Of a stretch of DNA of 64,000 bases, positions 1 through 64,000 are shown in pieces. Every line of letters starts with the position of its first letter. Positions within the stretch are counted from its first letter, which is position 1. Source of the stretch: an uncultured Nitrospiraceae bacterium (GTDB taxonomy: Bacteria > Nitrospirota > Thermodesulfovibrionia > Thermodesulfovibrionales > SM23-35). Where the stretch lies: NCBI GenBank assembly GCA_963727775.1, contig CAVSHB010000003.1:128001-192000 (forward strand). The letters run 5' to 3'. The position numbers and the translations under genes were made by a program. The notes under the pieces were generated by a model. The model saw nothing but the letters and a program-made list of their open reading frames with translations, made no database searches and was not told the origin of the DNA.

Positions 1-448
1 AGAGAACTTTACAGTCTTTCGCGGACTTTAGAAAATCCTCTGCAGTCTGGATAGTCACCCCTTCAATAAAGTCTTCCTGCTTCAACCCCATCATATCGAC
101 GGTCATCTTACAGGCCACAAACTTTACTCCTTCCAGTTGGGCGACCTCCTGAAGGTCCCCGAGTTCGGGAACATTCGCCTTTGCAATCTTGCTCTTCATC
201 ATCCACGTGGCGACCGACGACATACCCGGAATTGCTCCCATGAAGCCGGGTGGTTGGAATTTGGCGTTCTTTATCCACCCTTTGCGGATGACATTGATCC
301 CCATAAAGGTATAAAATACACTTGTCTCCATTCCCAAACGGTTGGCATTGATACCCAGAATGAGTCCCGGATAGGCGCCGTCAAGGGAATCCTTTGAAGT
401 AATAAACGCAGCCGTTTCCTTCACCTTTTTTTCTTTTTCCTGGTCCAT
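1..448 (-). CDS. DsrE2-like (DsrE/DsrF/DrsH family) sulfur-relay protein, 3' end runs off the window
   Basis: Manual translation from ATG at 448 (GGAGAA RBS): MDQEKEKKVKETAAFITSKDSLDGAYPGLILG...VFYTFMG...GVKFVACKMTVDMMG; FxTFxG and ACxMTxDM motifs. Not in the ORF track. Confidence 0.8.
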   Translation of the reverse strand, partial: MDQEKEKKVKETAAFITSKDSLDGAYPGLILGINANRLGMETSVFYTFMGINVIRKGWIKNAKFQPPGFMGAIPGMSSVATWMMKSKIAKANVPELGDLQEVAQLEGVKFVACKMTVDMMGLKQEDFIEGVTIQTAEDFLKSAKDCKVL

Positions 449-638
449 GTGTGTTTCTCCTTTTGAATTTTTATAATTATTATATCATAAAGTAATTTAA
501 TTCTGTAAAGTCCTTTCAACGGGGTACTGATATTTTTTTGAAGAACTTTACTCTTGTCTTTGCCGCTTTTTTTGGTCCAGGTTGATAAATGACGGCAAAA
601 GAGGGTATATTATGAATTAAATTTTTTGGAGGTGCACT

Positions 639-980
639 ATGCTTAATTTGATAGATATAGCTCATGCAATGGGGCCTGCCCAGGGAGGCGCGGGACAGGG
701 AGGTCCCGGGGGTATGATAGGCAGCCTTGTTCCTTTGGTCCTGATCTTTGTTATTTTTTATTTTCTCCTGATAAGGCCCCAGCAAAAGAAGGCTAAAGAA
801 CATAAGAGCATGATTGATAACCTGAAAAAAGGTGACAAGATTATTACTTCAGGCGGCATGTATGGCGTTATTGAGGCTGTCGGGGCCAATACTGTTACTG
901 TCAAGATCGGCGAAAATGTGAAGGTAAAACTCGGCAAAGCTTATGTTGCTGCGCTGAGAGCAGCTTCTGATGAAGACTAA
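639..980 (+). CDS. yajC: Preprotein translocase subunit YajC
   Basis: FYFLLIRPQQKK...LKKGDKIITSGG motif; upstream of secD. Confidence 0.97.
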   Translation: MLNLIDIAHAMGPAQGGAGQGGPGGMIGSLVPLVLIFVIFYFLLIRPQQKKAKEHKSMIDNLKKGDKIITSGGMYGVIEAVGANTVTVKIGENVKVKLGKAYVAALRAASDED

Positions 981-984
981 AGGG

Positions 985-1090
985 AAATTCCAATACCTGA
1001 CTACGAAACTCTAAACAAATCCCGATGATGTCAAATTCAAAACCGTATAACGAGATGGTTTAGGATTTAGAAATTCGAATTTAGGGATTT
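985..1090. repeat. Degenerate heptamer-unit (AAATTCG/AAATCCG-like) imperfect palindromic intergenic repeat
   Basis: aaattcc..gaaactctaaacaaatcccga..aaattcaaa on the left, mirrored by tttaggatttagaaattcgaatttagggattt on the right. Confidence 0.45.
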
Positions 1091-1109
1091 AATGCTTTAT
1101 GGAGGGTGA

Positions 1110-2732
1110 ATGAAGAAAAAGATTCTCTGGAGATTAATCCTCATAGGTGTGACCGTTATTCTTGCGATCATATTTTTTCTGCCTAATACTCCTGTTTTCC
1201 AGTACACGCCTGAATGGTGGCAGAAAAATATGCCCAATAAAGGTATTGTACTCGGGCTTGACCTCCAGGGAGGCCTGCACCTTGTATTTGAGGTCGAAGG
1301 GGACAAGGCTGTTGAATTAAGTACCGAACGGTATGCGTCAAGATTACGGGACTTGTTTACCAAGAAAAAACTTACTGCTGATGTCGCCGTAAGCGCACTT
1401 ACCATTACCGTGAGCCCGTCTAATATGGAGACAAGGAAGGTTGTCGAAGATAACTATCCCACTTTAATACTCTCTGAGGCTGGGGGAAAGCTTGTCTGTA
1501 AAATGTCCGACAAGGAAGCAAAAAGAATTAAGGACAACGCTGCCGATCAGGCCCTTGAAACAATCCGTAACAGGATTGATCAGTTCGGCGTTGCCGAGCC
1601 GACTATCCACAGGCAGGGGGACAACGAGATTGTTGTCCAGCTGCCGGGCGTTAAAGAGCCGAAGCGCGCCATTGACCTGATCGGAAAGACCGCGCAGCTC
1701 GAGTTCAAGCTTGTAGATGATGAAGCTAAAGTAGCCGCTGAAATTCCACAGTCGGTGCTTCAGGGTGAGGAAGACAATATTTTGAAACAGTTTGCAGAAA
1801 AGATACCCGAAGGCGACGAAATACTTTTTGAAAAGAAGGTCAACAGAGAAACAGGCGCTGTAAGGAAGATCCCCATTCTTCTCAAAAAACAGGCTGCGCT
1901 TACCGGAGACCTTTTAAGTGACGCGAAAGTTAATATCGACTCGCGTTTTAGCGAGCCTTACGTATCGATATCATTCAATGCAGCAGGCGCAAGCCTTTTT
2001 GAAGAAGTAACAGGAGCGAATGTCAAGAAGAGACTGGCGATAATACTTGATAACACAGTGTATTCAGCCCCTGTTATTCAGGAGAAGATCGCGGGAGGAA
2101 ATGCCCAGATAACCGGGAGTTTCACGATGGATGAGGCAAAGGACCTCAGCATTGTATTAAAGGCAGGCGCGCTCCCTGCGCCGCTGAAGATGCTCCAGAA
2201 TGTGACTGTCGGTCCTTCGCTCGGGAGGGACTCTATAGAGGCCGGAAAAATGGCGGGCATAATCGGCACGATTGCGGTCATCATTTTTATGATTTTCTAC
2301 TACAGGCTTTCAGGGGTAATTGCAGACTTTGCCCTGCTTTTGAACATCCTCCTCCTTATGGGCGCCATGGCGTCCCTTAATGCTACCCTTACCTTGCCGG
2401 GCATTGCGGGTATAATCCTTGCCATCGGTATGGCTGTTGACTCTAATGTCCTGATGTTCGAGAGGATGAGGGACGAACTGCGATCGGGAAAAACGCCCAG
2501 ATCAGCGGTAGATTCCGGATATGATAAAGCGTTCTGGACGATCTTTGACTCCCATGTGACAACATTGATAACGGCTGCCGTGCTTTTCCAGTTCGGCACC
2601 GGCCCGATAAAAGGGTTTGCGGTAACGCTTAGCCTTGGTGTTGCAATAAATTTGTTCACAGCTTTGATCGGAACCAAGTCAGTCTTCGACATCATAAACA
2701 GCAAGCGTGAATTAAAGAAACTGAGCATATAG
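1110..2732 (+). CDS. secD: Protein translocase subunit SecD
   Basis: [36 protein letters not shown] motifs. Confidence 0.98.
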
Positions 2733-2740
2733 GAGAATAC

Positions 2741-3652
2741 ATGATAGAGCTGATCAAAAACCCCAATATTAATTTTCTAGGCAAGCGGAATATAGCTTTT
2801 GCCTTTTCAGGAATTCTATGCGTTATAGGTATTATTGCTATAATCCAGATAGCGACAGGCCATGCAAACCTTGGAATAGATTTTGCCGGGGGGACCGCCA
2901 TACAGTTCAAGTTTGAAAAACCGATTGCGCTGCACAACGTAAGGCTTGCCCTCGAAAGCGGAGGGTTAAAAGACTTTGACCTTCAGGATCTGCCTTCAGA
3001 GAATAAGATCCTTATCCGGGTCAAGAAGACTGACCAGGAACTCGGTAAGGTTTCCGATGCTATCACAACCATATTAAGTCAGAAATTACCGGATAACAAA
3101 TACGTGGTCGATTCAACTACCTTCATCGGGCCCAAAGTCGGAGGCAGGCTGAGGGCTGATGCGGCAAAGGCTGTAGCTGTTGCCGTTATCGGGATACTTA
3201 TCTACGTGGCGTTCAGGTTCCAGTTCAAGTTCGGCGTGGGCGCCACAATCGCGACCTTCCACGATGTGCTGGCTGTGCTCGGTATATTTTATCTTATGGG
3301 TAAAGAGATTAATCTCATTTTGATAACGGCGTTGCTTACCGTAGCAGGTTATTCACTTACTGATACGGTGGTCGTCTTCGACAGAATACGTGAAAACCTA
3401 AAAGCGAGACAGCGGGAAGATGTTGAAACTGTCATGAACAGCAGTGTCAATGAAGTACTGTCAAGAACAATTATAACCTCCACAACCGTTCTCCTCACAT
3501 CTATAGCGCTTTTTTTCTTCGGAGGCGAAGTCATCCATGACTTCTCACTGGCCATGGTAATGGGCGTTATTGTCGGGACGTATTCCTCTGTATTTGTTGC
3601 AAGCCCGATAGTGCTCATTTGGGGAGGGAAAAGACCGTTTGCGAATAAATAA
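2741..3652 (+). CDS. secF: Protein translocase subunit SecF
   Basis: LGIDFAGG, GYSLTDTVVVFDRIRE, GTYSS motifs. Confidence 0.98.
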   Translation: MIELIKNPNINFLGKRNIAFAFSGILCVIGIIAIIQIATGHANLGIDFAGGTAIQFKFEKPIALHNVRLALESGGLKDFDLQDLPSENKILIRVKKTDQELGKVSDAITTILSQKLPDNKYVVDSTTFIGPKVGGRLRADAAKAVAVAVIGILIYVAFRFQFKFGVGATIATFHDVLAVLGIFYLMGKEINLILITALLTVAGYSLTDTVVVFDRIRENLKARQREDVETVMNSSVNEVLSRTIITSTTVLLTSIALFFFGGEVIHDFSLAMVMGVIVGTYSSVFVASPIVLIWGGKRPFANK

Positions 3653-3659
3653 GTACTCA

Positions 3660-3739
3660 GGCAGTCGGGGGTCCAAGGATTCAAGTGATGGAACGCTTTT
3701 TCACCTTGGACCCTATGAACCCTTGGATCCCTGAAACCT
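3660..3739. repeat. Octamer-unit palindromic repeat (GGGTCCAA/GGATTCAA ... TTGGACCC/TTGGATCC)
   Basis: ggggtccaaggattcaagtga...tcaccttggaccctatgaacccttggatccctgaaacc between secF and recJ. Confidence 0.6.
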
Positions 3740-3749
3740 TCTCTCCGCC

Positions 3750-5468
3750 ATGCATCGGCGCTGGCTTGTCAACAGGACCAAACCGGAATATATACAATAC
3801 TTATCCAAGACCGCATCCATTTCTCCCCTCATGGCCCAAATACTCATTAACAGGGGCATTAAGACATCAGGGGAAATAGATTGTTTCCTTAATCCGATCA
3901 TTTCCCAGCTATCCGATCCTTTTGAATTGGCAGGTATTAAAACCGCTGTCGACAGGATTGTGACTGCGTCAAAACACGGAGAGAAGGTGCTTGTCCACGG
4001 TGATTATGACGCCGACGGCCTTACGGCAACCGCAATAATGCTTAAGGCATTAAAACAAACAGGTATTGACGCCTGCCATTTTATTCCAAACAGGATGGAG
4101 CACGGCTACGGTTTTACCGCGGCGTCTGCGAAAAAGGCTAAACAGATGGGCGTCGGTCTCTTGATAACAGTCGACTGCGGCATAACCTCATTTGAAGCCG
4201 CGTCTTTATGCAAGACAATGGGAATTGATGTCATTATAACCGACCACCACGAACCGGTTTCGTCGGCAATGAAAGGGTCGGAAGGAGAAGACTTCAGATT
4301 GCCGGATGCCTTGGCCGTCATCAATCCAAAAACCTTCAGTCTCCTGTCTCCGGTATCTAATCTTTCCGGCGCGGGTGTTGCATTTAAACTTGCGCACGCT
4401 TTGGCCGTGGTCCACAATTCAGAGTCCGAGGTTTATGATTTTTTGGACCTTGCAGCCCTCGGCACAATGGCTGATGTTGTTCCGTTGACAGGCGAAAACA
4501 GGATCATCGTAAAAGAAGGATTGAAGGTAATGGAGAATGGGGCAAGGCTTGGGTTACAGGCGCTGCAAAGGTTTGCGGGGATTGAAGGGAAAAGGCTTAA
4601 AACAGGTCTGCTTTTATTTACAATAATCCCCAGGATCAATGCGGCCGGAAGGATTTCCGACCCCAACAATGTTCTCAATCTGCTGCTTACCGATTCAGAG
4701 GATGAGGCGAATGAGTTGTCATCCTGGCTGGACAGATTGAATTCAGAGAGACAGAAGATAGAAGAAGAAGTTTATCAGGAAGCCGTCTCCATGCTCAACT
4801 CGAGGGATATGCGTCAGGTTATTGTACTCTCGTCCGAAGGATGGCATAAAGGTGTCATTGGTATCGTAGCATCAAGGATTGCGGAAGAGTTCTACCGGCC
4901 CGCATTCATTCTTTCCGTAGAAGGAGCAGTTGCCAGGGGATCGGCAAGAAGTATCCCTTCTTTTGATATATATAATGCGCTCACCGGTTGCAAAGAATTC
5001 CTGAAGGGTTTCGGCGGGCATAAGCAGGCCGCAGGCCTGGAATTGGATGCCGGGAACATTTCTTCTTTTGATGATTGCATAAACAGGATCGCATATGAGA
5101 CCCTCTCTGAAAAAGATTATATCCCCTCCCTTGAAATAGATGCAGATGTGGAGTTCTCGGACATCAGTTTTGATCTCATCAAAGAATTAGAGTTGCTTGA
5201 ACCATTTGGTTTTGGCAACTTGGAGCCGTTTTTTGGATCAAAAGGACTCGATGTTCTTTATCCGAGGATACTTAAAAATAATCATCTCAAGATGAAACTC
5301 AGGCAGAAAAACAGGGCTATCGATGCGATAGGATTTAATATGGCAGCGTCTTTTGATAAGATCGCTGTCGCAACAAAGGTCGATGCCGTATTTTCTCCGC
5401 ATGTTAATGAATGGGAGGGGGTCAGAAGCCTGCAGCTTAATCTGAAAGCATTAAGGCCAAGCCGATAA
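3750..5468 (+). CDS. recJ: Single-stranded-DNA-specific exonuclease RecJ
   Basis: GDYDADG, TVDCG, TDHH (DHH), PRINAAGR, GGHKQAAG motifs. Confidence 0.97.
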   Translation: MHRRWLVNRTKPEYIQYLSKTASISPLMAQILINRGIKTSGEIDCFLNPIISQLSDPFELAGIKTAVDRIVTASKHGEKVLVHGDYDADGLTATAIMLKALKQTGIDACHFIPNRMEHGYGFTAASAKKAKQMGVGLLITVDCGITSFEAASLCKTMGIDVIITDHHEPVSSAMKGSEGEDFRLPDALAVINPKTFSLLSPVSNLSGAGVAFKLAHALAVVHNSESEVYDFLDLAALGTMADVVPLTGENRIIVKEGLKVMENGARLGLQALQRFAGIEGKRLKTGLLLFTIIPRINAAGRISDPNNVLNLLLTDSEDEANELSSWLDRLNSERQKIEEEVYQEAVSMLNSRDMRQVIVLSSEGWHKGVIGIVASRIAEEFYRPAFILSVEGAVARGSARSIPSFDIYNALTGCKEFLKGFGGHKQAAGLELDAGNISSFDDCINRIAYETLSEKDYIPSLEIDADVEFSDISFDLIKELELLEPFGFGNLEPFFGSKGLDVLYPRILKNNHLKMKLRQKNRAIDAIGFNMAASFDKIAVATKVDAVFSPHVNEWEGVRSLQLNLKALRPSR

Positions 5469-5499
5469 CAAAAAGCCGAAGATTATTCAGCCATTTAAT

Positions 5500-6102
5500 T
5501 AAATTATATACCCCGCTGTCTCTGCGGCGGGGAAACCGTGAACCCCCTTTTGAAAAGGGGGTTTGGGGGATTATAATGCTGTTACAATGGAACTGGGAAA
5601 GAGGCCTCATGCGGTCTATAAGATTCGATACCATTTGGTGACTGCTGTAAAGTACCGTAAGGTTTTGTTGAATGAGGAAGTTGAGAAATGTATCAGAGAG
5701 ACAATGAGGGGAATTACTGAACGGTACAATATTGTAATCGATGAAATTGGATTTGATGAGGATCAAATACATATCTTCTGCGGTGCTCAACCGCAATATA
5801 GCCCGAGTCAGGTGCTGAACGTAATTAAGTCGATAACGGCGAAACGAGTATTCGAAGAATTTCCGAAGATGAAGAAAGTAGAATTGTGGGGTGGAGAATT
5901 CTGGAGTGACGGCAAGGACATAGGAACGGTCGGGGATGCAACAAATGAAGAAGTGATTAAGCGATACATAAGGAATCAGACTTTGGATAAGTCTGAAATA
6001 GAGCGGCGCACAGGTCAGCTAAAACTGTTCAAAATTTAAAGATGCCATCGCTGGTGAGAGTTTTCCGAGATACCCCGCCGTCTCTGCGGCGGGGAGGTTC
6101 AT
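5500..6102 (+). mobile_element. IS200/IS605-family insertion sequence (IS200 type, tnpA only, no tnpB)
   Basis: Near-identical subterminal hairpins CCCCGC(T/C)G-TCTCTG-CGGCGGGG at 5511-5532 and 6073-6094 flank a Y1 transposase; the right end finishes in TTCAT (6098-6102). The left boundary is inferred just after TAAT (5496-5499). Confidence 0.85.
5587..6039 (+). CDS. tnpA: IS200/IS605 Y1 (HUH) transposase TnpA, HUH motif degenerate (QIH)
   Basis: YHLVTAVKYRK, KSITAK, LWGGEFWSDG, YIRNQ; ATG at 5587 preferred over the TTG at 5563. Confidence 0.9.
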   Translation: MELGKRPHAVYKIRYHLVTAVKYRKVLLNEEVEKCIRETMRGITERYNIVIDEIGFDEDQIHIFCGAQPQYSPSQVLNVIKSITAKRVFEEFPKMKKVELWGGEFWSDGKDIGTVGDATNEEVIKRYIRNQTLDKSEIERRTGQLKLFKI

Positions 6103-6251
6103 TCATAAAATTTGCGGATGCCGACAGATACAGTATTTGCGCTCATTCTCGGCCCGATACGGATCGGGCCTCCGAGGTAAATTCTTTCGAAGAAAGAATT
6201 TAAACCCGCTTAAATACTGTATTTGTCGATTTTACGAATAGTGCGGATTAG
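6103..6251 (+). repeat. T-shaped palindromic element, copy 1 (MITE-like or structured RNA)
   Basis: Long stem CGACAGATACAGTATTT/AAATACTGTATTTGTCG enclosing two hairpins; highly similar to the reverse complement of 20566-20720. Confidence 0.85.
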
Positions 6252-6690
6252 GGGGTAGTGCAACGATAGAAAACCAGAAAATATTGATAGCTTTGACGAC
6301 GTCTAAAAAGCCTTCGAGACTGAGAGGTTTGATAATGTAACAGTTCGCGTGGAGATTATATGCGTTAAAAATATCCTGCTCGGCCCTTGAGGTTGACAGG
6401 ATTATTACGGGGATGCGCTTCAGCTGCGGGTCTTTTTTAATTTCTGCCAAGACCTCCAGACCATTCTTTTTAGGCAGATTAAGATCAAGAAATATGATAT
6501 CCGGACGTTCAGCGGCGGCATACTTTTCTTCATTCCGCAGGTATGCAATGGCTTCCACCCCGTCATTAACAACATTCAGGTAATTGGGGATATTGCTTTC
6601 TTCCAAAGATTCTTTTGTAAGGCGCACATCTCCGGGGTTGTCTTCCACCAATAAGATATTAACAATCTTGTCGGCTATTATTCCGTTCAT
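6232..6690 (-). CDS. Single-domain response regulator (Rcp1-like receiver)
   Basis: ILLVEDNPGD, DLNLPKKNG, STS, ANCYIIKP, FW..IV.LP. Confidence 0.92.
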   Translation of the reverse strand: MNGIIADKIVNILLVEDNPGDVRLTKESLEESNIPNYLNVVNDGVEAIAYLRNEEKYAAAERPDIIFLDLNLPKKNGLEVLAEIKKDPQLKRIPVIILSTSRAEQDIFNAYNLHANCYIIKPLSLEGFLDVVKAINIFWFSIVALPPNPHYS

Positions 6691-6808
6691 ATTTCCTCTC
6701 TATAGCCAATTATGCTAAAAGAAAATATCGAATATTGTCTATTGTGGCAAGCGTAACGGCGACTTAATATGTTGTTATAAGTAAAAAGCATATCTGTAAA
6801 AGTTAAAT

Positions 6809-6824
6809 AGCAAGAGAGATGCCA
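6809..6824 (-). promoter_or_regulatory. Sigma54 (-24/-12) promoter for the response regulator
   Basis: Minus strand TGGCAT-CTCTC-TTGCT, about 120 nt upstream of the ATG. Confidence 0.7.
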
Positions 6825-7101
6825 GATACAAGTTCTTGATTTTAATGGCTTAAAAGTAACCTATAGTTTTTGTTATGGGCAATTTGCACCTTGAGTGTGT
6901 CATATTGCCTTATTTAAGCATATTGTTGCACTCTCACAAAAAAAACGGCGCGCTGCTACGACTTTACCTCTGCTGAGATAGTGATATAATTAAACTCAAA
7001 GGATAATACAGCGCCATATCTCTATAGTTGGAAGGGGCGTACAAGTTTTATATTTTGAGGTTCAAGGCCTAACAAAAATACAAAGCAAAAGGAGAAGGTC
7101 C

Positions 7102-7935
7102 ATGAAAATGACAGCATATGTCTCTATATTGATCGCGGTTTTAATTCTTTGTTCTGCTCAGACGCCCGCCGCTTCTTCATCACTGCTTGTGCAAGAACCG
7201 TCTTTGCAAGATCAGGATACAAAAACTACTGTGGAAAAAGAAAACAAATCGGAACCGGCAAAGGGACCGCAACAAAAAACTGCCGATACCGGGACGGATG
7301 TTAATGCAGGACAGAAAGAAGAAGAGGGTCCGCGGGTCGCGGACCCCCTGTACCCGTGGAACAAGGCAATGTACCACTTCAATGACAAGTTCTATTTTTG
7401 GGTAATGAAGCCTGTTGCGCAGGGATATTCTTCAGTTGTTCCTGAAGATGTCAGACTTTCGGTCAGCAACTTTTTTCGAAACCTTACTACGCCGGTCCGC
7501 TTTGTGAGCAATCTTTTGCAGCTCAAAATAAAAAATGCGGGGAATGAACTCGTCCGTTTTGTTTACAACAGTACAGCCGGTGTCGGCGGTCTTGCCGATA
7601 CTGCAAAGACTGATCTGCATATTCGGCGTCATGATGAAGACCTTGGCCGGACATTCGGCGCCTACGGCATAGGACACGGATTTTACATCGTATGGCCTGT
7701 TCTCGGCCCCTCTTCCCTGCGTGATTCAGTGGGACTGGTCGGAGACACATTCCTGAACCCGGTGAGTTACGTACAACCTATTGAAGCAGCTATAGGGATT
7801 GCCGCATACGATATGGTTAACGAGACATCATTTCATATAGGGGATTACGAGGACCTCAAAAAATCAGCGGTTGATCCTTATATTTCTATCCGTGACGCTT
7901 ATATCCAGTATAGAAAAAACGAGTTGGAAGAATAA
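7102..7935 (+). CDS. mlaA: MlaA/VacJ family protein
   Basis: DPLYPWNKAMYHFND, NSTAGVGGL, EDLGRTFG.YG, PVLGPSSLRD, DPY.SIRDAY. Confidence 0.92.
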   Translation: MKMTAYVSILIAVLILCSAQTPAASSSLLVQEPSLQDQDTKTTVEKENKSEPAKGPQQKTADTGTDVNAGQKEEEGPRVADPLYPWNKAMYHFNDKFYFWVMKPVAQGYSSVVPEDVRLSVSNFFRNLTTPVRFVSNLLQLKIKNAGNELVRFVYNSTAGVGGLADTAKTDLHIRRHDEDLGRTFGAYGIGHGFYIVWPVLGPSSLRDSVGLVGDTFLNPVSYVQPIEAAIGIAAYDMVNETSFHIGDYEDLKKSAVDPYISIRDAYIQYRKNELEE

Positions 7936-7942
7936 TACATTA

Positions 7943-10900
7943 TCAAACCTCACACCATTCTTTTGCATTCTGAAACAGTCTAAGCCAGGGAGATGCTTTA
8001 AGGGTGTTCTTCCATTTCTCGGGCATATATGCCCACTGCCATTTAAGAAATGTCCTCTCAGGATGGGGCATCATCGCAAAATGTCTGCCGTCCGGAGAAC
8101 ACAAGGCTGTTATGCCTGAAGGAGAGCCGTTTGGATTAAACGGATACACCTCCGTGAACTTACTATTGTCATCAACAAATCGGATGGGCGCAAGATTTTT
8201 TTCAAGGACTTCCATCAAAATGTCTTTTTTCGGAAAATGGAGCCTCCCTTCGCCATGGGCGACCCATATGCCTAAGGTGGAACCTTCCATGCCCTTCAGC
8301 ATTATAGAAGGGCTCTTTACAATATGGACGGTCGAGAATCTCGATTCAAACCTGCCCGATCTGTTCTGGATGAACCTCGGCTGGATATTATCGGTTAGGC
8401 CCTTCCAGGGAATCCATCCGAGCAATGCCATCAGCTGACAGCCGTTGCATACGCCGAAGCTGAAGGTATCAGGCCTTTCATAGAATTTCAGGAATTGCTC
8501 GTATATTCGTTTGTTGAACCTGATTACACCTGCCCACCCTTTAGCTGAATCAAGGACATCCGCATAACTGAAGCCCCCCACAAAGGCAATCCCCCTGAAG
8601 CTATCGAGGTCTGTGTTTTTTTCAATAAGGTCTGTCATGGTAATATCCCAGACTTCAAAGCCGGCATGATAAAAGGCAGAGATCATTTCACGGTCTCCGT
8701 TGCTCCCTTCTTCCCGTAAGACTGCCACCCTTGGTTTCCTGTCTGTTTTGAGAAATGCCCGATGAGTAGTCTCAGGAGAAAATGAGACGGAATATTCGGG
8801 TCCTTTCCTGTCAAGACTCACGTTATTTTCCTCATCAACACAATCAGGATTTGCCTGAAGCCTGTCGAGGTGATAACTCGTTTTTTCCCAGATTGCCCTA
8901 AGGACTCTCATATCTTCTTCCAAAACGGATCGCCCATTTATGTTTATAGCGATTTCCTTTTCGACTGTTGTATTACCGATTACCTGATAAGGTATATCAT
9001 TTTTTTTGAGGTAATTCGTTATTCTTTTTTCGTTCTCCGGCAAGTACTCAATCACTAATCCGAGTTCTTCAGAAAATAAAAGTGAAAGTTCAAGGATGCC
9101 TCCCGTCCCCCCTTCCTTACCAAGGGGGGGCTGGGAGGGTAAAGTCGCATCTATGTTTATCTCTATACCACAATTGCCTCCGAAAGCCATCTCAAGAAGT
9201 GTAACGATTAATCCCCCATCGCTTCGGTCGTGGCCGGAAAGAATAATGTTCTTTGAGATAAATTTCTGTACACAGTTAAAAGTTTTTTTGAGAAGATTTG
9301 AATCTTCGATGTCCGGGGATTCATTCCCTATCTGACCGTAAACATGCGCTAAAGCAGTACCTCCCAGCCTGTATCTGCCGTTGCCGAGATCTATGTAGAT
9401 CAACCTGCTTTCACCTGGTCTCTTAATATCAGGAGAGATAACTTTTGTAATATCGGGGCATGTGACATATGCGGAAATGACAAGGCTTCCGGGGGCTTTT
9501 ACTATTTCTGTTTTACCCGACGGACCAACGACCTTAGCGGCCATGGAGAGACTGTCCTTCCCGCCGTCGATCGCAATGCCGAGCTCAATTAAAACATCTC
9601 TTAATGCTGTGGCAGCGTCATGAAGTCTTGCGCCTTCACCGGGAAGCTTTGCCGCCCACATCCAGTTGCCGGAGCATTTAATATCTTCAAGGGCGCTCAC
9701 CTTTGCCCACATGAGGTTCGTTATAGCCTCACCGACACTCATCCGGGCCATTGCCTGAGGGCTAATGAGACCCTTAATCGGTTGTTCGCCGACCGCGATT
9801 GCCGCTCCTGTCAATCCAAAATGACTCTGGCTTATGACTGCAACGTCCGACAACGTTAATTGCAAAGGACCGACACACTGCTGTTGGGCTATAAGCCCGG
9901 TAACAGACCTGTCGACTTTATTTGTAAGGAACCTTTTGGATCCGACTGAAACAAGGCGCAGTACTTTGTCGAGAGCCTCTCTGCTTGAGATATCCTCGGG
10001 CATCCTTAGAAGCTCAAGCTCAGGTTTTATTCTTTCTATTGTAAATGTCTTTTGCGGCATTTCGCCGAGGACTTTTGACAGATCGAGGTTCACGGGTGAA
10101 CTCCCATCCGTTTCATCATGAAGGACAATATAACCGGCTCCTGTTATCTCCCCGATGAAGGAACAGGGGACCTTTTCCCGCCGGCAGAGAGTGAGAAAAG
10201 CTTCTTTTTTCTCGGGCTTTAAAAGCAACGCATCCAGTTCCTGGTATTCAGCGCCCCATATCTCAAGCACTGAAAGGGTATCATCGCCGAGTTGAATACT
10301 CCTGATTTCTATCTTGGCGCCGGCGGGATAAATGATTTCTTTCACAACATTGCAGTTGCCGCCCGCGCCCTGGTCATGTATGCTGATGATAGGGTTCTTA
10401 TTCCCCATCTCAACACATGCCCTTATGACCCTGTTTACCTTCTGCTCCATTTCCGCATCACCGCGCTGTACTGCGCTGAAATCAAGCTCGGCTATGTTTT
10501 CTCCCTGTATCATGCTCGATGCTGATCCGCCGCCGATCCCGATCCTGTAAGCAGGGCCGCCGATCTTTACCACCAGCATCCCTTTCCGGGGTTCACCTTT
10601 TTCAATATGACCGCCGTTTATCTGTCCGATACCGCCCGTGAACATTATCGGTTTGATCCATTCTCTTCTCTCACCGTACGGCAACCTTAAACCGAAAGAT
10701 CTTGTAAAACCCTGTATCACCGGTTCGCCGAATTTATTCCCGTAATCGGATGCGCCATTGCTTGCCTCTATCTCTATCTGCAGCGGTGAGGCAAGGTTTG
10801 AGGGATATTCAAACGACAGGTCTTCCCAGGGCAGAACATAACCGGGGATTTGCAGATTACCTACACAATATGCGGCGGTACCGGCCACGACTAAGCTTCC

Positions 10901-11983
10901 CTTGCCGGTTGCATGGACATCCCGTATTCTTCCGCCGGTCCCTGTCTCTGCACCTGGAAACGGCGCAACACCGGTAGGGAAGTTGTGTGTTTCCGCCGTA
11001 AAGATAAGGTGATAATTGAGTTTTGAATTTCTAAAGCGTGAAGGTCTGCCGGATTGTTCCGGTACTATCGCCGATATTTTATAGCCCTTTATCGCGCTTG
11101 AGTTGTCCTTGAAGGCAAGGAGGCTGTTATTAAGATTGCTTTTAAGAGGCTGTTTAATCAAATCCATGAGTGTATAAGTCATCTCCATACCATCAATGAC
11201 CAATCTTCCCCTGAAAAACCAGTGGCGCGAGTGCTCGCTGTTTGATTGGCCGAGGTCAAAACACTCTACATTGGTAGGATTACGTCCTATATCATGTATG
11301 AAGAGTTTGTAATAGTAATCTATGTCCCAATCATCAAGGCCAAGCCCCATTTCAGTATTTATCTTCCTGAGCGCATCTTTGCCGTGTTCGATCAACGGCA
11401 CTATATAAACCGGCTCGGGTTTTATTCCTGTCTCAAAGCCGGTGAGCTCGGCAGGATAAAGACACTCCGTCATCCTGTCGTGAACGAGCTCGAGAAAGGG
11501 TCCCAGTATTCGAGGGTCCGAGGGTCCAAATCGATTATCTATTCCCTGACCCCCTGACTTATTGATGCCCTCATTGAATATCAGTTCATACCTTCGCGAC
11601 CTCTCTATCCTCGTAATCTTCGTGAGGCCGCAGGCATAACATACAGAAACTGCATTCGTCGACCATGCAGTGGTAAAGTTCATGCGTGGACCGACTTCGA
11701 CGACTATTCCGTTGGTCCCATCATTCGTAAGGGGGGACGTAGAGTGGGTATTGTTCAGGAAGCTTTTATCCGAAAAATTCTCCGGGTCGAATGTCTCTGC
11801 CAGGAGCCATCGGAGGAGCCCCAGTTCATCATCGGTGAGCGTTTCTTTGGCCTGAATATTGAAACAGTATTCTGTTTCAATATCGCTGATATTGGGAGAT
11901 ATCTTCTGCCGGGCTGCGGACAGCAGCTCGTTCTTCCCGGCTTGTGAAAGTGCCGGTTTTCGAAAAAGATGCAATAAGCTCAT
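7943..11983 (-). CDS. purL: Phosphoribosylformylglycinamidine synthase, large single-chain form
   Basis: NSEHSRH, AETHNFPT, HDQGAGG, GGKDSLSM, GVCNGCQ, MPHPER; 1346 aa. Confidence 0.98.
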   Translation of the reverse strand: MSLLHLFRKPALSQAGKNELLSAARQKISPNISDIETEYCFNIQAKETLTDDELGLLRWLLAETFDPENFSDKSFLNNTHSTSPLTNDGTNGIVVEVGPRMNFTTAWSTNAVSVCYACGLTKITRIERSRRYELIFNEGINKSGGQGIDNRFGPSDPRILGPFLELVHDRMTECLYPAELTGFETGIKPEPVYIVPLIEHGKDALRKINTEMGLGLDDWDIDYYYKLFIHDIGRNPTNVECFDLGQSNSEHSRHWFFRGRLVIDGMEMTYTLMDLIKQPLKSNLNNSLLAFKDNSSAIKGYKISAIVPEQSGRPSRFRNSKLNYHLIFTAETHNFPTGVAPFPGAETGTGGRIRDVHATGKGSLVVAGTAAYCVGNLQIPGYVLPWEDLSFEYPSNLASPLQIEIEASNGASDYGNKFGEPVIQGFTRSFGLRLPYGERREWIKPIMFTGGIGQINGGHIEKGEPRKGMLVVKIGGPAYRIGIGGGSASSMIQGENIAELDFSAVQRGDAEMEQKVNRVIRACVEMGNKNPIISIHDQGAGGNCNVVKEIIYPAGAKIEIRSIQLGDDTLSVLEIWGAEYQELDALLLKPEKKEAFLTLCRREKVPCSFIGEITGAGYIVLHDETDGSSPVNLDLSKVLGEMPQKTFTIERIKPELELLRMPEDISSREALDKVLRLVSVGSKRFLTNKVDRSVTGLIAQQQCVGPLQLTLSDVAVISQSHFGLTGAAIAVGEQPIKGLISPQAMARMSVGEAITNLMWAKVSALEDIKCSGNWMWAAKLPGEGARLHDAATALRDVLIELGIAIDGGKDSLSMAAKVVGPSGKTEIVKAPGSLVISAYVTCPDITKVISPDIKRPGESRLIYIDLGNGRYRLGGTALAHVYGQIGNESPDIEDSNLLKKTFNCVQKFISKNIILSGHDRSDGGLIVTLLEMAFGGNCGIEINIDATLPSQPPLGKEGGTGGILELSLLFSEELGLVIEYLPENEKRITNYLKKNDIPYQVIGNTTVEKEIAININGRSVLEEDMRVLRAIWEKTSYHLDRLQANPDCVDEENNVSLDRKGPEYSVSFSPETTHRAFLKTDRKPRVAVLREEGSNGDREMISAFYHAGFEVWDITMTDLIEKNTDLDSFRGIAFVGGFSYADVLDSAKGWAGVIRFNKRIYEQFLKFYERPDTFSFGVCNGCQLMALLGWIPWKGLTDNIQPRFIQNRSGRFESRFSTVHIVKSPSIMLKGMEGSTLGIWVAHGEGRLHFPKKDILMEVLEKNLAPIRFVDDNSKFTEVYPFNPNGSPSGITALCSPDGRHFAMMPHPERTFLKWQWAYMPEKWKNTLKASPWLRLFQNAKEWCEV
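9098..9142. repeat. GC-rich palindrome inserted in frame in purL (encodes LPSQPPLGKEGGTGG)
   Basis: cctccc-gt-cccccc-ttccttaccaa-gggggg-gct-gggagg hairpin. Confidence 0.7.
11497..11572. repeat. Octamer-unit repeat inserted in frame in purL
   Basis: agggtccc agtattcg agggtccg agggtcca ... ccctgacc ccctgact; same unit type as 3660-3739. Confidence 0.55.
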
Positions 11984-12022
11984 TTGAGTCTTATTTTAAC
12001 AGAAACGGAAGGGCAGGGTGGT

Positions 12023-13324
12023 TCATGAAGATGACCCGAATACTCTCTCGAAAATGTAATCTGTATTTTTCAGATAATACCCGAGGTCAAAAATAGTATC
12101 GATCTCTTTTGATGTCAGATATCTTTTTACTCCTTTGTCCTTTAATAATAATTTTTTGAACTGTGTCTCTGTCTTCCAGCTTTTCATCGCAGTCCTCTGG
12201 ACTATATCGTACGCGGCTTCACGTGTGAGCCCCTTATCGATAAGGCCGAGCATAACGCGCTGAGAATTATAGAGTCCGTAACTTTTGGTCATATTGGCTT
12301 TCATCCTTTTCGGATAAACATGAAGCTTGTCAAGAATTCCTTTGAGCCTTCCAAGCATATAATCCGTCAGTATGGAGCTGTCGGGAATTATTACCCGCTC
12401 AACGGAAGAATGCGATATGTCCCTTTCATGCCATAGCGCAACATCTTCAAGAGCTGCCATGGCGTTCGATCGTACAAGCCGCGCCAGACCGGAAAGGTTC
12501 TCACAGCCGATAGGATTTCTTTTATGCGGCATAGCGGATGATCCCTTCTGTCCCGCCATGAACGGCTCTTCGGCCTCAAGGACTTCGGACCTCTGCAGAT
12601 GCCTTATTTCAACAGCTATCTTTTCTACGGAGGCTGCAATCAGCGCAAGGCTTGTAAGATATTCGGCATGTCTGTCTCTCTGGACTATCTGCGTCGCAAC
12701 CGGTTCAGGCTTAAGTCCGAGTTTTTTGCAGACCTTCTCCTCGATAGCGGGCGGGATATTTGAGAAGGTGCCCACAGCGCCTGAAAGCTTGCCTATGCTT
12801 ATTATTTCTTTGGCCCTTTTCATCCGCACAAGATTTCTTTTCATATCCTCATACCAAAGGGCAAACTTGAGCCCGAAGGTCATCGGCTCTGCATGAACGC
12901 CGTGACTTCTGCCTATCATCGGGGTATCTTTATATTTGAATGCCTGTTTTCTTATGACATCCATCAACGCTTTAATATCTCTAATGATAATATCAGAGGC
13001 CTCGCGCATAAGGAGGGCCAGCGCCGTATCCAGGATATCTGATGAGGTCAGCCCCTTATGGATAAACCTCGACTCGGGACCGAGGTTCTGCGCAACTGAA
13101 GTAAGGAATGCGATTACATCATGTTTTACAACCTTTTCAATTTCATCGATCCTTTTAATATCGAAGCTGGCTTTTTCCTTAATGAGTCTTAATGAGTCCT
13201 GCGGGATCTCGCCGAGCTCTGTCCACGCCTCGCATGCTGCAATCTCGACGTCAAGCCATTTCTGATATTTGTTTTCAAGGTCCCATAACCTTCCCATTTC
13301 AGGGTATGTATAACGTTGTATCAT
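12023..13324 (-). CDS. purB: Adenylosuccinate lyase
   Basis: HDVIAF, GRSHGVHAEP, GSSAMPHKRNP. Confidence 0.98.
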   Translation of the reverse strand: MIQRYTYPEMGRLWDLENKYQKWLDVEIAACEAWTELGEIPQDSLRLIKEKASFDIKRIDEIEKVVKHDVIAFLTSVAQNLGPESRFIHKGLTSSDILDTALALLMREASDIIIRDIKALMDVIRKQAFKYKDTPMIGRSHGVHAEPMTFGLKFALWYEDMKRNLVRMKRAKEIISIGKLSGAVGTFSNIPPAIEEKVCKKLGLKPEPVATQIVQRDRHAEYLTSLALIAASVEKIAVEIRHLQRSEVLEAEEPFMAGQKGSSAMPHKRNPIGCENLSGLARLVRSNAMAALEDVALWHERDISHSSVERVIIPDSSILTDYMLGRLKGILDKLHVYPKRMKANMTKSYGLYNSQRVMLGLIDKGLTREAAYDIVQRTAMKSWKTETQFKKLLLKDKGVKRYLTSKEIDTIFDLGYYLKNTDYIFERVFGSSS

Positions 13325-13583
13325 ATTTCCCCCTAAAAAATTCTAATATCTAAAATGCCGGAAGAGCAAATCTTTTGCGATTAATTCCCCCTTTATTAAG
13401 GGGAAAGGTTATCCATTTTAACACCTTATACCCTTGCAAAAAAAGATATTTTTGTGTTAACCTTTCCTTCCTAAAGGAAAATTCCGTATTTTCTATGCGG
13501 ACATGCGCTTTTTCAATTAATTTGTACAGAAAAACCCCTAAATCAGAAAAAGGGGTTTTGAAAGGACAGGAGGAAAAAAGAAA

Positions 13584-14345
13584 ATGGTAACGGCAATGAA
13601 AGAACTGCTTGAGGCAGGTGTACACTTTGGTCATCAGGTAAAAAGATGGCATCCGAAGATGAAGAAGTATATCTTTGGAGAGAGAAACGGGATCTATATA
13701 ATCGATCTTCAGAAGACGGTTAAAGGTCTTGAGGTGGCCTATGATTTTGTAAAGAATCTCTCCATAGCGGGAACTCCGATATTGTTTGTCGGCACTAAGA
13801 AACAATCACAGGACGCAATCAAAGAAGAGGCCGAAAGATCGGGTGCGTTCTATGTTAACCAGCGCTGGCTCGGAGGAATGCTGACGAACTTTTCAACGAT
13901 AAAGAAAAGTATAGAAAAACTGAAAAAGATAGAGACGATGAAAGAGGACGGTACTTTCGATCTGCTCCCCAAAAAAGAGGTGGCAGCTCTCGAGAAGGAA
14001 AGAGGGAAACTTGAAAAAAACCTCTCCGGCATCAAGAATATGACCGGTTTTCCGGGCGCCCTGTTTATTGTGGACCCGAAAAAGGAGAGGATCGCTGTGG
14101 CAGAGGCAAAGAAACTCTCGGTCCCGATTGTTGCGATCGTCGACACAAACTGTGACCCGGATGAAATCGATTATGTAATCCCCGGCAACGACGATGCCAT
14201 AAGGGCAATTAAACTTATTACCTCAAAAATCGCCGAGGCCATAATGGAAGGGAAAGAGACGTTATCAAAGACTATGGCGGAAAAGACCGAGAAGACCGAG
14301 GTCGAAGAAAAGATACAGCAGGAGGAGGCAGAGGCATCAAAATGA
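13584..14345 (+). CDS. rpsB: 30S ribosomal protein S2
   Basis: [30 protein letters not shown]. Confidence 0.99.
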
Positions 14346-14947
14346 CGACAATTTCAGCAGAATCAGTCAAGAATCTCCGGGAAAAAACGGGCGCCGGCAT
14401 GATGGAGTGCAAAAAAGCATTGACTGAAAGCAGCGGAGATTTTGAAAAGGCAGTCGACCTATTGAGACAAAAGGGGCTTGCCAGCGCACATAAGAAATCC
14501 GGAAGGACGGCGTCCGAAGGCCTCATTGATTCATATATTCATATGGGCAAGATCGGAACGATGGTTGAAGTGAACTGCGAAACGGACTTCGTAGCAAGAA
14601 CCGATGATTTCAAAGAACTCCTTAAGGATATTTCAATGCATATTGCGGCTGCAAATCCTACTTATCTTTCAAGGGAGGACGTGCCCCAGAATGTAATTGA
14701 ACGTGAAAAGGAGATATACAAGGCACAGGTTTCAGGCAAACCTCCGCAGGTAGTTGAAAAGATCATAGAGGGAAAGCTCGAAAAGTTTTATTCGGATGTC
14801 TGTCTGCTCGACCAGGTATTCATTAAGGACCCGGACCAGAAAAAGAAGATAAAAGGCCTTGTCACCGAGAAGATTGCAAAACTGGGCAAGAATATCGTCA
14901 TAAGAAGGTTTGCGAGGTTTCAGCTCGGAGAAGCCGCAACAGGATAA
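14342..14947 (+). CDS. tsf: Elongation factor Ts (short form)
   Basis: [26 protein letters not shown]. Confidence 0.98.
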
Positions 14948-16217
<1,270 letters not shown>

Positions 16218-16370
16218 ATGACGAACAGCAATTTTATCGTGAAGGTAACAGATGCAAAACTTGCAGACCTTCAAAAGGCGTTGCAGGCTGCGGATATTAA
16301 GGTAAGGAGTATTATTCAGGTCTTTAAAGAAGAGGTAAAATCACAAGAAGAGGAAAAGGAAACAAAGTAA
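16218..16370 (+). CDS. Small hypothetical protein, 50 aa
   Basis: MTNSNFIVKVTDAKLADLQKALQAADIKVRSIIQVFKEEVKSQEEEKETK; begins right after the frr stop and its TAA overlaps the dksA ATG. Confidence 0.65.
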   Translation: MTNSNFIVKVTDAKLADLQKALQAADIKVRSIIQVFKEEVKSQEEEKETK

Positions 16371-17056
16371 TGGCAAACAAGAAAACGAAAAAGAAAATAG
16401 GCAAGTCCGTTAAGACAGGCGTAAAAGCCACTGTGAAAAAGGGCGTAAAAGCCAGACCGAAAGCGTCTGAAAAATCCAAAAAAGCTTCCCCAAAAACTTC
16501 TTCTAAAAAAGCTTCTCTTAAGACTAAAACAATAACGTCCAAAACTAAGAAAGCAATAATAAAAAAACCGGTAACAAAAAAGACTATCGCTAAAAAAGTC
16601 TCTTTAAAAACTCCTGCTAAAACAAAGATACCTCATCCTGTGGTGAAGAAACCTTCTGAAGAAAAATCCATGGACGAAAAAATGATTGAACTCAGAAGGG
16701 CCTTAGTCAGGAAACGCGAAGAAATCGTAAAAGAGGTAAAGAGCGAAATATCAAAATATATAAAGGGTGAAACAAGGCAGCTTGTGGATACAGCCCTTGA
16801 TGACGGGGATTGGTCGGTCGTCGATCTATCGGAGGACATAAGCCTCAGACACCTGAGTACCCACAGGGAAAACCTCCTCAAGATGGATGAGGCCTTAAGG
16901 AAACTTGAAGAGGGAACTTATAGTATTTGCGAGGACTGCGGAGAACCGATAGGCACGGAGAGGCTCAAGATACTTCCGTTTGCGATTTATTGTATAGATT
17001 GCCAGGAAAGAAGAGAACAGCTCGAGGCAATGGAGAGGAAAGAAGGAATAGGCTAA
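16370..17056 (+). CDS. dksA: TraR/DksA C4-type zinc-finger protein with Lys-rich N-terminal extension
   Basis: DxxD tip (LDDGDWS), ALRKLEEGTYSICEDCGEPIGTERLKILPFAIYCIDC. Confidence 0.85.
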   Translation: MANKKTKKKIGKSVKTGVKATVKKGVKARPKASEKSKKASPKTSSKKASLKTKTITSKTKKAIIKKPVTKKTIAKKVSLKTPAKTKIPHPVVKKPSEEKSMDEKMIELRRALVRKREEIVKEVKSEISKYIKGETRQLVDTALDDGDWSVVDLSEDISLRHLSTHRENLLKMDEALRKLEEGTYSICEDCGEPIGTERLKILPFAIYCIDCQERREQLEAMERKEGIG

Positions 17057-18033
17057 CTGCTTATTTCCCCGTTAATCTTCGGAGCGCACTTTTTGTATAC
17101 TTCATCCAGTATTTCTTTCCCACCTTTAGAGAGAATCTCATCCGCCAGTTGAACGCCGAGGGGTTCTGCGTTCTCCGGCATTCCTTCAATATGACCTTTT
17201 ATAATTTTATCTCCTGAAATACTTCCAACTAATCCGTCCATACTGACCTTACCGTGAATCAGTCTCGCGTGCGCTGCGATAGGCACCTGGCAGCCGCCTT
17301 CCAGGCGCAGCAAGAAAGCCCTTTCAGCTTTGACGCATATTGATGTTTCTGAATGGTCCAGATGGGAAATAAGGCCATGAATAAATTCATCATCAATTCT
17401 GCATTCGATCCCTATAGCGCCCTGGCCAATGGCGGGAAGGCTTCTTTCAAAGGGCAGGATCTCAGTTATTCTATTCTGCAGCCCGAGTCTTTTCACACCG
17501 GCAGCAGCCAGGATTATGGCTTCGAACTGACCCTCATCCAGTTTTCTCAGTCTCGTATCGAGGTTGCCCCGTAACTGTTTAATCTTTAAATCAGGCCGGA
17601 TGCTGAGCAACTGACATGACCGTCTGAGACTGCTCGTCCCTATTGTCGCGCCTTTGGGCAGGCTTTTAAAGTTTTGGACCTTGAACTTTGAACTTTGAAC
17701 TTGAGAAATGAACGCGTCTCTCGGGTCTTCTCTTTCGCAGATCACCGCGAGTTGGAGCTCTTCGGGAAATTCCGTCGGCACGTCCTTCATGCTGTGGACA
17801 GCGATATCCGCCTCACGCCTCAACAGGGCCTCTTCTATCTCCTTAACAAAAAGGCCTTTGCCTCCAATTTGCGCAAGAGGCACATCGAGGATCTTATCGC
17901 CCGTGGTTTTAATCTTGTTTAATTCAATCTCCAGATCAGGGTAACGGCTTTTCAACTCGGCTTTGATCCATTCGGCCTGCCATAGCGCGAGTTTGCTTCC
18001 CCTTGTGCCGATGGATATTTTACGTCTCTTCAT
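17053..18033 (-). CDS. hemC: Hydroxymethylbilane synthase
   Basis: IGTRGSKLALWQ, AVHSMKD, GTSSLRR, LEGGCQVP; start taken at MKRRK. Confidence 0.97.
   Translation of the reverse strand: MKRRKISIGTRGSKLALWQAEWIKAELKSRYPDLEIELNKIKTTGDKILDVPLAQIGGKGLFVKEIEEALLRREADIAVHSMKDVPTEFPEELQLAVICEREDPRDAFISQVQSSKFKVQNFKSLPKGATIGTSSLRRSCQLLSIRPDLKIKQLRGNLDTRLRKLDEGQFEAIILAAAGVKRLGLQNRITEILPFERSLPAIGQGAIGIECRIDDEFIHGLISHLDHSETSICVKAERAFLLRLEGGCQVPIAAHARLIHGKVSMDGLVGSISGDKIIKGHIEGMPENAEPLGVQLADEILSKGGKEILDEVYKKCAPKINGEISS
17673..17704. repeat. Heptamer tandem repeat (TTTGAAC) in frame in hemC
   Basis: tttggac cttgaac tttgaac tttgaac ttga, encoding QVQSSKFKVQ. Confidence 0.7.
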
Positions 18034-19297
18034 TATTTTCTCCGTCAAGGCCATAGAGTCTTTTTATCGTCGCGACCAGAATGTCTTTGTTCTCAGAATC
18101 TTCTTTGAGGGCCGCGGTCGGCGGGTGTATGAGTTTGTTGACCAGAGCAGTAGCCATATATTCGATGGCCTCTTTCTCCTTTTGTCCTATACCCTCGATC
18201 TTGTGCAGGAGTTTGTTAAGCTCTTCTTTTTTGATCTCCTCTGCCTTCTCCCTTAATGCCAGAATGGTCGGGACAGAGTCGAGGGAAGCCCGCCATTTGA
18301 CAAAGTTCTCCAGCTCTTCTTCGATTATTTTTTCAGCTTTTTCCGCTTCTTTCCGCCTCTCAAACACATTTGTATCGACCACTCCCTGAAGATCGTCGAC
18401 ATTATACAGATAAACATTCTCAAGGTCGTTTATCTCCGGATCGATGTTTCTCGGTACCGATATATCGATAATGAATACCTGCCTGTGCTTTCTCTCCTTC
18501 ATCACTTTCTGCATCTGGACTTTTGAGAGGACATAATTCGGCGCCCCGGTTGAACAGATGACAATGTCGGTACGCGCCATCTCCCGGATAAAGTCATCAA
18601 ACGGGACGGGTCTTCCGTTAAATTCCTTTGCCAGATCACAGGCGCGATTGTATGTCCTGTTCGATACAAGGACTTCCTTCACCCCGCTGCTGATCAGGTG
18701 CTTGGCGGCAAGTTCGGCCATCTCACCCGCCCCCAAAAGCATGAATACCCTTTTTGAGAGATCGGTAAATATCTTCTTTGCGAGTTCAACAGCCGCAAAG
18801 CTTATGGAGACGGCATTCTCCGCAATCCTTGTTTCAGTCCTCACCCTCTTTGCTACCGATATCGCTTTTTTCAGCAGCTTGTTCAGGAGGACGCCGGTGG
18901 TCTTTTTCGATAGGGCCAATTCGAATGCAGCCTTCAACTGACCGAGGATCTGGGGTTCACCGACTACCATTGAGTCAAGGCTCGAGGCGACCCTGAAGAT
19001 ATGTTTCACTGCCTGCATATCGTCATAAATATAGAGGGCGTTATCCAGCGAGCTTTTGTTTATGCTGTGAAACTCCGAAAGGAATGTCCTGACGGCTTCA
19101 GACGCCTTTTCCGCGTCCCTGACGTTCGCGTAAAGCTCCACGCGGTTGCACGTGGAAAGTATGATGGCCTCGTCAACCTCTGGAAGCTCTCTGAACCGTG
19201 TGAGGCCCTCTTCGAGTTTAGGCCCGTTGAATGCCAGTTTCTCCCTGACATCTACATCGGCAATCTTGTGATTGAGTCCTACGACAAAAGCTTTCAT
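18020..19297 (-). CDS. hemA: Glutamyl-tRNA reductase
   Basis: VVGLNHK, LSTCNRVE, GEPQILGQ, GAGEMA; true start MKAFVV at 19297 overlaps the ccsA stop. Confidence 0.97.
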   Translation of the reverse strand: MKAFVVGLNHKIADVDVREKLAFNGPKLEEGLTRFRELPEVDEAIILSTCNRVELYANVRDAEKASEAVRTFLSEFHSINKSSLDNALYIYDDMQAVKHIFRVASSLDSMVVGEPQILGQLKAAFELALSKKTTGVLLNKLLKKAISVAKRVRTETRIAENAVSISFAAVELAKKIFTDLSKRVFMLLGAGEMAELAAKHLISSGVKEVLVSNRTYNRACDLAKEFNGRPVPFDDFIREMARTDIVICSTGAPNYVLSKVQMQKVMKERKHRQVFIIDISVPRNIDPEINDLENVYLYNVDDLQGVVDTNVFERRKEAEKAEKIIEEELENFVKWRASLDSVPTILALREKAEEIKKEELNKLLHKIEGIGQKEKEAIEYMATALVNKLIHPPTAALKEDSENKDILVATIKRLYGLDGENNEET

Positions 19298-20109
19298 AGG
19301 AAAACGTGAAGTCCTTTTTGAAGTATCTTGATCCCGAAAAAGGCGATGAGGATCGACAGAAAGCCGACTATGGATAATAATGCGGCCCTCTTGCCTCTCC
19401 ATCCGGCAACAAGCCTTGCATGAAGAATAATCGCGTAAATAAACCATGTCACCAATGACCACGTCTCTCTCGGGTCCCAGTTCCAGTAACTCCCCCAGGC
19501 GCTCTCCGCCCATAAGGCGCCTGTTATTATTGCAAGCGTAAGCAATGGAAACCCGAAGGTTATGAGCCTGTAATTTATTTCATCCAGAGTCTGCAGGCTC
19601 GGCAGCCTTTCAAACAGCCCGCCGAGATGTTTTGATTTCACATAGTGTTCCTGGACAAGGTACATGACGCCTATGCCGAAGGCCAGCGCAAACGCGGCAT
19701 TCCCGAGAAAGGCAAGGACGGTATGAATGCCGAGCCAGTAACTCTGGAGCACCGGACTTAAAGGTCTTATCTCTCTCGACAGCATTGATGATAAGAGCAT
19801 CAGGATAAAGACAAGCGGCATAATAAATGAGGAAAGGAGGTTGACCTTGTACCTGAATTGCAATATGAAAAAGATCAAGACTATACACCACGAGAAAAAC
19901 GACGTTGCTTCATGGGGGTTTGTTATGGGGATATGTCCCGCAGTCACATAGCGAAAAATGATATTTATGGTATGGACGGCAAAACCGAGGGCAGCCAGCG
20001 AAATCATGATCTTTGAAGTTATCTTCGATTCTTTAAAGAGTTCGGTAACGCTGACGACCGTCGCGGCAAAATAAAAGGTCAGGGCAAGTTCAAAAAGTAT
20101 CACTCCCAT
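19294..20109 (-). CDS. ccsA: Cytochrome c biogenesis protein CcsA/CcsB (HemX-like)
   Basis: GALWAESAWGSYWNWDPRETWS (WWD motif), multiple TM helices. Confidence 0.9.
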   Translation of the reverse strand: MGVILFELALTFYFAATVVSVTELFKESKITSKIMISLAALGFAVHTINIIFRYVTAGHIPITNPHEATSFFSWCIVLIFFILQFRYKVNLLSSFIMPLVFILMLLSSMLSREIRPLSPVLQSYWLGIHTVLAFLGNAAFALAFGIGVMYLVQEHYVKSKHLGGLFERLPSLQTLDEINYRLITFGFPLLTLAIITGALWAESAWGSYWNWDPRETWSLVTWFIYAIILHARLVAGWRGKRAALLSIVGFLSILIAFFGIKILQKGLHVFL

Positions 20110-20279
20110 CAGAAACAGCCAAGCTCACAGCTTATAATCTTAACGTTAAGCTCATCGGCAGTCCTGCCGATTTCTTTGTAGGAAACAGTGAGGTCTTGTG
20201 CGATCTTCCTTGCAACAGCGCAAGGCAACCTGTTGTTAACGGCCTTTTTCCGGATTTCTTCTTTTACTTTTTCTTTCAT
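20109..20279 (-). CDS. Small Cys-motif protein, 56 aa (C-terminal CELGCF)
   Basis: MKEKVKEEIRKKAVNNRLPCAVARKIAQDLTVSYKEIGRTADELNVKIISCELGCF; its TGA overlaps the ccsA ATG. Confidence 0.8.
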   Translation of the reverse strand: MKEKVKEEIRKKAVNNRLPCAVARKIAQDLTVSYKEIGRTADELNVKIISCELGCF

Positions 20280-20300
20280 TCTGCCTTTGGTTATTTTTGA

Positions 20301-20464
20301 TTATTCATGAAGTATATCTTAATAATGGCGGACACGGTATTTTCGCTCATTCTCTGGCTGTCGCCCTCCGAGGCAAATTCTGTTTCGATAAATCTTCACA
20401 GAATTTAAAACCGCGAAAATACCGTGTCCGCCATTATTGATTATCATCTTTATGAATAAAGTGG
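20301..20464 (+). repeat. T-shaped palindromic element, copy 2 (diverged)
   Basis: Stem AATAATGGCGGACACGGTATTTTCGC/GCGAAAATACCGTGTCCGCCATTATT; core GCTCATTCTC..CTCCGAGG..AAATTCT..AGAATTTAAAACCGC; ends TTATTCATGA/TTATGAATAA. Confidence 0.8.
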
Positions 20465-20501
20465 AATAAAGCGCTCAACCGCAGCGCCGTTCTCTATAAA
20501 A

Positions 20502-20530
20502 ATATTACAACATCGGCCTATAAAACTCAA
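20502..20530 (-). promoter_or_regulatory. Putative sigma70 promoter of the small ORF-ccsA-hemA-hemC operon
   Basis: Minus strand TTGAGT-17 nt-TAATAT. Confidence 0.45.
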
Positions 20531-20565
20531 TTGAACGAATATGCATAACGTTTCATTTCCAGATA

Positions 20566-20720
20566 TATTCATAAGATTGCCGGCAGATACAGTATTTAAG
20601 CGGCTTTAAATTCTTTCAAAGAAAGAAGTTACCTCGGAGGCCAGATTTGTACCGGGCCGAGAATGAGCGCAAATACTGTATCTGTCGGCACACGCAAATT
20701 TTATGAATAAAGTGGGTTAG
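20566..20720 (-). repeat. T-shaped palindromic element, copy 3 (core inverted relative to copies 1 and 2)
   Basis: Reverse complement aligns with 6101-6235 over about 130 nt with scattered substitutions. Confidence 0.85.
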
Positions 20721-20780
20721 GGCGCTTGCCGATCATGAGCCGGGTGATAAAAACAGCAGCAGATTGAGTTTATAAGCACG

Positions 20781-20804
20781 AACTATGTAATCCATTACAT
20801 AGTT
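20781..20804. promoter_or_regulatory. Perfect inverted repeat, candidate enhancer-binding-protein site
   Basis: AACTATGTAAT-CC-ATTACATAGTT, about 60 bp upstream of a sigma54 motif. Confidence 0.5.
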
Positions 20805-20863
20805 TAATGAAAATATTTTCCCACACCAGTTTTAAAATAACGTTATTTCAATTAGTTACAAAA

Positions 20864-20879
20864 TGGTATGACAATTGCT
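20864..20879 (+). promoter_or_regulatory. Sigma54 (-24/-12) promoter of the pilY1/minor pilin operon
   Basis: TGGTAT-GACAA-TTGCT. Confidence 0.65.
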
Positions 20880-20948
20880 TAATACTAACAGATTAAGTTC
20901 GTACAACTATGACGTTCTCTATAAATGCAGCTTTAGTGAGGTTAAATT

Positions 20949-21275
20949 ATGGAAAGAAAGAAAAAATTTTTACCGGCGTTAATTTTATTTCTTGCCTTTT
21001 CGGTTTTGAATATCTCTTTGGTGGGAGCGGGGGACGAGCTTTATCTGACCGGCATTCTGAAAAGTGTCAGTGTCCAGGCGGACAAAATTTCGGGCACAAT
21101 TGTGGTGGACGTGAAGTCCCAGAGCTGCCCGGGTTTGAGGACATTCAGTCTTGACGATGCCGTTAGACTGAAGGGACTTGAGGGGAAAAAGTTCTCTTTT
21201 GGCATCAATAGTTCGTCCTGCAAAGGCAATACGGTATATAAAATTATATCACCAATAATCAGGAACGGGGGATGA
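20949..21275 (+). CDS. Hypothetical exported protein (signal peptide, two Cys)
   Basis: Basic then hydrophobic N-terminus; overlaps the pilY1 start. Confidence 0.7.
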   Translation: MERKKKFLPALILFLAFSVLNISLVGAGDELYLTGILKSVSVQADKISGTIVVDVKSQSCPGLRTFSLDDAVRLKGLEGKKFSFGINSSSCKGNTVYKIISPIIRNGG

Positions 21276-24200
21276 ATATGGTGAAGAAATATCTTTTTAC
21301 GCTATTTACGGTTTTGATAAGTCTTGCGCTGTCGGGCGCATTCTCTTACAGCTATTCAGCCGCGCCTATGGGTTCTTATTGCCAGACGCCTCCTGTGGTC
21401 GCCTCTGCGGTGCAGCCCAATATCATGATTACTCAGGATGTGAGCGGCAGCATGAGCTGGTGCGGTTATTTCTCCCAGGCGGGTCAGAATTTTACATGTA
21501 CTCCGAGTAATAGTTGCACTCTTCCTATCTCATGCACCCAGAGCAGCTCGGGATCCTGCCAACAAATGGCTTGTGACCCCAATTGCACTTGTTCGGTAAG
21601 CCAGAATGCATGTGCCTCAACTGCCGACTGTGGGGGTGGGACGGCGGACACATGCCCCAGCAGTTGCGGCTACATTTCTACCACAACATATGATGGGTAT
21701 TTCAACCCGTCGAAATTTTATGATCAGGATTCGAACCTCATATGGCAGGAATGGACGTCGGGAAGCACGTGTAAGGTAGTTCCCAGTAAGGCCACATGCT
21801 ATACGACTCAAACGAACTATAATAACAGTTGTGTTCTAAAGGGCAGCACGTACGGCAGTGGCGCATACCCCGGTGCTGCGGCTTGCTCTCTTATCCCTAC
21901 CTGTAATAAAAGCGGCAATTACTGTTGTGCCACAGACACCACGCAATCGGGCAACTGCGGCAGTGCCTCGGGTAATTTCCTCAACTATATGCACATGCAT
22001 CGAATCGACATGCTTCGCTGGGCAATGACCGGAGGGACTCCGGCCAGTTGTACGTCGACAAATGCATACAAGCCCCTCTATTGTGATGCGGAGCAGTGGC
22101 AGACCGCTACCGCGACCGGGCAGGTGGGCGCTGCATGTACAGGGTCCGTATCCGGAACCGGCTGTTGCGGTGTTAATAACCTTTTGAACGGTGACAGCGT
22201 GTACCAAAGCGGGTGTGTCCTTAAAACCGCTGACGGATTCTCAGTCAAGGTCCCGTGGAGGAGGATTAACGGTTCCTGCAGTATCGGTTCTTCAACCAAC
22301 GTTACTCCCGCACTCTGCACAAGCGCCGGCGGATTGTGGACAACTTCCGGCGGCCTGGCCTATACCTTCATGACGCTTCCCGTGGTCCCAAGAATGGGTC
22401 TATTGGCCTTCGAAGATACTGGGCCAGTAGATGGGGTCTATATCGGGGATTATACGGCTACCGGAAGTACTACTAATGATCCGAATTCCATCAGCCTTTC
22501 ATTCCCCTACCAGAATCTCATCAGTCATATAAATTCAATACCGCCCCAAAATGGCACGCCCACCGGTCCGGCCCTATGGGATGTTTATAATTACTTTCAG
22601 CAGAACACGCCCAAATATACTGATAGTGGTTCTGCTGTCGCTTCTTTCAAAGGACTTACACCCCAGACCTCAACTTCGAGCACGGACATCTGGAGAAATC
22701 CCATGTATGACTGCGGGACGGGCGGTACAAATTGCGTTTTTGTACCCTGCGCAGGGAACTACGTGATCCTGATGTCGGATGGTGGGTGGAACACCCCGTC
22801 ATGCAGCATTAGTGGCAGTACCTCCTGTACAACAGCTACCAATGCGGACCCTGTTGTCCCTGCTTACTGCATGCATAATACCTTTTTGAATACCAAAAGC
22901 TCCATGTCGGCCAAAGTGAATTCGGTATACACCATTTCGCTTTTCCCGAGCTCATGTTCGATTTCAAAGACTCTATGCCAATCAACTTCAAACTGTACGG
23001 GAGGTACGGGCAACACTTGCGTGCTGGGGTACGGGGGCACGGCCTTGGAGAACGTATCAATGTACGGCTCCTTTAACAATTCGCAAAAAACCTGGCCGGG
23101 TAGTTTGACCGGCTTCCCTGCAACTTCCTGTACAGATAGCGTCGACTGTTCAAGTAGTGCCCAAGGGAGTCTATGTACGGCGCTGCCTGCTTCGTCCCCT
23201 GACTGGGACGCAAATGTGGATGGAATTCCGGACACTGCTTATACTGCCGTAAGTGCGTCGCAGATCAAAAGCGGCATCTTGACCGCGGTTCAGAGTATAC
23301 TTCAGCAGTCGACTTCCGGAACGGCGGCTTCTATTCTCGCAACCGGCCAGGGAAGCGGCGCAAATCTCGTGCAAGCGGTTTTCTATCCTCTGAAGCCTTT
23401 TGCCGACGCAAATGTCTCGTGGATAGGGGAGATGCAGAACCTGTGGTATTATATTGACCCGAAACTGCAGGTGAACAGCATAAGGGATGACACGGTCCAC
23501 GACTGGATATTGGAGCTCAAACAGGATAACGTAATCGTATTCAATTTCGATACCAGCACTAACCAAACAGTGGCGAATTTGTTCACGGACGCCACCGGAA
23601 CCGGCAATCCCGTGACTTTTCGGATTACAGAGCCGCTGGCTCAGGTTAATAACCTGTGGGAGGCGGGAACCATGTTGTGGTCCAGAAACCTGACAAGTCT
23701 TCCGAGGACCCTCTACACCTCAACGACCGGCAGCTCATTGACAAATTTCAGTACAACAAATGCATCAACTTTGCAGAACTATTTGCAGGCTTCTTCGACG
23801 CAGGAGGCGACGAATCTTATCAATTATACAAGCGGTATCGATGTCCAGTATTGTTCGATTTCCATGAATACGTGCACCTCAAATGCAAACTGCACTGGGG
23901 GTTCAGGGGATACTTGTACTGCATACAGACCGAGGACTGCTGCACTATCGACGACGGCCCCGAATAATACGGACAAAGTCTGGAAGTTGGGAGACGTCAT
24001 CTCATCAACTCCGATAATCGAATCATGGATACCACTTAATACTTATTATTTGGCCTATCACGACCAGAGTTATTATCAATATATACAATCTCTCAATTAT
24101 ACACAGAGGGGAGAGGCATATGCCGGTGCAAACGACGGAATGCTCCATGCCTTCAACTTTGGATTGCTGTCGATAATCAATAGCTCTTCAGACCAGTTCA

Positions 24201-25918
24201 AGATAGCGCAACTAACCAACAATTCAAGCACGTTAGGCCTCGGGGACGAGCAGTGGGCATATATCCCAAAGAATTCGCTACCCTATCTCAGGTACTTAGC
24301 CAGCCCTAACTACTGCCATCTCTTCTATGTGGATGGGGCATCCTATCTCTTTGATGCAAGCATCAATGCGCCTTCAGGGTGCTTGTACAGCGATTATTCT
24401 CTTTGTACGAGGCAAACGAAGTGTCAAGGGAACCCAGTTGTAGGGAACGTAGCGTGCCAAGCGACTGGGGCTGCGTCAACCAATACTCTGGATTTGACCA
24501 ATACAAGCTGGCGGACGATCGTTATCGGATACATGGGAACGGGCGGCGCATGCAGGCAGACCGCAGGCAGTTGCAGTGTGAAAGTCTGTTCTCAGCATTC
24601 CGGGACGACATGTACCGCGAACAGTAATTGTCCGAATTATTCCACTGGCGGCGAAACATGCCTGCCTGCTTGCGTATTGGCGCCCACCACGGACCCCTTC
24701 AACACTGCGAACAGCCTGGGGTATTCAACCTATTTTGCCCTGGATGTCACAACGCCCACGAGTCCGGCCCTTTTATGGGAGTTTTCCGACCCCGGCCTCG
24801 GGTTTTCGACGGCCGGACCAGCTGTGGTGAGGGTCAACGGCAACGCACCGGCATCGACGGCCAACAGCAGCACGAACGGCAAGTGGTTCGTTGTCCTTGC
24901 TTCCGGCCCTACAGGCCCCATAGATCCGGCATCCTACCAGTTCCTGGGGAGCTCAGACCAGCACCTCATGCTATATATCCTTGACCTGAAAACCGGCGCC
25001 TTGCTGAGGACCATCGATACGGGACTGACGAACGCCTTTGCCGGTTCTATGTTGGATGCTACTATTGATACCGACAGTTGGAATTCCGGCTCGACGGGGG
25101 CCTACGAGGACAATGTGATTTATATTCCTTACACGCAACTGTCCGGAGGGAGCTGGGTGGGTGGGGTGTTGAGACTGACAACCGGGGGAAGTGCAGGCGA
25201 AGACTCTAATGTTAATAACTGGAAATTGAGCACCGTAATAACCGTCCCCGGAGCTGTCACCGCAAGTGTCTCTCATGTCCAGGATTTTACAAATCACAAA
25301 TTGTGGCTCTTTTTCGGGACGGGCAGGTATTTCTATAAAATAGGCAGCACCATCGATGACGCGAATACTCAACAGTATATTTACGGAATAAAAGATCCAT
25401 GTTACTCGGACTCAAATGTGACCCCGGATACATACGATATGTCTTGTACAAGCTCTGTTTCTGTCTCTGGTCTGAACAATTCGACAACGACCCCTCCGTC
25501 TACGGAAGCGGCCACGGGGTGGTACATAAAACTTGACGGTTCAGGAACCACTTACATGGCGGAAAGGGTAGTTACCAATCCCATTGGAGCATTTACTGGC
25601 GCCGTGTTCTTCCCGAGCTTTGAGCCCTCTTCCACCCCATGCGGATTCAGCGGGAATACATTTCTCTGGGCGGTAAATTACAATACGGGAGGGTCTCCGC
25701 CCGCTGCGGCCCTTCAGGGAATGGCATTGATTCAAGTATCCACAGGACAGGTGGAGCAGGTGTCGATGTCGACTGCGTTCTCGGATAAGGTCCCCAGTGG
25801 CGGAACTCAGGGCAGAAGGTCACTACCTTTTACGGGCCTCCCTCCAAAAGGCAAGGGTTTGTCTGTGGTCACTAGTCCGCCACCCGTGAAAAAGATCTTA
25901 CATATGCAGCAAAAATGA
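21272..25918 (+). CDS. pilY1: PilY1/PilC-like type IV pilus tip adhesin, Cys-rich
   Basis: Signal peptide, MIDAS DVSGS, DWDANVDGIPD Ca-loop, KLGDVISSTP, AGANDGMLHAF, LFFGTGRY; followed by minor pilins. Confidence 0.9.
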   Translation: MNMVKKYLFTLFTVLISLALSGAFSYSYSAAPMGSYCQTPPVVASAVQPNIMITQDVSGSMSWCGYFSQAGQNFTCTPSNSCTLPISCTQSSSGSCQQMACDPNCTCSVSQNACASTADCGGGTADTCPSSCGYISTTTYDGYFNPSKFYDQDSNLIWQEWTSGSTCKVVPSKATCYTTQTNYNNSCVLKGSTYGSGAYPGAAACSLIPTCNKSGNYCCATDTTQSGNCGSASGNFLNYMHMHRIDMLRWAMTGGTPASCTSTNAYKPLYCDAEQWQTATATGQVGAACTGSVSGTGCCGVNNLLNGDSVYQSGCVLKTADGFSVKVPWRRINGSCSIGSSTNVTPALCTSAGGLWTTSGGLAYTFMTLPVVPRMGLLAFEDTGPVDGVYIGDYTATGSTTNDPNSISLSFPYQNLISHINSIPPQNGTPTGPALWDVYNYFQQNTPKYTDSGSAVASFKGLTPQTSTSSTDIWRNPMYDCGTGGTNCVFVPCAGNYVILMSDGGWNTPSCSISGSTSCTTATNADPVVPAYCMHNTFLNTKSSMSAKVNSVYTISLFPSSCSISKTLCQSTSNCTGGTGNTCVLGYGGTALENVSMYGSFNNSQKTWPGSLTGFPATSCTDSVDCSSSAQGSLCTALPASSPDWDANVDGIPDTAYTAVSASQIKSGILTAVQSILQQSTSGTAASILATGQGSGANLVQAVFYPLKPFADANVSWIGEMQNLWYYIDPKLQVNSIRDDTVHDWILELKQDNVIVFNFDTSTNQTVANLFTDATGTGNPVTFRITEPLAQVNNLWEAGTMLWSRNLTSLPRTLYTSTTGSSLTNFSTTNASTLQNYLQASSTQEATNLINYTSGIDVQYCSISMNTCTSNANCTGGSGDTCTAYRPRTAALSTTAPNNTDKVWKLGDVISSTPIIESWIPLNTYYLAYHDQSYYQYIQSLNYTQRGEAYAGANDGMLHAFNFGLLSIINSSSDQFKIAQLTNNSSTLGLGDEQWAYIPKNSLPYLRYLASPNYCHLFYVDGASYLFDASINAPSGCLYSDYSLCTRQTKCQGNPVVGNVACQATGAASTNTLDLTNTSWRTIVIGYMGTGGACRQTAGSCSVKVCSQHSGTTCTANSNCPNYSTGGETCLPACVLAPTTDPFNTANSLGYSTYFALDVTTPTSPALLWEFSDPGLGFSTAGPAVVRVNGNAPASTANSSTNGKWFVVLASGPTGPIDPASYQFLGSSDQHLMLYILDLKTGALLRTIDTGLTNAFAGSMLDATIDTDSWNSGSTGAYEDNVIYIPYTQLSGGSWVGGVLRLTTGGSAGEDSNVNNWKLSTVITVPGAVTASVSHVQDFTNHKLWLFFGTGRYFYKIGSTIDDANTQQYIYGIKDPCYSDSNVTPDTYDMSCTSSVSVSGLNNSTTTPPSTEAATGWYIKLDGSGTTYMAERVVTNPIGAFTGAVFFPSFEPSSTPCGFSGNTFLWAVNYNTGGSPPAAALQGMALIQVSTGQVEQVSMSTAFSDKVPSGGTQGRRSLPFTGLPPKGKGLSVVTSPPPVKKILHMQQK

Positions 25919-26523
25919 AACAGGACGGGGTCACGTTGATAGAGTTAACGATCGTTATCGCCATAATCATTATTCTGGCTGTTGCAGTGGGATTTGAGTT
26001 TACGGGTTGGATGGCGCGGTACAAAGTGGAGAGTCAGATCAAGACGATGCATATTGACCTGATGACCGCCCGCCAAAGGGCGATGGAAAAACTTAATGTA
26101 CAATATGTGGTCCAACTGCCGGCGCTGAACGGGAAAAGCTATACTATCTGTGAAGACGCCAACCTCAATAATATCTGTGACGCTCCTGCGGAGACAACGA
26201 ATTCAACCATCTCGCAGACCCTTTCAAAGAGCGGTCTCAACTATCTCATCACGTGGAACCTGCCGGGAGGAGCGGGAGCGCAGATAGTCATGACCCATAG
26301 CGGATCGGTCCAGACAGCTCAGGGCGCAGGAGGTGCTCTCTTAGACCCGTATGATAACGCCGGCCTCCCTTATAATATCTGGCTCCTCAATCCAAGTACC
26401 ATGGCGGCTTATGGACCCACGGCGACCAACACGGTAAATGAGGTTGATTATGACTGCATCTCGCTGTCCACGACAAGGATTGATGTGGGGAAGTATGACG
26501 GTGCGACCTGTGTTATCAAATAA
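25915..26523 (+). CDS. FimT/FimU (GspH-like) minor pilin
   Basis: G|VTLIEL prepilin site, ...DLMTARQRAM. Confidence 0.8.
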   Translation: MKQDGVTLIELTIVIAIIIILAVAVGFEFTGWMARYKVESQIKTMHIDLMTARQRAMEKLNVQYVVQLPALNGKSYTICEDANLNNICDAPAETTNSTISQTLSKSGLNYLITWNLPGGAGAQIVMTHSGSVQTAQGAGGALLDPYDNAGLPYNIWLLNPSTMAAYGPTATNTVNEVDYDCISLSTTRIDVGKYDGATCVIK

Positions 26524-26983
26524 TAGAGGGTTCACTCTCATAGAGATGCTGATAGCCATGGTTATCATCCTGGTGTCTATCCTCGGTCTTGTGCAGGCTG
26601 CGTTCCTTTGCATAGACAACAACTTAAAGAACCTCCTCCGGGACGAAGCGGTGAGGATCGGCGAGGAGCAGCTGAATGTGTTCAAGAGTCTACCCGTTAA
26701 CAATGTCCCCTATAATCCACCGAATTCTTCTGGCCTGAAGGCGACGAATAATCAAGCTATATATTTAGGTACTAATATTAATAATGCTATCGTAAGGTAT
26801 TTCGGGACCTTTCCCGGAATCTACGCTGTATATTTGACTATCCAAGATCTGAATGTGGACGGCTCACAAAAGAGCATACAGGTGTATGTCGGGTGGAATT
26901 TTAAGAATGAATCGGCTTTACCGCAGCAGCCTACGAACAAGGAGTTCCAGTATATGATAAGTTCCATAGTGGCGGTTCAATAA
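26495..26983 (+). CDS. pilV: PilV-like minor pilin
   Basis: RG|FTLIEML prepilin site; start at MTVRP. Confidence 0.75.
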   Translation: MTVRPVLSNNRGFTLIEMLIAMVIILVSILGLVQAAFLCIDNNLKNLLRDEAVRIGEEQLNVFKSLPVNNVPYNPPNSSGLKATNNQAIYLGTNINNAIVRYFGTFPGIYAVYLTIQDLNVDGSQKSIQVYVGWNFKNESALPQQPTNKEFQYMISSIVAVQ

Positions 26984-28272
26984 TGATGCGGGATAAGCAC
27001 GGATTCACTCTGGTGGAACTGATAGTCACCCTTGCGGTGTTCATGCTCGTCATCTCCGCCGCCATCTCGATCTTGATCCCCCTTGTGGGCCAGTTTAAAC
27101 GACAGAGCAAGATCGCTGAGACGAACATACAGGGGCTTGTCGGCCTCGAGATTTTAAAAAAGGATCTGGAGCAGGCCGGATACGCTCTTCCCTGGTATTT
27201 CAATAATCCTATTGCCTATACGGAAACCTTAAACAACGGCGTTGCACCTGCAAACCGCGCAGCGGTAACTGACGCGCCGAACAATCCGCCCAGGGCTATA
27301 GCGGCCCTCAACAAGATTACTTTCAACAACCAGCCGGTAAACGGGAATAATAGTATTACCGGAATAGTGACCAATTCTGATTACCTGGTGATCAAGTCTG
27401 TCTCGGTGAGCGGAACCCCCACGGCCCAGAAGTGGAGCTATATATCCACTACGAACATACCGAAGCCAAGGTTATGGGGGACCAACGATCTGTTGAATAC
27501 CGACAATGTTATTGTGATCAATCCTGAGCAAAGTACCTCAAGACTCAGGGTACTGATGAACGACCCTATAAACCCAGCGGCATTTTACACCACCTTCTCC
27601 CAAACGAATTTCCCGGCCGCTTTCTCTCCCAACAACGGCATCCAGATCCCACCAACAATCCCGCCGACCCCGACCCTCACATATATGATATACGGGATTG
27701 ATACCAAGCCTTTGACCATGCCTTTCAATAGGGCCGACTATTTTGTCGGAATTCCTGCCACTTTGCCGACAAGATGTGCTTCCGGTACAGGGGTCCTTTA
27801 CAAAGCCGTCTTAGATCAGGACGGTACGTTCCATCCGAGCAAGACAACACCACTAGTTGACTGCGTGGCCGATATGCAAGTGATCTTCGGACTGGATATG
27901 GACGGGGATGGGACCATCGGCACTTATTCGAATGCGGACGGTTCGACCGCGGGAGATGCAGTGAATATCACCGGGGAGACAGAAGGGGCGGCGGCCTCTG
28001 TGCCGGGAGTACTGACAACCAATCCGGACCTTGCGAACTACAGAAGCAGTGTAGTGGAGGTCAGAGTCTATATTCTTGCCCATGAGGGGCAAAAGGACCC
28101 TACATTTACCTTTCCAGCCGCAATGAATCCGATAAATGTGGGAAGCCTGTGGAATGGTGACACCGCGCAATATGGAAGGCAATTTGACCTTACGACACTT
28201 GGAGACCCCGACTGGATGCGCTACAGGTGGAAGGTGTATACAATGGTTGTGAAACTTCAAAATATGAGGTAA
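26983..28272 (+). CDS. pilW: PilW-like minor pilin
   Basis: HG|FTLVEL, DLEQAGY, MQVIFGLDMDGDG. Confidence 0.8.
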   Translation: MMRDKHGFTLVELIVTLAVFMLVISAAISILIPLVGQFKRQSKIAETNIQGLVGLEILKKDLEQAGYALPWYFNNPIAYTETLNNGVAPANRAAVTDAPNNPPRAIAALNKITFNNQPVNGNNSITGIVTNSDYLVIKSVSVSGTPTAQKWSYISTTNIPKPRLWGTNDLLNTDNVIVINPEQSTSRLRVLMNDPINPAAFYTTFSQTNFPAAFSPNNGIQIPPTIPPTPTLTYMIYGIDTKPLTMPFNRADYFVGIPATLPTRCASGTGVLYKAVLDQDGTFHPSKTTPLVDCVADMQVIFGLDMDGDGTIGTYSNADGSTAGDAVNITGETEGAAASVPGVLTTNPDLANYRSSVVEVRVYILAHEGQKDPTFTFPAAMNPINVGSLWNGDTAQYGRQFDLTTLGDPDWMRYRWKVYTMVVKLQNMR

Positions 28273-28274
28273 AG

Positions 28275-28967
28275 ATGAAACGCGTATATGATAACGAACG
28301 AGGGTTTGCACTGGTGATGGCCTTAATCCTATCTGTCGTTGTCCTTGCAACGGTCTCTGCACTGCTTTACCTTATTATTCAGGGAACTTCTATGTCTGGC
28401 TACCAGAAAAGATATGAGACTTCGCTGGAAAGCGCCAAGGGCGGAGTGGATTTTGTGACAAAAGCGATCATTCCCCTAACCATAGGACAAGTGAGTGCGG
28501 CAGCTTTGACAACAATTGAAGGCACCCTCCAGGGCCAATACAACAACGTCGCGGCCGCATTCCCACTTAATCTGCAGTTTCCATTTACGACCCCCACCTG
28601 CTTATATGCAAAACTGACCCAAACGACGTGGGTTGGCACAACAGATAACTGGCAAGTTGCAGGATGTTCTGCCGACATGGAATCCCAGTCTCTAATCAAG
28701 ACCAACGGCACAGTAGTTTCTGACGTGTCATTTGTGCTTCCCGGTCCCACGACGGCACAGGATTTCATAGTCTATGCGAAAATCGTTGACACGGTATTAG
28801 GCAGTACCTCCACATCCGGGTTGAATTTGGGAGGGAGCGGAGTAGTTGGGTCAGGCGGGTTGTTTTCCGCTGGACCCAATCCCTACATATTCACGATAAA
28901 CATTCAGGCGCAGCGGAAAGCCAATCCCGACGAACAGGCAACTCTTTCGGTACTCTATGCCTATTGA
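28275..28967 (+). CDS. pilX: PilX-like minor pilin (no Glu5)
   Basis: NERG|FALVMALIL; start MKRVY at 28275. Confidence 0.8.
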   Translation: MKRVYDNERGFALVMALILSVVVLATVSALLYLIIQGTSMSGYQKRYETSLESAKGGVDFVTKAIIPLTIGQVSAAALTTIEGTLQGQYNNVAAAFPLNLQFPFTTPTCLYAKLTQTTWVGTTDNWQVAGCSADMESQSLIKTNGTVVSDVSFVLPGPTTAQDFIVYAKIVDTVLGSTSTSGLNLGGSGVVGSGGLFSAGPNPYIFTINIQAQRKANPDEQATLSVLYAY

Positions 28968-28973
28968 CTAGTT

Positions 28974-29741
28974 ATGAACAGTAAGACTGATCATCTTTTT
29001 TTGTTATGGTGCATTCCCTGCTTCATCCTTGTTTTCTGCCTTTGCTCATGCAGCTCTCAAAAAGCGGAGACCGGGAAGACCGCAGACCAGAGCGGCGGCG
29101 GTACAATGTCCAAACCTTTGGAGAGTGCCGGACCGACAGAGGCTGGCTCATTGTCTCCCCCCATAGAAAAGGAAGTGGAGAACGGCCCGGAGGCCTTGTC
29201 AAAAAATGCGCCTAAGGTCGACAAGGCAAGATTTCTGATCGAGCTCGTGAACGGGACCGATCGCTTGAAGGTGGTGGCAGAGGGTAGCGACAAAAATGGG
29301 AACAAGGTTTCTTTAAGATTCCAATGGACAAAAAACGGTGAGCCGGCAGGTGAGGGAGATACAATAAGCGGGTTTAAACGGGGGGACAAGGTATCTGTGA
29401 TGATCACGCCTTTTGACGATCGGGGTAATGGCCTTGCAAGAAGCTTAACAACCGAGATAAAGAATACACCTCCAAGTATCGTTGAGCACCAGGAGACAAA
29501 CTTCGACGGCAAGGTATGGAGCTATCAGGTAAAGGCCACAGACGCTGACGGCGATCCTCTGACCTATTCCCTTAAGTCCGCACCCCCCGGCATGACTATC
29601 GATCCTTCAACAGGATTAATAAAATGGAATGTGCCCCCCGATTTCATGGGGAAAGCTTCATTTGCTGTATCCGTCGCGGATGGACATGGCGGCGAGGCAT
29701 CGCAAGACCTTGCACTCGATATTAAAACGGAGCAGAAGTAA
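28974..29741 (+). CDS. Putative lipoprotein with Ig/cadherin-like (He_PIG-type) domain
   Basis: Lipobox-like LCSC; NTPPSI...YQVKATDADGDPLTYSL.SAPPGMTIDPSTGLIKW. Confidence 0.75.
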   Translation: MNSKTDHLFLLWCIPCFILVFCLCSCSSQKAETGKTADQSGGGTMSKPLESAGPTEAGSLSPPIEKEVENGPEALSKNAPKVDKARFLIELVNGTDRLKVVAEGSDKNGNKVSLRFQWTKNGEPAGEGDTISGFKRGDKVSVMITPFDDRGNGLARSLTTEIKNTPPSIVEHQETNFDGKVWSYQVKATDADGDPLTYSLKSAPPGMTIDPSTGLIKWNVPPDFMGKASFAVSVADGHGGEASQDLALDIKTEQK

Positions 29742-29800
29742 GAGTAATTATTCCGGCATGTTATCAAGTGCTATGGCTAATTTTAAATAAAAATAATTGA

Positions 29801-30625
29801 TCAATCCTCTTCGACAATAGACTTCTTCAACCACAGCTGCCATTTATCCTTCTCGTCTTTACCATATTGCTCCCCTGTGATATTGCGAAGAGCACGGGCG
29901 GCCCACTCACCGTCTTCGTCAGCCAGCCGTTTGTATAAAAAAGGCGCTGCTCCGAGCGCATATTTTCCCATCTCGCCCATAACCTTTGCGGCCCCGACCC
30001 AAATAGTCGGATCGTCAAGGGCTTCACAGAGAGCAGATAAAGAAATTCTTGCGATACGACGTTTGAGTGCAGCATCACTCGACTTCATAAGATTCTCAAA
30101 AGTACTAATCGCAGCCATTCTTATATTATTGGTTTGATCATTTAGGCTGTGGGCATAAAACTCAATACGTTGATCATCAATCGCAAAAGGCGCTATTTTC
30201 GATAGCGTCTGAAAAGCCATCAGCCGCAATTCCTTCACAGTTTCGCTTTTGTACCTGGCAACTCCTATCAATATCGGCACAGCATATTCGGAAACTATAC
30301 TTAATCTAAGGCGTGCATCCTCACGCGGGGGAGATTGATTATAAAAGAAAAGACAATTTTCAATAGCGACGTCAAAAGTTTTTAATGCACTTTCGCGGAT
30401 CTCGATAGATTCACCATTTGTCACTGTTCTTATAATTGCTTGGGAAATTGCCTTTAAATCACCTTTATCGCTGGAAGTTAAGAAAATAGATTTAAGCTTG
30501 GCAAGAGCATCAACACGCTCGTTATGTGATAACGAACTGTTCCGTAATATTTCAAGCGCATCGATAATTTTAGTATTCTTAGTTGAGACTTCATCCGACT
30601 TAAATAACCTACTAAGGAATCCCAT
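29801..30625 (-). CDS. HEAT/ARM-repeat protein
   Basis: IRESALKTF, LRLMAFQTL, IRMAAISTF, AAKVMGEMG, AARALRNITG..W..W; start MGFLSRLF with GGAGG RBS. Confidence 0.7.
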   Translation of the reverse strand: MGFLSRLFKSDEVSTKNTKIIDALEILRNSSLSHNERVDALAKLKSIFLTSSDKGDLKAISQAIIRTVTNGESIEIRESALKTFDVAIENCLFFYNQSPPREDARLRLSIVSEYAVPILIGVARYKSETVKELRLMAFQTLSKIAPFAIDDQRIEFYAHSLNDQTNNIRMAAISTFENLMKSSDAALKRRIARISLSALCEALDDPTIWVGAAKVMGEMGKYALGAAPFLYKRLADEDGEWAARALRNITGEQYGKDEKDKWQLWLKKSIVEED

Positions 30626-30770
30626 TCTTTTGTAGCCTCCTTGTACAGTGAGGAGATAACTCACCATCCTAAACTTACAATTTTTCGCAATTTCTGTCAA
30701 TAAGATGCGGAGAGGCGTCGCAAAGTTTTAACCTCGAAATTAAATCTGAGCAGCAAAACAAATACTCATT

Positions 30771-30851
30771 TCTACAGTTTGCTTTAATTTTTTTAATAGT
30801 GCACAAACCTATCTACAGTTTGCTTTATTTTTTATAATAGTGTACAAAGCT
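30771..30851. repeat. Two-copy ~41-bp tandem direct repeat
   Basis: Two near-identical units beginning tctacagtttgcttta and ending taatagtg(c/t)acaaa. Confidence 0.8.
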
Positions 30852-30948
30852 GTCATTTTTAATTTTTAACAAACAATTCAACAAGTTAATAGGATATCGG
30901 TCGTTTCAAAAATAATGCACTGGCTGAAGAAATAGAGCGAGAAAGAGA

Positions 30949-32907
30949 TTACTTCAGCACCAGGTTGAGTGCTCCTCCTACAAGTAAGGCGAATGGAGTT
31001 ATGAGCACCATCATCAACATCGCGGTTTTTAGTCCCCGCTCTTTGACGATCATAAAGAAGTTTGCCAGACAAGGCACAAATAACGTCAGCGTCACAAGGC
31101 TCACTATCACCTGATTTTCATTCATAAGTCCCTGCCTTGCAAGGTCGAACATCCCGGCAGCGCCGTAGTCTCTGCGGAGAAACCCCATGAGCAGCGCCTC
31201 AGTCGCTTTTGCGGGGAGACCCAAAAAGCTGACGACCAGAGGAGAAGAGACAGCCTCAAGCCAACCGAGGACCTTCATGCGGTCGAGCAGGAAAAGGATT
31301 ACCGTGCCCAATACAAACAAGGGTACAGCTTCCTTTAAGTACCATTCGATCCTGCTGATGGTTTTCATGATAATGTTGCTCATCTTGGGTATCCTCAGCG
31401 GAGGGAGCTCTATGAAAAAATCAGGCTTTTCACCGGGGACGAGCTTCGATGCAAGATAGCCGGCAAGGAAAAGAACGAGGATAATACAACCCGACCACCA
31501 GAGAGTTGCCCTGATGGATAAAGGTCCCAGCATGCCGAAGACCACGCCGAGCTGCGCGGAACAGGGGATTGCCAGTGATATGAGGAATGTTGCAATGACC
31601 TTTTCCCTGTTTGTCTCGAGTATCCTTGTCGACATCGCGGCCATCGTGCCGCAGCCGAGGCCGAGGATCATGGGCAGGATAGCCTTACCGTTAAGCCCGA
31701 GGTATCTGAATGCCCTATCCGAAACCACGGCGAGTCTCGGAAGATAGCCGCTGTCCTCGAGGAAACCAAATGCGAGGAAGAACGTCGTTGTTATCGGAAG
31801 AATAATTCCCAGTGCATACGTTACGGCCATCGTGAATATCCCGTATTGGCCGACAAGCATGTCCTGTATAAACGTAATGGGGATGAGGGACCTTACGGTT
31901 TTTACTAAAGCAGGGCTTAGATATTTATTGAAAAGGACCTTTTCGATAAAGTCCACGAGTGTGCCTGCTCCGAACTTTCCGACAAATTCATAAAAACCGA
32001 ACATCACAAGAAGCAAAATGGGTATCCCCATAACAGGATGCATAGTCCATTTGCTTAGGCTCCGGGCCAAAATGCCGGCGCTTTCAACATTGTATTTTTG
32101 GACTTTTTCTGTTATATCTTCCGCGAGTTTTATCCTGCTCTGTCCAATCAATGAAGAGATCGGCTCTTTTAATTTTGATTGCGCCTCATCCCTCAGGTCC
32201 TCGACCTTCTTAATGTCCCCGGTTTTGAGGTTTGTCATAAGCCATTCCTTCAGGCTCTCGTCACCGGAGAGAATCATTAAGGCCAGCGCCTGTCTTGAAA
32301 TGCTTGCCTCAGGCAGAAATCCCGATATTTTTTTTGCGTATTCCTCTATTACGGGGTTATATTTTGCGGCTATAGAAGGAAGGCGAGGGGTCAGGACTGC
32401 TTCTTTCAATCTTTGTATCCCCTTCCTCTGTGGCGCTACTGTCCCGATAACCTCTACATTGAGCAACGCACTCAAACCTTGATAGTCTATTTCTATCCCC
32501 CTCGCCCTGGCCTCGTCTTCCATATTAAGGTCCAGTATGCAGGGTAATCCCATTTCCGCGAGTTGTATGAGGAGCATGAGCGCCCTTTTAAGATTTTTTG
32601 CGTCGGCAACGAGGACAACCGCTTCGGGCTTCTCCTTCAGTAGGATGTCCCTGGTGACTTTTTCATCCTCACTCATTGGAGTAAGATTGTTGACGCCGGG
32701 CAAATCAACAACGAGAAATTTATTGTTCCCGATAGTAGTATTTCCGGTCGACACTTCAACGGTCGTCCCCGGATAGTTCGAAACGGTCACATACTTCCCG
32801 GTGAGAAGACCGAAGATAACGCTCTTGCCGACATTCGGATTTCCTATAAGGATTATTTTTTCATATTTGTGCGTTTTCTTTTGTTCTATTTTTTTCTCCG
32901 ATCTCAT
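30949..32907 (-). CDS. feoB: Ferrous iron transporter FeoB
   Basis: GNPNVGKS, NYPGTTV, DLPG, LEDSGYLPR, LFVPC; ATG overlaps the fur stop. Confidence 0.96.
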   Translation of the reverse strand: MRSEKKIEQKKTHKYEKIILIGNPNVGKSVIFGLLTGKYVTVSNYPGTTVEVSTGNTTIGNNKFLVVDLPGVNNLTPMSEDEKVTRDILLKEKPEAVVLVADAKNLKRALMLLIQLAEMGLPCILDLNMEDEARARGIEIDYQGLSALLNVEVIGTVAPQRKGIQRLKEAVLTPRLPSIAAKYNPVIEEYAKKISGFLPEASISRQALALMILSGDESLKEWLMTNLKTGDIKKVEDLRDEAQSKLKEPISSLIGQSRIKLAEDITEKVQKYNVESAGILARSLSKWTMHPVMGIPILLLVMFGFYEFVGKFGAGTLVDFIEKVLFNKYLSPALVKTVRSLIPITFIQDMLVGQYGIFTMAVTYALGIILPITTTFFLAFGFLEDSGYLPRLAVVSDRAFRYLGLNGKAILPMILGLGCGTMAAMSTRILETNREKVIATFLISLAIPCSAQLGVVFGMLGPLSIRATLWWSGCIILVLFLAGYLASKLVPGEKPDFFIELPPLRIPKMSNIIMKTISRIEWYLKEAVPLFVLGTVILFLLDRMKVLGWLEAVSSPLVVSFLGLPAKATEALLMGFLRRDYGAAGMFDLARQGLMNENQVIVSLVTLTLFVPCLANFFMIVKERGLKTAMLMMVLITPFALLVGGALNLVLK

Positions 32908-33335
32908 TTTTTTTGTTTCCGGCAATTCCTGCAATATCCCCGTATCTCGAGGGTATGACTTGCTCCTTGAAAGCCCTGCTTTTTACACACGTTCCCCTGA
33001 ATTCTCTCAAGCTCCTGAGAATAAAATTCTATGACGGCCCCGCATTGCGTGCAAAGCATATGGTCGTGGTGTGCGTGGCCGTAAATGCGTTCATAAATAG
33101 CGCCGTGCTCATCCTTCCTGATCTTTTCAATAATACCGCATTCGCACAGGAGGTTCAGCGTCCTGTAAACGGACGCCCTTGACGCCTTCATCCCGGTCTT
33201 CTTTATCTGCAAATAGAGTGACTCAGGATCGAAATGACCGTCACAAGACAAGGTCTTGCGGAGGATAGCGGCCCTTTCCTTTGTCAGCCGGCGACCGTTG
33301 TCCTTCAGGAATTTATTGAAGATTGTCTTTTCCAT
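32904..33335 (-). CDS. fur: Fur-family transcriptional regulator
   Basis: RLTKER, ASVYRTL, HHDHMLCTQCG, GYCRNC. Confidence 0.92.
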   Translation of the reverse strand: MEKTIFNKFLKDNGRRLTKERAAILRKTLSCDGHFDPESLYLQIKKTGMKASRASVYRTLNLLCECGIIEKIRKDEHGAIYERIYGHAHHDHMLCTQCGAVIEFYSQELERIQGNVCKKQGFQGASHTLEIRGYCRNCRKQKK

Positions 33336-33340
33336 ATAAA

Positions 33341-33357
33341 TTGAGATTGAGTCTCAA
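33341..33357. promoter_or_regulatory. Fur box (autoregulation of fur-feoB)
   Basis: TTGAGATTGAGTCTCAA palindrome 5 nt from the fur ATG. Confidence 0.7.
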
Positions 33358-33507
33358 TAACAATTTTATGGAATGGCCCATCTTTTTGTCAAGGTAGACC
33401 TGCCCAGCGTGTAGTTTTACATTCTTTCATCATTTATGATAACTTCTAAGCTTAAGATAGATCCCGTTTTCTCCGGGATGAGAAAAGAAAATGCAGGAGG
33501 ATTGCAT

Positions 33508-34704
33508 ATGCTGAAAAAAATTGTTCTTGCGTACTCCGGAGGGCTTGATACCTCTGTCGCGATAGAGTGGCTCAGGGAAAAATATAATGCAAAGATAATC
33601 GCATTCTGTGCGGACCTCGGACAGGGAGAAGACCTCGGGGAAGTAAGAAGGAAGGCATTAAAGACCGGCGCTTCAAAGGTTTATGTGGAGGATTTAAGGG
33701 AAGAGTTTGCGCGTGACTACATATTTCCCATGCTCAGGGCGAACGCTGTTTATGAAGGATCGTATCTGCTCGGCACGTCGATTGCGAGACCGCTGATTGC
33801 AAAAAGGCAGATAGCGATTGCCGAGAAGGAGGGCGCGGAAGCGGTTGCCCATGGCGCTACCGGCAAAGGTAACGACCAGGTAAGATTTGAGCTTACTTAT
33901 TATGCGCTGAAGCCTGATATAAGGGTCATAGCCCCGTGGAGAGAGTGGCCCTTTGATTCAAGAAGCAGTCTCATCGGATATTCAAAAAAACACGGTATCC
34001 CCGTGACGGCGACAAAGAAAAAACCTTACAGCATAGACAGGAACCTGTTCCATATCAGTTATGAAGGCGGGATTCTTGAAGACCCGTGGCAGGAGCCGCC
34101 GTCCGATATGTACACGATGATTACGCCGCCTGAGAAAGCTCCCGGCAAGCCGTCGTATATAGAAATCTCTTATAACAAAGGAAATCCGGTCGCCGTCAAT
34201 AATAAAGCGATGTCACCCGCAAAGCTGCTGGAGACGTTGAATGCGATCGCGGGTAAAAGCGGCATAGGGAGAGTTGATATCGTAGAAAACAGGTACGTAG
34301 GGATTAAATCAAGAGGTGTGTACGAAACACCCGGGGGCACGGTGCTTCATGCGGCCCACAGGGCCATGGAATCGATCACTCTTGATAGGGAGATAATGCA
34401 TCTCAGGGACTCTCTCATAACACGATATTCAGAGATGGTGTACTACGGCTACTGGTTTTCTCCCGAGCGGCTCGCCGTCCAGGGCCTTATAGACAATATA
34501 CAGGAAAATGTAACCGGCGTTGTAAGGGTAAAGCTATTTAAGGGCAACTGCTCTATAGTCGGCAGAAAGTCTCCCAATTCGCTGTATAACCCCGAGCTTG
34601 CAACTTTCGAAACGGAACAGGTTTATAATCAGAAAGATGCGGAAGGCTTTATTAAGATCAACGCCCTTAGGTTGAAGCTGGGGGCATTACCTCGGATGAA
34701 ATAA
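33508..34704 (+). CDS. argG: Argininosuccinate synthase
   Basis: [35 protein letters not shown]; start MLKK after GGAGG. Confidence 0.98.
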
Positions 34705-34707
34705 ATT

Positions 34708-35792
34708 ATGTCGGATATAAGATACTGGATCGGTTTGTCCATGTTGCCGGAAATAGGCCCCATTGGTGCGAAGAAATTGCTCGCGGTGTTCGGCACGCCT
34801 GAAAAGATTTTCAATGCGGGATCTGATGACCTGCTTTCTATAGGTGGTATCGGTCCGAACAGGTCAAGAAATATAAAAAGGTTTTCAGCATGGAAAGATG
34901 TCGAAAAACAGATTGACATAATGGTAAAAAAGGGCATTGAGGCTATCAGTCTTGAGAACCCTTTATATCCCGGCATGCTCAGAGAAATAGATGATGCTCC
35001 CGTTGTTGTTTATATAAAAGGCGATATCCAGTCTCAGGACAAATACGCAGTCGCAATTGTCGGATCACGGAAGGTGACCCACTACGGCACATCAGTCGCA
35101 GCGAATATTTCAGAAGAACTTGCGTCCATGGGCTTTACTGTTGTGAGCTGCCTAGCGAGAGGCATTGATTCTATTTCGCACAAGGGTGCGATAAAAGCCG
35201 GGGGCAGGACGTTTGCGGTGCTCGGGTCCGGAGTCGATGTCCCTTACCCTCCGGAAAACAAGACCCTAATGGATAAAATCTCAGCCTCCGGGTGTGTAAT
35301 GAGTGAATTCCCTCCGGGGACGGCTCCTGACAGGGAGAATTTCCCCAGGAGGAACAGGCTGATCAGCGGCCTCTCCCTGGGTGTCCTTGTGATAGAAGCT
35401 GCTGCCGACAGCGGCGCTCTCATAACCGCGCGGTTCGCAATCGAGCAGGGCAGAGAGGTCTTCGCTGTGCCCGGGAATGTTTCGTCACTAATTCCAGAGG
35501 CGCCAATGAACTGATTAAACAAGGTGCGGTCCTGACGCGTAAGGCCGATGATATCGTCGCCGAACTCGCCCCCGTTCTAAAGGGTTTCATAAAAGCGAAG
35601 GATAAGGTTAAGATAGAAGTTACCGCAATGGAAAAGGACTTATGCAATCTGCTCTCGGTAGAGCCGAAGCAGATAGACGTTATTTCAAGAGAAAGCGGGT
35701 TGCCAGCATCGCAAGTGCTGGGGACCCTTCTTGGATTAGAGTTAAAAGGTGCGGTCAAACAAATAACAGGAAAGAGGTTTTATTTAACATGA
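34708..35792 (+). pseudogene. dprA: DNA-processing protein DprA with a frameshift near 35488 (real or sequencing error)
   Basis: IVGSR, LARGID, FPRRNRLISG, SGALITA; the other frame continues NSRGANELIKQGA...LELKGAVKQITGKRFYLT to a TGA overlapping the topA ATG. Confidence 0.85.
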
Positions 35793-38122
35793 TTTCACTT
35801 GTAATTGTTGAGTCGCCTGCAAAGGCAAAGACAATAAATAAGATACTCGGGAAGGAGTTTACCGTAAAGGCGTCTGTCGGCCATATAAAAGACCTTCCCG
35901 CAAAGGAACTCGGGGTCGATGTAGAGAAGAATTTTGAGCCCAGCTATGTTGTCATCCCCGGCAAGGAAAAAATTATCAAGGAGCTTAAGAAGGCCTCAAA
36001 AGAGGTTGATAAGATATTTCTCGCTCCCGACCCTGACAGAGAGGGAGAAGCAATCGCATGGCATATAGCATCTGAAATATCAAATAAAAAATCAAAGGAC
36101 TCGAATGAGAAAATATACAGGATTATTTTCAATGAGATAACCGAGCGGGCTGTGCAGGAGGCCATAAAAAATCCTAAAAAAATCGACATGGACAAGGTTG
36201 ACGCCCAGCAAGCGCGGAGGATACTCGACAGGCTTGTCGGTTACGGACTCAGCCCGCTGCTCTGGCGCAAGGTGCGCAGAGGTCTTAGCGCCGGTAGAGT
36301 ACAGTCTGTTGCCGTAAAACTTGTTGTGGACAGAGAGCGTGAAATAGACGCGTTCAGTCCCGAAGAATACTGGAGTATAAATGCGGAATTCGAAGGATCA
36401 AACCCCCCGGTATTCTGGGCGAGGCTTCATAAGATAGAACAACCTGAGACCGCCGGACAAACACTGTCGGACAATAAATTTCTCATCCCGAACGCAATGA
36501 CATCAAATGCCATAGTTGAGGATTTAAAAGACAAAGAGTTTGTGCTGGGCAAGATAGAGCGGAAACAAAGAAAAAGGATGCCTTATCCACCTTTTATCAC
36601 GAGCACCCTGCAGCAGGAAGCGGTAAGGAAACTGAGGTTCCCGGCAAAAAAGACGATGGTAATAGCACAGCAGCTTTATGAGGGGATAGAACTTGGAGAT
36701 GAAGGCGCTGTAGGACTTATTACCTATATGAGAACAGATTCACACAGGATAGCTCCGGAGGCACAGGAATGGTCAAGGAGACTCATCGAGAAGGTTTACG
36801 GCAAAGACTACATCCCTGAAAAACCTCCTGTTTACAAGAACAAGGCCTCTGCCCAGGAGGCGCATGAGGCAATAAGGCCGACCTATCCCGACAAAAGTCC
36901 GGAATCGATAAAACGGTTTCTTTCGAAGGACCAGTATACACTTTACTCTCTTATATGGAACCGGTTCATTGCAAGCCAGATGTCGCCCGCGCAGCTTGAA
37001 CAGACAACGTTTATCATTAATGGATTAAAAGCCGGACAGTCTGTCAGCGCATATGAACTCAGGGCTTCGGGAACTGTAGTCCGTTTTGACGGATTTATGG
37101 CCCTGTATACAGAAGGTAAAGATGATATGGAAGAAGAGAGCGGCTCGACATTGCCTGCACTGAAAGAGAGCGAGCGGTTAAAGCTTCTCAATTTGCAGCC
37201 GAAGCAGCATTTTACGCAACCTCCGCCCCGTTTTACCGAGGCGACACTCGTGAAGACACTGGAGGAGAAAGGTATCGGCAGACCGAGCACATATGCGGCG
37301 ATACTCTCTACGATCCAGGACAGGAAGTATGTCAATAAGACCGACGGTAAATTCTCTCCGACGGAGCTCGGGACTGTTGTGAATGATTATCTCGTTGAAA
37401 AATTCGGAGACCTGATAGATGTAGGCTTCACAGCAAAAATGGAAGACGAGCTTGACAGTATTGAAGACGGAAAGATTAAATGGGAAAAAGTCGTAAAGGA
37501 TTTCTATAAGCCTTTCAATACAGACCTCACAGAAGCCCTGAAAACTTCCGGTAAGGTAAAACCTAAAGATATCCCGACCGAGGAGGTGTGTGAGAAGTGC
37601 GGCCTTCCCATGGTCATCAGGTGGGGAAGGCACGGCAGGTTTCTGGCGTGCTCAGGTTTCCCTGAATGTAAGAATACGAAACCTTTGCAAACAGAAGGAG
37701 CAGAGCAAAAAGCGAACGGTAATGGGAACGTTGCACAGCAGACGGATGAGAAATGTGAGAAGTGCGGTTCACCTATGGTACTAAAGTCGGGCCGGTACGG
37801 GAAATTTCTTGCATGTTCAAAGTATCCGGAATGCAAAAATACAAAGCCTTTGTCTACAGGAGTGAAATGTCCTAAAGACGGAGGGGATCTTGTTGAGAGG
37901 CGGTCGAAAAAAGGAAAGCCGTTCTGGAGTTGCAGCAATTATCCCCAATGCAAATTCGCCTCATGGTATAAACCTGTCCCGGGGAAATGCCCGAAATGCG
38001 GGGCCGATTTCTTGTTCGAAAAATACGGTAAGAGCGGAGATATTACCTTATTCTGCCATGATAAAGAATGCGGGTACAAAGAAGCTGAAAAAGCACAGGA
38101 AGAAGCAGCAGTAACCGCCTGA
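35789..38122 (+). CDS. topA: DNA topoisomerase I
   Basis: LVIVESPAKAK, DPDREGE, SAGRVQS, ITYMRTDS, C-terminal zinc ribbons; true start 35789. Confidence 0.98.
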   Translation: MISLVIVESPAKAKTINKILGKEFTVKASVGHIKDLPAKELGVDVEKNFEPSYVVIPGKEKIIKELKKASKEVDKIFLAPDPDREGEAIAWHIASEISNKKSKDSNEKIYRIIFNEITERAVQEAIKNPKKIDMDKVDAQQARRILDRLVGYGLSPLLWRKVRRGLSAGRVQSVAVKLVVDREREIDAFSPEEYWSINAEFEGSNPPVFWARLHKIEQPETAGQTLSDNKFLIPNAMTSNAIVEDLKDKEFVLGKIERKQRKRMPYPPFITSTLQQEAVRKLRFPAKKTMVIAQQLYEGIELGDEGAVGLITYMRTDSHRIAPEAQEWSRRLIEKVYGKDYIPEKPPVYKNKASAQEAHEAIRPTYPDKSPESIKRFLSKDQYTLYSLIWNRFIASQMSPAQLEQTTFIINGLKAGQSVSAYELRASGTVVRFDGFMALYTEGKDDMEEESGSTLPALKESERLKLLNLQPKQHFTQPPPRFTEATLVKTLEEKGIGRPSTYAAILSTIQDRKYVNKTDGKFSPTELGTVVNDYLVEKFGDLIDVGFTAKMEDELDSIEDGKIKWEKVVKDFYKPFNTDLTEALKTSGKVKPKDIPTEEVCEKCGLPMVIRWGRHGRFLACSGFPECKNTKPLQTEGAEQKANGNGNVAQQTDEKCEKCGSPMVLKSGRYGKFLACSKYPECKNTKPLSTGVKCPKDGGDLVERRSKKGKPFWSCSNYPQCKFASWYKPVPGKCPKCGADFLFEKYGKSGDITLFCHDKECGYKEAEKAQEEAAVTA

Positions 38123-38123
38123 G

Positions 38124-38666
38124 ATGAGGCCGGTCATCGTAGGGATCGGCGGCGCATATAGCGGCGCCGGAAAGACCACAATCGCTTCCTTGGTCCTGAA
38201 AAACTTTAAGGGTTGGGGAGCGATAAAATATACAAAGACTTCTCTCTATAGTTCAATAACGGACAATATGGAAATCCTCTCGGAGCCGGGCAAGGATACG
38301 AACAGACTGCTCGATTCCGGCGCCGAGAAAGTGCTATGGGTCCAGGCGCCTTATTCCGAACTGATTGATATCCTTCCCGCGGCGGTGGAGATGCTCGGCC
38401 ATCTCCGGGGCATTGTGGTAGAAGGCAACGGCGCGGTAGAGGTTTTGAAACCCGACATTGTCGTATTCGTATCAGGATCGGCAAAGAAATTCAAATCTGG
38501 AGCGGACAAAATCCTTTCTGCGGCGGATGTTGTTGTCTTTGATAATGGGCCTCCATTGAAAACACCAAAAGCAGCCAAAGTGTTTAGCCTGGATAATATG
38601 GGGGAATGTGTGAAATTTATAAAGGGGCTTATAGAGAAATATGAAGATAACAGAAACAACGAATAG
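38124..38666 (+). CDS. P-loop NTPase (MobB-like) hypothetical protein
   Basis: GGAYSGAGKTT Walker A, GKDT.R...GA, VVEGN. Confidence 0.65.
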   Translation: MRPVIVGIGGAYSGAGKTTIASLVLKNFKGWGAIKYTKTSLYSSITDNMEILSEPGKDTNRLLDSGAEKVLWVQAPYSELIDILPAAVEMLGHLRGIVVEGNGAVEVLKPDIVVFVSGSAKKFKSGADKILSAADVVVFDNGPPLKTPKAAKVFSLDNMGECVKFIKGLIEKYEDNRNNE

Positions 38667-38672
38667 AGAGGA

Positions 38673-39140
38673 TTAAAATATTGTGGTAAGCCGTTCCGTC
38701 ACTTCCCGGAGACGAAGTGACAGAATGCGGATGAAACCCTTCAGTATCTTTATGCCTGTATAAGGATATTGCTGAATGAGAGCGCCCAATGATTCGTTTC
38801 TTAGCATAAGTATTGTCGTATTATCGACAGTCTCAACAGTAGCGGAGCGTTGATGCTTATCGAATACAGAGAGCTCTCCGATAAGCGCTCCTATGCCCAA
38901 TAAGGCTATAATTACCTGATTTCCTTTGAACTCCGTTTTTTTCTTAACTTCCAGTTTGCCTGAAAGGACAATGCCGATAAAATCGCCGGGATCTCCTTCT
39001 TTAAAAACAACGGTCTTTGCGGGATAGGTAGTCAATTCAAAGAATGGCGCGATTTTTTCTACCTCATCGTCATCGATTAAAGAGAATATTTTCTCTTTTC
39101 TGAGTTTTTGAAGCTGCTCTTTTATTTTGCTGTTTCCCAT
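38673..39140 (-). CDS. Stand-alone cyclic-nucleotide-binding domain protein
   Basis: VFKEGDPG, GELSVFD..RSATV; no HTH. Confidence 0.85.
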   Translation of the reverse strand: MGNSKIKEQLQKLRKEKIFSLIDDDEVEKIAPFFELTTYPAKTVVFKEGDPGDFIGIVLSGKLEVKKKTEFKGNQVIIALLGIGALIGELSVFDKHQRSATVETVDNTTILMLRNESLGALIQQYPYTGIKILKGFIRILSLRLREVTERLTTIF

Positions 39141-39192
39141 ATTTGGTCTGCCCTGCTTTATTTTACATCACGTTCATTTAATGCCGAAGCAT

Positions 39193-39633
39193 TTATTTCT
39201 TTTCAAAGATATATTTGCTGATTAAGTTCTCGATATCGACCGTTGATTCTGTTTCTGTCATTAAACCGTTGGCCTTTATATATTCTTCTGAACCGCCCGG
39301 CGAAATCTTAATGTACTTATCTCCGATAATGCCCTGTGTTCTTACGCTCGCGATGGAATCCTGCTGAATTTTAACATCCGGATTGATGAGCATCTCAACC
39401 AGTGCCTCATAGTTCTTGAGGTGTATCTTCGAAACCTGACCGACCTTAACACCTGCAATCTCGACTTCAGAGCCTTCCTTGAGTCCGGAAATATTTGAGA
39501 AACGTGCTTTGACGACATATTGTTTGGTCCCGAGCAGATGCACATCGCCCAGTTTTACGGAGAGATAGGCAAGACATATGAGTCCCACAATTAAAAAAAT
39601 TCCAACACCGGTTTCAATATTTATTCTGTTCAT
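39193..39633 (-). CDS. mlaD: Outer-membrane lipid asymmetry protein MlaD
   Basis: MCE domain: GLKEGSEVEIAGVKVGQV, GIIGDKYI. Confidence 0.92.
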   Translation of the reverse strand: MNRINIETGVGIFLIVGLICLAYLSVKLGDVHLLGTKQYVVKARFSNISGLKEGSEVEIAGVKVGQVSKIHLKNYEALVEMLINPDVKIQQDSIASVRTQGIIGDKYIKISPGGSEEYIKANGLMTETESTVDIENLISKYIFEKK

Positions 39634-40418
39634 TTATTCTCCTCCTCCTCCTCCACTAATTCGCTTTTATAAATATGCCCCATCGTCTTTTCCACAAAAT
39701 CTTTGATTATCGGATTGTCGGAGATCTGGAAAGCCTCCGGCGGAAGGCAGTCTTGAATGATCCCGTCGTGCAGCAATGCCACGTAATCGGCGAGTTTGAA
39801 AATCTTCGGCACGTCGTGGCTGACAATAACGGAGGTATATCCTAATTTTGTCTGTGTCCGGAAAAAAATATGGTATATTTCATTGCTCTTTGCAACATCC
39901 AGACCTGTCGTAGGTTCATCGAAGAATATGATTTTAGGGTTCAGCACGATCGCTCTTGCCAGGCCGACTCTTTTTCTCATCCCTCCGCTAAGCTGCGCCG
40001 GATATTTATCATTGCTTCCTTCAAGGTCCATCAGTTTCAATTTCTCATCCACAATTGCCTTTATCTCTTCTTCCGAGGCTTTTGTTCGTTCTCTCAGCGG
40101 GAGCGCTACGTTTTCGAAGACCGTCATTGAGTCGAACAAAGCCGCATTCTGAAAGAGGACGCCGAAATCGGCCCTGATAGTATTCAGCTCTTTCCTGCCG
40201 ATCTCATTGATGTCCCTGTTATATACGAGGACTTTTCCACTGTCGGGTTTTATAAGGCCGAGAATATGTTTAATGATAAGGCTTTTGCCTTGCCCGCTCT
40301 CACCCACAATGACCGTTGTCTTCCCTTCAAATATGGAGAGATTGATCCCTTTCAGCACAAGCTGTGAGCCGAACTTTTTTTTCACGTTTATTAATTGGAT
40401 CATGGGCTTCATGTTCAT
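39630..40418 (-). CDS. mlaF: ABC transporter ATP-binding protein MlaF
   Basis: GESGQGKS, FQNAALFDS, LSGGMRKRV, DEPTTGLD. Confidence 0.9.
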   Translation of the reverse strand: MNMKPMIQLINVKKKFGSQLVLKGINLSIFEGKTTVIVGESGQGKSLIIKHILGLIKPDSGKVLVYNRDINEIGRKELNTIRADFGVLFQNAALFDSMTVFENVALPLRERTKASEEEIKAIVDEKLKLMDLEGSNDKYPAQLSGGMRKRVGLARAIVLNPKIIFFDEPTTGLDVAKSNEIYHIFFRTQTKLGYTSVIVSHDVPKIFKLADYVALLHDGIIQDCLPPEAFQISDNPIIKDFVEKTMGHIYKSELVEEEEENK

Positions 40419-41212
40419 AGAAGTAGGGATGTTATAAAATAATCGACTACAAGAATTGCAACAGAGGATAATACTACGGCACTCGTAGTCGCCCTGCTGA
40501 CCCCCTCTGCGCCAAACCCTCCTTTTCTCTCAAGATGGACAAAAAAACCCTTGGAAGCGCAAATCCATACGACCAGAAGACCGAAACACAAAGACTTTAC
40601 AAAACCCATATAGACATCATTAAATTCCACGGTCTTATACATGCTGTTAAAATAAGCCCCTTCGTTTGTTCCAAGGAGTTTTACGCCTACAATGTAGCCG
40701 CCGAGAATACCGATGACATCGAATATCGCCGTAAGCAGAGGCATCGATAAAACGGTTGCGATAAATTTCGGCGCCATAATGTATTTGTGCGGGTCGATAG
40801 CCATGCATTCCAGCGCATCTATCTGTTCAGAGTTCCTCATAATGCCTATTTCCGCGCATATGGCGGAGCCCGCCCTTCCTGTTACCATAAGCGCCGTCAA
40901 TACAGGACCTAATTCTCTTACGAGGCTCAGTGCAACCGCCGACCCCAGCAACCCTTCAGAACTGAATTTGCGTAGTGTATTATACCCCTGAAGGCCGAGC
41001 ACCATGCCGGTGAAGGCGCCGGTAAAGCCGATGACGAATATCGACAGCGATCCTATGATATATATCTGCTTGGTAATGTGTGAAAGTTTATAGTAAGGTG
41101 GTTTGAGTATATTGATAATGACAAAAACAAGAAATATCACCATCCTTCCCGCATGATTGACATAGTACAAAAACAGATCGCCTAATCTTTCGAAAAATCT
41201 GAGTATGATCAT
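40415..41212 (-). CDS. mlaE: ABC transporter permease MlaE
   Basis: RELGPVLTAL..GRAGSA..AEIG.M..SEQIDAL. Confidence 0.92.
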   Translation of the reverse strand: MIILRFFERLGDLFLYYVNHAGRMVIFLVFVIINILKPPYYKLSHITKQIYIIGSLSIFVIGFTGAFTGMVLGLQGYNTLRKFSSEGLLGSAVALSLVRELGPVLTALMVTGRAGSAICAEIGIMRNSEQIDALECMAIDPHKYIMAPKFIATVLSMPLLTAIFDVIGILGGYIVGVKLLGTNEGAYFNSMYKTVEFNDVYMGFVKSLCFGLLVVWICASKGFFVHLERKGGFGAEGVSRATTSAVVLSSVAILVVDYFITSLLL

Positions 41213-41335
41213 AAGATTGATAACCGGACCTTATTTAAAATTTGATTATTGATAATATACAATATACAAAAAATACAAGGTATTGTAAAATTTTGAAGGC
41301 TTGCCGAAATATATTTTGACGTCAAAGGAGAATAA

Positions 41336-42346
41336 ATGCCGAAACTCATTGTGAAATTCCTGACAGGTGAAGAGAAGGCCGGAGACGCCATGATGTTTAA
41401 TTTGAATAAGCCTGCTTTTCATATGCAGGTTGAAACCGGTGAAGGAAAGACAGAGACGCAGAGCGTGCGTCTGGATTCCGTGAAGATGATCCTTTTTCTC
41501 AAGAAGGAAGCATTGCCGGGGTCCCATCTGAGGACGGAAACGATTGACCAGTCAATATACGCCGGCACTTTGGCTTTCAGACTGAGGGTCGAATTCAGGG
41601 ACGGCGAGGTAATCAGCGGGTCTACCCTTAAATATGATCCGAACGATAAAGGTTTCTTTTTGATCCCTTTAAATCCTGCTGACATAAGTGAACGGATTTA
41701 TGTAAACGCCCAGGCGATTGAAAATGCGGATTGTAAGAGACTGCTGGGGAAAATACTGGTTGATCAGCAGAAGATTACCGTTGAACAGTTAACGGTATCC
41801 CTGAGATATCAGCGAGAGCATAGGGAGAAGAGAATAGGGACTATTTTAAAGGAGAAAGCAATAATAAGCGAAAAGCAATTACAGGAATCTTTGCAGAAAC
41901 AGAAAGAAAAGAACAAGCTCCTTGGAGAAATTTTATTGGAGGCCGGATATATATCGCCCGAACAACTGGACTATGCCCTGCACATCCAGAAAAAGAACAG
42001 GGAGAAAAGGCTCGGACAGGTTTTGGTAGAGCTCAAATATATAGCTCCTAATGATATCTGTATTGCATTAGCCACACAGTTTCATATGCCATGGATAGAC
42101 CTTTCCCGGGAGAAGCTCTCCCCGGATATTGTAAAAAGCCTGCCTGAAGAAGTTATAAGGAAATTGGAGGTGATACCTGTCGAGAAAAAAGGGCAGAATA
42201 CCCTTATTGTTGCTGTCTCTCAGCCGCAGGACCCTGAGCTGGGAGCGATAATCAGTAAATTTACTCCTTTAAAAGTGGAGCTTGTAGTTGCGTACGAAGG
42301 ATATATCGGATCGGCTATCCGCTCTTTTTTCCCTGCAAAGGAGTGA
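41336..42346 (+). CDS. Protein with beta-rich N-terminal domain, four MshEN motifs and a T2SSE_N-like C-terminal subdomain (no ATPase)
   Basis: LLGKILV..., RIGTILK..., LLGEILL.AG..., RLGQVLV... each followed by L...L..Q. Confidence 0.75.
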   Translation: MPKLIVKFLTGEEKAGDAMMFNLNKPAFHMQVETGEGKTETQSVRLDSVKMILFLKKEALPGSHLRTETIDQSIYAGTLAFRLRVEFRDGEVISGSTLKYDPNDKGFFLIPLNPADISERIYVNAQAIENADCKRLLGKILVDQQKITVEQLTVSLRYQREHREKRIGTILKEKAIISEKQLQESLQKQKEKNKLLGEILLEAGYISPEQLDYALHIQKKNREKRLGQVLVELKYIAPNDICIALATQFHMPWIDLSREKLSPDIVKSLPEEVIRKLEVIPVEKKGQNTLIVAVSQPQDPELGAIISKFTPLKVELVVAYEGYIGSAIRSFFPAKE

Positions 42347-42394
42347 ATTGAATTTCATAACAATGCTGCCATATTCCGTTATAAGGAGAAAACT

Positions 42395-43057
42395 ATGGAT
42401 GCCATTGAGTGCATTAAAACCAGGATGAGTATCAGGAAATTCAAGCCTGACCCCGTGCCTATGGAAACGTTAATGAAAGTTATCGATGCGGCGAAATGGA
42501 GTCCTTCATATAAGAACAGCCAGCCGTGGGAAATTGTGATTATTTCGGGAGAGAAGAAAGAGGCCCTGTCAAAACTTATGGTGGAGCTTCTTGAAAACGG
42601 TACTGAACCCAGCCCTGATCTTCCCGCTCCCAAGTCGTGGCCACCTGTGATAGAGGCTAGGATTTCAGCCCTCATGAAAAAAAGGAGCGAGCTGACAGGA
42701 AAGGATTTGAATTCTCCGGAGGTCAGGCAAAGGTCCAAAATCGTAAACTTCGAGTTTTATAAAGCGCCGCACGGCATATTCCTTTCCCAGGATTTATCTC
42801 TCACTGAATGGTCAATTTTTGATATGGGTCTTTTTGCCCAGAGCCTCATGCTCGCTGCGCATGCGTACGGCCTCGGGACAGTCCCGCAGGCATTTCTCAC
42901 TGACTATGCGAGACACGTAAAGGAGTTTCTTGGCATCCCTGAATCTAAAAGGCTTGTTCTCGGCATATCAATCGGTTATCCCGATTTGGAATCGCCGGTC
43001 AACAGCTCCAGGACTGACAGGGCAGGCACTGCAGAGATTGTAAGGATGGTCGAATAG
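42395..43057 (+). CDS. Nitroreductase family protein
   Basis: RMSIRKF, SPSYKNSQPW, LAAHAYGLGT, IGYPD. Confidence 0.92.
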   Translation: MDAIECIKTRMSIRKFKPDPVPMETLMKVIDAAKWSPSYKNSQPWEIVIISGEKKEALSKLMVELLENGTEPSPDLPAPKSWPPVIEARISALMKKRSELTGKDLNSPEVRQRSKIVNFEFYKAPHGIFLSQDLSLTEWSIFDMGLFAQSLMLAAHAYGLGTVPQAFLTDYARHVKEFLGIPESKRLVLGISIGYPDLESPVNSSRTDRAGTAEIVRMVE

Positions 43058-43084
43058 GCAGAAATCGTCTTTACGTGTTTTGAA

Positions 43085-43108
43085 GTGGGGCGCAGAGGAT
43101 CGCCCCAC
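43085..43108. terminator. Hairpin between convergent genes
   Basis: GTGGGGCG-N8-CGCCCCAC. Confidence 0.45.
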
Positions 43109-43118
43109 CATGGATGTC

Positions 43119-43682
43119 TTAATCGGGCTGTATCTTGGTGAACTTCGCGCCCTTAATAGATAGCCCTCCCATCAAACCCTTCTGGTTGAAGACAAAGCCT
43201 GCAATAGGATGCTGGCTCCGCAATGTCTCGACAGAGAGGTTTGCGCCCGCGTCGATGAGAGTAACCTCCGCGTCAACACCGGCCTCCCAGCCCTCACTAC
43301 CGCGGAATTTCTTCAGCATTTCATCAGTCATAAACAGTATGACCATGTCGTATTTCTCGGCGCCGATCTGCCATCCAACCGACCCTTCCGTAAGGCTGTA
43401 ATAACCAACGGTTCTGCCGCCGACCATCAGCGCACCCTGGCCATACTTTCCGCCGATGATGAACCCGGCCTTGGTGATTTTCGGCATGACCAGCACTCCC
43501 TTGGCGCCTTTCAGATATGCAGTGCTTCCCTTAACATGCTTCTTGAAACGGTCCATCGCTGCTTTGACGCTTGCGTTTATTTCGCCTTTCGTTTTCGCAT
43601 AAGATTCTGTGGTGAGCAAAGAAAAGACGATTGCAAAACATAAAATTACAGTAACCCCTCTGCAGACATTGTGAATCTTCAT
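43119..43682 (-). CDS. Ysc84/SYLF-domain exported protein
   Basis: AKGVLVMP..KAGFIIGG.YG.G, SVGWQIGAE, KGLMGGLSI.G. Confidence 0.85.
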   Translation of the reverse strand: MKIHNVCRGVTVILCFAIVFSLLTTESYAKTKGEINASVKAAMDRFKKHVKGSTAYLKGAKGVLVMPKITKAGFIIGGKYGQGALMVGGRTVGYYSLTEGSVGWQIGAEKYDMVILFMTDEMLKKFRGSEGWEAGVDAEVTLIDAGANLSVETLRSQHPIAGFVFNQKGLMGGLSIKGAKFTKIQPD

Positions 43683-44095
43683 AGCTCCCTGTCCTCCTTT
43701 TTATCGGTGCCTGTTTTTCGACCTATCCTCTGTACACGGTCAAGAAAGACACCCGTTTACAAACAGCAATAAAGTTTTCCGTGATAATAAAATTATCTTT
43801 GCGATTTTAGCGCAGTATAAATATTTTTGCCCTGTGACCTTTATTAATATTATCGCGTTACCGCCCAATCAGATTATAGCAGCACAAGAAGCCCTTTTGA
43901 AGGCGATGGCAGAGGGTAAAGGCCAAATTTTAGCTGCTGGACAATCAATAATATCTTGTCCGGGCATTTTAGCGTATCATAGTAGGATAAAAAAATATTC
44001 CGAGAGTATTCTGGCGAAACTTGGGAAGCTGAAAGGTGAATATCCGATACGCACGGAGGAGCTTAGAAAATATCCGCAGGGAGAAGCGGTAGAAG

Positions 44096-44995
44096 ATGGG
44101 GACTTTGTGGCAGAAGATCCTCCGGACAACAGATTATGCCCTCCGGACTGGGGCCCAACTCCCCATCCCCACGGATTATGAATTCATTGAAGACGGGGAG
44201 GTACGTTTTTTCGTAAGGATTGTGACAAGCCTTCAGCGCAAGGACGAAGAGAGGAAGAAACAGCAGGAGGAGCTTATGTCCGGAACAAAGGTGAATCCCT
44301 TTCTCCCCTATGACGAAAAACTGTTTGTCACTGATATTTCAGAAACCCACATAGCTTTGCTCAATAAGTATAATGTAGTGGACCATCACCTTCTCATCGT
44401 CACACGCCACTTTGAAGACCAGCGGTCCCTGCTTACTCTTCAGGATTTTGAAGCGCTGTGGCTGTGTATGGCGGAATACGAGGGACTCGGATTCTATAAC
44501 GGCGGAGAGACTGCCGGTGCGAGCCAAAGACACAAGCACATCCAGGTTGTACCTCTGCCCCTTGCACCCGAAGGGCCGCAAGTGCCTATAAATCCTCTAC
44601 TCGCCGAAGCGGCATTCGAAAACGGTCTCGGCATTGTTCCGGGTTTTGACTTCCTCCATGTCTTTGCCGGACTTGAAAGCGATCTCGCGGGTTTCCCTCT
44701 CGCTGCGGCTAAAAAAACCTTTGATATATACTCTGCCATGCTCGGAAGGCTGGGAATGGAGATGCCTTCAACTGAAGTTCTGAAGAAGCAGACTTCTCCT
44801 TACTGCCTTCTCGTCACCAGACAATGGATGCTCCTTGTGCCGAGGTCTGTAGAGTTTTGCGACTCCATCTCCATCAATTCGCTCGGCTTTGCCGGCGCCC
44901 TCCTTGTGCGGAACAGGGACCAGATGGACTTCCTGAAAAAACACGGTCCCATGAACGCTCTTAAAGGGGTCGCTTTTCCAGACAAGAATTTTTAA
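44096..44995 (+). CDS. ATP adenylyltransferase / Ap4A phosphorylase (Apa2-like, HIT-related)
   Basis: NPFLPY, LLNKY, FYNGG..AGASQRHKHIQ, SINSLGFAG. Confidence 0.9.
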   Translation: MGTLWQKILRTTDYALRTGAQLPIPTDYEFIEDGEVRFFVRIVTSLQRKDEERKKQQEELMSGTKVNPFLPYDEKLFVTDISETHIALLNKYNVVDHHLLIVTRHFEDQRSLLTLQDFEALWLCMAEYEGLGFYNGGETAGASQRHKHIQVVPLPLAPEGPQVPINPLLAEAAFENGLGIVPGFDFLHVFAGLESDLAGFPLAAAKKTFDIYSAMLGRLGMEMPSTEVLKKQTSPYCLLVTRQWMLLVPRSVEFCDSISINSLGFAGALLVRNRDQMDFLKKHGPMNALKGVAFPDKNF

Positions 44996-45044
44996 AAGGC
45001 GGATATCTTTTTATTGGGGTAGTAGAAACAAAATGAAAACAGAG

Positions 45045-45072
45045 GTCTCCTGCGGCTTGTGCCGCAGGAGAC
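45045..45072 (-). terminator. Rho-independent terminator
   Basis: 12-bp perfect stem GTCTCCTGCGGC/GCCGCAGGAGAC just after the small ORF stop. Confidence 0.7.
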
Positions 45073-45080
45073 GACATTAA

Positions 45081-45239
45081 TTAACCTTCACAACAAACGC
45101 GTCTCATTTTTTTCTTCCCGGATGGGGAAACCGACAGAACTACTTCAACCTTATTCCCGCATAAGCTGCAGCGCTGTACCCTGTTTTTTGATTCAGCCCT
45201 TGCCGAAACGTCGGTCTTTGACTTTCCTTTCTCTGCCAT
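45081..45239 (-). CDS. Small basic CxxC...CC protein, 52 aa
   Basis: MAEKGKSKTDVSARAESKNRVQRCSLCGNKVEVVLSVSPSGKKKMRRVCCEG; AAGGAG RBS and its own terminator. Confidence 0.75.
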   Translation of the reverse strand: MAEKGKSKTDVSARAESKNRVQRCSLCGNKVEVVLSVSPSGKKKMRRVCCEG

Positions 45240-45505
45240 AATAATTACTCCTTTCGTTTTTTAAATCATTAATCAAAACGTCAAAAGTTTACCTTCTAAC
45301 GTTCGCCGGACACGCAGTTTTCCTTCTTCTTATCCTGTTTTGGATTGGTACATCCAATGCGGGTTAAACGCACATCAGGAAATTCCAGGAAACTAAATAA
45401 TCTAATATAATTAAATGACCCTTGTCAAGAGCCTAGTTTTTCAACAGCGCTGATTTTAGCAATATTTACAGGCATGCAACAACTGTCAGAAGGACGGAAA
45501 TATGT

Positions 45506-46066
45506 TTATTCCTGAGTGAGCCATTTTTTGAGGGTGTCCATTGCTTTTTCACTCAATCCCAAAACAGGCATTTTTCCCTCGCCCGACATTTGCTCCAAGA
45601 CTTTCCACATCTCGGTCTTCACTATCCCATAGGAGTCGGTGAAATTTTGCAGGTTTTGTTCCATTTGCGGCATGACGGTCATCATATCTTTTGACGCCTC
45701 TTCATATCTTTCCAGCCGCGCATAGGATACTCCCCTGGCGAACTTCGCCATAGCATAATCGGTCTTCAGTTCCAAAGCCTTAGTAAAATCCGAAATTGCA
45801 TCCTCAAATTCATTCTTCATCATGTATGCTATGCCGCGAAAGAAATATGCCCTGGGGCTTTTCTTGTTTGCATTTATAGCGTCGCTGAAATCATCGACGG
45901 CCTTATCGACATCCTTCAGTTTCACATAAGCAACTCCCCGGCTTAAATGGACGATATAAGGATCGGCCCCCGCCTCTTTTGCTTTGGTAAAAGCTTCGAT
46001 ACTTTCTTTATCCTTGCCGTCAACGAAAAGCAATTGAGCTTTTCTTATTAGTTCCTGAGTATCCAT
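45506..46066 (-). CDS. Tetratricopeptide-repeat protein
   Basis: Repeated RG.AY...A..DF..A TPR motifs. Confidence 0.88.
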   Translation of the reverse strand: MDTQELIRKAQLLFVDGKDKESIEAFTKAKEAGADPYIVHLSRGVAYVKLKDVDKAVDDFSDAINANKKSPRAYFFRGIAYMMKNEFEDAISDFTKALELKTDYAMAKFARGVSYARLERYEEASKDMMTVMPQMEQNLQNFTDSYGIVKTEMWKVLEQMSGEGKMPVLGLSEKAMDTLKKWLTQE

Positions 46067-46132
46067 GTAACCTCCATCGTTAGAGTTGTTTAAACTAAGA
46101 ACTATACTATAATTTTCCGAATCATATTTCTT

Positions 46133-47476
46133 TTATCCGATCATCCATTTACCGCGTTTTTTTCTGTGCTCTTCAACCTCTTTTCTTTGGTCCTCAAATC
46201 CCTTCTTCCCCATCATGCCGTATGTAAGATTCTTGCCCTCCTCAACGCCGGGCTGATTAAAGGGATTGATCTTATATAGATAGCCTGTAAAGGCGGTTGA
46301 GAGTTCAAAGAAATGGAACAATTGTCCCAGGTGATACGCATCTATCGCCGGCATTGTAATTGTCATGCTCGGCCTTGCGGCCTTTGCCAGGGCCAGCTCC
46401 GTGGCCTCCTCTTCCGCCTTTATGAGTTCAGACAAAGAATGTCCCGACAGATAACTGATCCCTTCGATCTCCTTAAACACTTTTGGTATTTTTATGTCGG
46501 CTCCGTAATCATCAACCTTAATAAATATCAGGACCTTGTCCTGGGGACCTTCTATCCATAATTGCAACTGCGAGTGCTGGTCGGTTGTTCCCAGAGAAGG
46601 ATAAGGAGTAAGTCCCGTATTGTCTTTCCCGAGACTTTCCGCCCACAGCTGGCAGAACCATTCAGAGAGCGGTTTCAATCTGTCCGCGTAGGGGATCATC
46701 ACGTCGGTACCCCTCTGCTTTTTCTTGTCCATTAAATAAAGCAATGTCCCAAAGATATATGCGGGATTTTTCCAGACGTCGGGGCAGGAGCATTTTTTAT
46801 GTATATCCTTTGCCCCTCTCAACAGTTCATCGGAGTCGATACCTATAACCTCTGCAAGCAAGAGGCCTACAGGGCTCAATACGGAATACCTGCCCCCAAC
46901 GCCTTGCGGTATGGGCAGAGACACCAACCCGTTATCGTTAACGATACTCCTGAGATTTCCTTTTTCAGGGTCTGTAGTAATTATGAATTGTCTTGATATT
47001 TTTTCCCCAAGCGCCTTCTTCATCTTGCTCCATAAAATCATGAAAGATGCCGCGGTTTCAGCGGTGCTTCCGGATTTTGATATGACATTCACGGAGGTCG
47101 CTTTCAGGTCAATAATTTCAAGTATGTTTTTCAATGTCCCCGGATCAACATTGTCGTATATGAATACACGGGGTTTCTTCTTTAAGTTATGAAAAGGGCT
47201 TAATGCCTCAAGTATTGCTTTGGGCCCCAGCGCAGAGCCTCCAATACCGAGCAATAAGAAATTCTCTGATGTTTTTCTTATCTGCCTTGCGGTTCTCTTT
47301 ATCTCCGATGTATCCTGAGACAGGAGGTTTATAAAAGAGAGTACGGGACCGAGTTTCTCCTTTAATCGTATGTGGGCTTCTCCTGTTCTGCCGCTGAGAT
47401 TTTTTATTGTGTTTTCTGAAAGCCCATTGGCTCCGATTATCTTTGCCATCATATTAGAAAAATTCAGCTGTATCAT
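46133..47476 (-). CDS. pgi: Glucose-6-phosphate isomerase
   Basis: GIGGSALG, SKSGSTAET, GGRYSV, QLWAESLGK, FNQPGVEEGK. Confidence 0.97.
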   Translation of the reverse strand: MIQLNFSNMMAKIIGANGLSENTIKNLSGRTGEAHIRLKEKLGPVLSFINLLSQDTSEIKRTARQIRKTSENFLLLGIGGSALGPKAILEALSPFHNLKKKPRVFIYDNVDPGTLKNILEIIDLKATSVNVISKSGSTAETAASFMILWSKMKKALGEKISRQFIITTDPEKGNLRSIVNDNGLVSLPIPQGVGGRYSVLSPVGLLLAEVIGIDSDELLRGAKDIHKKCSCPDVWKNPAYIFGTLLYLMDKKKQRGTDVMIPYADRLKPLSEWFCQLWAESLGKDNTGLTPYPSLGTTDQHSQLQLWIEGPQDKVLIFIKVDDYGADIKIPKVFKEIEGISYLSGHSLSELIKAEEEATELALAKAARPSMTITMPAIDAYHLGQLFHFFELSTAFTGYLYKINPFNQPGVEEGKNLTYGMMGKKGFEDQRKEVEEHRKKRGKWMIG

Positions 47477-47519
47477 TTCCTCCCCTTGCGTATACGCCTG
47501 TGATCAATTCCATTTTGAG

Positions 47520-47903
47520 TTAAGGTTTTGAGTCGTCTGTGTAATTTTGCCCGGAGGACTCTTTTGCGAACCTTAACCCCTCTTTTATTACCAAAATAAA
47601 TACAACGGTGAAACCGACGAGAACACCCACAAAGTTTATCAGCTTGAGTAAACCGAGAACGACAAGTATAAAAGCAATCATAAAAAACCTGAAAAGACTG
47701 AGGAAGACAACCTTTCCGCTCGGTCTTGATGAAGCGGCAAAATCCCTTAACCCCCAAGCAAGACCTTTAATGTTTGCAAGTCCGAGTGCTCCGCCAACGA
47801 GAATGCTTAAAGGGAGTTTTTTCCACTCATAGAATGCTGAAACAGCTGCGAGAACAATTAGAATGATTGTCCCCTGCCTATGGATTCTTTTTATCAGACT
47901 CAT
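47520..47903 (-). CDS. atpI: ATP synthase subunit I-like membrane protein
   Basis: Four TM segments, GG.LGLAN, RF; follows atpZ. Confidence 0.7.
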   Translation of the reverse strand: MSLIKRIHRQGTIILIVLAAVSAFYEWKKLPLSILVGGALGLANIKGLAWGLRDFAASSRPSGKVVFLSLFRFFMIAFILVVLGLLKLINFVGVLVGFTVVFILVIKEGLRFAKESSGQNYTDDSKP

Positions 47904-48126
47904 CCCCGGATTTCTTTGCCATCATAAAAAGGTCCTTAAAGCCTGCTATAATGCCGAATATCGTGAAAATAAAGAGAAGCCACGGCGCCGTATGGACATG
48001 GAACCATTTATCCATAGCATAATCAAGCCCATACCCCATCAAACCCCCGATAACAGTGGAGATTACAAGATTAAGTCCGACTGTGCTCGCTTCGAGAAGC
48101 TGTTTGAATACTGATTTTTCCGGCAT
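47878..48126 (-). CDS. atpZ: AtpZ/AtpI-family small membrane protein
   Basis: STVGLNLV...GYGLD..F.TAPWL...FGIIAGF. Confidence 0.8.
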   Translation of the reverse strand: MPEKSVFKQLLEASTVGLNLVISTVIGGLMGYGLDYAMDKWFHVHTAPWLLFIFTIFGIIAGFKDLFMMAKKSGDESDKKNP

Positions 48127-48219
48127 ATATTTTCCCTAACCATATAGATTTTAGCATAGAACAAGCTCAAATAATGAGGAGATAAATTTATAGCATTTGA
48201 GATTGGTTTTTTTGATCGG

Positions 48220-49506
48220 TTATTTGACTTCCAGTAGAGACCTGTAAGCTGCCGAAACAGTTTTTTCTATGTCCTTTTCCGAATGCGCGAGGGATATAAA
48301 CCCGGCCTCGAACTGCGAAGGAGCAATATATATTCCCCTTTTGAGCATCCCTGAAAAGAACCGGGAGAATTTTACTGTATCAGAAGTCTTCGCCGTCTTA
48401 TAATCAATGACATCGGCATTAGTAAAATAACTGCAGAACATCGTTCCCGCCCTGTAAAATTTTGTATTTACCCCTGCTTTTTTTGCCGCGTCTCTAAGTC
48501 CCCTTTCCAACAGAGAGGCCGTATCTTCGAGTCTTTTATATGTGCTTTTTTGCGCGAGTATCTTAAGGGTCTCTATCCCGGCCGTCATTGCAATAGGATT
48601 GCCCGATAACGTGCCTGCCTGGTAAACAGGGCCTTCCGGCGATACCATCGACATGATTTCCTTTTTCCCGCCATAGGCGCCGACCGGTAACCCTCCGCCG
48701 ATAACCTTACCGAGACAGGTCATGTCGGGTGTAACGCCGTAGTACGCCTGTGCGCCGCCAAAAGCCACTCTGAATCCTGTCATCACTTCATCGAAAATGA
48801 GAACAATCCCGTGGTCGTTTGTCAGCTTTCTCAATGATTCAAGAAATCCCTGCTGAGGTAGGACGCAGCCGATATTCCCCACAACCGGTTCAAGTATTAT
48901 GCACGCAATGGATTTCCATTCATTTTTAATTACCTTTGTTACTGCCTGTATATTATTAAACGGGAGGGTTATTGTATTTCTTGCATAGGATTTAGGTACG
49001 CCGGGACTGTCCGGCAGTCCAAATGTGGTAGCCCCGGAACCGGCTTTAACAAGCAAACCGTCGGCATGTCCATGATAACACCCTTCAAACTTTATAATTT
49101 TATCTTTGCCTGTAAATCCGCGCGCTGCCCTAATGGCGCTCATTGTTGCCTCTGTCCCCGAGTTTACCATCCTCACCTTATCCATCGACGGATAGGCTCT
49201 CAGCACCAACTCCGCAAGCTCGACCTCAAGGGAAGTGGGCGCTCCGTAACTTGTCCCCTTCGCTAATGCCCGCTTGAGCGCATTGATAACTTTCGGATAG
49301 GCGTGTCCGAGAATGAGAGGCCCCCATGAAAGGACATAGTCTATATAGACATTGCCGTCGACATCGTAGATCTTTGATCCTTTTGCCCTGTCAATAAAAA
49401 CCGGATTTCCCCCAACCGCTTTGAATGCCCGCACAGGGCTGTTGACTCCTCCCGGGATAAGCTTGCACGCTCTCTCATATAACTTATGTGATTTTTTAGT
49501 TTCCAT
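48220..49506 (-). CDS. hemL: Glutamate-1-semialdehyde 2,1-aminomutase
   Basis: [34 protein letters not shown]. Confidence 0.98.
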
Positions 49507-49614
49507 TTAAAACTCCTTTAAATTTGCTTAACCAAAATAATAACATTTTTTATGTGCTAAAATAATGTCTCTTATGCTATAAAAGTATAACTTAATATTA
49601 TTTAGGAGGTTTGA

Positions 49615-50562
49615 ATGAGAAGAATTACGATTTCAGTGCTGATTATTTTTTTATTGTTAGCGGTCGCTGCATGCGCCAAGAAGGAGGGTCCGACAGGTCC
49701 TTACCTTGCAAAGGTAGGAAATGCAACGATAACGCAGGCTGATCTTGAGAGAGAGATGAAAAACCTGCCCGAGTTTGCGCAGGCGCTTTTTGCGGGCAGC
49801 GACGGGAAGGAGAAGTTTCTTAATGAACTTGTAAAGAAGGAAATCCTCTATCAGGAGGCAGTGAAGAAGGGACTTGATAAAGACCCTGAATACCTGAAAA
49901 AGGTTGAGGATTTTAAGAAAATTACTCTCATAGGGAGCCTTCTCGAAAAAGAGATTGAGGCCAAGTCAAAGGTCACGGAAAAAGATGTAAAAGACTATTA
50001 TGATAAACACAAGGAAGAAATTTCTTCAGTCAGCCAGATTAAGGCGAGCCATATCCTTGTAAAAACGGAAGATGAAGCCAATAAAATATACGAAAGCCTC
50101 AAGAAGGGCGCGAACTTCGCTGAGTTGGCAAAGAAGAATTCCATCGATCCCGGTTCTGCAAAGAACGGCGGAGACCTCGGCTTTTTCTCTAAGGGCCAGA
50201 TGGTCCCCGAGTTTGAAGCAGCTGCGGCCAAACTAAAGGTAGGGGAAATAAGTCAGCCTGTAAAGACAAAATATGGATATCATATTATAAAAGTTACCGA
50301 CAAGAAGTTAGGCAAGCCCATCGAATTTGATAAAGTAAAAGGGTTGCTTTCCCAGCGTGTTGCCGCCGAGAAGCAGAAAGAAGCTTTTGATTCGTATCTT
50401 GAAAACCTGAAGAAAAGTTACAAGGTGGAGATCAACAAAGATGCGGTTTCCAAGCTCTCTGTTGGAGGAGAGAAGAAAGAAATACTACAGGGAAAACCTG
50501 AACAAGCAGGAGAACCCAAAGAACCCCCTAAACCGGAAACAAAAGAAAAATCAGGGAAATAA
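49615..50562 (+). CDS. PpiC/parvulin-type peptidyl-prolyl isomerase lipoprotein (PrsA-like)
   Basis: Lipobox VAAC, ASHILV, GGDLG, FE.AA, GYHII. Confidence 0.9.
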   Translation: MRRITISVLIIFLLLAVAACAKKEGPTGPYLAKVGNATITQADLEREMKNLPEFAQALFAGSDGKEKFLNELVKKEILYQEAVKKGLDKDPEYLKKVEDFKKITLIGSLLEKEIEAKSKVTEKDVKDYYDKHKEEISSVSQIKASHILVKTEDEANKIYESLKKGANFAELAKKNSIDPGSAKNGGDLGFFSKGQMVPEFEAAAAKLKVGEISQPVKTKYGYHIIKVTDKKLGKPIEFDKVKGLLSQRVAAEKQKEAFDSYLENLKKSYKVEINKDAVSKLSVGGEKKEILQGKPEQAGEPKEPPKPETKEKSGK

Positions 50563-50590
50563 ATTTATAATAAAGCCTCCTAATTACGGG

Positions 50591-50622
50591 ATCGCAGTCC
50601 CTACAACTTTAGGGACTGCGGT
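50591..50622 (+). terminator. Hairpin / probable terminator
   Basis: ATCGCAGTCCCTA-N6-TAGGGACTGCGGT followed by TT. Confidence 0.5.
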
Positions 50623-50628
50623 TTATCG

Positions 50629-51045
50629 ATGAAGACCTTTGAAGTAATTGACATATCCGGAGACGTTGGCCTCAAGTCTTACGGCAAAAGTTTAAAGGAA
50701 GCCTTTCTCAATGCCGCTTTAGGGATGACCAGCCTTATTACCGATCTCGATGCAATAGAGGGAAAAAAAACTATAACTGTTTCGGTTGAAAGTCATTCGC
50801 GTGACGGACTTTTGGTTGCATGGCTGAATGAACTGATTTTTCATTTTGACGCATATGGCTTTATAGGGAAAAAGGCGGACATCGAACAGTTTTCCGGCAA
50901 TAAAATAACAGCCACTATTACCGGCGAGGAATTTGATCCCGAACGTCATGAAGGGAAACTTCTTATTAAGGCTGCTACTTACCATAATCTCAGGGTAGAA
51001 AAAAAAGATGATATATGGGAAATTGAGGTAATATTTGATATATGA
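50629..51045 (+). CDS. Archease
   Basis: D(I)SGDVG, WLNELI, GE.FD, IKAATYH, VIFDI; directly upstream of rtcB. Confidence 0.92.
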   Translation: MKTFEVIDISGDVGLKSYGKSLKEAFLNAALGMTSLITDLDAIEGKKTITVSVESHSRDGLLVAWLNELIFHFDAYGFIGKKADIEQFSGNKITATITGEEFDPERHEGKLLIKAATYHNLRVEKKDDIWEIEVIFDI

Positions 51046-52487
51046 CAGTAGGGAAACTTAGAAGGATTGATGAAACAAAGATAGAGATTCCTGTTGATTA
51101 TAAACAGGGAATGAGGGTCAGGGGAATTATCTACGTTGACGAGGGATTGGAGAAGGAGCTCGAAACTCAATCAATCGATCAGGTAGCGAATGTAGCGACA
51201 TTGCCTGGAATCGTTCAAGCGGCGATGGCCATGCCTGATGTTCATACCGGATACGGCTTTGCAATAGGAGGGGTGGCGGCTTTTGATCTGAAGGAAGGGA
51301 TTGTCTCGCCGGGCGGCGTTGGTTACGATATAAACTGCGGGGTCCGCCTGCTCGGAAGCGACCTCCTGAGAGAAGATGTCCAGCCGAGGATGAAAGACCT
51401 CGTCAGTGTTTTATACAGTGAGGTCCCCTCGGGTGTCGGATCAAAGGGCAAGATACGGCTTGGACCCGATGATGAAAAAAGGATACTGTTGAAAGGCGCG
51501 CGCTGGGCGGTTGAGCAGGGTTTTGGAGATGCCGGCGATCTCGAAAAGACAGAATCAGGCGGATGCATGGACGGCGCTGAGCCTTTACTGATAAGCAATA
51601 AAGCTTATGAACGGGGCAGGTCACAGCAGGGCACGCTGGGTTCGGGCAACCATTTTTTGGAAGTTCAGTACATTGACGAGATATATGATGAAAAAGCGGC
51701 AAACAGCCTCGGGCTTTTTAAGGACCATGTTACCGTTATGATACATACTGGTTCCCGTGGATTCGGGCACCAGGTCTGCACAGATTTCCTTGAAGTCATG
51801 GAGAGAGCAGCAAATAAATATAAAATAGTGTTGCCCGATAAAGAGCTTGCATGCGCGCCTTTCGAAACGCCTGAAGCAAAAGATTATCTTGCAGCAATGA
51901 AGGCTGCAGCAAACTATGCATGGGCAAACAGGCAGTGTATCATGCACTGGGCGAGAGAAGCCTTTTATAAGGTGTTTGCATTATCGCCGGGAGAACTTGG
52001 GATGAAACTCATATACGATGTTGCGCACAATATTGCAAAGATCGAAGAACATATGGTTAACGGCAGGAAGATGAAACTTATTGTCCACCGAAAGGGGGCC
52101 ACAAGAGCATTTCCGCCGGGCCATCCCGAATTGCCCCTTATATACAGAACGATTGGACAACCTGTTTTAATCCCCGGAGATATGGGAAGGGCATCATATG
52201 TACTCCTTGGAACTGAAAAAGCCATGACAGAAACTTTCGGTTCAACCTGCCATGGTGCCGGTAGAATAATGTCAAGACATCAGGCGATAAAAAGGGCAAA
52301 GGGCCGAGCGATATGGAGAGAGATGGAGGCTAAAGGCATTATCGTCAGGTCCGCAGGCCGGGAGACCCTTGCTGAAGAGATGTCCGAAGCATATAAGGAC
52401 ATATCGAATGTCGTAGATGTAGTTCACAGAGCCGGGATATCAAAAAAGGTCGCGAGGCTAAGGCCGATGGGAGTAATTAAAGGATGA
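51042..52487 (+). CDS. rtcB: RtcB RNA-splicing/repair ligase
   Basis: MPDVHTGYGF.IG, GYDINCG, GTLGSGNHF, HRKGAT, STCHGAGR. Confidence 0.97.
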   Translation: MTVGKLRRIDETKIEIPVDYKQGMRVRGIIYVDEGLEKELETQSIDQVANVATLPGIVQAAMAMPDVHTGYGFAIGGVAAFDLKEGIVSPGGVGYDINCGVRLLGSDLLREDVQPRMKDLVSVLYSEVPSGVGSKGKIRLGPDDEKRILLKGARWAVEQGFGDAGDLEKTESGGCMDGAEPLLISNKAYERGRSQQGTLGSGNHFLEVQYIDEIYDEKAANSLGLFKDHVTVMIHTGSRGFGHQVCTDFLEVMERAANKYKIVLPDKELACAPFETPEAKDYLAAMKAAANYAWANRQCIMHWAREAFYKVFALSPGELGMKLIYDVAHNIAKIEEHMVNGRKMKLIVHRKGATRAFPPGHPELPLIYRTIGQPVLIPGDMGRASYVLLGTEKAMTETFGSTCHGAGRIMSRHQAIKRAKGRAIWREMEAKGIIVRSAGRETLAEEMSEAYKDISNVVDVVHRAGISKKVARLRPMGVIKG

Positions 52488-52498
52488 AGGTCGCTTGT

Positions 52499-53686
52499 CT
52501 ATTTTAATATCAGATATTCCACTACCGCTCCGCAAAAAATTACAATACACGCCGGGATCATCATCTTGTAAATCCCCCACATATCAGCTTTAAAATATTC
52601 TTTGGTCAGGATTAGGCATATATGTACAGGGGACAGAAGGACGCCGAGGAAGCCTGAGGCAAACGCGAAGGATATCGCGCCCATGGATGCGCTGCCTGCA
52701 ATACTTATGATTAAGGGGAACGTGCTGCCGACAAAACCCACAGTTATCCCGGTAAGCAACCCTGTTATAAACGGGAGAAGGAAAAGGATTGGGGACGCTG
52801 GAATCCCCTTGTGTATAAAAAACAGGCTCAGATTCGTAACGGCGCCTGAATTCTCCATTGCCTCTTTGAAAAACATAACACCGAGAATCAGTATAATCAC
52901 ATCAAACGCAAAACCGGCTTTCAGTATAGTGAATACAGATTTCAGCTTGTACCTGTAGAATAAAAACAGGAACGCAACCACAGCCATCAATGCGTAATGA
53001 AGTTCCAGATGGAGTATGACAACGAGGAGAAGCACGGCAAGTATAGGGGTGAAACTCCACAGTCCTCTTTTTGAAAGTTGTTCTGTCTTGATTGTACCCT
53101 TAAGACCGTGCATGGCAAAGATAAAGCCTGTTATCAACATAAAAACGGCATATGTGAGGTTTAGAGTAATGAGATGATAGATCTCTATCTTTGAAATGGC
53201 GGATGCAAGGAGGACCCCCGGATATAACGGCAATATATATTCCCACGGATGTCTGAACCAGTAGTTAATGAAACTTTTTTCTTCAGGGCTCATCTCTATG
53301 TCATGGGTCGTTTCGGCCACCATTGGAGCGGAAAAATAAGCGCCCCCAACCGACGGCATGAGACCTATCAGGAGGGGCATCGATATTGTAATAATCTTGC
53401 GGTTTTTAAATATCGTCTTTACAGCGGTCATCATTTCCGAAAGGACTGCGTGTTCCCTCAATATCATTTCAAAGATCTTAATCAAAGATAAAGCAAGGAT
53501 TAGCTTGATGGTAACATCGTTAACGACAGCGCCTTTACACGTCTTCAGTATTGAGGCAAACGGCATGCGGTAGAACACAAATAGTGCAAATGAGGCTATC
53601 AGCATTACAAGGCCGATATTTAGTTTCTTCCTAAGTAAGAATAATATGAGAGCGAAGACAAGCGAGATCTTTAATATATCCGCCAT
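52499..53686 (-). CDS. DUF401-like multi-pass membrane protein (IT superfamily-like)
   Basis: IGLMPSVGGAYFSAPMV, NYWFRH, LSPVHIC; many TMs. Confidence 0.75.
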   Translation of the reverse strand: MADILKISLVFALILFLLRKKLNIGLVMLIASFALFVFYRMPFASILKTCKGAVVNDVTIKLILALSLIKIFEMILREHAVLSEMMTAVKTIFKNRKIITISMPLLIGLMPSVGGAYFSAPMVAETTHDIEMSPEEKSFINYWFRHPWEYILPLYPGVLLASAISKIEIYHLITLNLTYAVFMLITGFIFAMHGLKGTIKTEQLSKRGLWSFTPILAVLLLVVILHLELHYALMAVVAFLFLFYRYKLKSVFTILKAGFAFDVIILILGVMFFKEAMENSGAVTNLSLFFIHKGIPASPILFLLPFITGLLTGITVGFVGSTFPLIISIAGSASMGAISFAFASGFLGVLLSPVHICLILTKEYFKADMWGIYKMMIPACIVIFCGAVVEYLILK

Positions 53687-54199
53687 TGAACATTGTAGCA
53701 CATTTGTTTCCTGCAGAAAGAAAATGCCGGGGACCGCCTTGGCACATTTAATCTACACCCTGTTGTAAAAATTATACATTTATCGGTAGAAAGCAGGTTG
53801 CACCAAAATCTCAATAAGATTACTCCGATGAATTTTTCATAATGATTTCAATATGTTTTAGGCTTCTTAGTCCTGAAGTTGACCTGTTATTGAAAACCTG
53901 GCCTTGTTTTTGCTTTTTGAAAGTGGGAGTTTGACAATTTTGTAAGATAGCGTATATATTTCTTGACAAAATTGCCTGAGTAATGATATAAATGGGACAA
54001 TATTTTTATTTGAAAACAAAAGCTTAATTCTTATATATTGTTTTGGATGACTAAAGGCTCTCATTGAGAGTCAATAACCTTTGAAGGGGAGGTGATAAAA
54101 GGAAGATTAAAGAGATTACATGATACATAGTAGCAGAGCCGCCTTTGGCGGTATGGAAAGAGTATGGTGACTCTGAAATATTAAAAGGAGGGTTAGCAA

Positions 54200-55720
54200 G
54201 TGAAGAAATTTCTGGTAATAGTTTTAAGTGTGCTTTTTATACTAAGTTTTACAGTCACAGCCTTTGCTATCCATGAAGAGATGCCGCCCGACGAGGCAGT
54301 AGTAGCAAAGGGTCCGGCAAAGATAGTACTGGGGGGCAAGATAATAGAAAGAGGTTGGTATTTCGACGGTGTCGATGCAAACGCGATGCCGGCAATGCCT
54401 AATGGAACAGCTGTAGCTGATGGTGGCACTGGAACCGGTAGTCATTCCGAAGCACTGTATACAACAAATGCATACTTTACAGTGAACGCAAAGATCAGCG
54501 ACAACATCCAGGGCTTCATGGAGCTCGAAACATCAAACGCCGGCTCGGACAACAGCGGCGTAGCATACTGGGGTCAGTATGATTCAAAACCGAATTCCGA
54601 CCTTCGCTTCCGCCAGTTATGGATGCAGTATACCGGCTCGGGCCTTCTTGGAATTCCCGCGGGTATTAAGGCCGGTCATATGCCGATAACACTCGGTGAA
54701 AAGCAGTTCCTGAATAATGAGAGATTCGGCGATGACGCTATCCTTTTATGGATTGACCCGACAAAAGAAATGCACCTGGTTGCCGGAACAACAAAGCTCG
54801 TTGAGAGCTCTGCTCTCTCTATCGGCAACATAGACCATGCCCAAGATCTCGACGGGTATGTATTAGTTTTTACTTATATGCTCGACAAAGACAACACCAT
54901 CGGCGCCAACTGGACCTGGGCGCATAGCGATTCCAATATCCCGTCTTTAGCAGAAACTGCAGCAGGACTTGGGGTCGCTACCGTCGATACAGTTAATTTC
55001 CACAATATCGGTGTGCACGGACACGGGAACGTATCAGGACTCAGTTACGCTGCTGAGGCTGATTTTCAGTTCGGTACAGCAAAAGAGCTCCTGGGCGGTG
55101 ACGATGTAAAATTCGGCGGCTGGGGAGTGTTCGCAAAATTAGGTTACATGATCGATCCCGTAAACCTGAGGGCAGCATTTGCAATGGGTAGCGGTGACAA
55201 CGGGGATGACTCCAGCAAAATCAAGGAATTCCAGACCCTTCAGGGTACAGATGCAACCGGCGCTATCGCAAGGTTACCGCATTACACCCTTATTTATGAG
55301 CGCCTCGTAAGGACAGCTGCTGCAGAGGCATTGCTTACAACTTTCTCTGGCGGTAATATCAGGACGACCGGTATCGCCAATACCACTTATTACAACCTCG
55401 GCTTTGATGTGAACCCGATGAAAGAGCTCGCTTTATCTCTTGATGGCTACTACCTAAGGGCAACAAAGACCGGAATGTTCGGTGACGATGTATCAAAGAA
55501 CCTTGGATGGGAAGTTGACGGAAAGCTGAACTATAAGATCGCGAAGAACCTTTCCTATTTCGTGGAAGCCGGCATGTTCTTCCCCGGCAAGTTCTATAGC
55601 GACGGTACCTTCTATTCGACATCTCAAATAGCGGGTGTAATTAATGGTGATAGCCCGCTCGATCCTATCCAGAAAAAGACTGTTACCATGGCAGTCCACG
55701 GGTTGTTACTCGAATTCTAA
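54200..55720 (+). CDS. Outer-membrane beta-barrel porin (alginate-export-like)
   Basis: Signal peptide, amphipathic strands, LGWEVD, C-terminal Phe; GTG start with strong RBS. Confidence 0.78.
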   Translation: MKKFLVIVLSVLFILSFTVTAFAIHEEMPPDEAVVAKGPAKIVLGGKIIERGWYFDGVDANAMPAMPNGTAVADGGTGTGSHSEALYTTNAYFTVNAKISDNIQGFMELETSNAGSDNSGVAYWGQYDSKPNSDLRFRQLWMQYTGSGLLGIPAGIKAGHMPITLGEKQFLNNERFGDDAILLWIDPTKEMHLVAGTTKLVESSALSIGNIDHAQDLDGYVLVFTYMLDKDNTIGANWTWAHSDSNIPSLAETAAGLGVATVDTVNFHNIGVHGHGNVSGLSYAAEADFQFGTAKELLGGDDVKFGGWGVFAKLGYMIDPVNLRAAFAMGSGDNGDDSSKIKEFQTLQGTDATGAIARLPHYTLIYERLVRTAAAEALLTTFSGGNIRTTGIANTTYYNLGFDVNPMKELALSLDGYYLRATKTGMFGDDVSKNLGWEVDGKLNYKIAKNLSYFVEAGMFFPGKFYSDGTFYSTSQIAGVINGDSPLDPIQKKTVTMAVHGLLLEF

Positions 55721-55740
55721 ATCAGTAAGAATATGATTTT

Positions 55741-55768
55741 AAAAAGGCGGCCTTCGGGCCGCCTTTTT
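55741..55768 (+). terminator. Rho-independent terminator
   Basis: AAAAAGGCGGCC-TTCG-GGCCGCCTTTTT. Confidence 0.88.
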
Positions 55769-55847
55769 ATTTGGCATTCAGCCCCTATTTTTGTTACACT
55801 TAATTAGTCTACTTTTTAGAAATTCATTCTGAGTATTATTTATTTCT

Positions 55848-56846
55848 ATGACTTACAGAAAAATCCTGGGCGAATTCAAGAAAAAGAAGATACTCGTTGT
55901 CGGAGATTTGATACTTGACCGCTATATCTGGGGCAGGGTAAGCAGGATATCTCCGGAAGCGCCTGTGCCCATTGTTGAGGTAACAGACGAGAATTATCTC
56001 CTGGGCGGCGCCTCAAATGTGGCGAACAATATAGTCGCGCTTGGCGGACACGCGACAATAGTCGGGATTGCCGGAAACGACAGGGGCGGTGAAATCCTCG
56101 GGAAGATGCTTGAGGAAAAAGGCATACAATGTGAAGGTGTTTTTTGGAGTTCAAGGCCGACAACAGTAAAGACGCGGGTGATCGCCCATAGCCAGCAGGT
56201 CGTAAGGTTCGACAGGGAGAGCAGGGACAAGGTTGATGGGAAAGTTCTTGCCGGGCTCCTGAATTTTATACGCAGCAGGATACCGGAGCATGACGCCGTC
56301 ATCATCTCCGATTATAAGAAGGGAATAGTTTCCTCGGAACTTATAAGAACGGTACTGAAACAGACAAGGCCGAGGAAAATATTTACTGCCGTTGATCCGA
56401 AAGTAAGCCATTTCCACTGCTATAAAAATGTCTCGCTTATTACCCCAAATACTTTGGAGGCGTCATTGGCCTCGGGGATAGACATTAAAGATGAGAACTC
56501 TTTGTTGAATGCCGGAAAAGTCCTCTTAAGGAAGTTGTCATGTGATGCGGTGCTTATTACCCGCGGTGAGCACGGCATGGCCCTCTTCAGTAGGGACAAG
56601 GCTGTGCACATTCCCACTGCAGCAAAAAATGTTTATGATGTCACAGGGGCAGGGGACACTGTAATCGCTGCTTTTACGGTTGCATATGCCGCAGGAGCTG
56701 AGATGACAAAGTCGGCGATTATTGCAAATCATGCGGCAGGCATAGTTGTCGGTGAAGTCGGCACCGCAAGCGTAACTCAAGACCAATTGCTCAAATCGCT
56801 CAATACGGAAAGCGGATTAAAAATAAGAGAATCCCTTTTTACCTGA
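55848..56846 (+). CDS. rfaE1: D-glycero-beta-D-manno-heptose-7-phosphate kinase
   Basis: RISPEAPVP, GGASNVA, SDYKKG, DVTGAGDTV. Confidence 0.93.
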   Translation: MTYRKILGEFKKKKILVVGDLILDRYIWGRVSRISPEAPVPIVEVTDENYLLGGASNVANNIVALGGHATIVGIAGNDRGGEILGKMLEEKGIQCEGVFWSSRPTTVKTRVIAHSQQVVRFDRESRDKVDGKVLAGLLNFIRSRIPEHDAVIISDYKKGIVSSELIRTVLKQTRPRKIFTAVDPKVSHFHCYKNVSLITPNTLEASLASGIDIKDENSLLNAGKVLLRKLSCDAVLITRGEHGMALFSRDKAVHIPTAAKNVYDVTGAGDTVIAAFTVAYAAGAEMTKSAIIANHAAGIVVGEVGTASVTQDQLLKSLNTESGLKIRESLFT

Positions 56847-56862
56847 GCATATCCATTCTGCT

Positions 56863-57894
56863 ATGACCAAAGCTATCGCATTATTTTCAGGTGGACTTGA
56901 CAGTTCGCTTGCAATTCTGACCGTCCTCAAACAGGGAATCGTTGTTAAAGCAATAAAATTCGGGACGCCCTTTGATTGTGACATGACCGGCAAATCGTCT
57001 GTTTTGAAAAATCAGATTTTTTCTTTGCAGGGGCGCTGTTTTGAGTCGGAATTTTATGACCTTGGCGAGGAGTTTCTTACCATTGTGAAAAATCCAAAAC
57101 ATGGTCATGGGAAAAACATGAACCCATGTATTGACTGCAGAATACTGATGCTTAAGAAAGCAAAAGAGTTTATGAACAGTAATGAAGCAGCCTTCATCTT
57201 AACGGGCGAGGTGCTCGGCCAGAGGCCGATGAGCCAGAAAAAGGATATGCTTTATCATATCGACAAAGAAGCCGGGGTTACGGATTATGTTTTGAGGCCC
57301 CTAAGCGCTAAGTTCCTGCGTTTTACTGTTCCCGAAGCGAAGGGGCATATCCGAAGGGAGCTGCTTTACGGCTTTAGCGGGCGTTCACGGAAGCCGCAGA
57401 TGGCATTGGCACTGGATTTCGGATTAACGGATTATCCTTCGCCGGCAGGAGGATGTCTTCTTACAGAACCGACTTATGCGCACAGGCTTAAAGACCTGCT
57501 GACTTTTGATTCTGATCCATCTATGAGGGATATTGATCTATTGAGGGTAGGAAGACACTTCAGATTTTCTCCTTTGTGCAAGATCATCATAGGGAGGGAT
57601 GAGTCTGAAAATGAGATCATCGAATCCTTAGTCGCAGACAAAGATTGCCTCTTAAGGGTCGAGGGATACGGAAGCCCGGTAACACTGGTAACAGGTGAAA
57701 TCAACGATGAAGCGATAAAACTCGCAGCCTCTCTATGTGCGCGCTATTCGGATGCAAAAAATACTTTTGAAGTCGAAGCCGTAGTTATGCGCAGTGGACC
57801 TGCATTAAAACTAAAGGTCTCGCCTGCCGACAATGAAGTGATTGGAGCCTTAAGGATAGAGCGAAGAAAAGCTGAAAAGATTCCTACAGCCTGA
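56863..57894 (+). CDS. PP-loop tRNA-thiolation-like protein (ThiI/MnmA-like) with C-terminal NFACT-R/DUF814-like domain
   Basis: [35 protein letters not shown]. Confidence 0.8.
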
Positions 57895-58723
57895 TAGGAA
57901 TGCCTTTTTCTCTCAGATATTGTTTTGCTTCTTTAACTGTGTACTCCCTGTAATGGAATATCGATGCCGCGAGAGCAGCGTCTGCCTTTCCCTCTGATAA
58001 TGCTTCATAAAGATGTTCGAGTGTTCCCGCCCCTCCGGAAGCAATAACCGGGATAGTAACAGCCTCGGATATGGTACGCGTCAATTCAATATCGTAGCCG
58101 TCTTTTGTTCCGTCCTTATCCATGCTGGTCAGCATAATCTCACCAGCCCCGAATTCTTCCATTTTTTTTGCCCACCGGACGGCGTCTATAAGCTTCATCT
58201 GTCTGCCGCCATGACTGGATATGGCCCAGCTCAATGTATTAGCAGGTACTTGAAGACACACATCCTTCAACAAACGGTCATCAAACCAGCCTTCATCGGT
58301 CGCACCGGACATATCTACGGGAACTCTTTTAGCGTCGATTGCGATAACGATGCACTGGCTGCCGAATCTTTCGGCGGCCCTACTGATAAAATAGGGATCT
58401 TTTACAGCGGTAGTATTGATCGAAACCTTGTCACATCCGGCGTTCAGAAGGTCTCGTATATCCTCAAGGGACTTAATCCCCCCCCCGACCGTAAGTGGCA
58501 TAAATACGTCTTCTGCTGTTCTCATAACAACATCCAGGATTATCTTTCTTTTTTCGTGGGAAGCAGTGATATCAAGGAATATAAGCTCGTCGGCGCCCTG
58601 GTCATCATAGAACCTTGCGTTTTCAACAGGATCACCCGCATCCCGCAGGTTTACAAAGCTCACTCCCTTGACAACCCGGCCGTCTTTGACATCAAGGCAA
58701 GGTATTATTCGTTTGGATAACAT
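57884..58723 (-). CDS. hisF: Imidazole glycerol phosphate synthase cyclase subunit
   Basis: [32 protein letters not shown]. Confidence 0.97.
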
Positions 58724-59445
58724 CTTTCTCCCGCTGCAATTTTCAGTGCTTCTTTAAGATCAAGCACTCCTGAATAAATCGCCTTCCCCGTTATTACTCC
58801 CCAGAGATTCTTTATCTTCATAAGATTCTTTATGTCCTCTATGCCCGAGACCCCTCCGGAGGCAATTACAGGTATGTGAACGCTTTCAACCATTTCACGT
58901 GTTGCCTCAACATTCGGGCCTGAAAGCATGCCGTCCCTGTTTATATCGGTATAAATGATACCAGCCGTACCCATAATCTCTAAACGGCGGGCCAATTCCT
59001 TTGCATTGATTGATGTAACCTTTGCCCAGCCCCTGATAGCGACCATTCCTTCTTTGGCATCGATGCCGATTAAAACTTTCCCGGGATATTTTCTGCATGA
59101 AGACGTTAAAAATTCAGGGTCCTCTATTGCAGCGGTCCCTATAATAATTCTGTCAATGCCTGCAGAGAGCAGGTTCATAATGTTACCTATGCTCCGTATG
59201 CCGCCCCCCACCTGCAAAGCAATCTTTACGGACTGTCTGATCTTTATTATCGCATTAAGATTTTTCTGGCTGCCGGTAAACGCGCCGTCGAGATCAACGA
59301 TATGAAGGAGTTTTGCCCCGTAGGATTCCCATTGTTTGGCTGCATTCGCAGGGTTATTCGAATAAACTGTTACAGCGTCTTTTTTCCCCTGAACGAGTCT
59401 CACACAATTGCCGTCTTTTAAATCTATCGCTGGAATAACGATCAT
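58705..59445 (-). CDS. hisA: ProFAR isomerase
   Basis: [33 protein letters not shown]. Confidence 0.97.
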
Positions 59446-59472
59446 AAATTAATATAACATAAAGAAAAGCGG

Positions 59473-60318
59473 ATGCGGATGAAACGCAGCAAAAATATAA
59501 GAACAATCTTCCTTAACACCTATCCCTTTAGTGAAGGGTGGCATCCGGAGAAATGCGGTTGTCAAATTGTAAAAATCTCCCATTTATGGATAAACATATG
59601 CCTCATCCTATGTTTCTTCCTGGCGGCTTTACCGGAAGCCCTTGCTGAGCCTTTTAAAATACCTGAAAAATTTGTTTATGATCTCACCTGGACGGGGATT
59701 AAGGCAGGAACGGCATCACTCGAACTCATAAATGACGGGAATGCGGTTAAAATTATTTCAACAGCAAGATCGGCAAAATGGGTCTCTTTTTTTTATACCG
59801 TTGATGATAGAGTGGAAAGTGTCCTTTCGACAAACTCTTCTTTGTCGCAGCTTGGCAGGCCGGTAAAATACAGGCTTAGGGTGAGAGAGGGCAGGCACAG
59901 GAAGGACAAAGAGGTTGCCTTTGACCGTAATAACAATAAGGCAAAATATGTGGATTATCTCAGCAACGAAAAAAGAGAGTTTGATGTTCCCGTTTCCGTT
60001 CTCGACCCGATATCAAGTTTTTACTATCTAAGATTAATGAAGCTCGTTGTCGGTGAATCCGTTTATGTAACCATTTTCGACAGCAAAAAAGTCTGGAATG
60101 TCGAGGTGCAGGTATTAAAAAAAGAAAAAGTCACACTCCCCATAGGTACATTCAATACGATCGTGGTCAAACCGCTAATGAAATCAGAAGGCATATTTTC
60201 GAGGAAAGGTGAAATCTGCATCTGGCTCACCGATGATTTGAAACATGTCCCTGTCAAGCTGCAGACAAAGGTAGCGGTCGGCTCTGTCACCGCGACACTC
60301 GTCCAGGCCGTTTATTAA
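59473..60318 (+). CDS. DUF3108-like exported protein (start uncertain)
   Basis: EKFVYDLTWTGIKAG, DPISSFYYLR, IWLTDD..HVPV. Confidence 0.75.
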   Translation: MRMKRSKNIRTIFLNTYPFSEGWHPEKCGCQIVKISHLWINICLILCFFLAALPEALAEPFKIPEKFVYDLTWTGIKAGTASLELINDGNAVKIISTARSAKWVSFFYTVDDRVESVLSTNSSLSQLGRPVKYRLRVREGRHRKDKEVAFDRNNNKAKYVDYLSNEKREFDVPVSVLDPISSFYYLRLMKLVVGESVYVTIFDSKKVWNVEVQVLKKEKVTLPIGTFNTIVVKPLMKSEGIFSRKGEICIWLTDDLKHVPVKLQTKVAVGSVTATLVQAVY

Positions 60319-60378
60319 GCTATCGCGCAGCCCGGTTCACTTTTTTATAATCAATACAATCGTTTATACTATTAAACT

Positions 60379-62088
60379 ATGCATGTTCTGAAGAAGCTCA
60401 AAGAACTTACAAAGCCATATTGGCAGAGGATTTTCGGCGGAATCATTTTGAGCCTCATAGTTTCCGGATTGACCGCCGCTATTGCCTGGTCCATAAAACC
60501 GGCAATCGATGAGATAATAGTCGGCAAAAAATACGAATTCTTTCCGCTTCTCGCGATTGGTGTTTTCCTGCTCTTTTCGATAAAAGGCGGTGTAACTTTC
60601 TTCCAGATATATCTTATGAGGTCAGCCGGGATGAAGCTGGTGCGGGATATGAGAAATGAGTTGCACAGCCATATCCTTTCTCTGCCGGTCGGATATTTTA
60701 ACAGAGAGTCGTCCGGAGTGATCGTATCAAGGGTCATGCTGGACGCGGATGCGCTGAATGTGCTCGTTTCCGATGTCTTCAAAACTTTTATAGTTGAAGC
60801 GCCGACTGTTATTTTCTTACTCGGTGTCGCTTTTTACAGGAAATGGGACCTGACGTTAGTGAGTCTTATTTTATTGCCTTTAATTGCTTACAGCACAAGA
60901 AGATTCGGTAAAGGAATAAAAAGCAAGAGGAAAGAGGCCCAGAGAAAACTGTCTTTTCTTACACATAGAATTAACGAAAGTATTTTCGGAGCGCGCATAA
61001 TTAAAGTCTTCAATCGTGAAGCAACAATGGAAGAAAAATTTAAAGAAGAAAACCATAGATATTATAGGGAGTTCTTGCGGGTAATAAGATTGAGGGAATT
61101 TACCAAACTTGCCATCGATTTGGTTACGGGATCCGGGCTTGCTGCGGTTTTAGCATACGGAGGTTTTATGATCAAAAGCGGAACGATAACCACTGGCGAT
61201 TTTGGATCGATGATCGCAGCTATTTATTTTATGTTTTCTCCCATTAAAAAACTTGGGGAGGCTTATAGTATCTTGCAGGAATCGAGGGCATCAATTGAAA
61301 GAATAGAGACGTTGCAGAATGCGGAGCCGGAAACAAAAGGCCGGATTCCGTTAAATAGATTCAGCAAAGCCATAAAATTCGAAAATGTCTCTTTCGGTTT
61401 CCCCGGGAACAATGTGCCGGTACTGACGGATGTGAATCTGGAGATAAAAAGCGGTGAAGTCATTGCCATAGTGGGACGGAGTGGGGTAGGAAAATCGACC
61501 CTTGTTGATATGATCCCGAAATTCCATGTCCCTTCGAGCGGTACTTTGACCATAGACGGGATCGATATTCGTGAAATTGAACTGCATTCTCTCAGACAGC
61601 ATATAGGCATTGTAAGTCAGGACATCATTCTTTTTAACGACACGGTAAAGGAAAATATAGCCTTCGGTAAAGAAGGGGCTTCGGAAGCTGAGATTATCGA
61701 GGCAGCCGGGATGGCGTATGCCGATGAATTTATTCGACAACTGCCCGAAAAATACGACACCGTTATCGGAGACAGGGGACTGAAACTGTCAGGCGGGCAG
61801 CGTCAGCGGATAGCTATTGCGCGCGCAATCCTGAAAAACCCGCCCATATTGATCCTTGATGAGGCGACCTCATCTCTTGATTCCGTTTCGGAAGCTCTAG
61901 TTCAGAATGCGCTCGATGTATTGATGAAAGGAAGGACAACGATCGTAATCGCACACAGGCTTTCGACCATTAAGTATGCCGACAGGATACTGATAATCGA
62001 AAAAGGAAAGATAGAAGATGTGGGCAAGCACGAAGAACTTATTTCCAGGAATTTGACATACAGAGAACTCTATAATGTCTTACTGTAG
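60379..62088 (+). CDS. msbA: Lipid A export ABC transporter MsbA-like
   Basis: TM domain plus GRSGVGKS, LSGGQRQR, LDEATS; LPS gene context. Confidence 0.8.
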   Translation: MHVLKKLKELTKPYWQRIFGGIILSLIVSGLTAAIAWSIKPAIDEIIVGKKYEFFPLLAIGVFLLFSIKGGVTFFQIYLMRSAGMKLVRDMRNELHSHILSLPVGYFNRESSGVIVSRVMLDADALNVLVSDVFKTFIVEAPTVIFLLGVAFYRKWDLTLVSLILLPLIAYSTRRFGKGIKSKRKEAQRKLSFLTHRINESIFGARIIKVFNREATMEEKFKEENHRYYREFLRVIRLREFTKLAIDLVTGSGLAAVLAYGGFMIKSGTITTGDFGSMIAAIYFMFSPIKKLGEAYSILQESRASIERIETLQNAEPETKGRIPLNRFSKAIKFENVSFGFPGNNVPVLTDVNLEIKSGEVIAIVGRSGVGKSTLVDMIPKFHVPSSGTLTIDGIDIREIELHSLRQHIGIVSQDIILFNDTVKENIAFGKEGASEAEIIEAAGMAYADEFIRQLPEKYDTVIGDRGLKLSGGQRQRIAIARAILKNPPILILDEATSSLDSVSEALVQNALDVLMKGRTTIVIAHRLSTIKYADRILIIEKGKIEDVGKHEELISRNLTYRELYNVLL

Positions 62089-62121
62089 CTTGTTCGGGTT
62101 ATTTCTGAACGGAGGCGATTT

Positions 62122-62880
62122 TTGGACAGGGAAAAAATATCGGTTACCATTATAACGCATAATGAGGAAGACAATATAAGGGACTGTCTTGACAGCGTAA
62201 AATGGGCCGATGAAATAGTCGTGGTTGATTCAGGGAGTACAGACGGGACCACTGAGATTTGCCGTGAATATACGGATAAGGTTTTTTTTAATTCCTGGAC
62301 CGGAATGAAGGAACAAAAGCAATGTGCCGTCGATAAGGCTTCCCATCTTTGGATATTCAGCATAGATGCCGATGAAAGGGCCACGGAGGAGATCAAACAA
62401 TTTATTATTCGGGAATTGGAAAATCCATCCCATGACGGATACCGCTTTCCAAGGCAAAATTACTTTCTCGGCAAATGGCTCAAATACGGAGGGTGGTATC
62501 CCGACCATGTTTTGAGGTTTTTCAGAAGAGATAAGGGGCACTTTGGCGGAATAAACCCTCATGACAAGGTGGTCATCACGAACGGCAAGGTTAATACGGT
62601 AAAATTTCCGATTATCCATCACACCTATAAATCCATATCACAATATTTAACAAAGCAGAACATGTATTCAGGCATATCAGCGAAGGAGTTATTTTATTCC
62701 GGGAAGAAGATTCCTCCGTATATCATCCCGATAAAAGCATCATGGAAATTTATAGAAACTTACTTCATAAAAAAGGGTTTTATGGATGGATTTCACGGAT
62801 TTATTGCGGCTATGGGCGCGACATATTCGATGTTCTGGAAATATATTCACTTATGGGAATTGTCCCGGAAAAATAAATGA
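62122..62880 (+). CDS. GT2 glycosyltransferase (WaaE/KdtX-like)
   Basis: ITHNEE, VVDSGSTDGT, IDADE, GWYPD, GFMDG. Confidence 0.88.
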   Translation: MDREKISVTIITHNEEDNIRDCLDSVKWADEIVVVDSGSTDGTTEICREYTDKVFFNSWTGMKEQKQCAVDKASHLWIFSIDADERATEEIKQFIIRELENPSHDGYRFPRQNYFLGKWLKYGGWYPDHVLRFFRRDKGHFGGINPHDKVVITNGKVNTVKFPIIHHTYKSISQYLTKQNMYSGISAKELFYSGKKIPPYIIPIKASWKFIETYFIKKGFMDGFHGFIAAMGATYSMFWKYIHLWELSRKNK

Positions 62881-62885
62881 GATAT

Positions 62886-63875
62886 CTATCTATTTTTAAA
62901 ATGCCACCTGTATGCCGTTTCCACAATAGTATCAATATCCGCATATTGCGGTGTCCAGCCTAATACTTCTATCGCCTTTTTGTAGTTGCTGATCAAAACC
63001 GGCGGGTCTCCTTCACGTCTCCCTGATTCAGTAACCCTGAAATTATTCTTGCTTATTCGTTTCACCGCAATAATAATTTCTCTCACCGAGTGACCGACCC
63101 CGTTACCTAAATTAAATGAATTGCTTGTGTCCTTATCCATTAAATATTGAAGCGCTTTGACATGGGCATCCGATAAATCGGTAACATGGATGTAATCCCT
63201 GATACACGTGCCGTCTTTCGTGGGATAATCGGTCCCGAATATTTTGATATCATCGTTAATACCTAAAGCGGCGTAAACCGCCAATGGAATAAGATGGGTT
63301 TCCGGGTCATGCCTTTCGCCTATTTCACCTTCCGGGTCCGCCCCCGCAGCATTGAAATATCTTAAATTAACATGTCTTATCCCATATGCCTTGTCGTAGT
63401 CCTCCAGGATTTGTTCTATCATCAGCTTGCTTCTGCCGTAAGGGTTTACAGGCTTCTGTGGATGGTCTTCAATTATGGGGATCTCGCGGGGAATGCCATA
63501 TGTAGCACACGTGGAAGAAAAAATAAAATATCGCGTATTCGATTCCCTCATAACCTCCAGCAGATTGAGGGTATTCGACACATTATTCAGATAATACCTG
63601 GCCGGATCGACAACCGATTCACCCACATACGCAAAGGCGCTGAAATGCATTACGGCATCGATCTGATATTTCTTAAAGCAGAGTCTTATTTGGTCTTTGT
63701 CGGCAAGATCTCCCAGAATGAACTCTCCCCACTTGACAAAATCCCGGTTGCCATAGACAAGATTATCAAAGACAACGGTTTTGAAACCGTTCTTGTTTAA
63801 AAATTTGTTAACGTGAGAACCTATATAACCGGCGCCCCCAACGATAAGTATCATTTTCATTTTTCTCCTCTTCAT
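62886..63875 (-). CDS. galE: UDP-glucose 4-epimerase
   Basis: GGAGYIGSH, YGRSK, LRYFNAAGA, DGTCIRDYIHV. Confidence 0.96.
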   Translation of the reverse strand: MKRRKMKMILIVGGAGYIGSHVNKFLNKNGFKTVVFDNLVYGNRDFVKWGEFILGDLADKDQIRLCFKKYQIDAVMHFSAFAYVGESVVDPARYYLNNVSNTLNLLEVMRESNTRYFIFSSTCATYGIPREIPIIEDHPQKPVNPYGRSKLMIEQILEDYDKAYGIRHVNLRYFNAAGADPEGEIGERHDPETHLIPLAVYAALGINDDIKIFGTDYPTKDGTCIRDYIHVTDLSDAHVKALQYLMDKDTSNSFNLGNGVGHSVREIIIAVKRISKNNFRVTESGRREGDPPVLISNYKKAIEVLGWTPQYADIDTIVETAYRWHFKNR

Positions 63876-64000
63876 CTATTATCCGTATCTGCGATGCATA
63901 AATCCACGATCTTTCTTAGCTGTGTTTCAAAATCGAGATATCTTATTGTCTCTCTAATCTCTCGTTTTGAAAGATGATCACTTAAGGCCGTCCCCATTGC
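63872..64000 (-). CDS. C-terminal fragment of an upstream gene (possibly a glycosyltransferase)
   Basis: Open frame from the window end to a TGA overlapping the galE ATG. Confidence 0.4.
   Translation of the reverse strand, partial: AMGTALSDHLSKREIRETIRYLDFETQLRKIVDLCIADTDNR

Follow-up and report, generated by a model that had tools for sequence, protein, structure and literature searches.

Repeat copies and an insertion sequence in the window

The window, a 64,000-nt stretch of DNA from an uncultured Nitrospiraceae bacterium, contains three copies of a palindromic repeat at 6103-6251 (+), 20301-20464 (+) and 20566-20720 (-), where a previous sequence-only reading had placed them. Each copy has an inner module with its own folding strand, and around it the intact or decayed TIRs of a MITE. 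The features are listed below.

5487-5498 (+): left remnant of copy 1, a degenerate 4-bp duplication and the first 8 nt of the left TIR, severed by an IS200 insertion after TTAA
5499-6101 (+): IS200/IS605-family element in the TIR of copy 1, with TnpA only (ORF 5563-6039; Pfam Y1_Tnp, E 1.4e-32; NF033573 above cut-off)
6102-6247 (+): copy 1, subfamily A MITE: rest of the left TIR, spacer, inner module and right TIR (6231-6247)
6120-6228 (folding strand -): inner module of copy 1, stem arms 6120-6138 and 6212-6228
6141-6151, 6170-6177 and 6204-6209 (folding strand -): core of the copy 1 module
6152-6169 and 6178-6202 (folding strand -): arms of the copy 1 module
6248-6251 (+): right target-site duplication of copy 1, TTAG
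6232-6690 (-): response-regulator gene, its stop codon and last ~6 codons within the right TIR and duplication of copy 1
20295-20465 (+): copy 2, second stem subfamily, decayed TIRs at ~20295-20310 and ~20450-20465
20320-20439 (folding strand -): inner module of copy 2, core 20345-20355, 20366-20373 and 20409-20414
20566-20716 (-): copy 3, subfamily A MITE, left TIR (20701-20716) intact, right TIR eroded
20579-20689 (folding strand +): inner module of copy 3, core 20600-20605, 20632-20639 and 20658-20668
20717-20720 (+): target-site copy TTAG (YTAR) adjoining the intact TIR of copy 3

The arm pairs of the three copies and the three stem substitutions of copy 2, mirrored on the opposite arm, are as first described, with one mismatch in the AGAATTTAA arm of copy 3; copies 2 and 3 form an inverted doublet. 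Folding z-scores of the three copies range from -6.5 to -10.7 on both strands with RNA and DNA parameters, and none of 200 shuffled sequences was as stable. The supposed three-copy family proved far larger, as a genome-wide similarity search of the source genome returned 75 copies at E<=1e-3; exact patterns give too low a count. Of the junction words thought to be invariant, GCTCATTCTCG, CTCCGAGG and AnCCGC are near-invariant genome-wide, but AGAATTTAA sits in a variable arm. The proposed ends, TATTCAT/ATGAATA, cover only the inward half of 16-bp TIRs; the element really extends ~8 bp further out, up to a 4-bp duplication.

The left end of copy 1 reads CATTCAT because its TIR was split by the IS200 element. 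We considered this neighbour as the mover of the repeat and rejected it: its insertion point lies within the TIR, behind TTAA, and in a ~95% relative, which lacks it, the contig passes from position 5500 directly into element sequence, so that IS200 is a passenger. Six close copies of it target TTAA or TTGA, two of the six in the MITE TIR. The same relative carries copy 2 and lacks copy 3, at which site 52 other letters are found and the boundary is not clean.

The IS1380-ended outer layer

Comparison of copies shows the outer layer to be a ~155-bp gene-less MITE with 16-bp TIRs, whose TIR-to-TIR unit goes into YTAR sites and duplicates 4 bp there. The flanking 4-mers were identical in 12 of the 37 two-TIR copies of the source genome (permutation p 5e-5), the matches comprising eight direct non-palindromic cases versus one inverted only, and in 14/20 copies of a second genome, G027. 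We also obtained one clean filled/empty pair (L233 versus C4 of the source genome) with 95% flank identity and TIR-to-TIR boundaries, the empty 4-mer carrying one substitution. Outside modules, the TIR motif marks four full and one partial IS copies in the source genome; the transposase of this IS belongs to IS1380 (NF033539, 410 bits, cut-off 180), and one end of the IS1380 of a relative is identical to the left-TIR consensus of the MITE. Both the filled and empty sites and the transposase with the same termini that the sequence-only reading had suggested looking for are thus present. The IS1380 transposase of the same genome, having the same ends, is the probable mover of the TIR-bounded unit. 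The non-autonomous mobility once proposed therefore stands, but with a DDE rather than an HUH enzyme as its likely agent. Identical duplications flank only two of the four full IS1380 copies, no close IS1380 was found in the fragmented assembly of G027, and the source genome contained no empty TIR-TIR MITEs.

As a MITE, the outer layer is ordinary in kind. Bacterial MITEs such as ERIC, NEMIS/Correia, YPAl and RUP, as described in the available text of PMC3733652, are likewise 70-300 bp long with 15-30-bp TIRs and no ORF, duplicate their target, share their ends with an autonomous partner, form strong secondary structure and lie beside genes. Unlike them as described there, our repeat is conserved in its centre and not at its ends, and this centre exists without these TIRs in other phyla and module families, and inverts and exchanges arms where it sits. 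It is known that IS1380 transposases can pick up and mobilise foreign DNA, as in the transposable modules of ISPme1 and ISEcp1 (available text of PMC9330008), which differ from the present case of two TIRs, no transposase gene and a non-coding structured cargo. Our literature search found no published IS1380-derived MITE.

A three-way junction on the purine-rich strand

The inner module is a ~105-nt three-way junction with a ~22-bp covarying stem, two exchangeable arms and an invariant core, and it folds on one strand only, the purine-rich strand, opposite to the one described earlier. In 97 de-duplicated copies stem pairing was 86% versus 41% with shuffled partners, and each stem position showed three or four pair types. 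Of 15 stem pairs 13 had changed on both sides, a count restricted to helix 1, two pairs of the second helix being off-register (19/19 unpaired). Covariation is not proof of selection, since a palindrome can stay paired through template switching by itself. As to the strand, G-T wobbles favoured the reverse strand by 123 to 34 in the de-duplicated set, 111 to 12 in metagenome copies and 40 to 15 in 29 copies from other phyla; G..A loops occurred in 25/77 on the reverse strand versus 0/77 on the other; the reverse strand was the more stable in 177 of 190 copies; and its stem top presents tandem G-A oppositions. The G..A tetraloops divide into seven GNRA versus three GNYA. Wobble and G-A motifs suit RNA as well as DNA.

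In resident copies the TIRs decay after insertion and the core and pairing are kept. Rare variants amounted to 39/713 in inner TIR and spacers and 8/175 in an arm loop, against 9/744 in the core and 25/1798 in the stems. At orthologous sites we found cores inverted between the stem arms, and arms swapped or carrying added hairpins. We found no support for the idea that the core was inserted into hairpins already present as stems alone: the source genome has no such hairpin, and the only two convincing cases elsewhere (L350, L448) are best explained by deletion across a CGCTC repeat.

The module is multicopy in eight phyla, as named in sequence record titles, usually without IS1380 ends. These TIRs surround 36/55 modules in the source genome and 21/22 in G027. 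Carriers are mostly uncultured bacteria, among them a 0.8-Mb CPR genome, with up to 101 copies per genome; no matches were found in viral contigs, plasmids or phages. Orientation relative to a replication-skew proxy was weak (21-22 versus 12-13 non-tandem copies), which counts against a lagging-strand mechanism, as such a mechanism would predict a clear link.

We searched the surroundings for a partner enzyme. A Pfam scan of 214 flanking ORFs (51/75, 80/103 and 83/181 of those listed; 69 without a Pfam match) yielded host genes and isolated housekeeping nucleases (TatD, Smr and two PIN), but neither a transposase or integrase nor a reverse transcriptase or small GIY-YIG protein. When the ORFs around 133 loci, and later around 405, were clustered by blastp, no neighbour family recurred. 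The ORFs between paired module copies are host genes. The sole GIY-YIG of the source genome is UvrC-like, and no small GIY-YIG (ssn) gene flanked by the module was found there; such genes are missing from two of five other carrier genomes, and of five inspected, one has a module on a single side, ~60 bp past its tRNA-like flank. We rejected both RAYT-like genes of the source genome as partners because the module does not flank them, so that this genome contains no REPtron.

Proposed mechanism and alternative readings

We propose that a gene-less mini-transposon with IS1380 ends encloses a three-armed module, older and wider in range, which probably folds as ssDNA and is cut by a putative strand-specific enzyme, an account in which our belief and our doubt are about evenly balanced. 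Its inner module is best read as a REP/Ssn-like ssDNA substrate captured by transposon ends. The original suggestion of ssDNA folding would thereby be retained for this part, on the reverse complement of the strand first chosen and with no HUH partner found in our searches. IS1380 transposase would act in trans, moving the ~155-bp TIR-to-TIR unit into YTAR sites. The purine-rich strand folds into a ~22-bp stem, an invariant junction and two replaceable arms. After insertion the TIRs decay, core and pairing are kept, cores invert and arms are swapped. When the purine-rich strand became transiently single-stranded, an Ssn- or RAYT-like enzyme could bind the junction and nick the stem; template-switch repair or repair from other copies might then produce inversions, arm exchange and TIR-less spread into stop-codon/RBS junctions, and orientations keeping the more stable strand outside operon mRNA would be favoured over time. 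More tentatively, and with doubt outweighing belief, the module may be the substrate of a new ssDNA mobility system that would join REP/RAYT and SRM/Ssn as a third kind, cut by an enzyme of its own (self-cutting being less likely), spreading to gene junctions in at least eight phyla, inverting and exchanging arms, and captured several times by IS ends.

It is unlikely that the module is a structured RNA transcribed from the purine-rich strand, either an antisense ncRNA or a self-cleaving ribozyme, partly spread by MITEs and purged when sense in operons. The invariant purine-rich junction, the freely varying stems and the G-U-type wobble on that strand speak for it, as does the finding that this strand is kept out of mRNA in 36/41 tandem contexts of the source genome and in 20/27 and 16/19 in other sets, a bias absent in G027 (5 versus 9) and in other phyla (9 versus 10). 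Against it, some copies do have the purine-rich strand in mRNA, for example at the pta-ackA junction (L388), there is no promoter excess into either strand (for example 7/55 and 8/55 versus 124/1301 in the background), TIR-less copies occupy short stop-codon/RBS junctions with little promoter room, no Rfam 15 model matched in the window at gathering score, leaving only sub-threshold matches to long-hairpin models, and 15/32 triloops are of the G-N-A, DNA-type form. The structured ncRNA offered earlier as an option is thus less favoured, its strand lying for the most part antisense to the mRNA of the host in this order. There is a slim chance that the opposite strand forms, within host mRNA, a processing or stabilising hairpin of the ERIC/Correia type that tunes operon expression: that strand is usually sense in this order, orthologous operon junctions still carry copies where flank identity is as low as ~77%, and MITEs are reported to affect mRNA stability (available text of PMC3733652), but wobble, loop and G-A signals all point to the other strand, and related genomes have the module in either orientation at one and the same junction.

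We regard it as very unlikely that the module is functionless cargo, tidied by stem-arm template switching and gene conversion and mobile only within MITEs of various IS families. Long palindromes self-correct and invert, arms are shuffled among stem subfamilies, and in other lineages different repeated flanks surround the module, all of which such cargo would explain; it would not account for an unpaired core that is identical across eight phyla with unrelated stems, for a central arm loop that mutates like the TIRs when the adjacent core does not, for the strand-specific wobble bias, or for the absence of IS1380 TIRs (0/17 in families f7, f12 and f23; 0/29 in other phyla) and of a 4-bp repeat or duplication at the module stem ends (0/288). 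Slimmer than any of these is the prospect that a housekeeping DNA protein (gyrase, polymerase I or a branch-specific helicase) binds at the junction, as reported for REP/BIME, with no dedicated nuclease. The surroundings of ~400 loci yielded no dedicated gene, and REPs bind IHF, Pol I and gyrase (available text of PMC6006769), but the patchy bursts, with 0 versus 62 copies within one genus and 1/150 genomes outside the order, resemble horizontal spread.

Rfam does not catalogue the inner module and the literature searched yielded no description, the core-word matches listed being unrelated by title; the supplementary repeat lists of PMC3733652 and PMC11893778 could include relatives. With its substrate, strand and stem length defined, the module offers a starting point in the search for a further ssDNA nuclease or a natural catalytic nucleic acid. 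It also bears on RNA-motif discovery, as it shows that structured repeats at operon junctions do not necessarily act as RNA.

Among known systems, REP/REPIN sequences with their RAYT (TnpA-REP) HUH transposases resemble the module, as far as described in PMC6006769 and PMC3733652, in being numerous between genes and close to gene ends, in forming inverted doublets and lineage-specific bursts, and in having a strand-specific imperfect palindrome. The module is, like a REP, a multicopy intergenic imperfect palindrome; unlike in REPs, GTAG/GTGG or CGTC tags at the stem foot are found in only 4, 4, 2 and 0 of 288. According to the available text of Chenal et al. 2025 (PMC11893778), orphan CGTC REPs were later linked to site-specific ssDNA nucleases that form a new class, and NTS/SRM hairpins are cut as ssDNA by Ssn GIY-YIG nucleases. 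These are also dispersed, intergenic, orientation-specific palindromes in which sequence and structure both matter, but as 20-50-nt hairpins they differ from a ~105-nt module with three arms, and their published SRM consensus matched 0/190 and 0/75 copies. The word CGCTCATTCTCG on the strand originally described resembles the NTS start CGTCATTCCCG given in that text, on the strand that folds less well.

The repeat family and its outer layer

The three copies in the window, with their mirrored stem substitutions and arms, are present as the sequence-only reading described them, and both strands of the copies fold much better than shuffled sequences (z -6.5 to -10.7). The family is not confined to these three: an iterated nhmmer search of the 3.43-Mb genome that contains the window (G000) returned 75 copies at E<=1e-3, all but one intergenic by the gene calls made in this analysis. 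The suggestion that this is no named Rfam family agreed with our search, in which the repeats had no Rfam match at gathering score. The inner module, a three-way junction of about 105 nt, is a real, uncatalogued, structured element, and its carrier here is a MITE of ordinary kind.

A 16-bp imperfect TIR, about CCCACWTWATTCATAA, bounds many copies. Away from the modules, five elements in G000 have the same TIR, four of them full-length at 1.66 kb and the fifth partial; their 462-aa ORF is an IS1380 transposase, so that a transposase with the same termini does exist in this genome. The IS1380 of a relative has one end equal to the left-TIR consensus of the MITE. When 72 copies were parsed, 37 retained both TIRs (at least 12/16 each), and 12 of these 37 had identical flanking 4-mers, of which 8 were direct and non-palindromic vs 1 inverted-only (permutation p 5e-5). 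Identical 4-mers also flanked 14/20 copies in G027, a genome with a younger burst of 62 copies where its congener has 0. As a filled site, the metagenome locus L233 carries a 155-bp TIR-to-TIR unit between two TTAG words, and the corresponding empty site in G000 has a single ATAG with flanks 95% identical. A relative of ~95% identity retains copy 2, shows 52 other letters at the position of copy 3, and has no counterpart of the IS200 interrupting copy 1. The TIR shared with IS1380, the flanking 4-mer repeats, the filled/empty pair and the comparison with the relative together show, at the level of sequence, that the TIR-bounded unit is a MITE; the TIR-bounded copies also behaved as such in the MITE membership tests, which bears out the earlier proposal of a non-autonomous mobile element. 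DDE transposition of a MITE is very probably what built this outer layer, and this IS1380 transposase presumably moves it. As counter-evidence, the duplications are unequal in 2/4 full IS1380 copies; a search of the 190-contig assembly of G027 gave no IS1380 match.

Several other elements lie nearby. Two of the six copies of one IS200 element, at window 5499-6101 and at G000 C1:672113, are inserted at an identical TTAA within the left TIR of the MITE, and another IS200-type remnant lies within a module arm loop (L032). A second small non-coding family has 3 copies (G000 C1:1533099, C3:283027 and C2:495692) and ends in an IS200-like hairpin; it also contains a short hairpin word almost identical to the minimal arm of the module plus the adjoining core. 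At G000 C4:67456-68712, CACAGAG-type palindromic repeats, a cluster putatively of GxxExxY type, surround a short ORF and are interrupted by an IS200 copy. Another DDE family, more numerous and without the TIR of the MITE, accounts for a further 18 PF13701 matches in G000 (~95-100 bits). Decayed copies are seen at C4:4090 (TIR and collapsed stem without core) and C1:1312699 (TIR and half a module). At C3:394644-396360, a RAYT-like gene (78.3 bits vs a cut-off of 80) lies between short inverted repeats of its own, and an IS1380 copy, itself truncated, overlaps the beginning of this gene.

Structure and folding strand of the inner module

Among 97 de-duplicated copies from outside G000, the closing stem was 86% Watson-Crick vs 41% with shuffled partners, and each stem position showed three or four pair types. 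In a 19-sequence alignment the stem pairs covaried, with changes on both sides at 13/15 pairs, a level reached by 0/500 shuffles; this evidence concerns the stem, the junction being invariant and hence outside the reach of covariation. Stem length had a median of 22 and was 18 to 26 in 243/288.

Stem mismatches that are A-C on the strand written in the sequence-only reading are G-T on its reverse complement, which is purine-rich. Wobble pairs on the reverse vs the written strand numbered 70 vs 13 in G000, 123 vs 34 in the de-duplicated copies, 111 vs 12 in metagenome copies and 40 vs 15 in other phyla. On the reverse strand, most copies have a tandem G-A opposition at the top of the stem (78 and 67 of 97). 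Of 172 distinct short arms, 77 had resolved 3-4-nt loops, and of these 25 read G..A when taken on the reverse strand, compared with 0 when taken as written; G-N-A loops are DNA-type, a point for which we found no literature source. The reverse strand was the more stable in 177/190. Selection on the module to fold on one strand is well supported and, in our judgement, likely. The earlier T-shaped fold as ssDNA is the reading we prefer, but wobble, G..A loops and stability place it on the reverse of the strand first written, in the order stem, GAGCGGNTT, arm, CCTCGGAG, arm, CGAGAATGAGCGA, stem.

Range across lineages and changes in resident copies

The core pattern was found in 30/36 same-family genomes (36 of 61 were searched), where a reversed-pattern control gave 0, and outside the order in 1/150 genomes of the phylum. 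At least 123 stretches matched in a GTDB scan and likewise at least 123 in a metagenome scan; a few matches are chance or truncated, and a weak stem excluded 12/171 parsed copies. Judged by record titles, complete modules whose stems close are spread over Nitrospirota, Desulfobacterota, Planctomycetota, Latescibacterota, Gemmatimonadota, Omnitrophota, Saccharibacteria and Competibacteraceae, with 4 to 101 exact matches per genome in ten such genomes picked for already having a match. IS1380 TIRs were absent from 17/17 copies of three other Nitrospirota families and from 29/29 of other phyla, and other repeated flanks surround the module in some lineages. Modules without these TIRs in other families and phyla indicate, from sequence comparison, that the module exists independently of this MITE. 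In a 0.8-Mb Saccharibacteria genome (G250), groES has a module on either side, the first upstream of it and the second separating it from groEL; in both the folding strand is antisense.

Among 31 copies of subfamily A, the stem type of copies 1 and 3 (a filter omitted five flipped copies and some variants, including copy 3), rare variants were more frequent in inner TIR and spacers (39/713) and in an arm loop (8/175) than in the core (9/744) and the stems (25/1798) (contrasts p 5e-6, 5e-8 and 0.008). Different stem subfamilies recurrently carry the same arms. At orthologous sites one arm was replaced at 98% flank identity, hairpins were gained, and four pairs differ by inversion of the core between its stem arms; inspection by eye found five copies in G000 that lie flipped with respect to the surrounding MITE ends. 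In one TIR-less genus the empty sites are 5-23-nt stop-codon/RBS junctions, and their counterparts in other species are occupied by a module pointing either way, by a collapsed stem or by hairpin repeats of unrelated kinds. Such junctions in genus g32 (L423, L438, L446, L447) are shared by unrelated hairpin-repeat types across species, like insertion hotspots. Arm loops at L040, L043, L074, L210 and L257 contain small nested palindromes of 15-45 bp, with in-place gain between close relatives.

Orientation and possible modes of action

Between co-directional genes, the folding strand was antisense to mRNA in 36/41 G000 copies, 20/27 of the GTDB set, 16/19 of the metagenome set and 13/17 in three further families. 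The bias was absent in G027 (5/14) and other phyla (9/19), where gene strands are longest-ORF calls and may include errors. It tracks transcription, not a weak skew proxy, and we read it as a mild, age-dependent cost of having the more stable strand in mRNA. Promoter-like sites into either strand were at background level, with no excess. Since the folding strand is mostly antisense and promoters show no excess, we count these results in favour of a fold that works in DNA. The reading as an antisense RNA or ribozyme, which the antisense bias might suggest and which is to be weighed with the background level of promoter-like sites, is doubtful; an element acting at the mRNA level, to be set beside the same bias, is quite improbable.

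In its proposed mode of action the module resembles REP/RAYT or SRM/Ssn repeats, yet it lacks the marks of membership: it has no GTAG or CGTC tag of the former and no SRM match of the latter, and for both we found no enzyme gene flanked by the module (compared with PMC11893778, PMC3733652, PMC1950547, PMC9330008 and PMC6006769). What this analysis contributes as new is the partner of IS1380 type, a filled site with its empty counterpart, a range over eight phyla, core inversions in place, and the arguments that favour DNA over RNA.

With roughly even confidence overall, we propose that a dedicated enzyme may use the module as its ssDNA substrate, and that nicking followed by repair would drive the flips, arm exchange and TIR-less spread; among the genes inspected near module loci and in carrier genomes, none was found for it. 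Functionless cargo, against which stand the constrained fold and the modules outside the MITE, seems unlikely, and a site for a housekeeping protein is very unlikely. Near one module (L413, in G234 C4), a small GIY-YIG gene follows two tRNA genes and is flanked by tRNA-end-like repeats; these carry the mini-hairpin common to many module arms, and the module lies ~60 bp further on.
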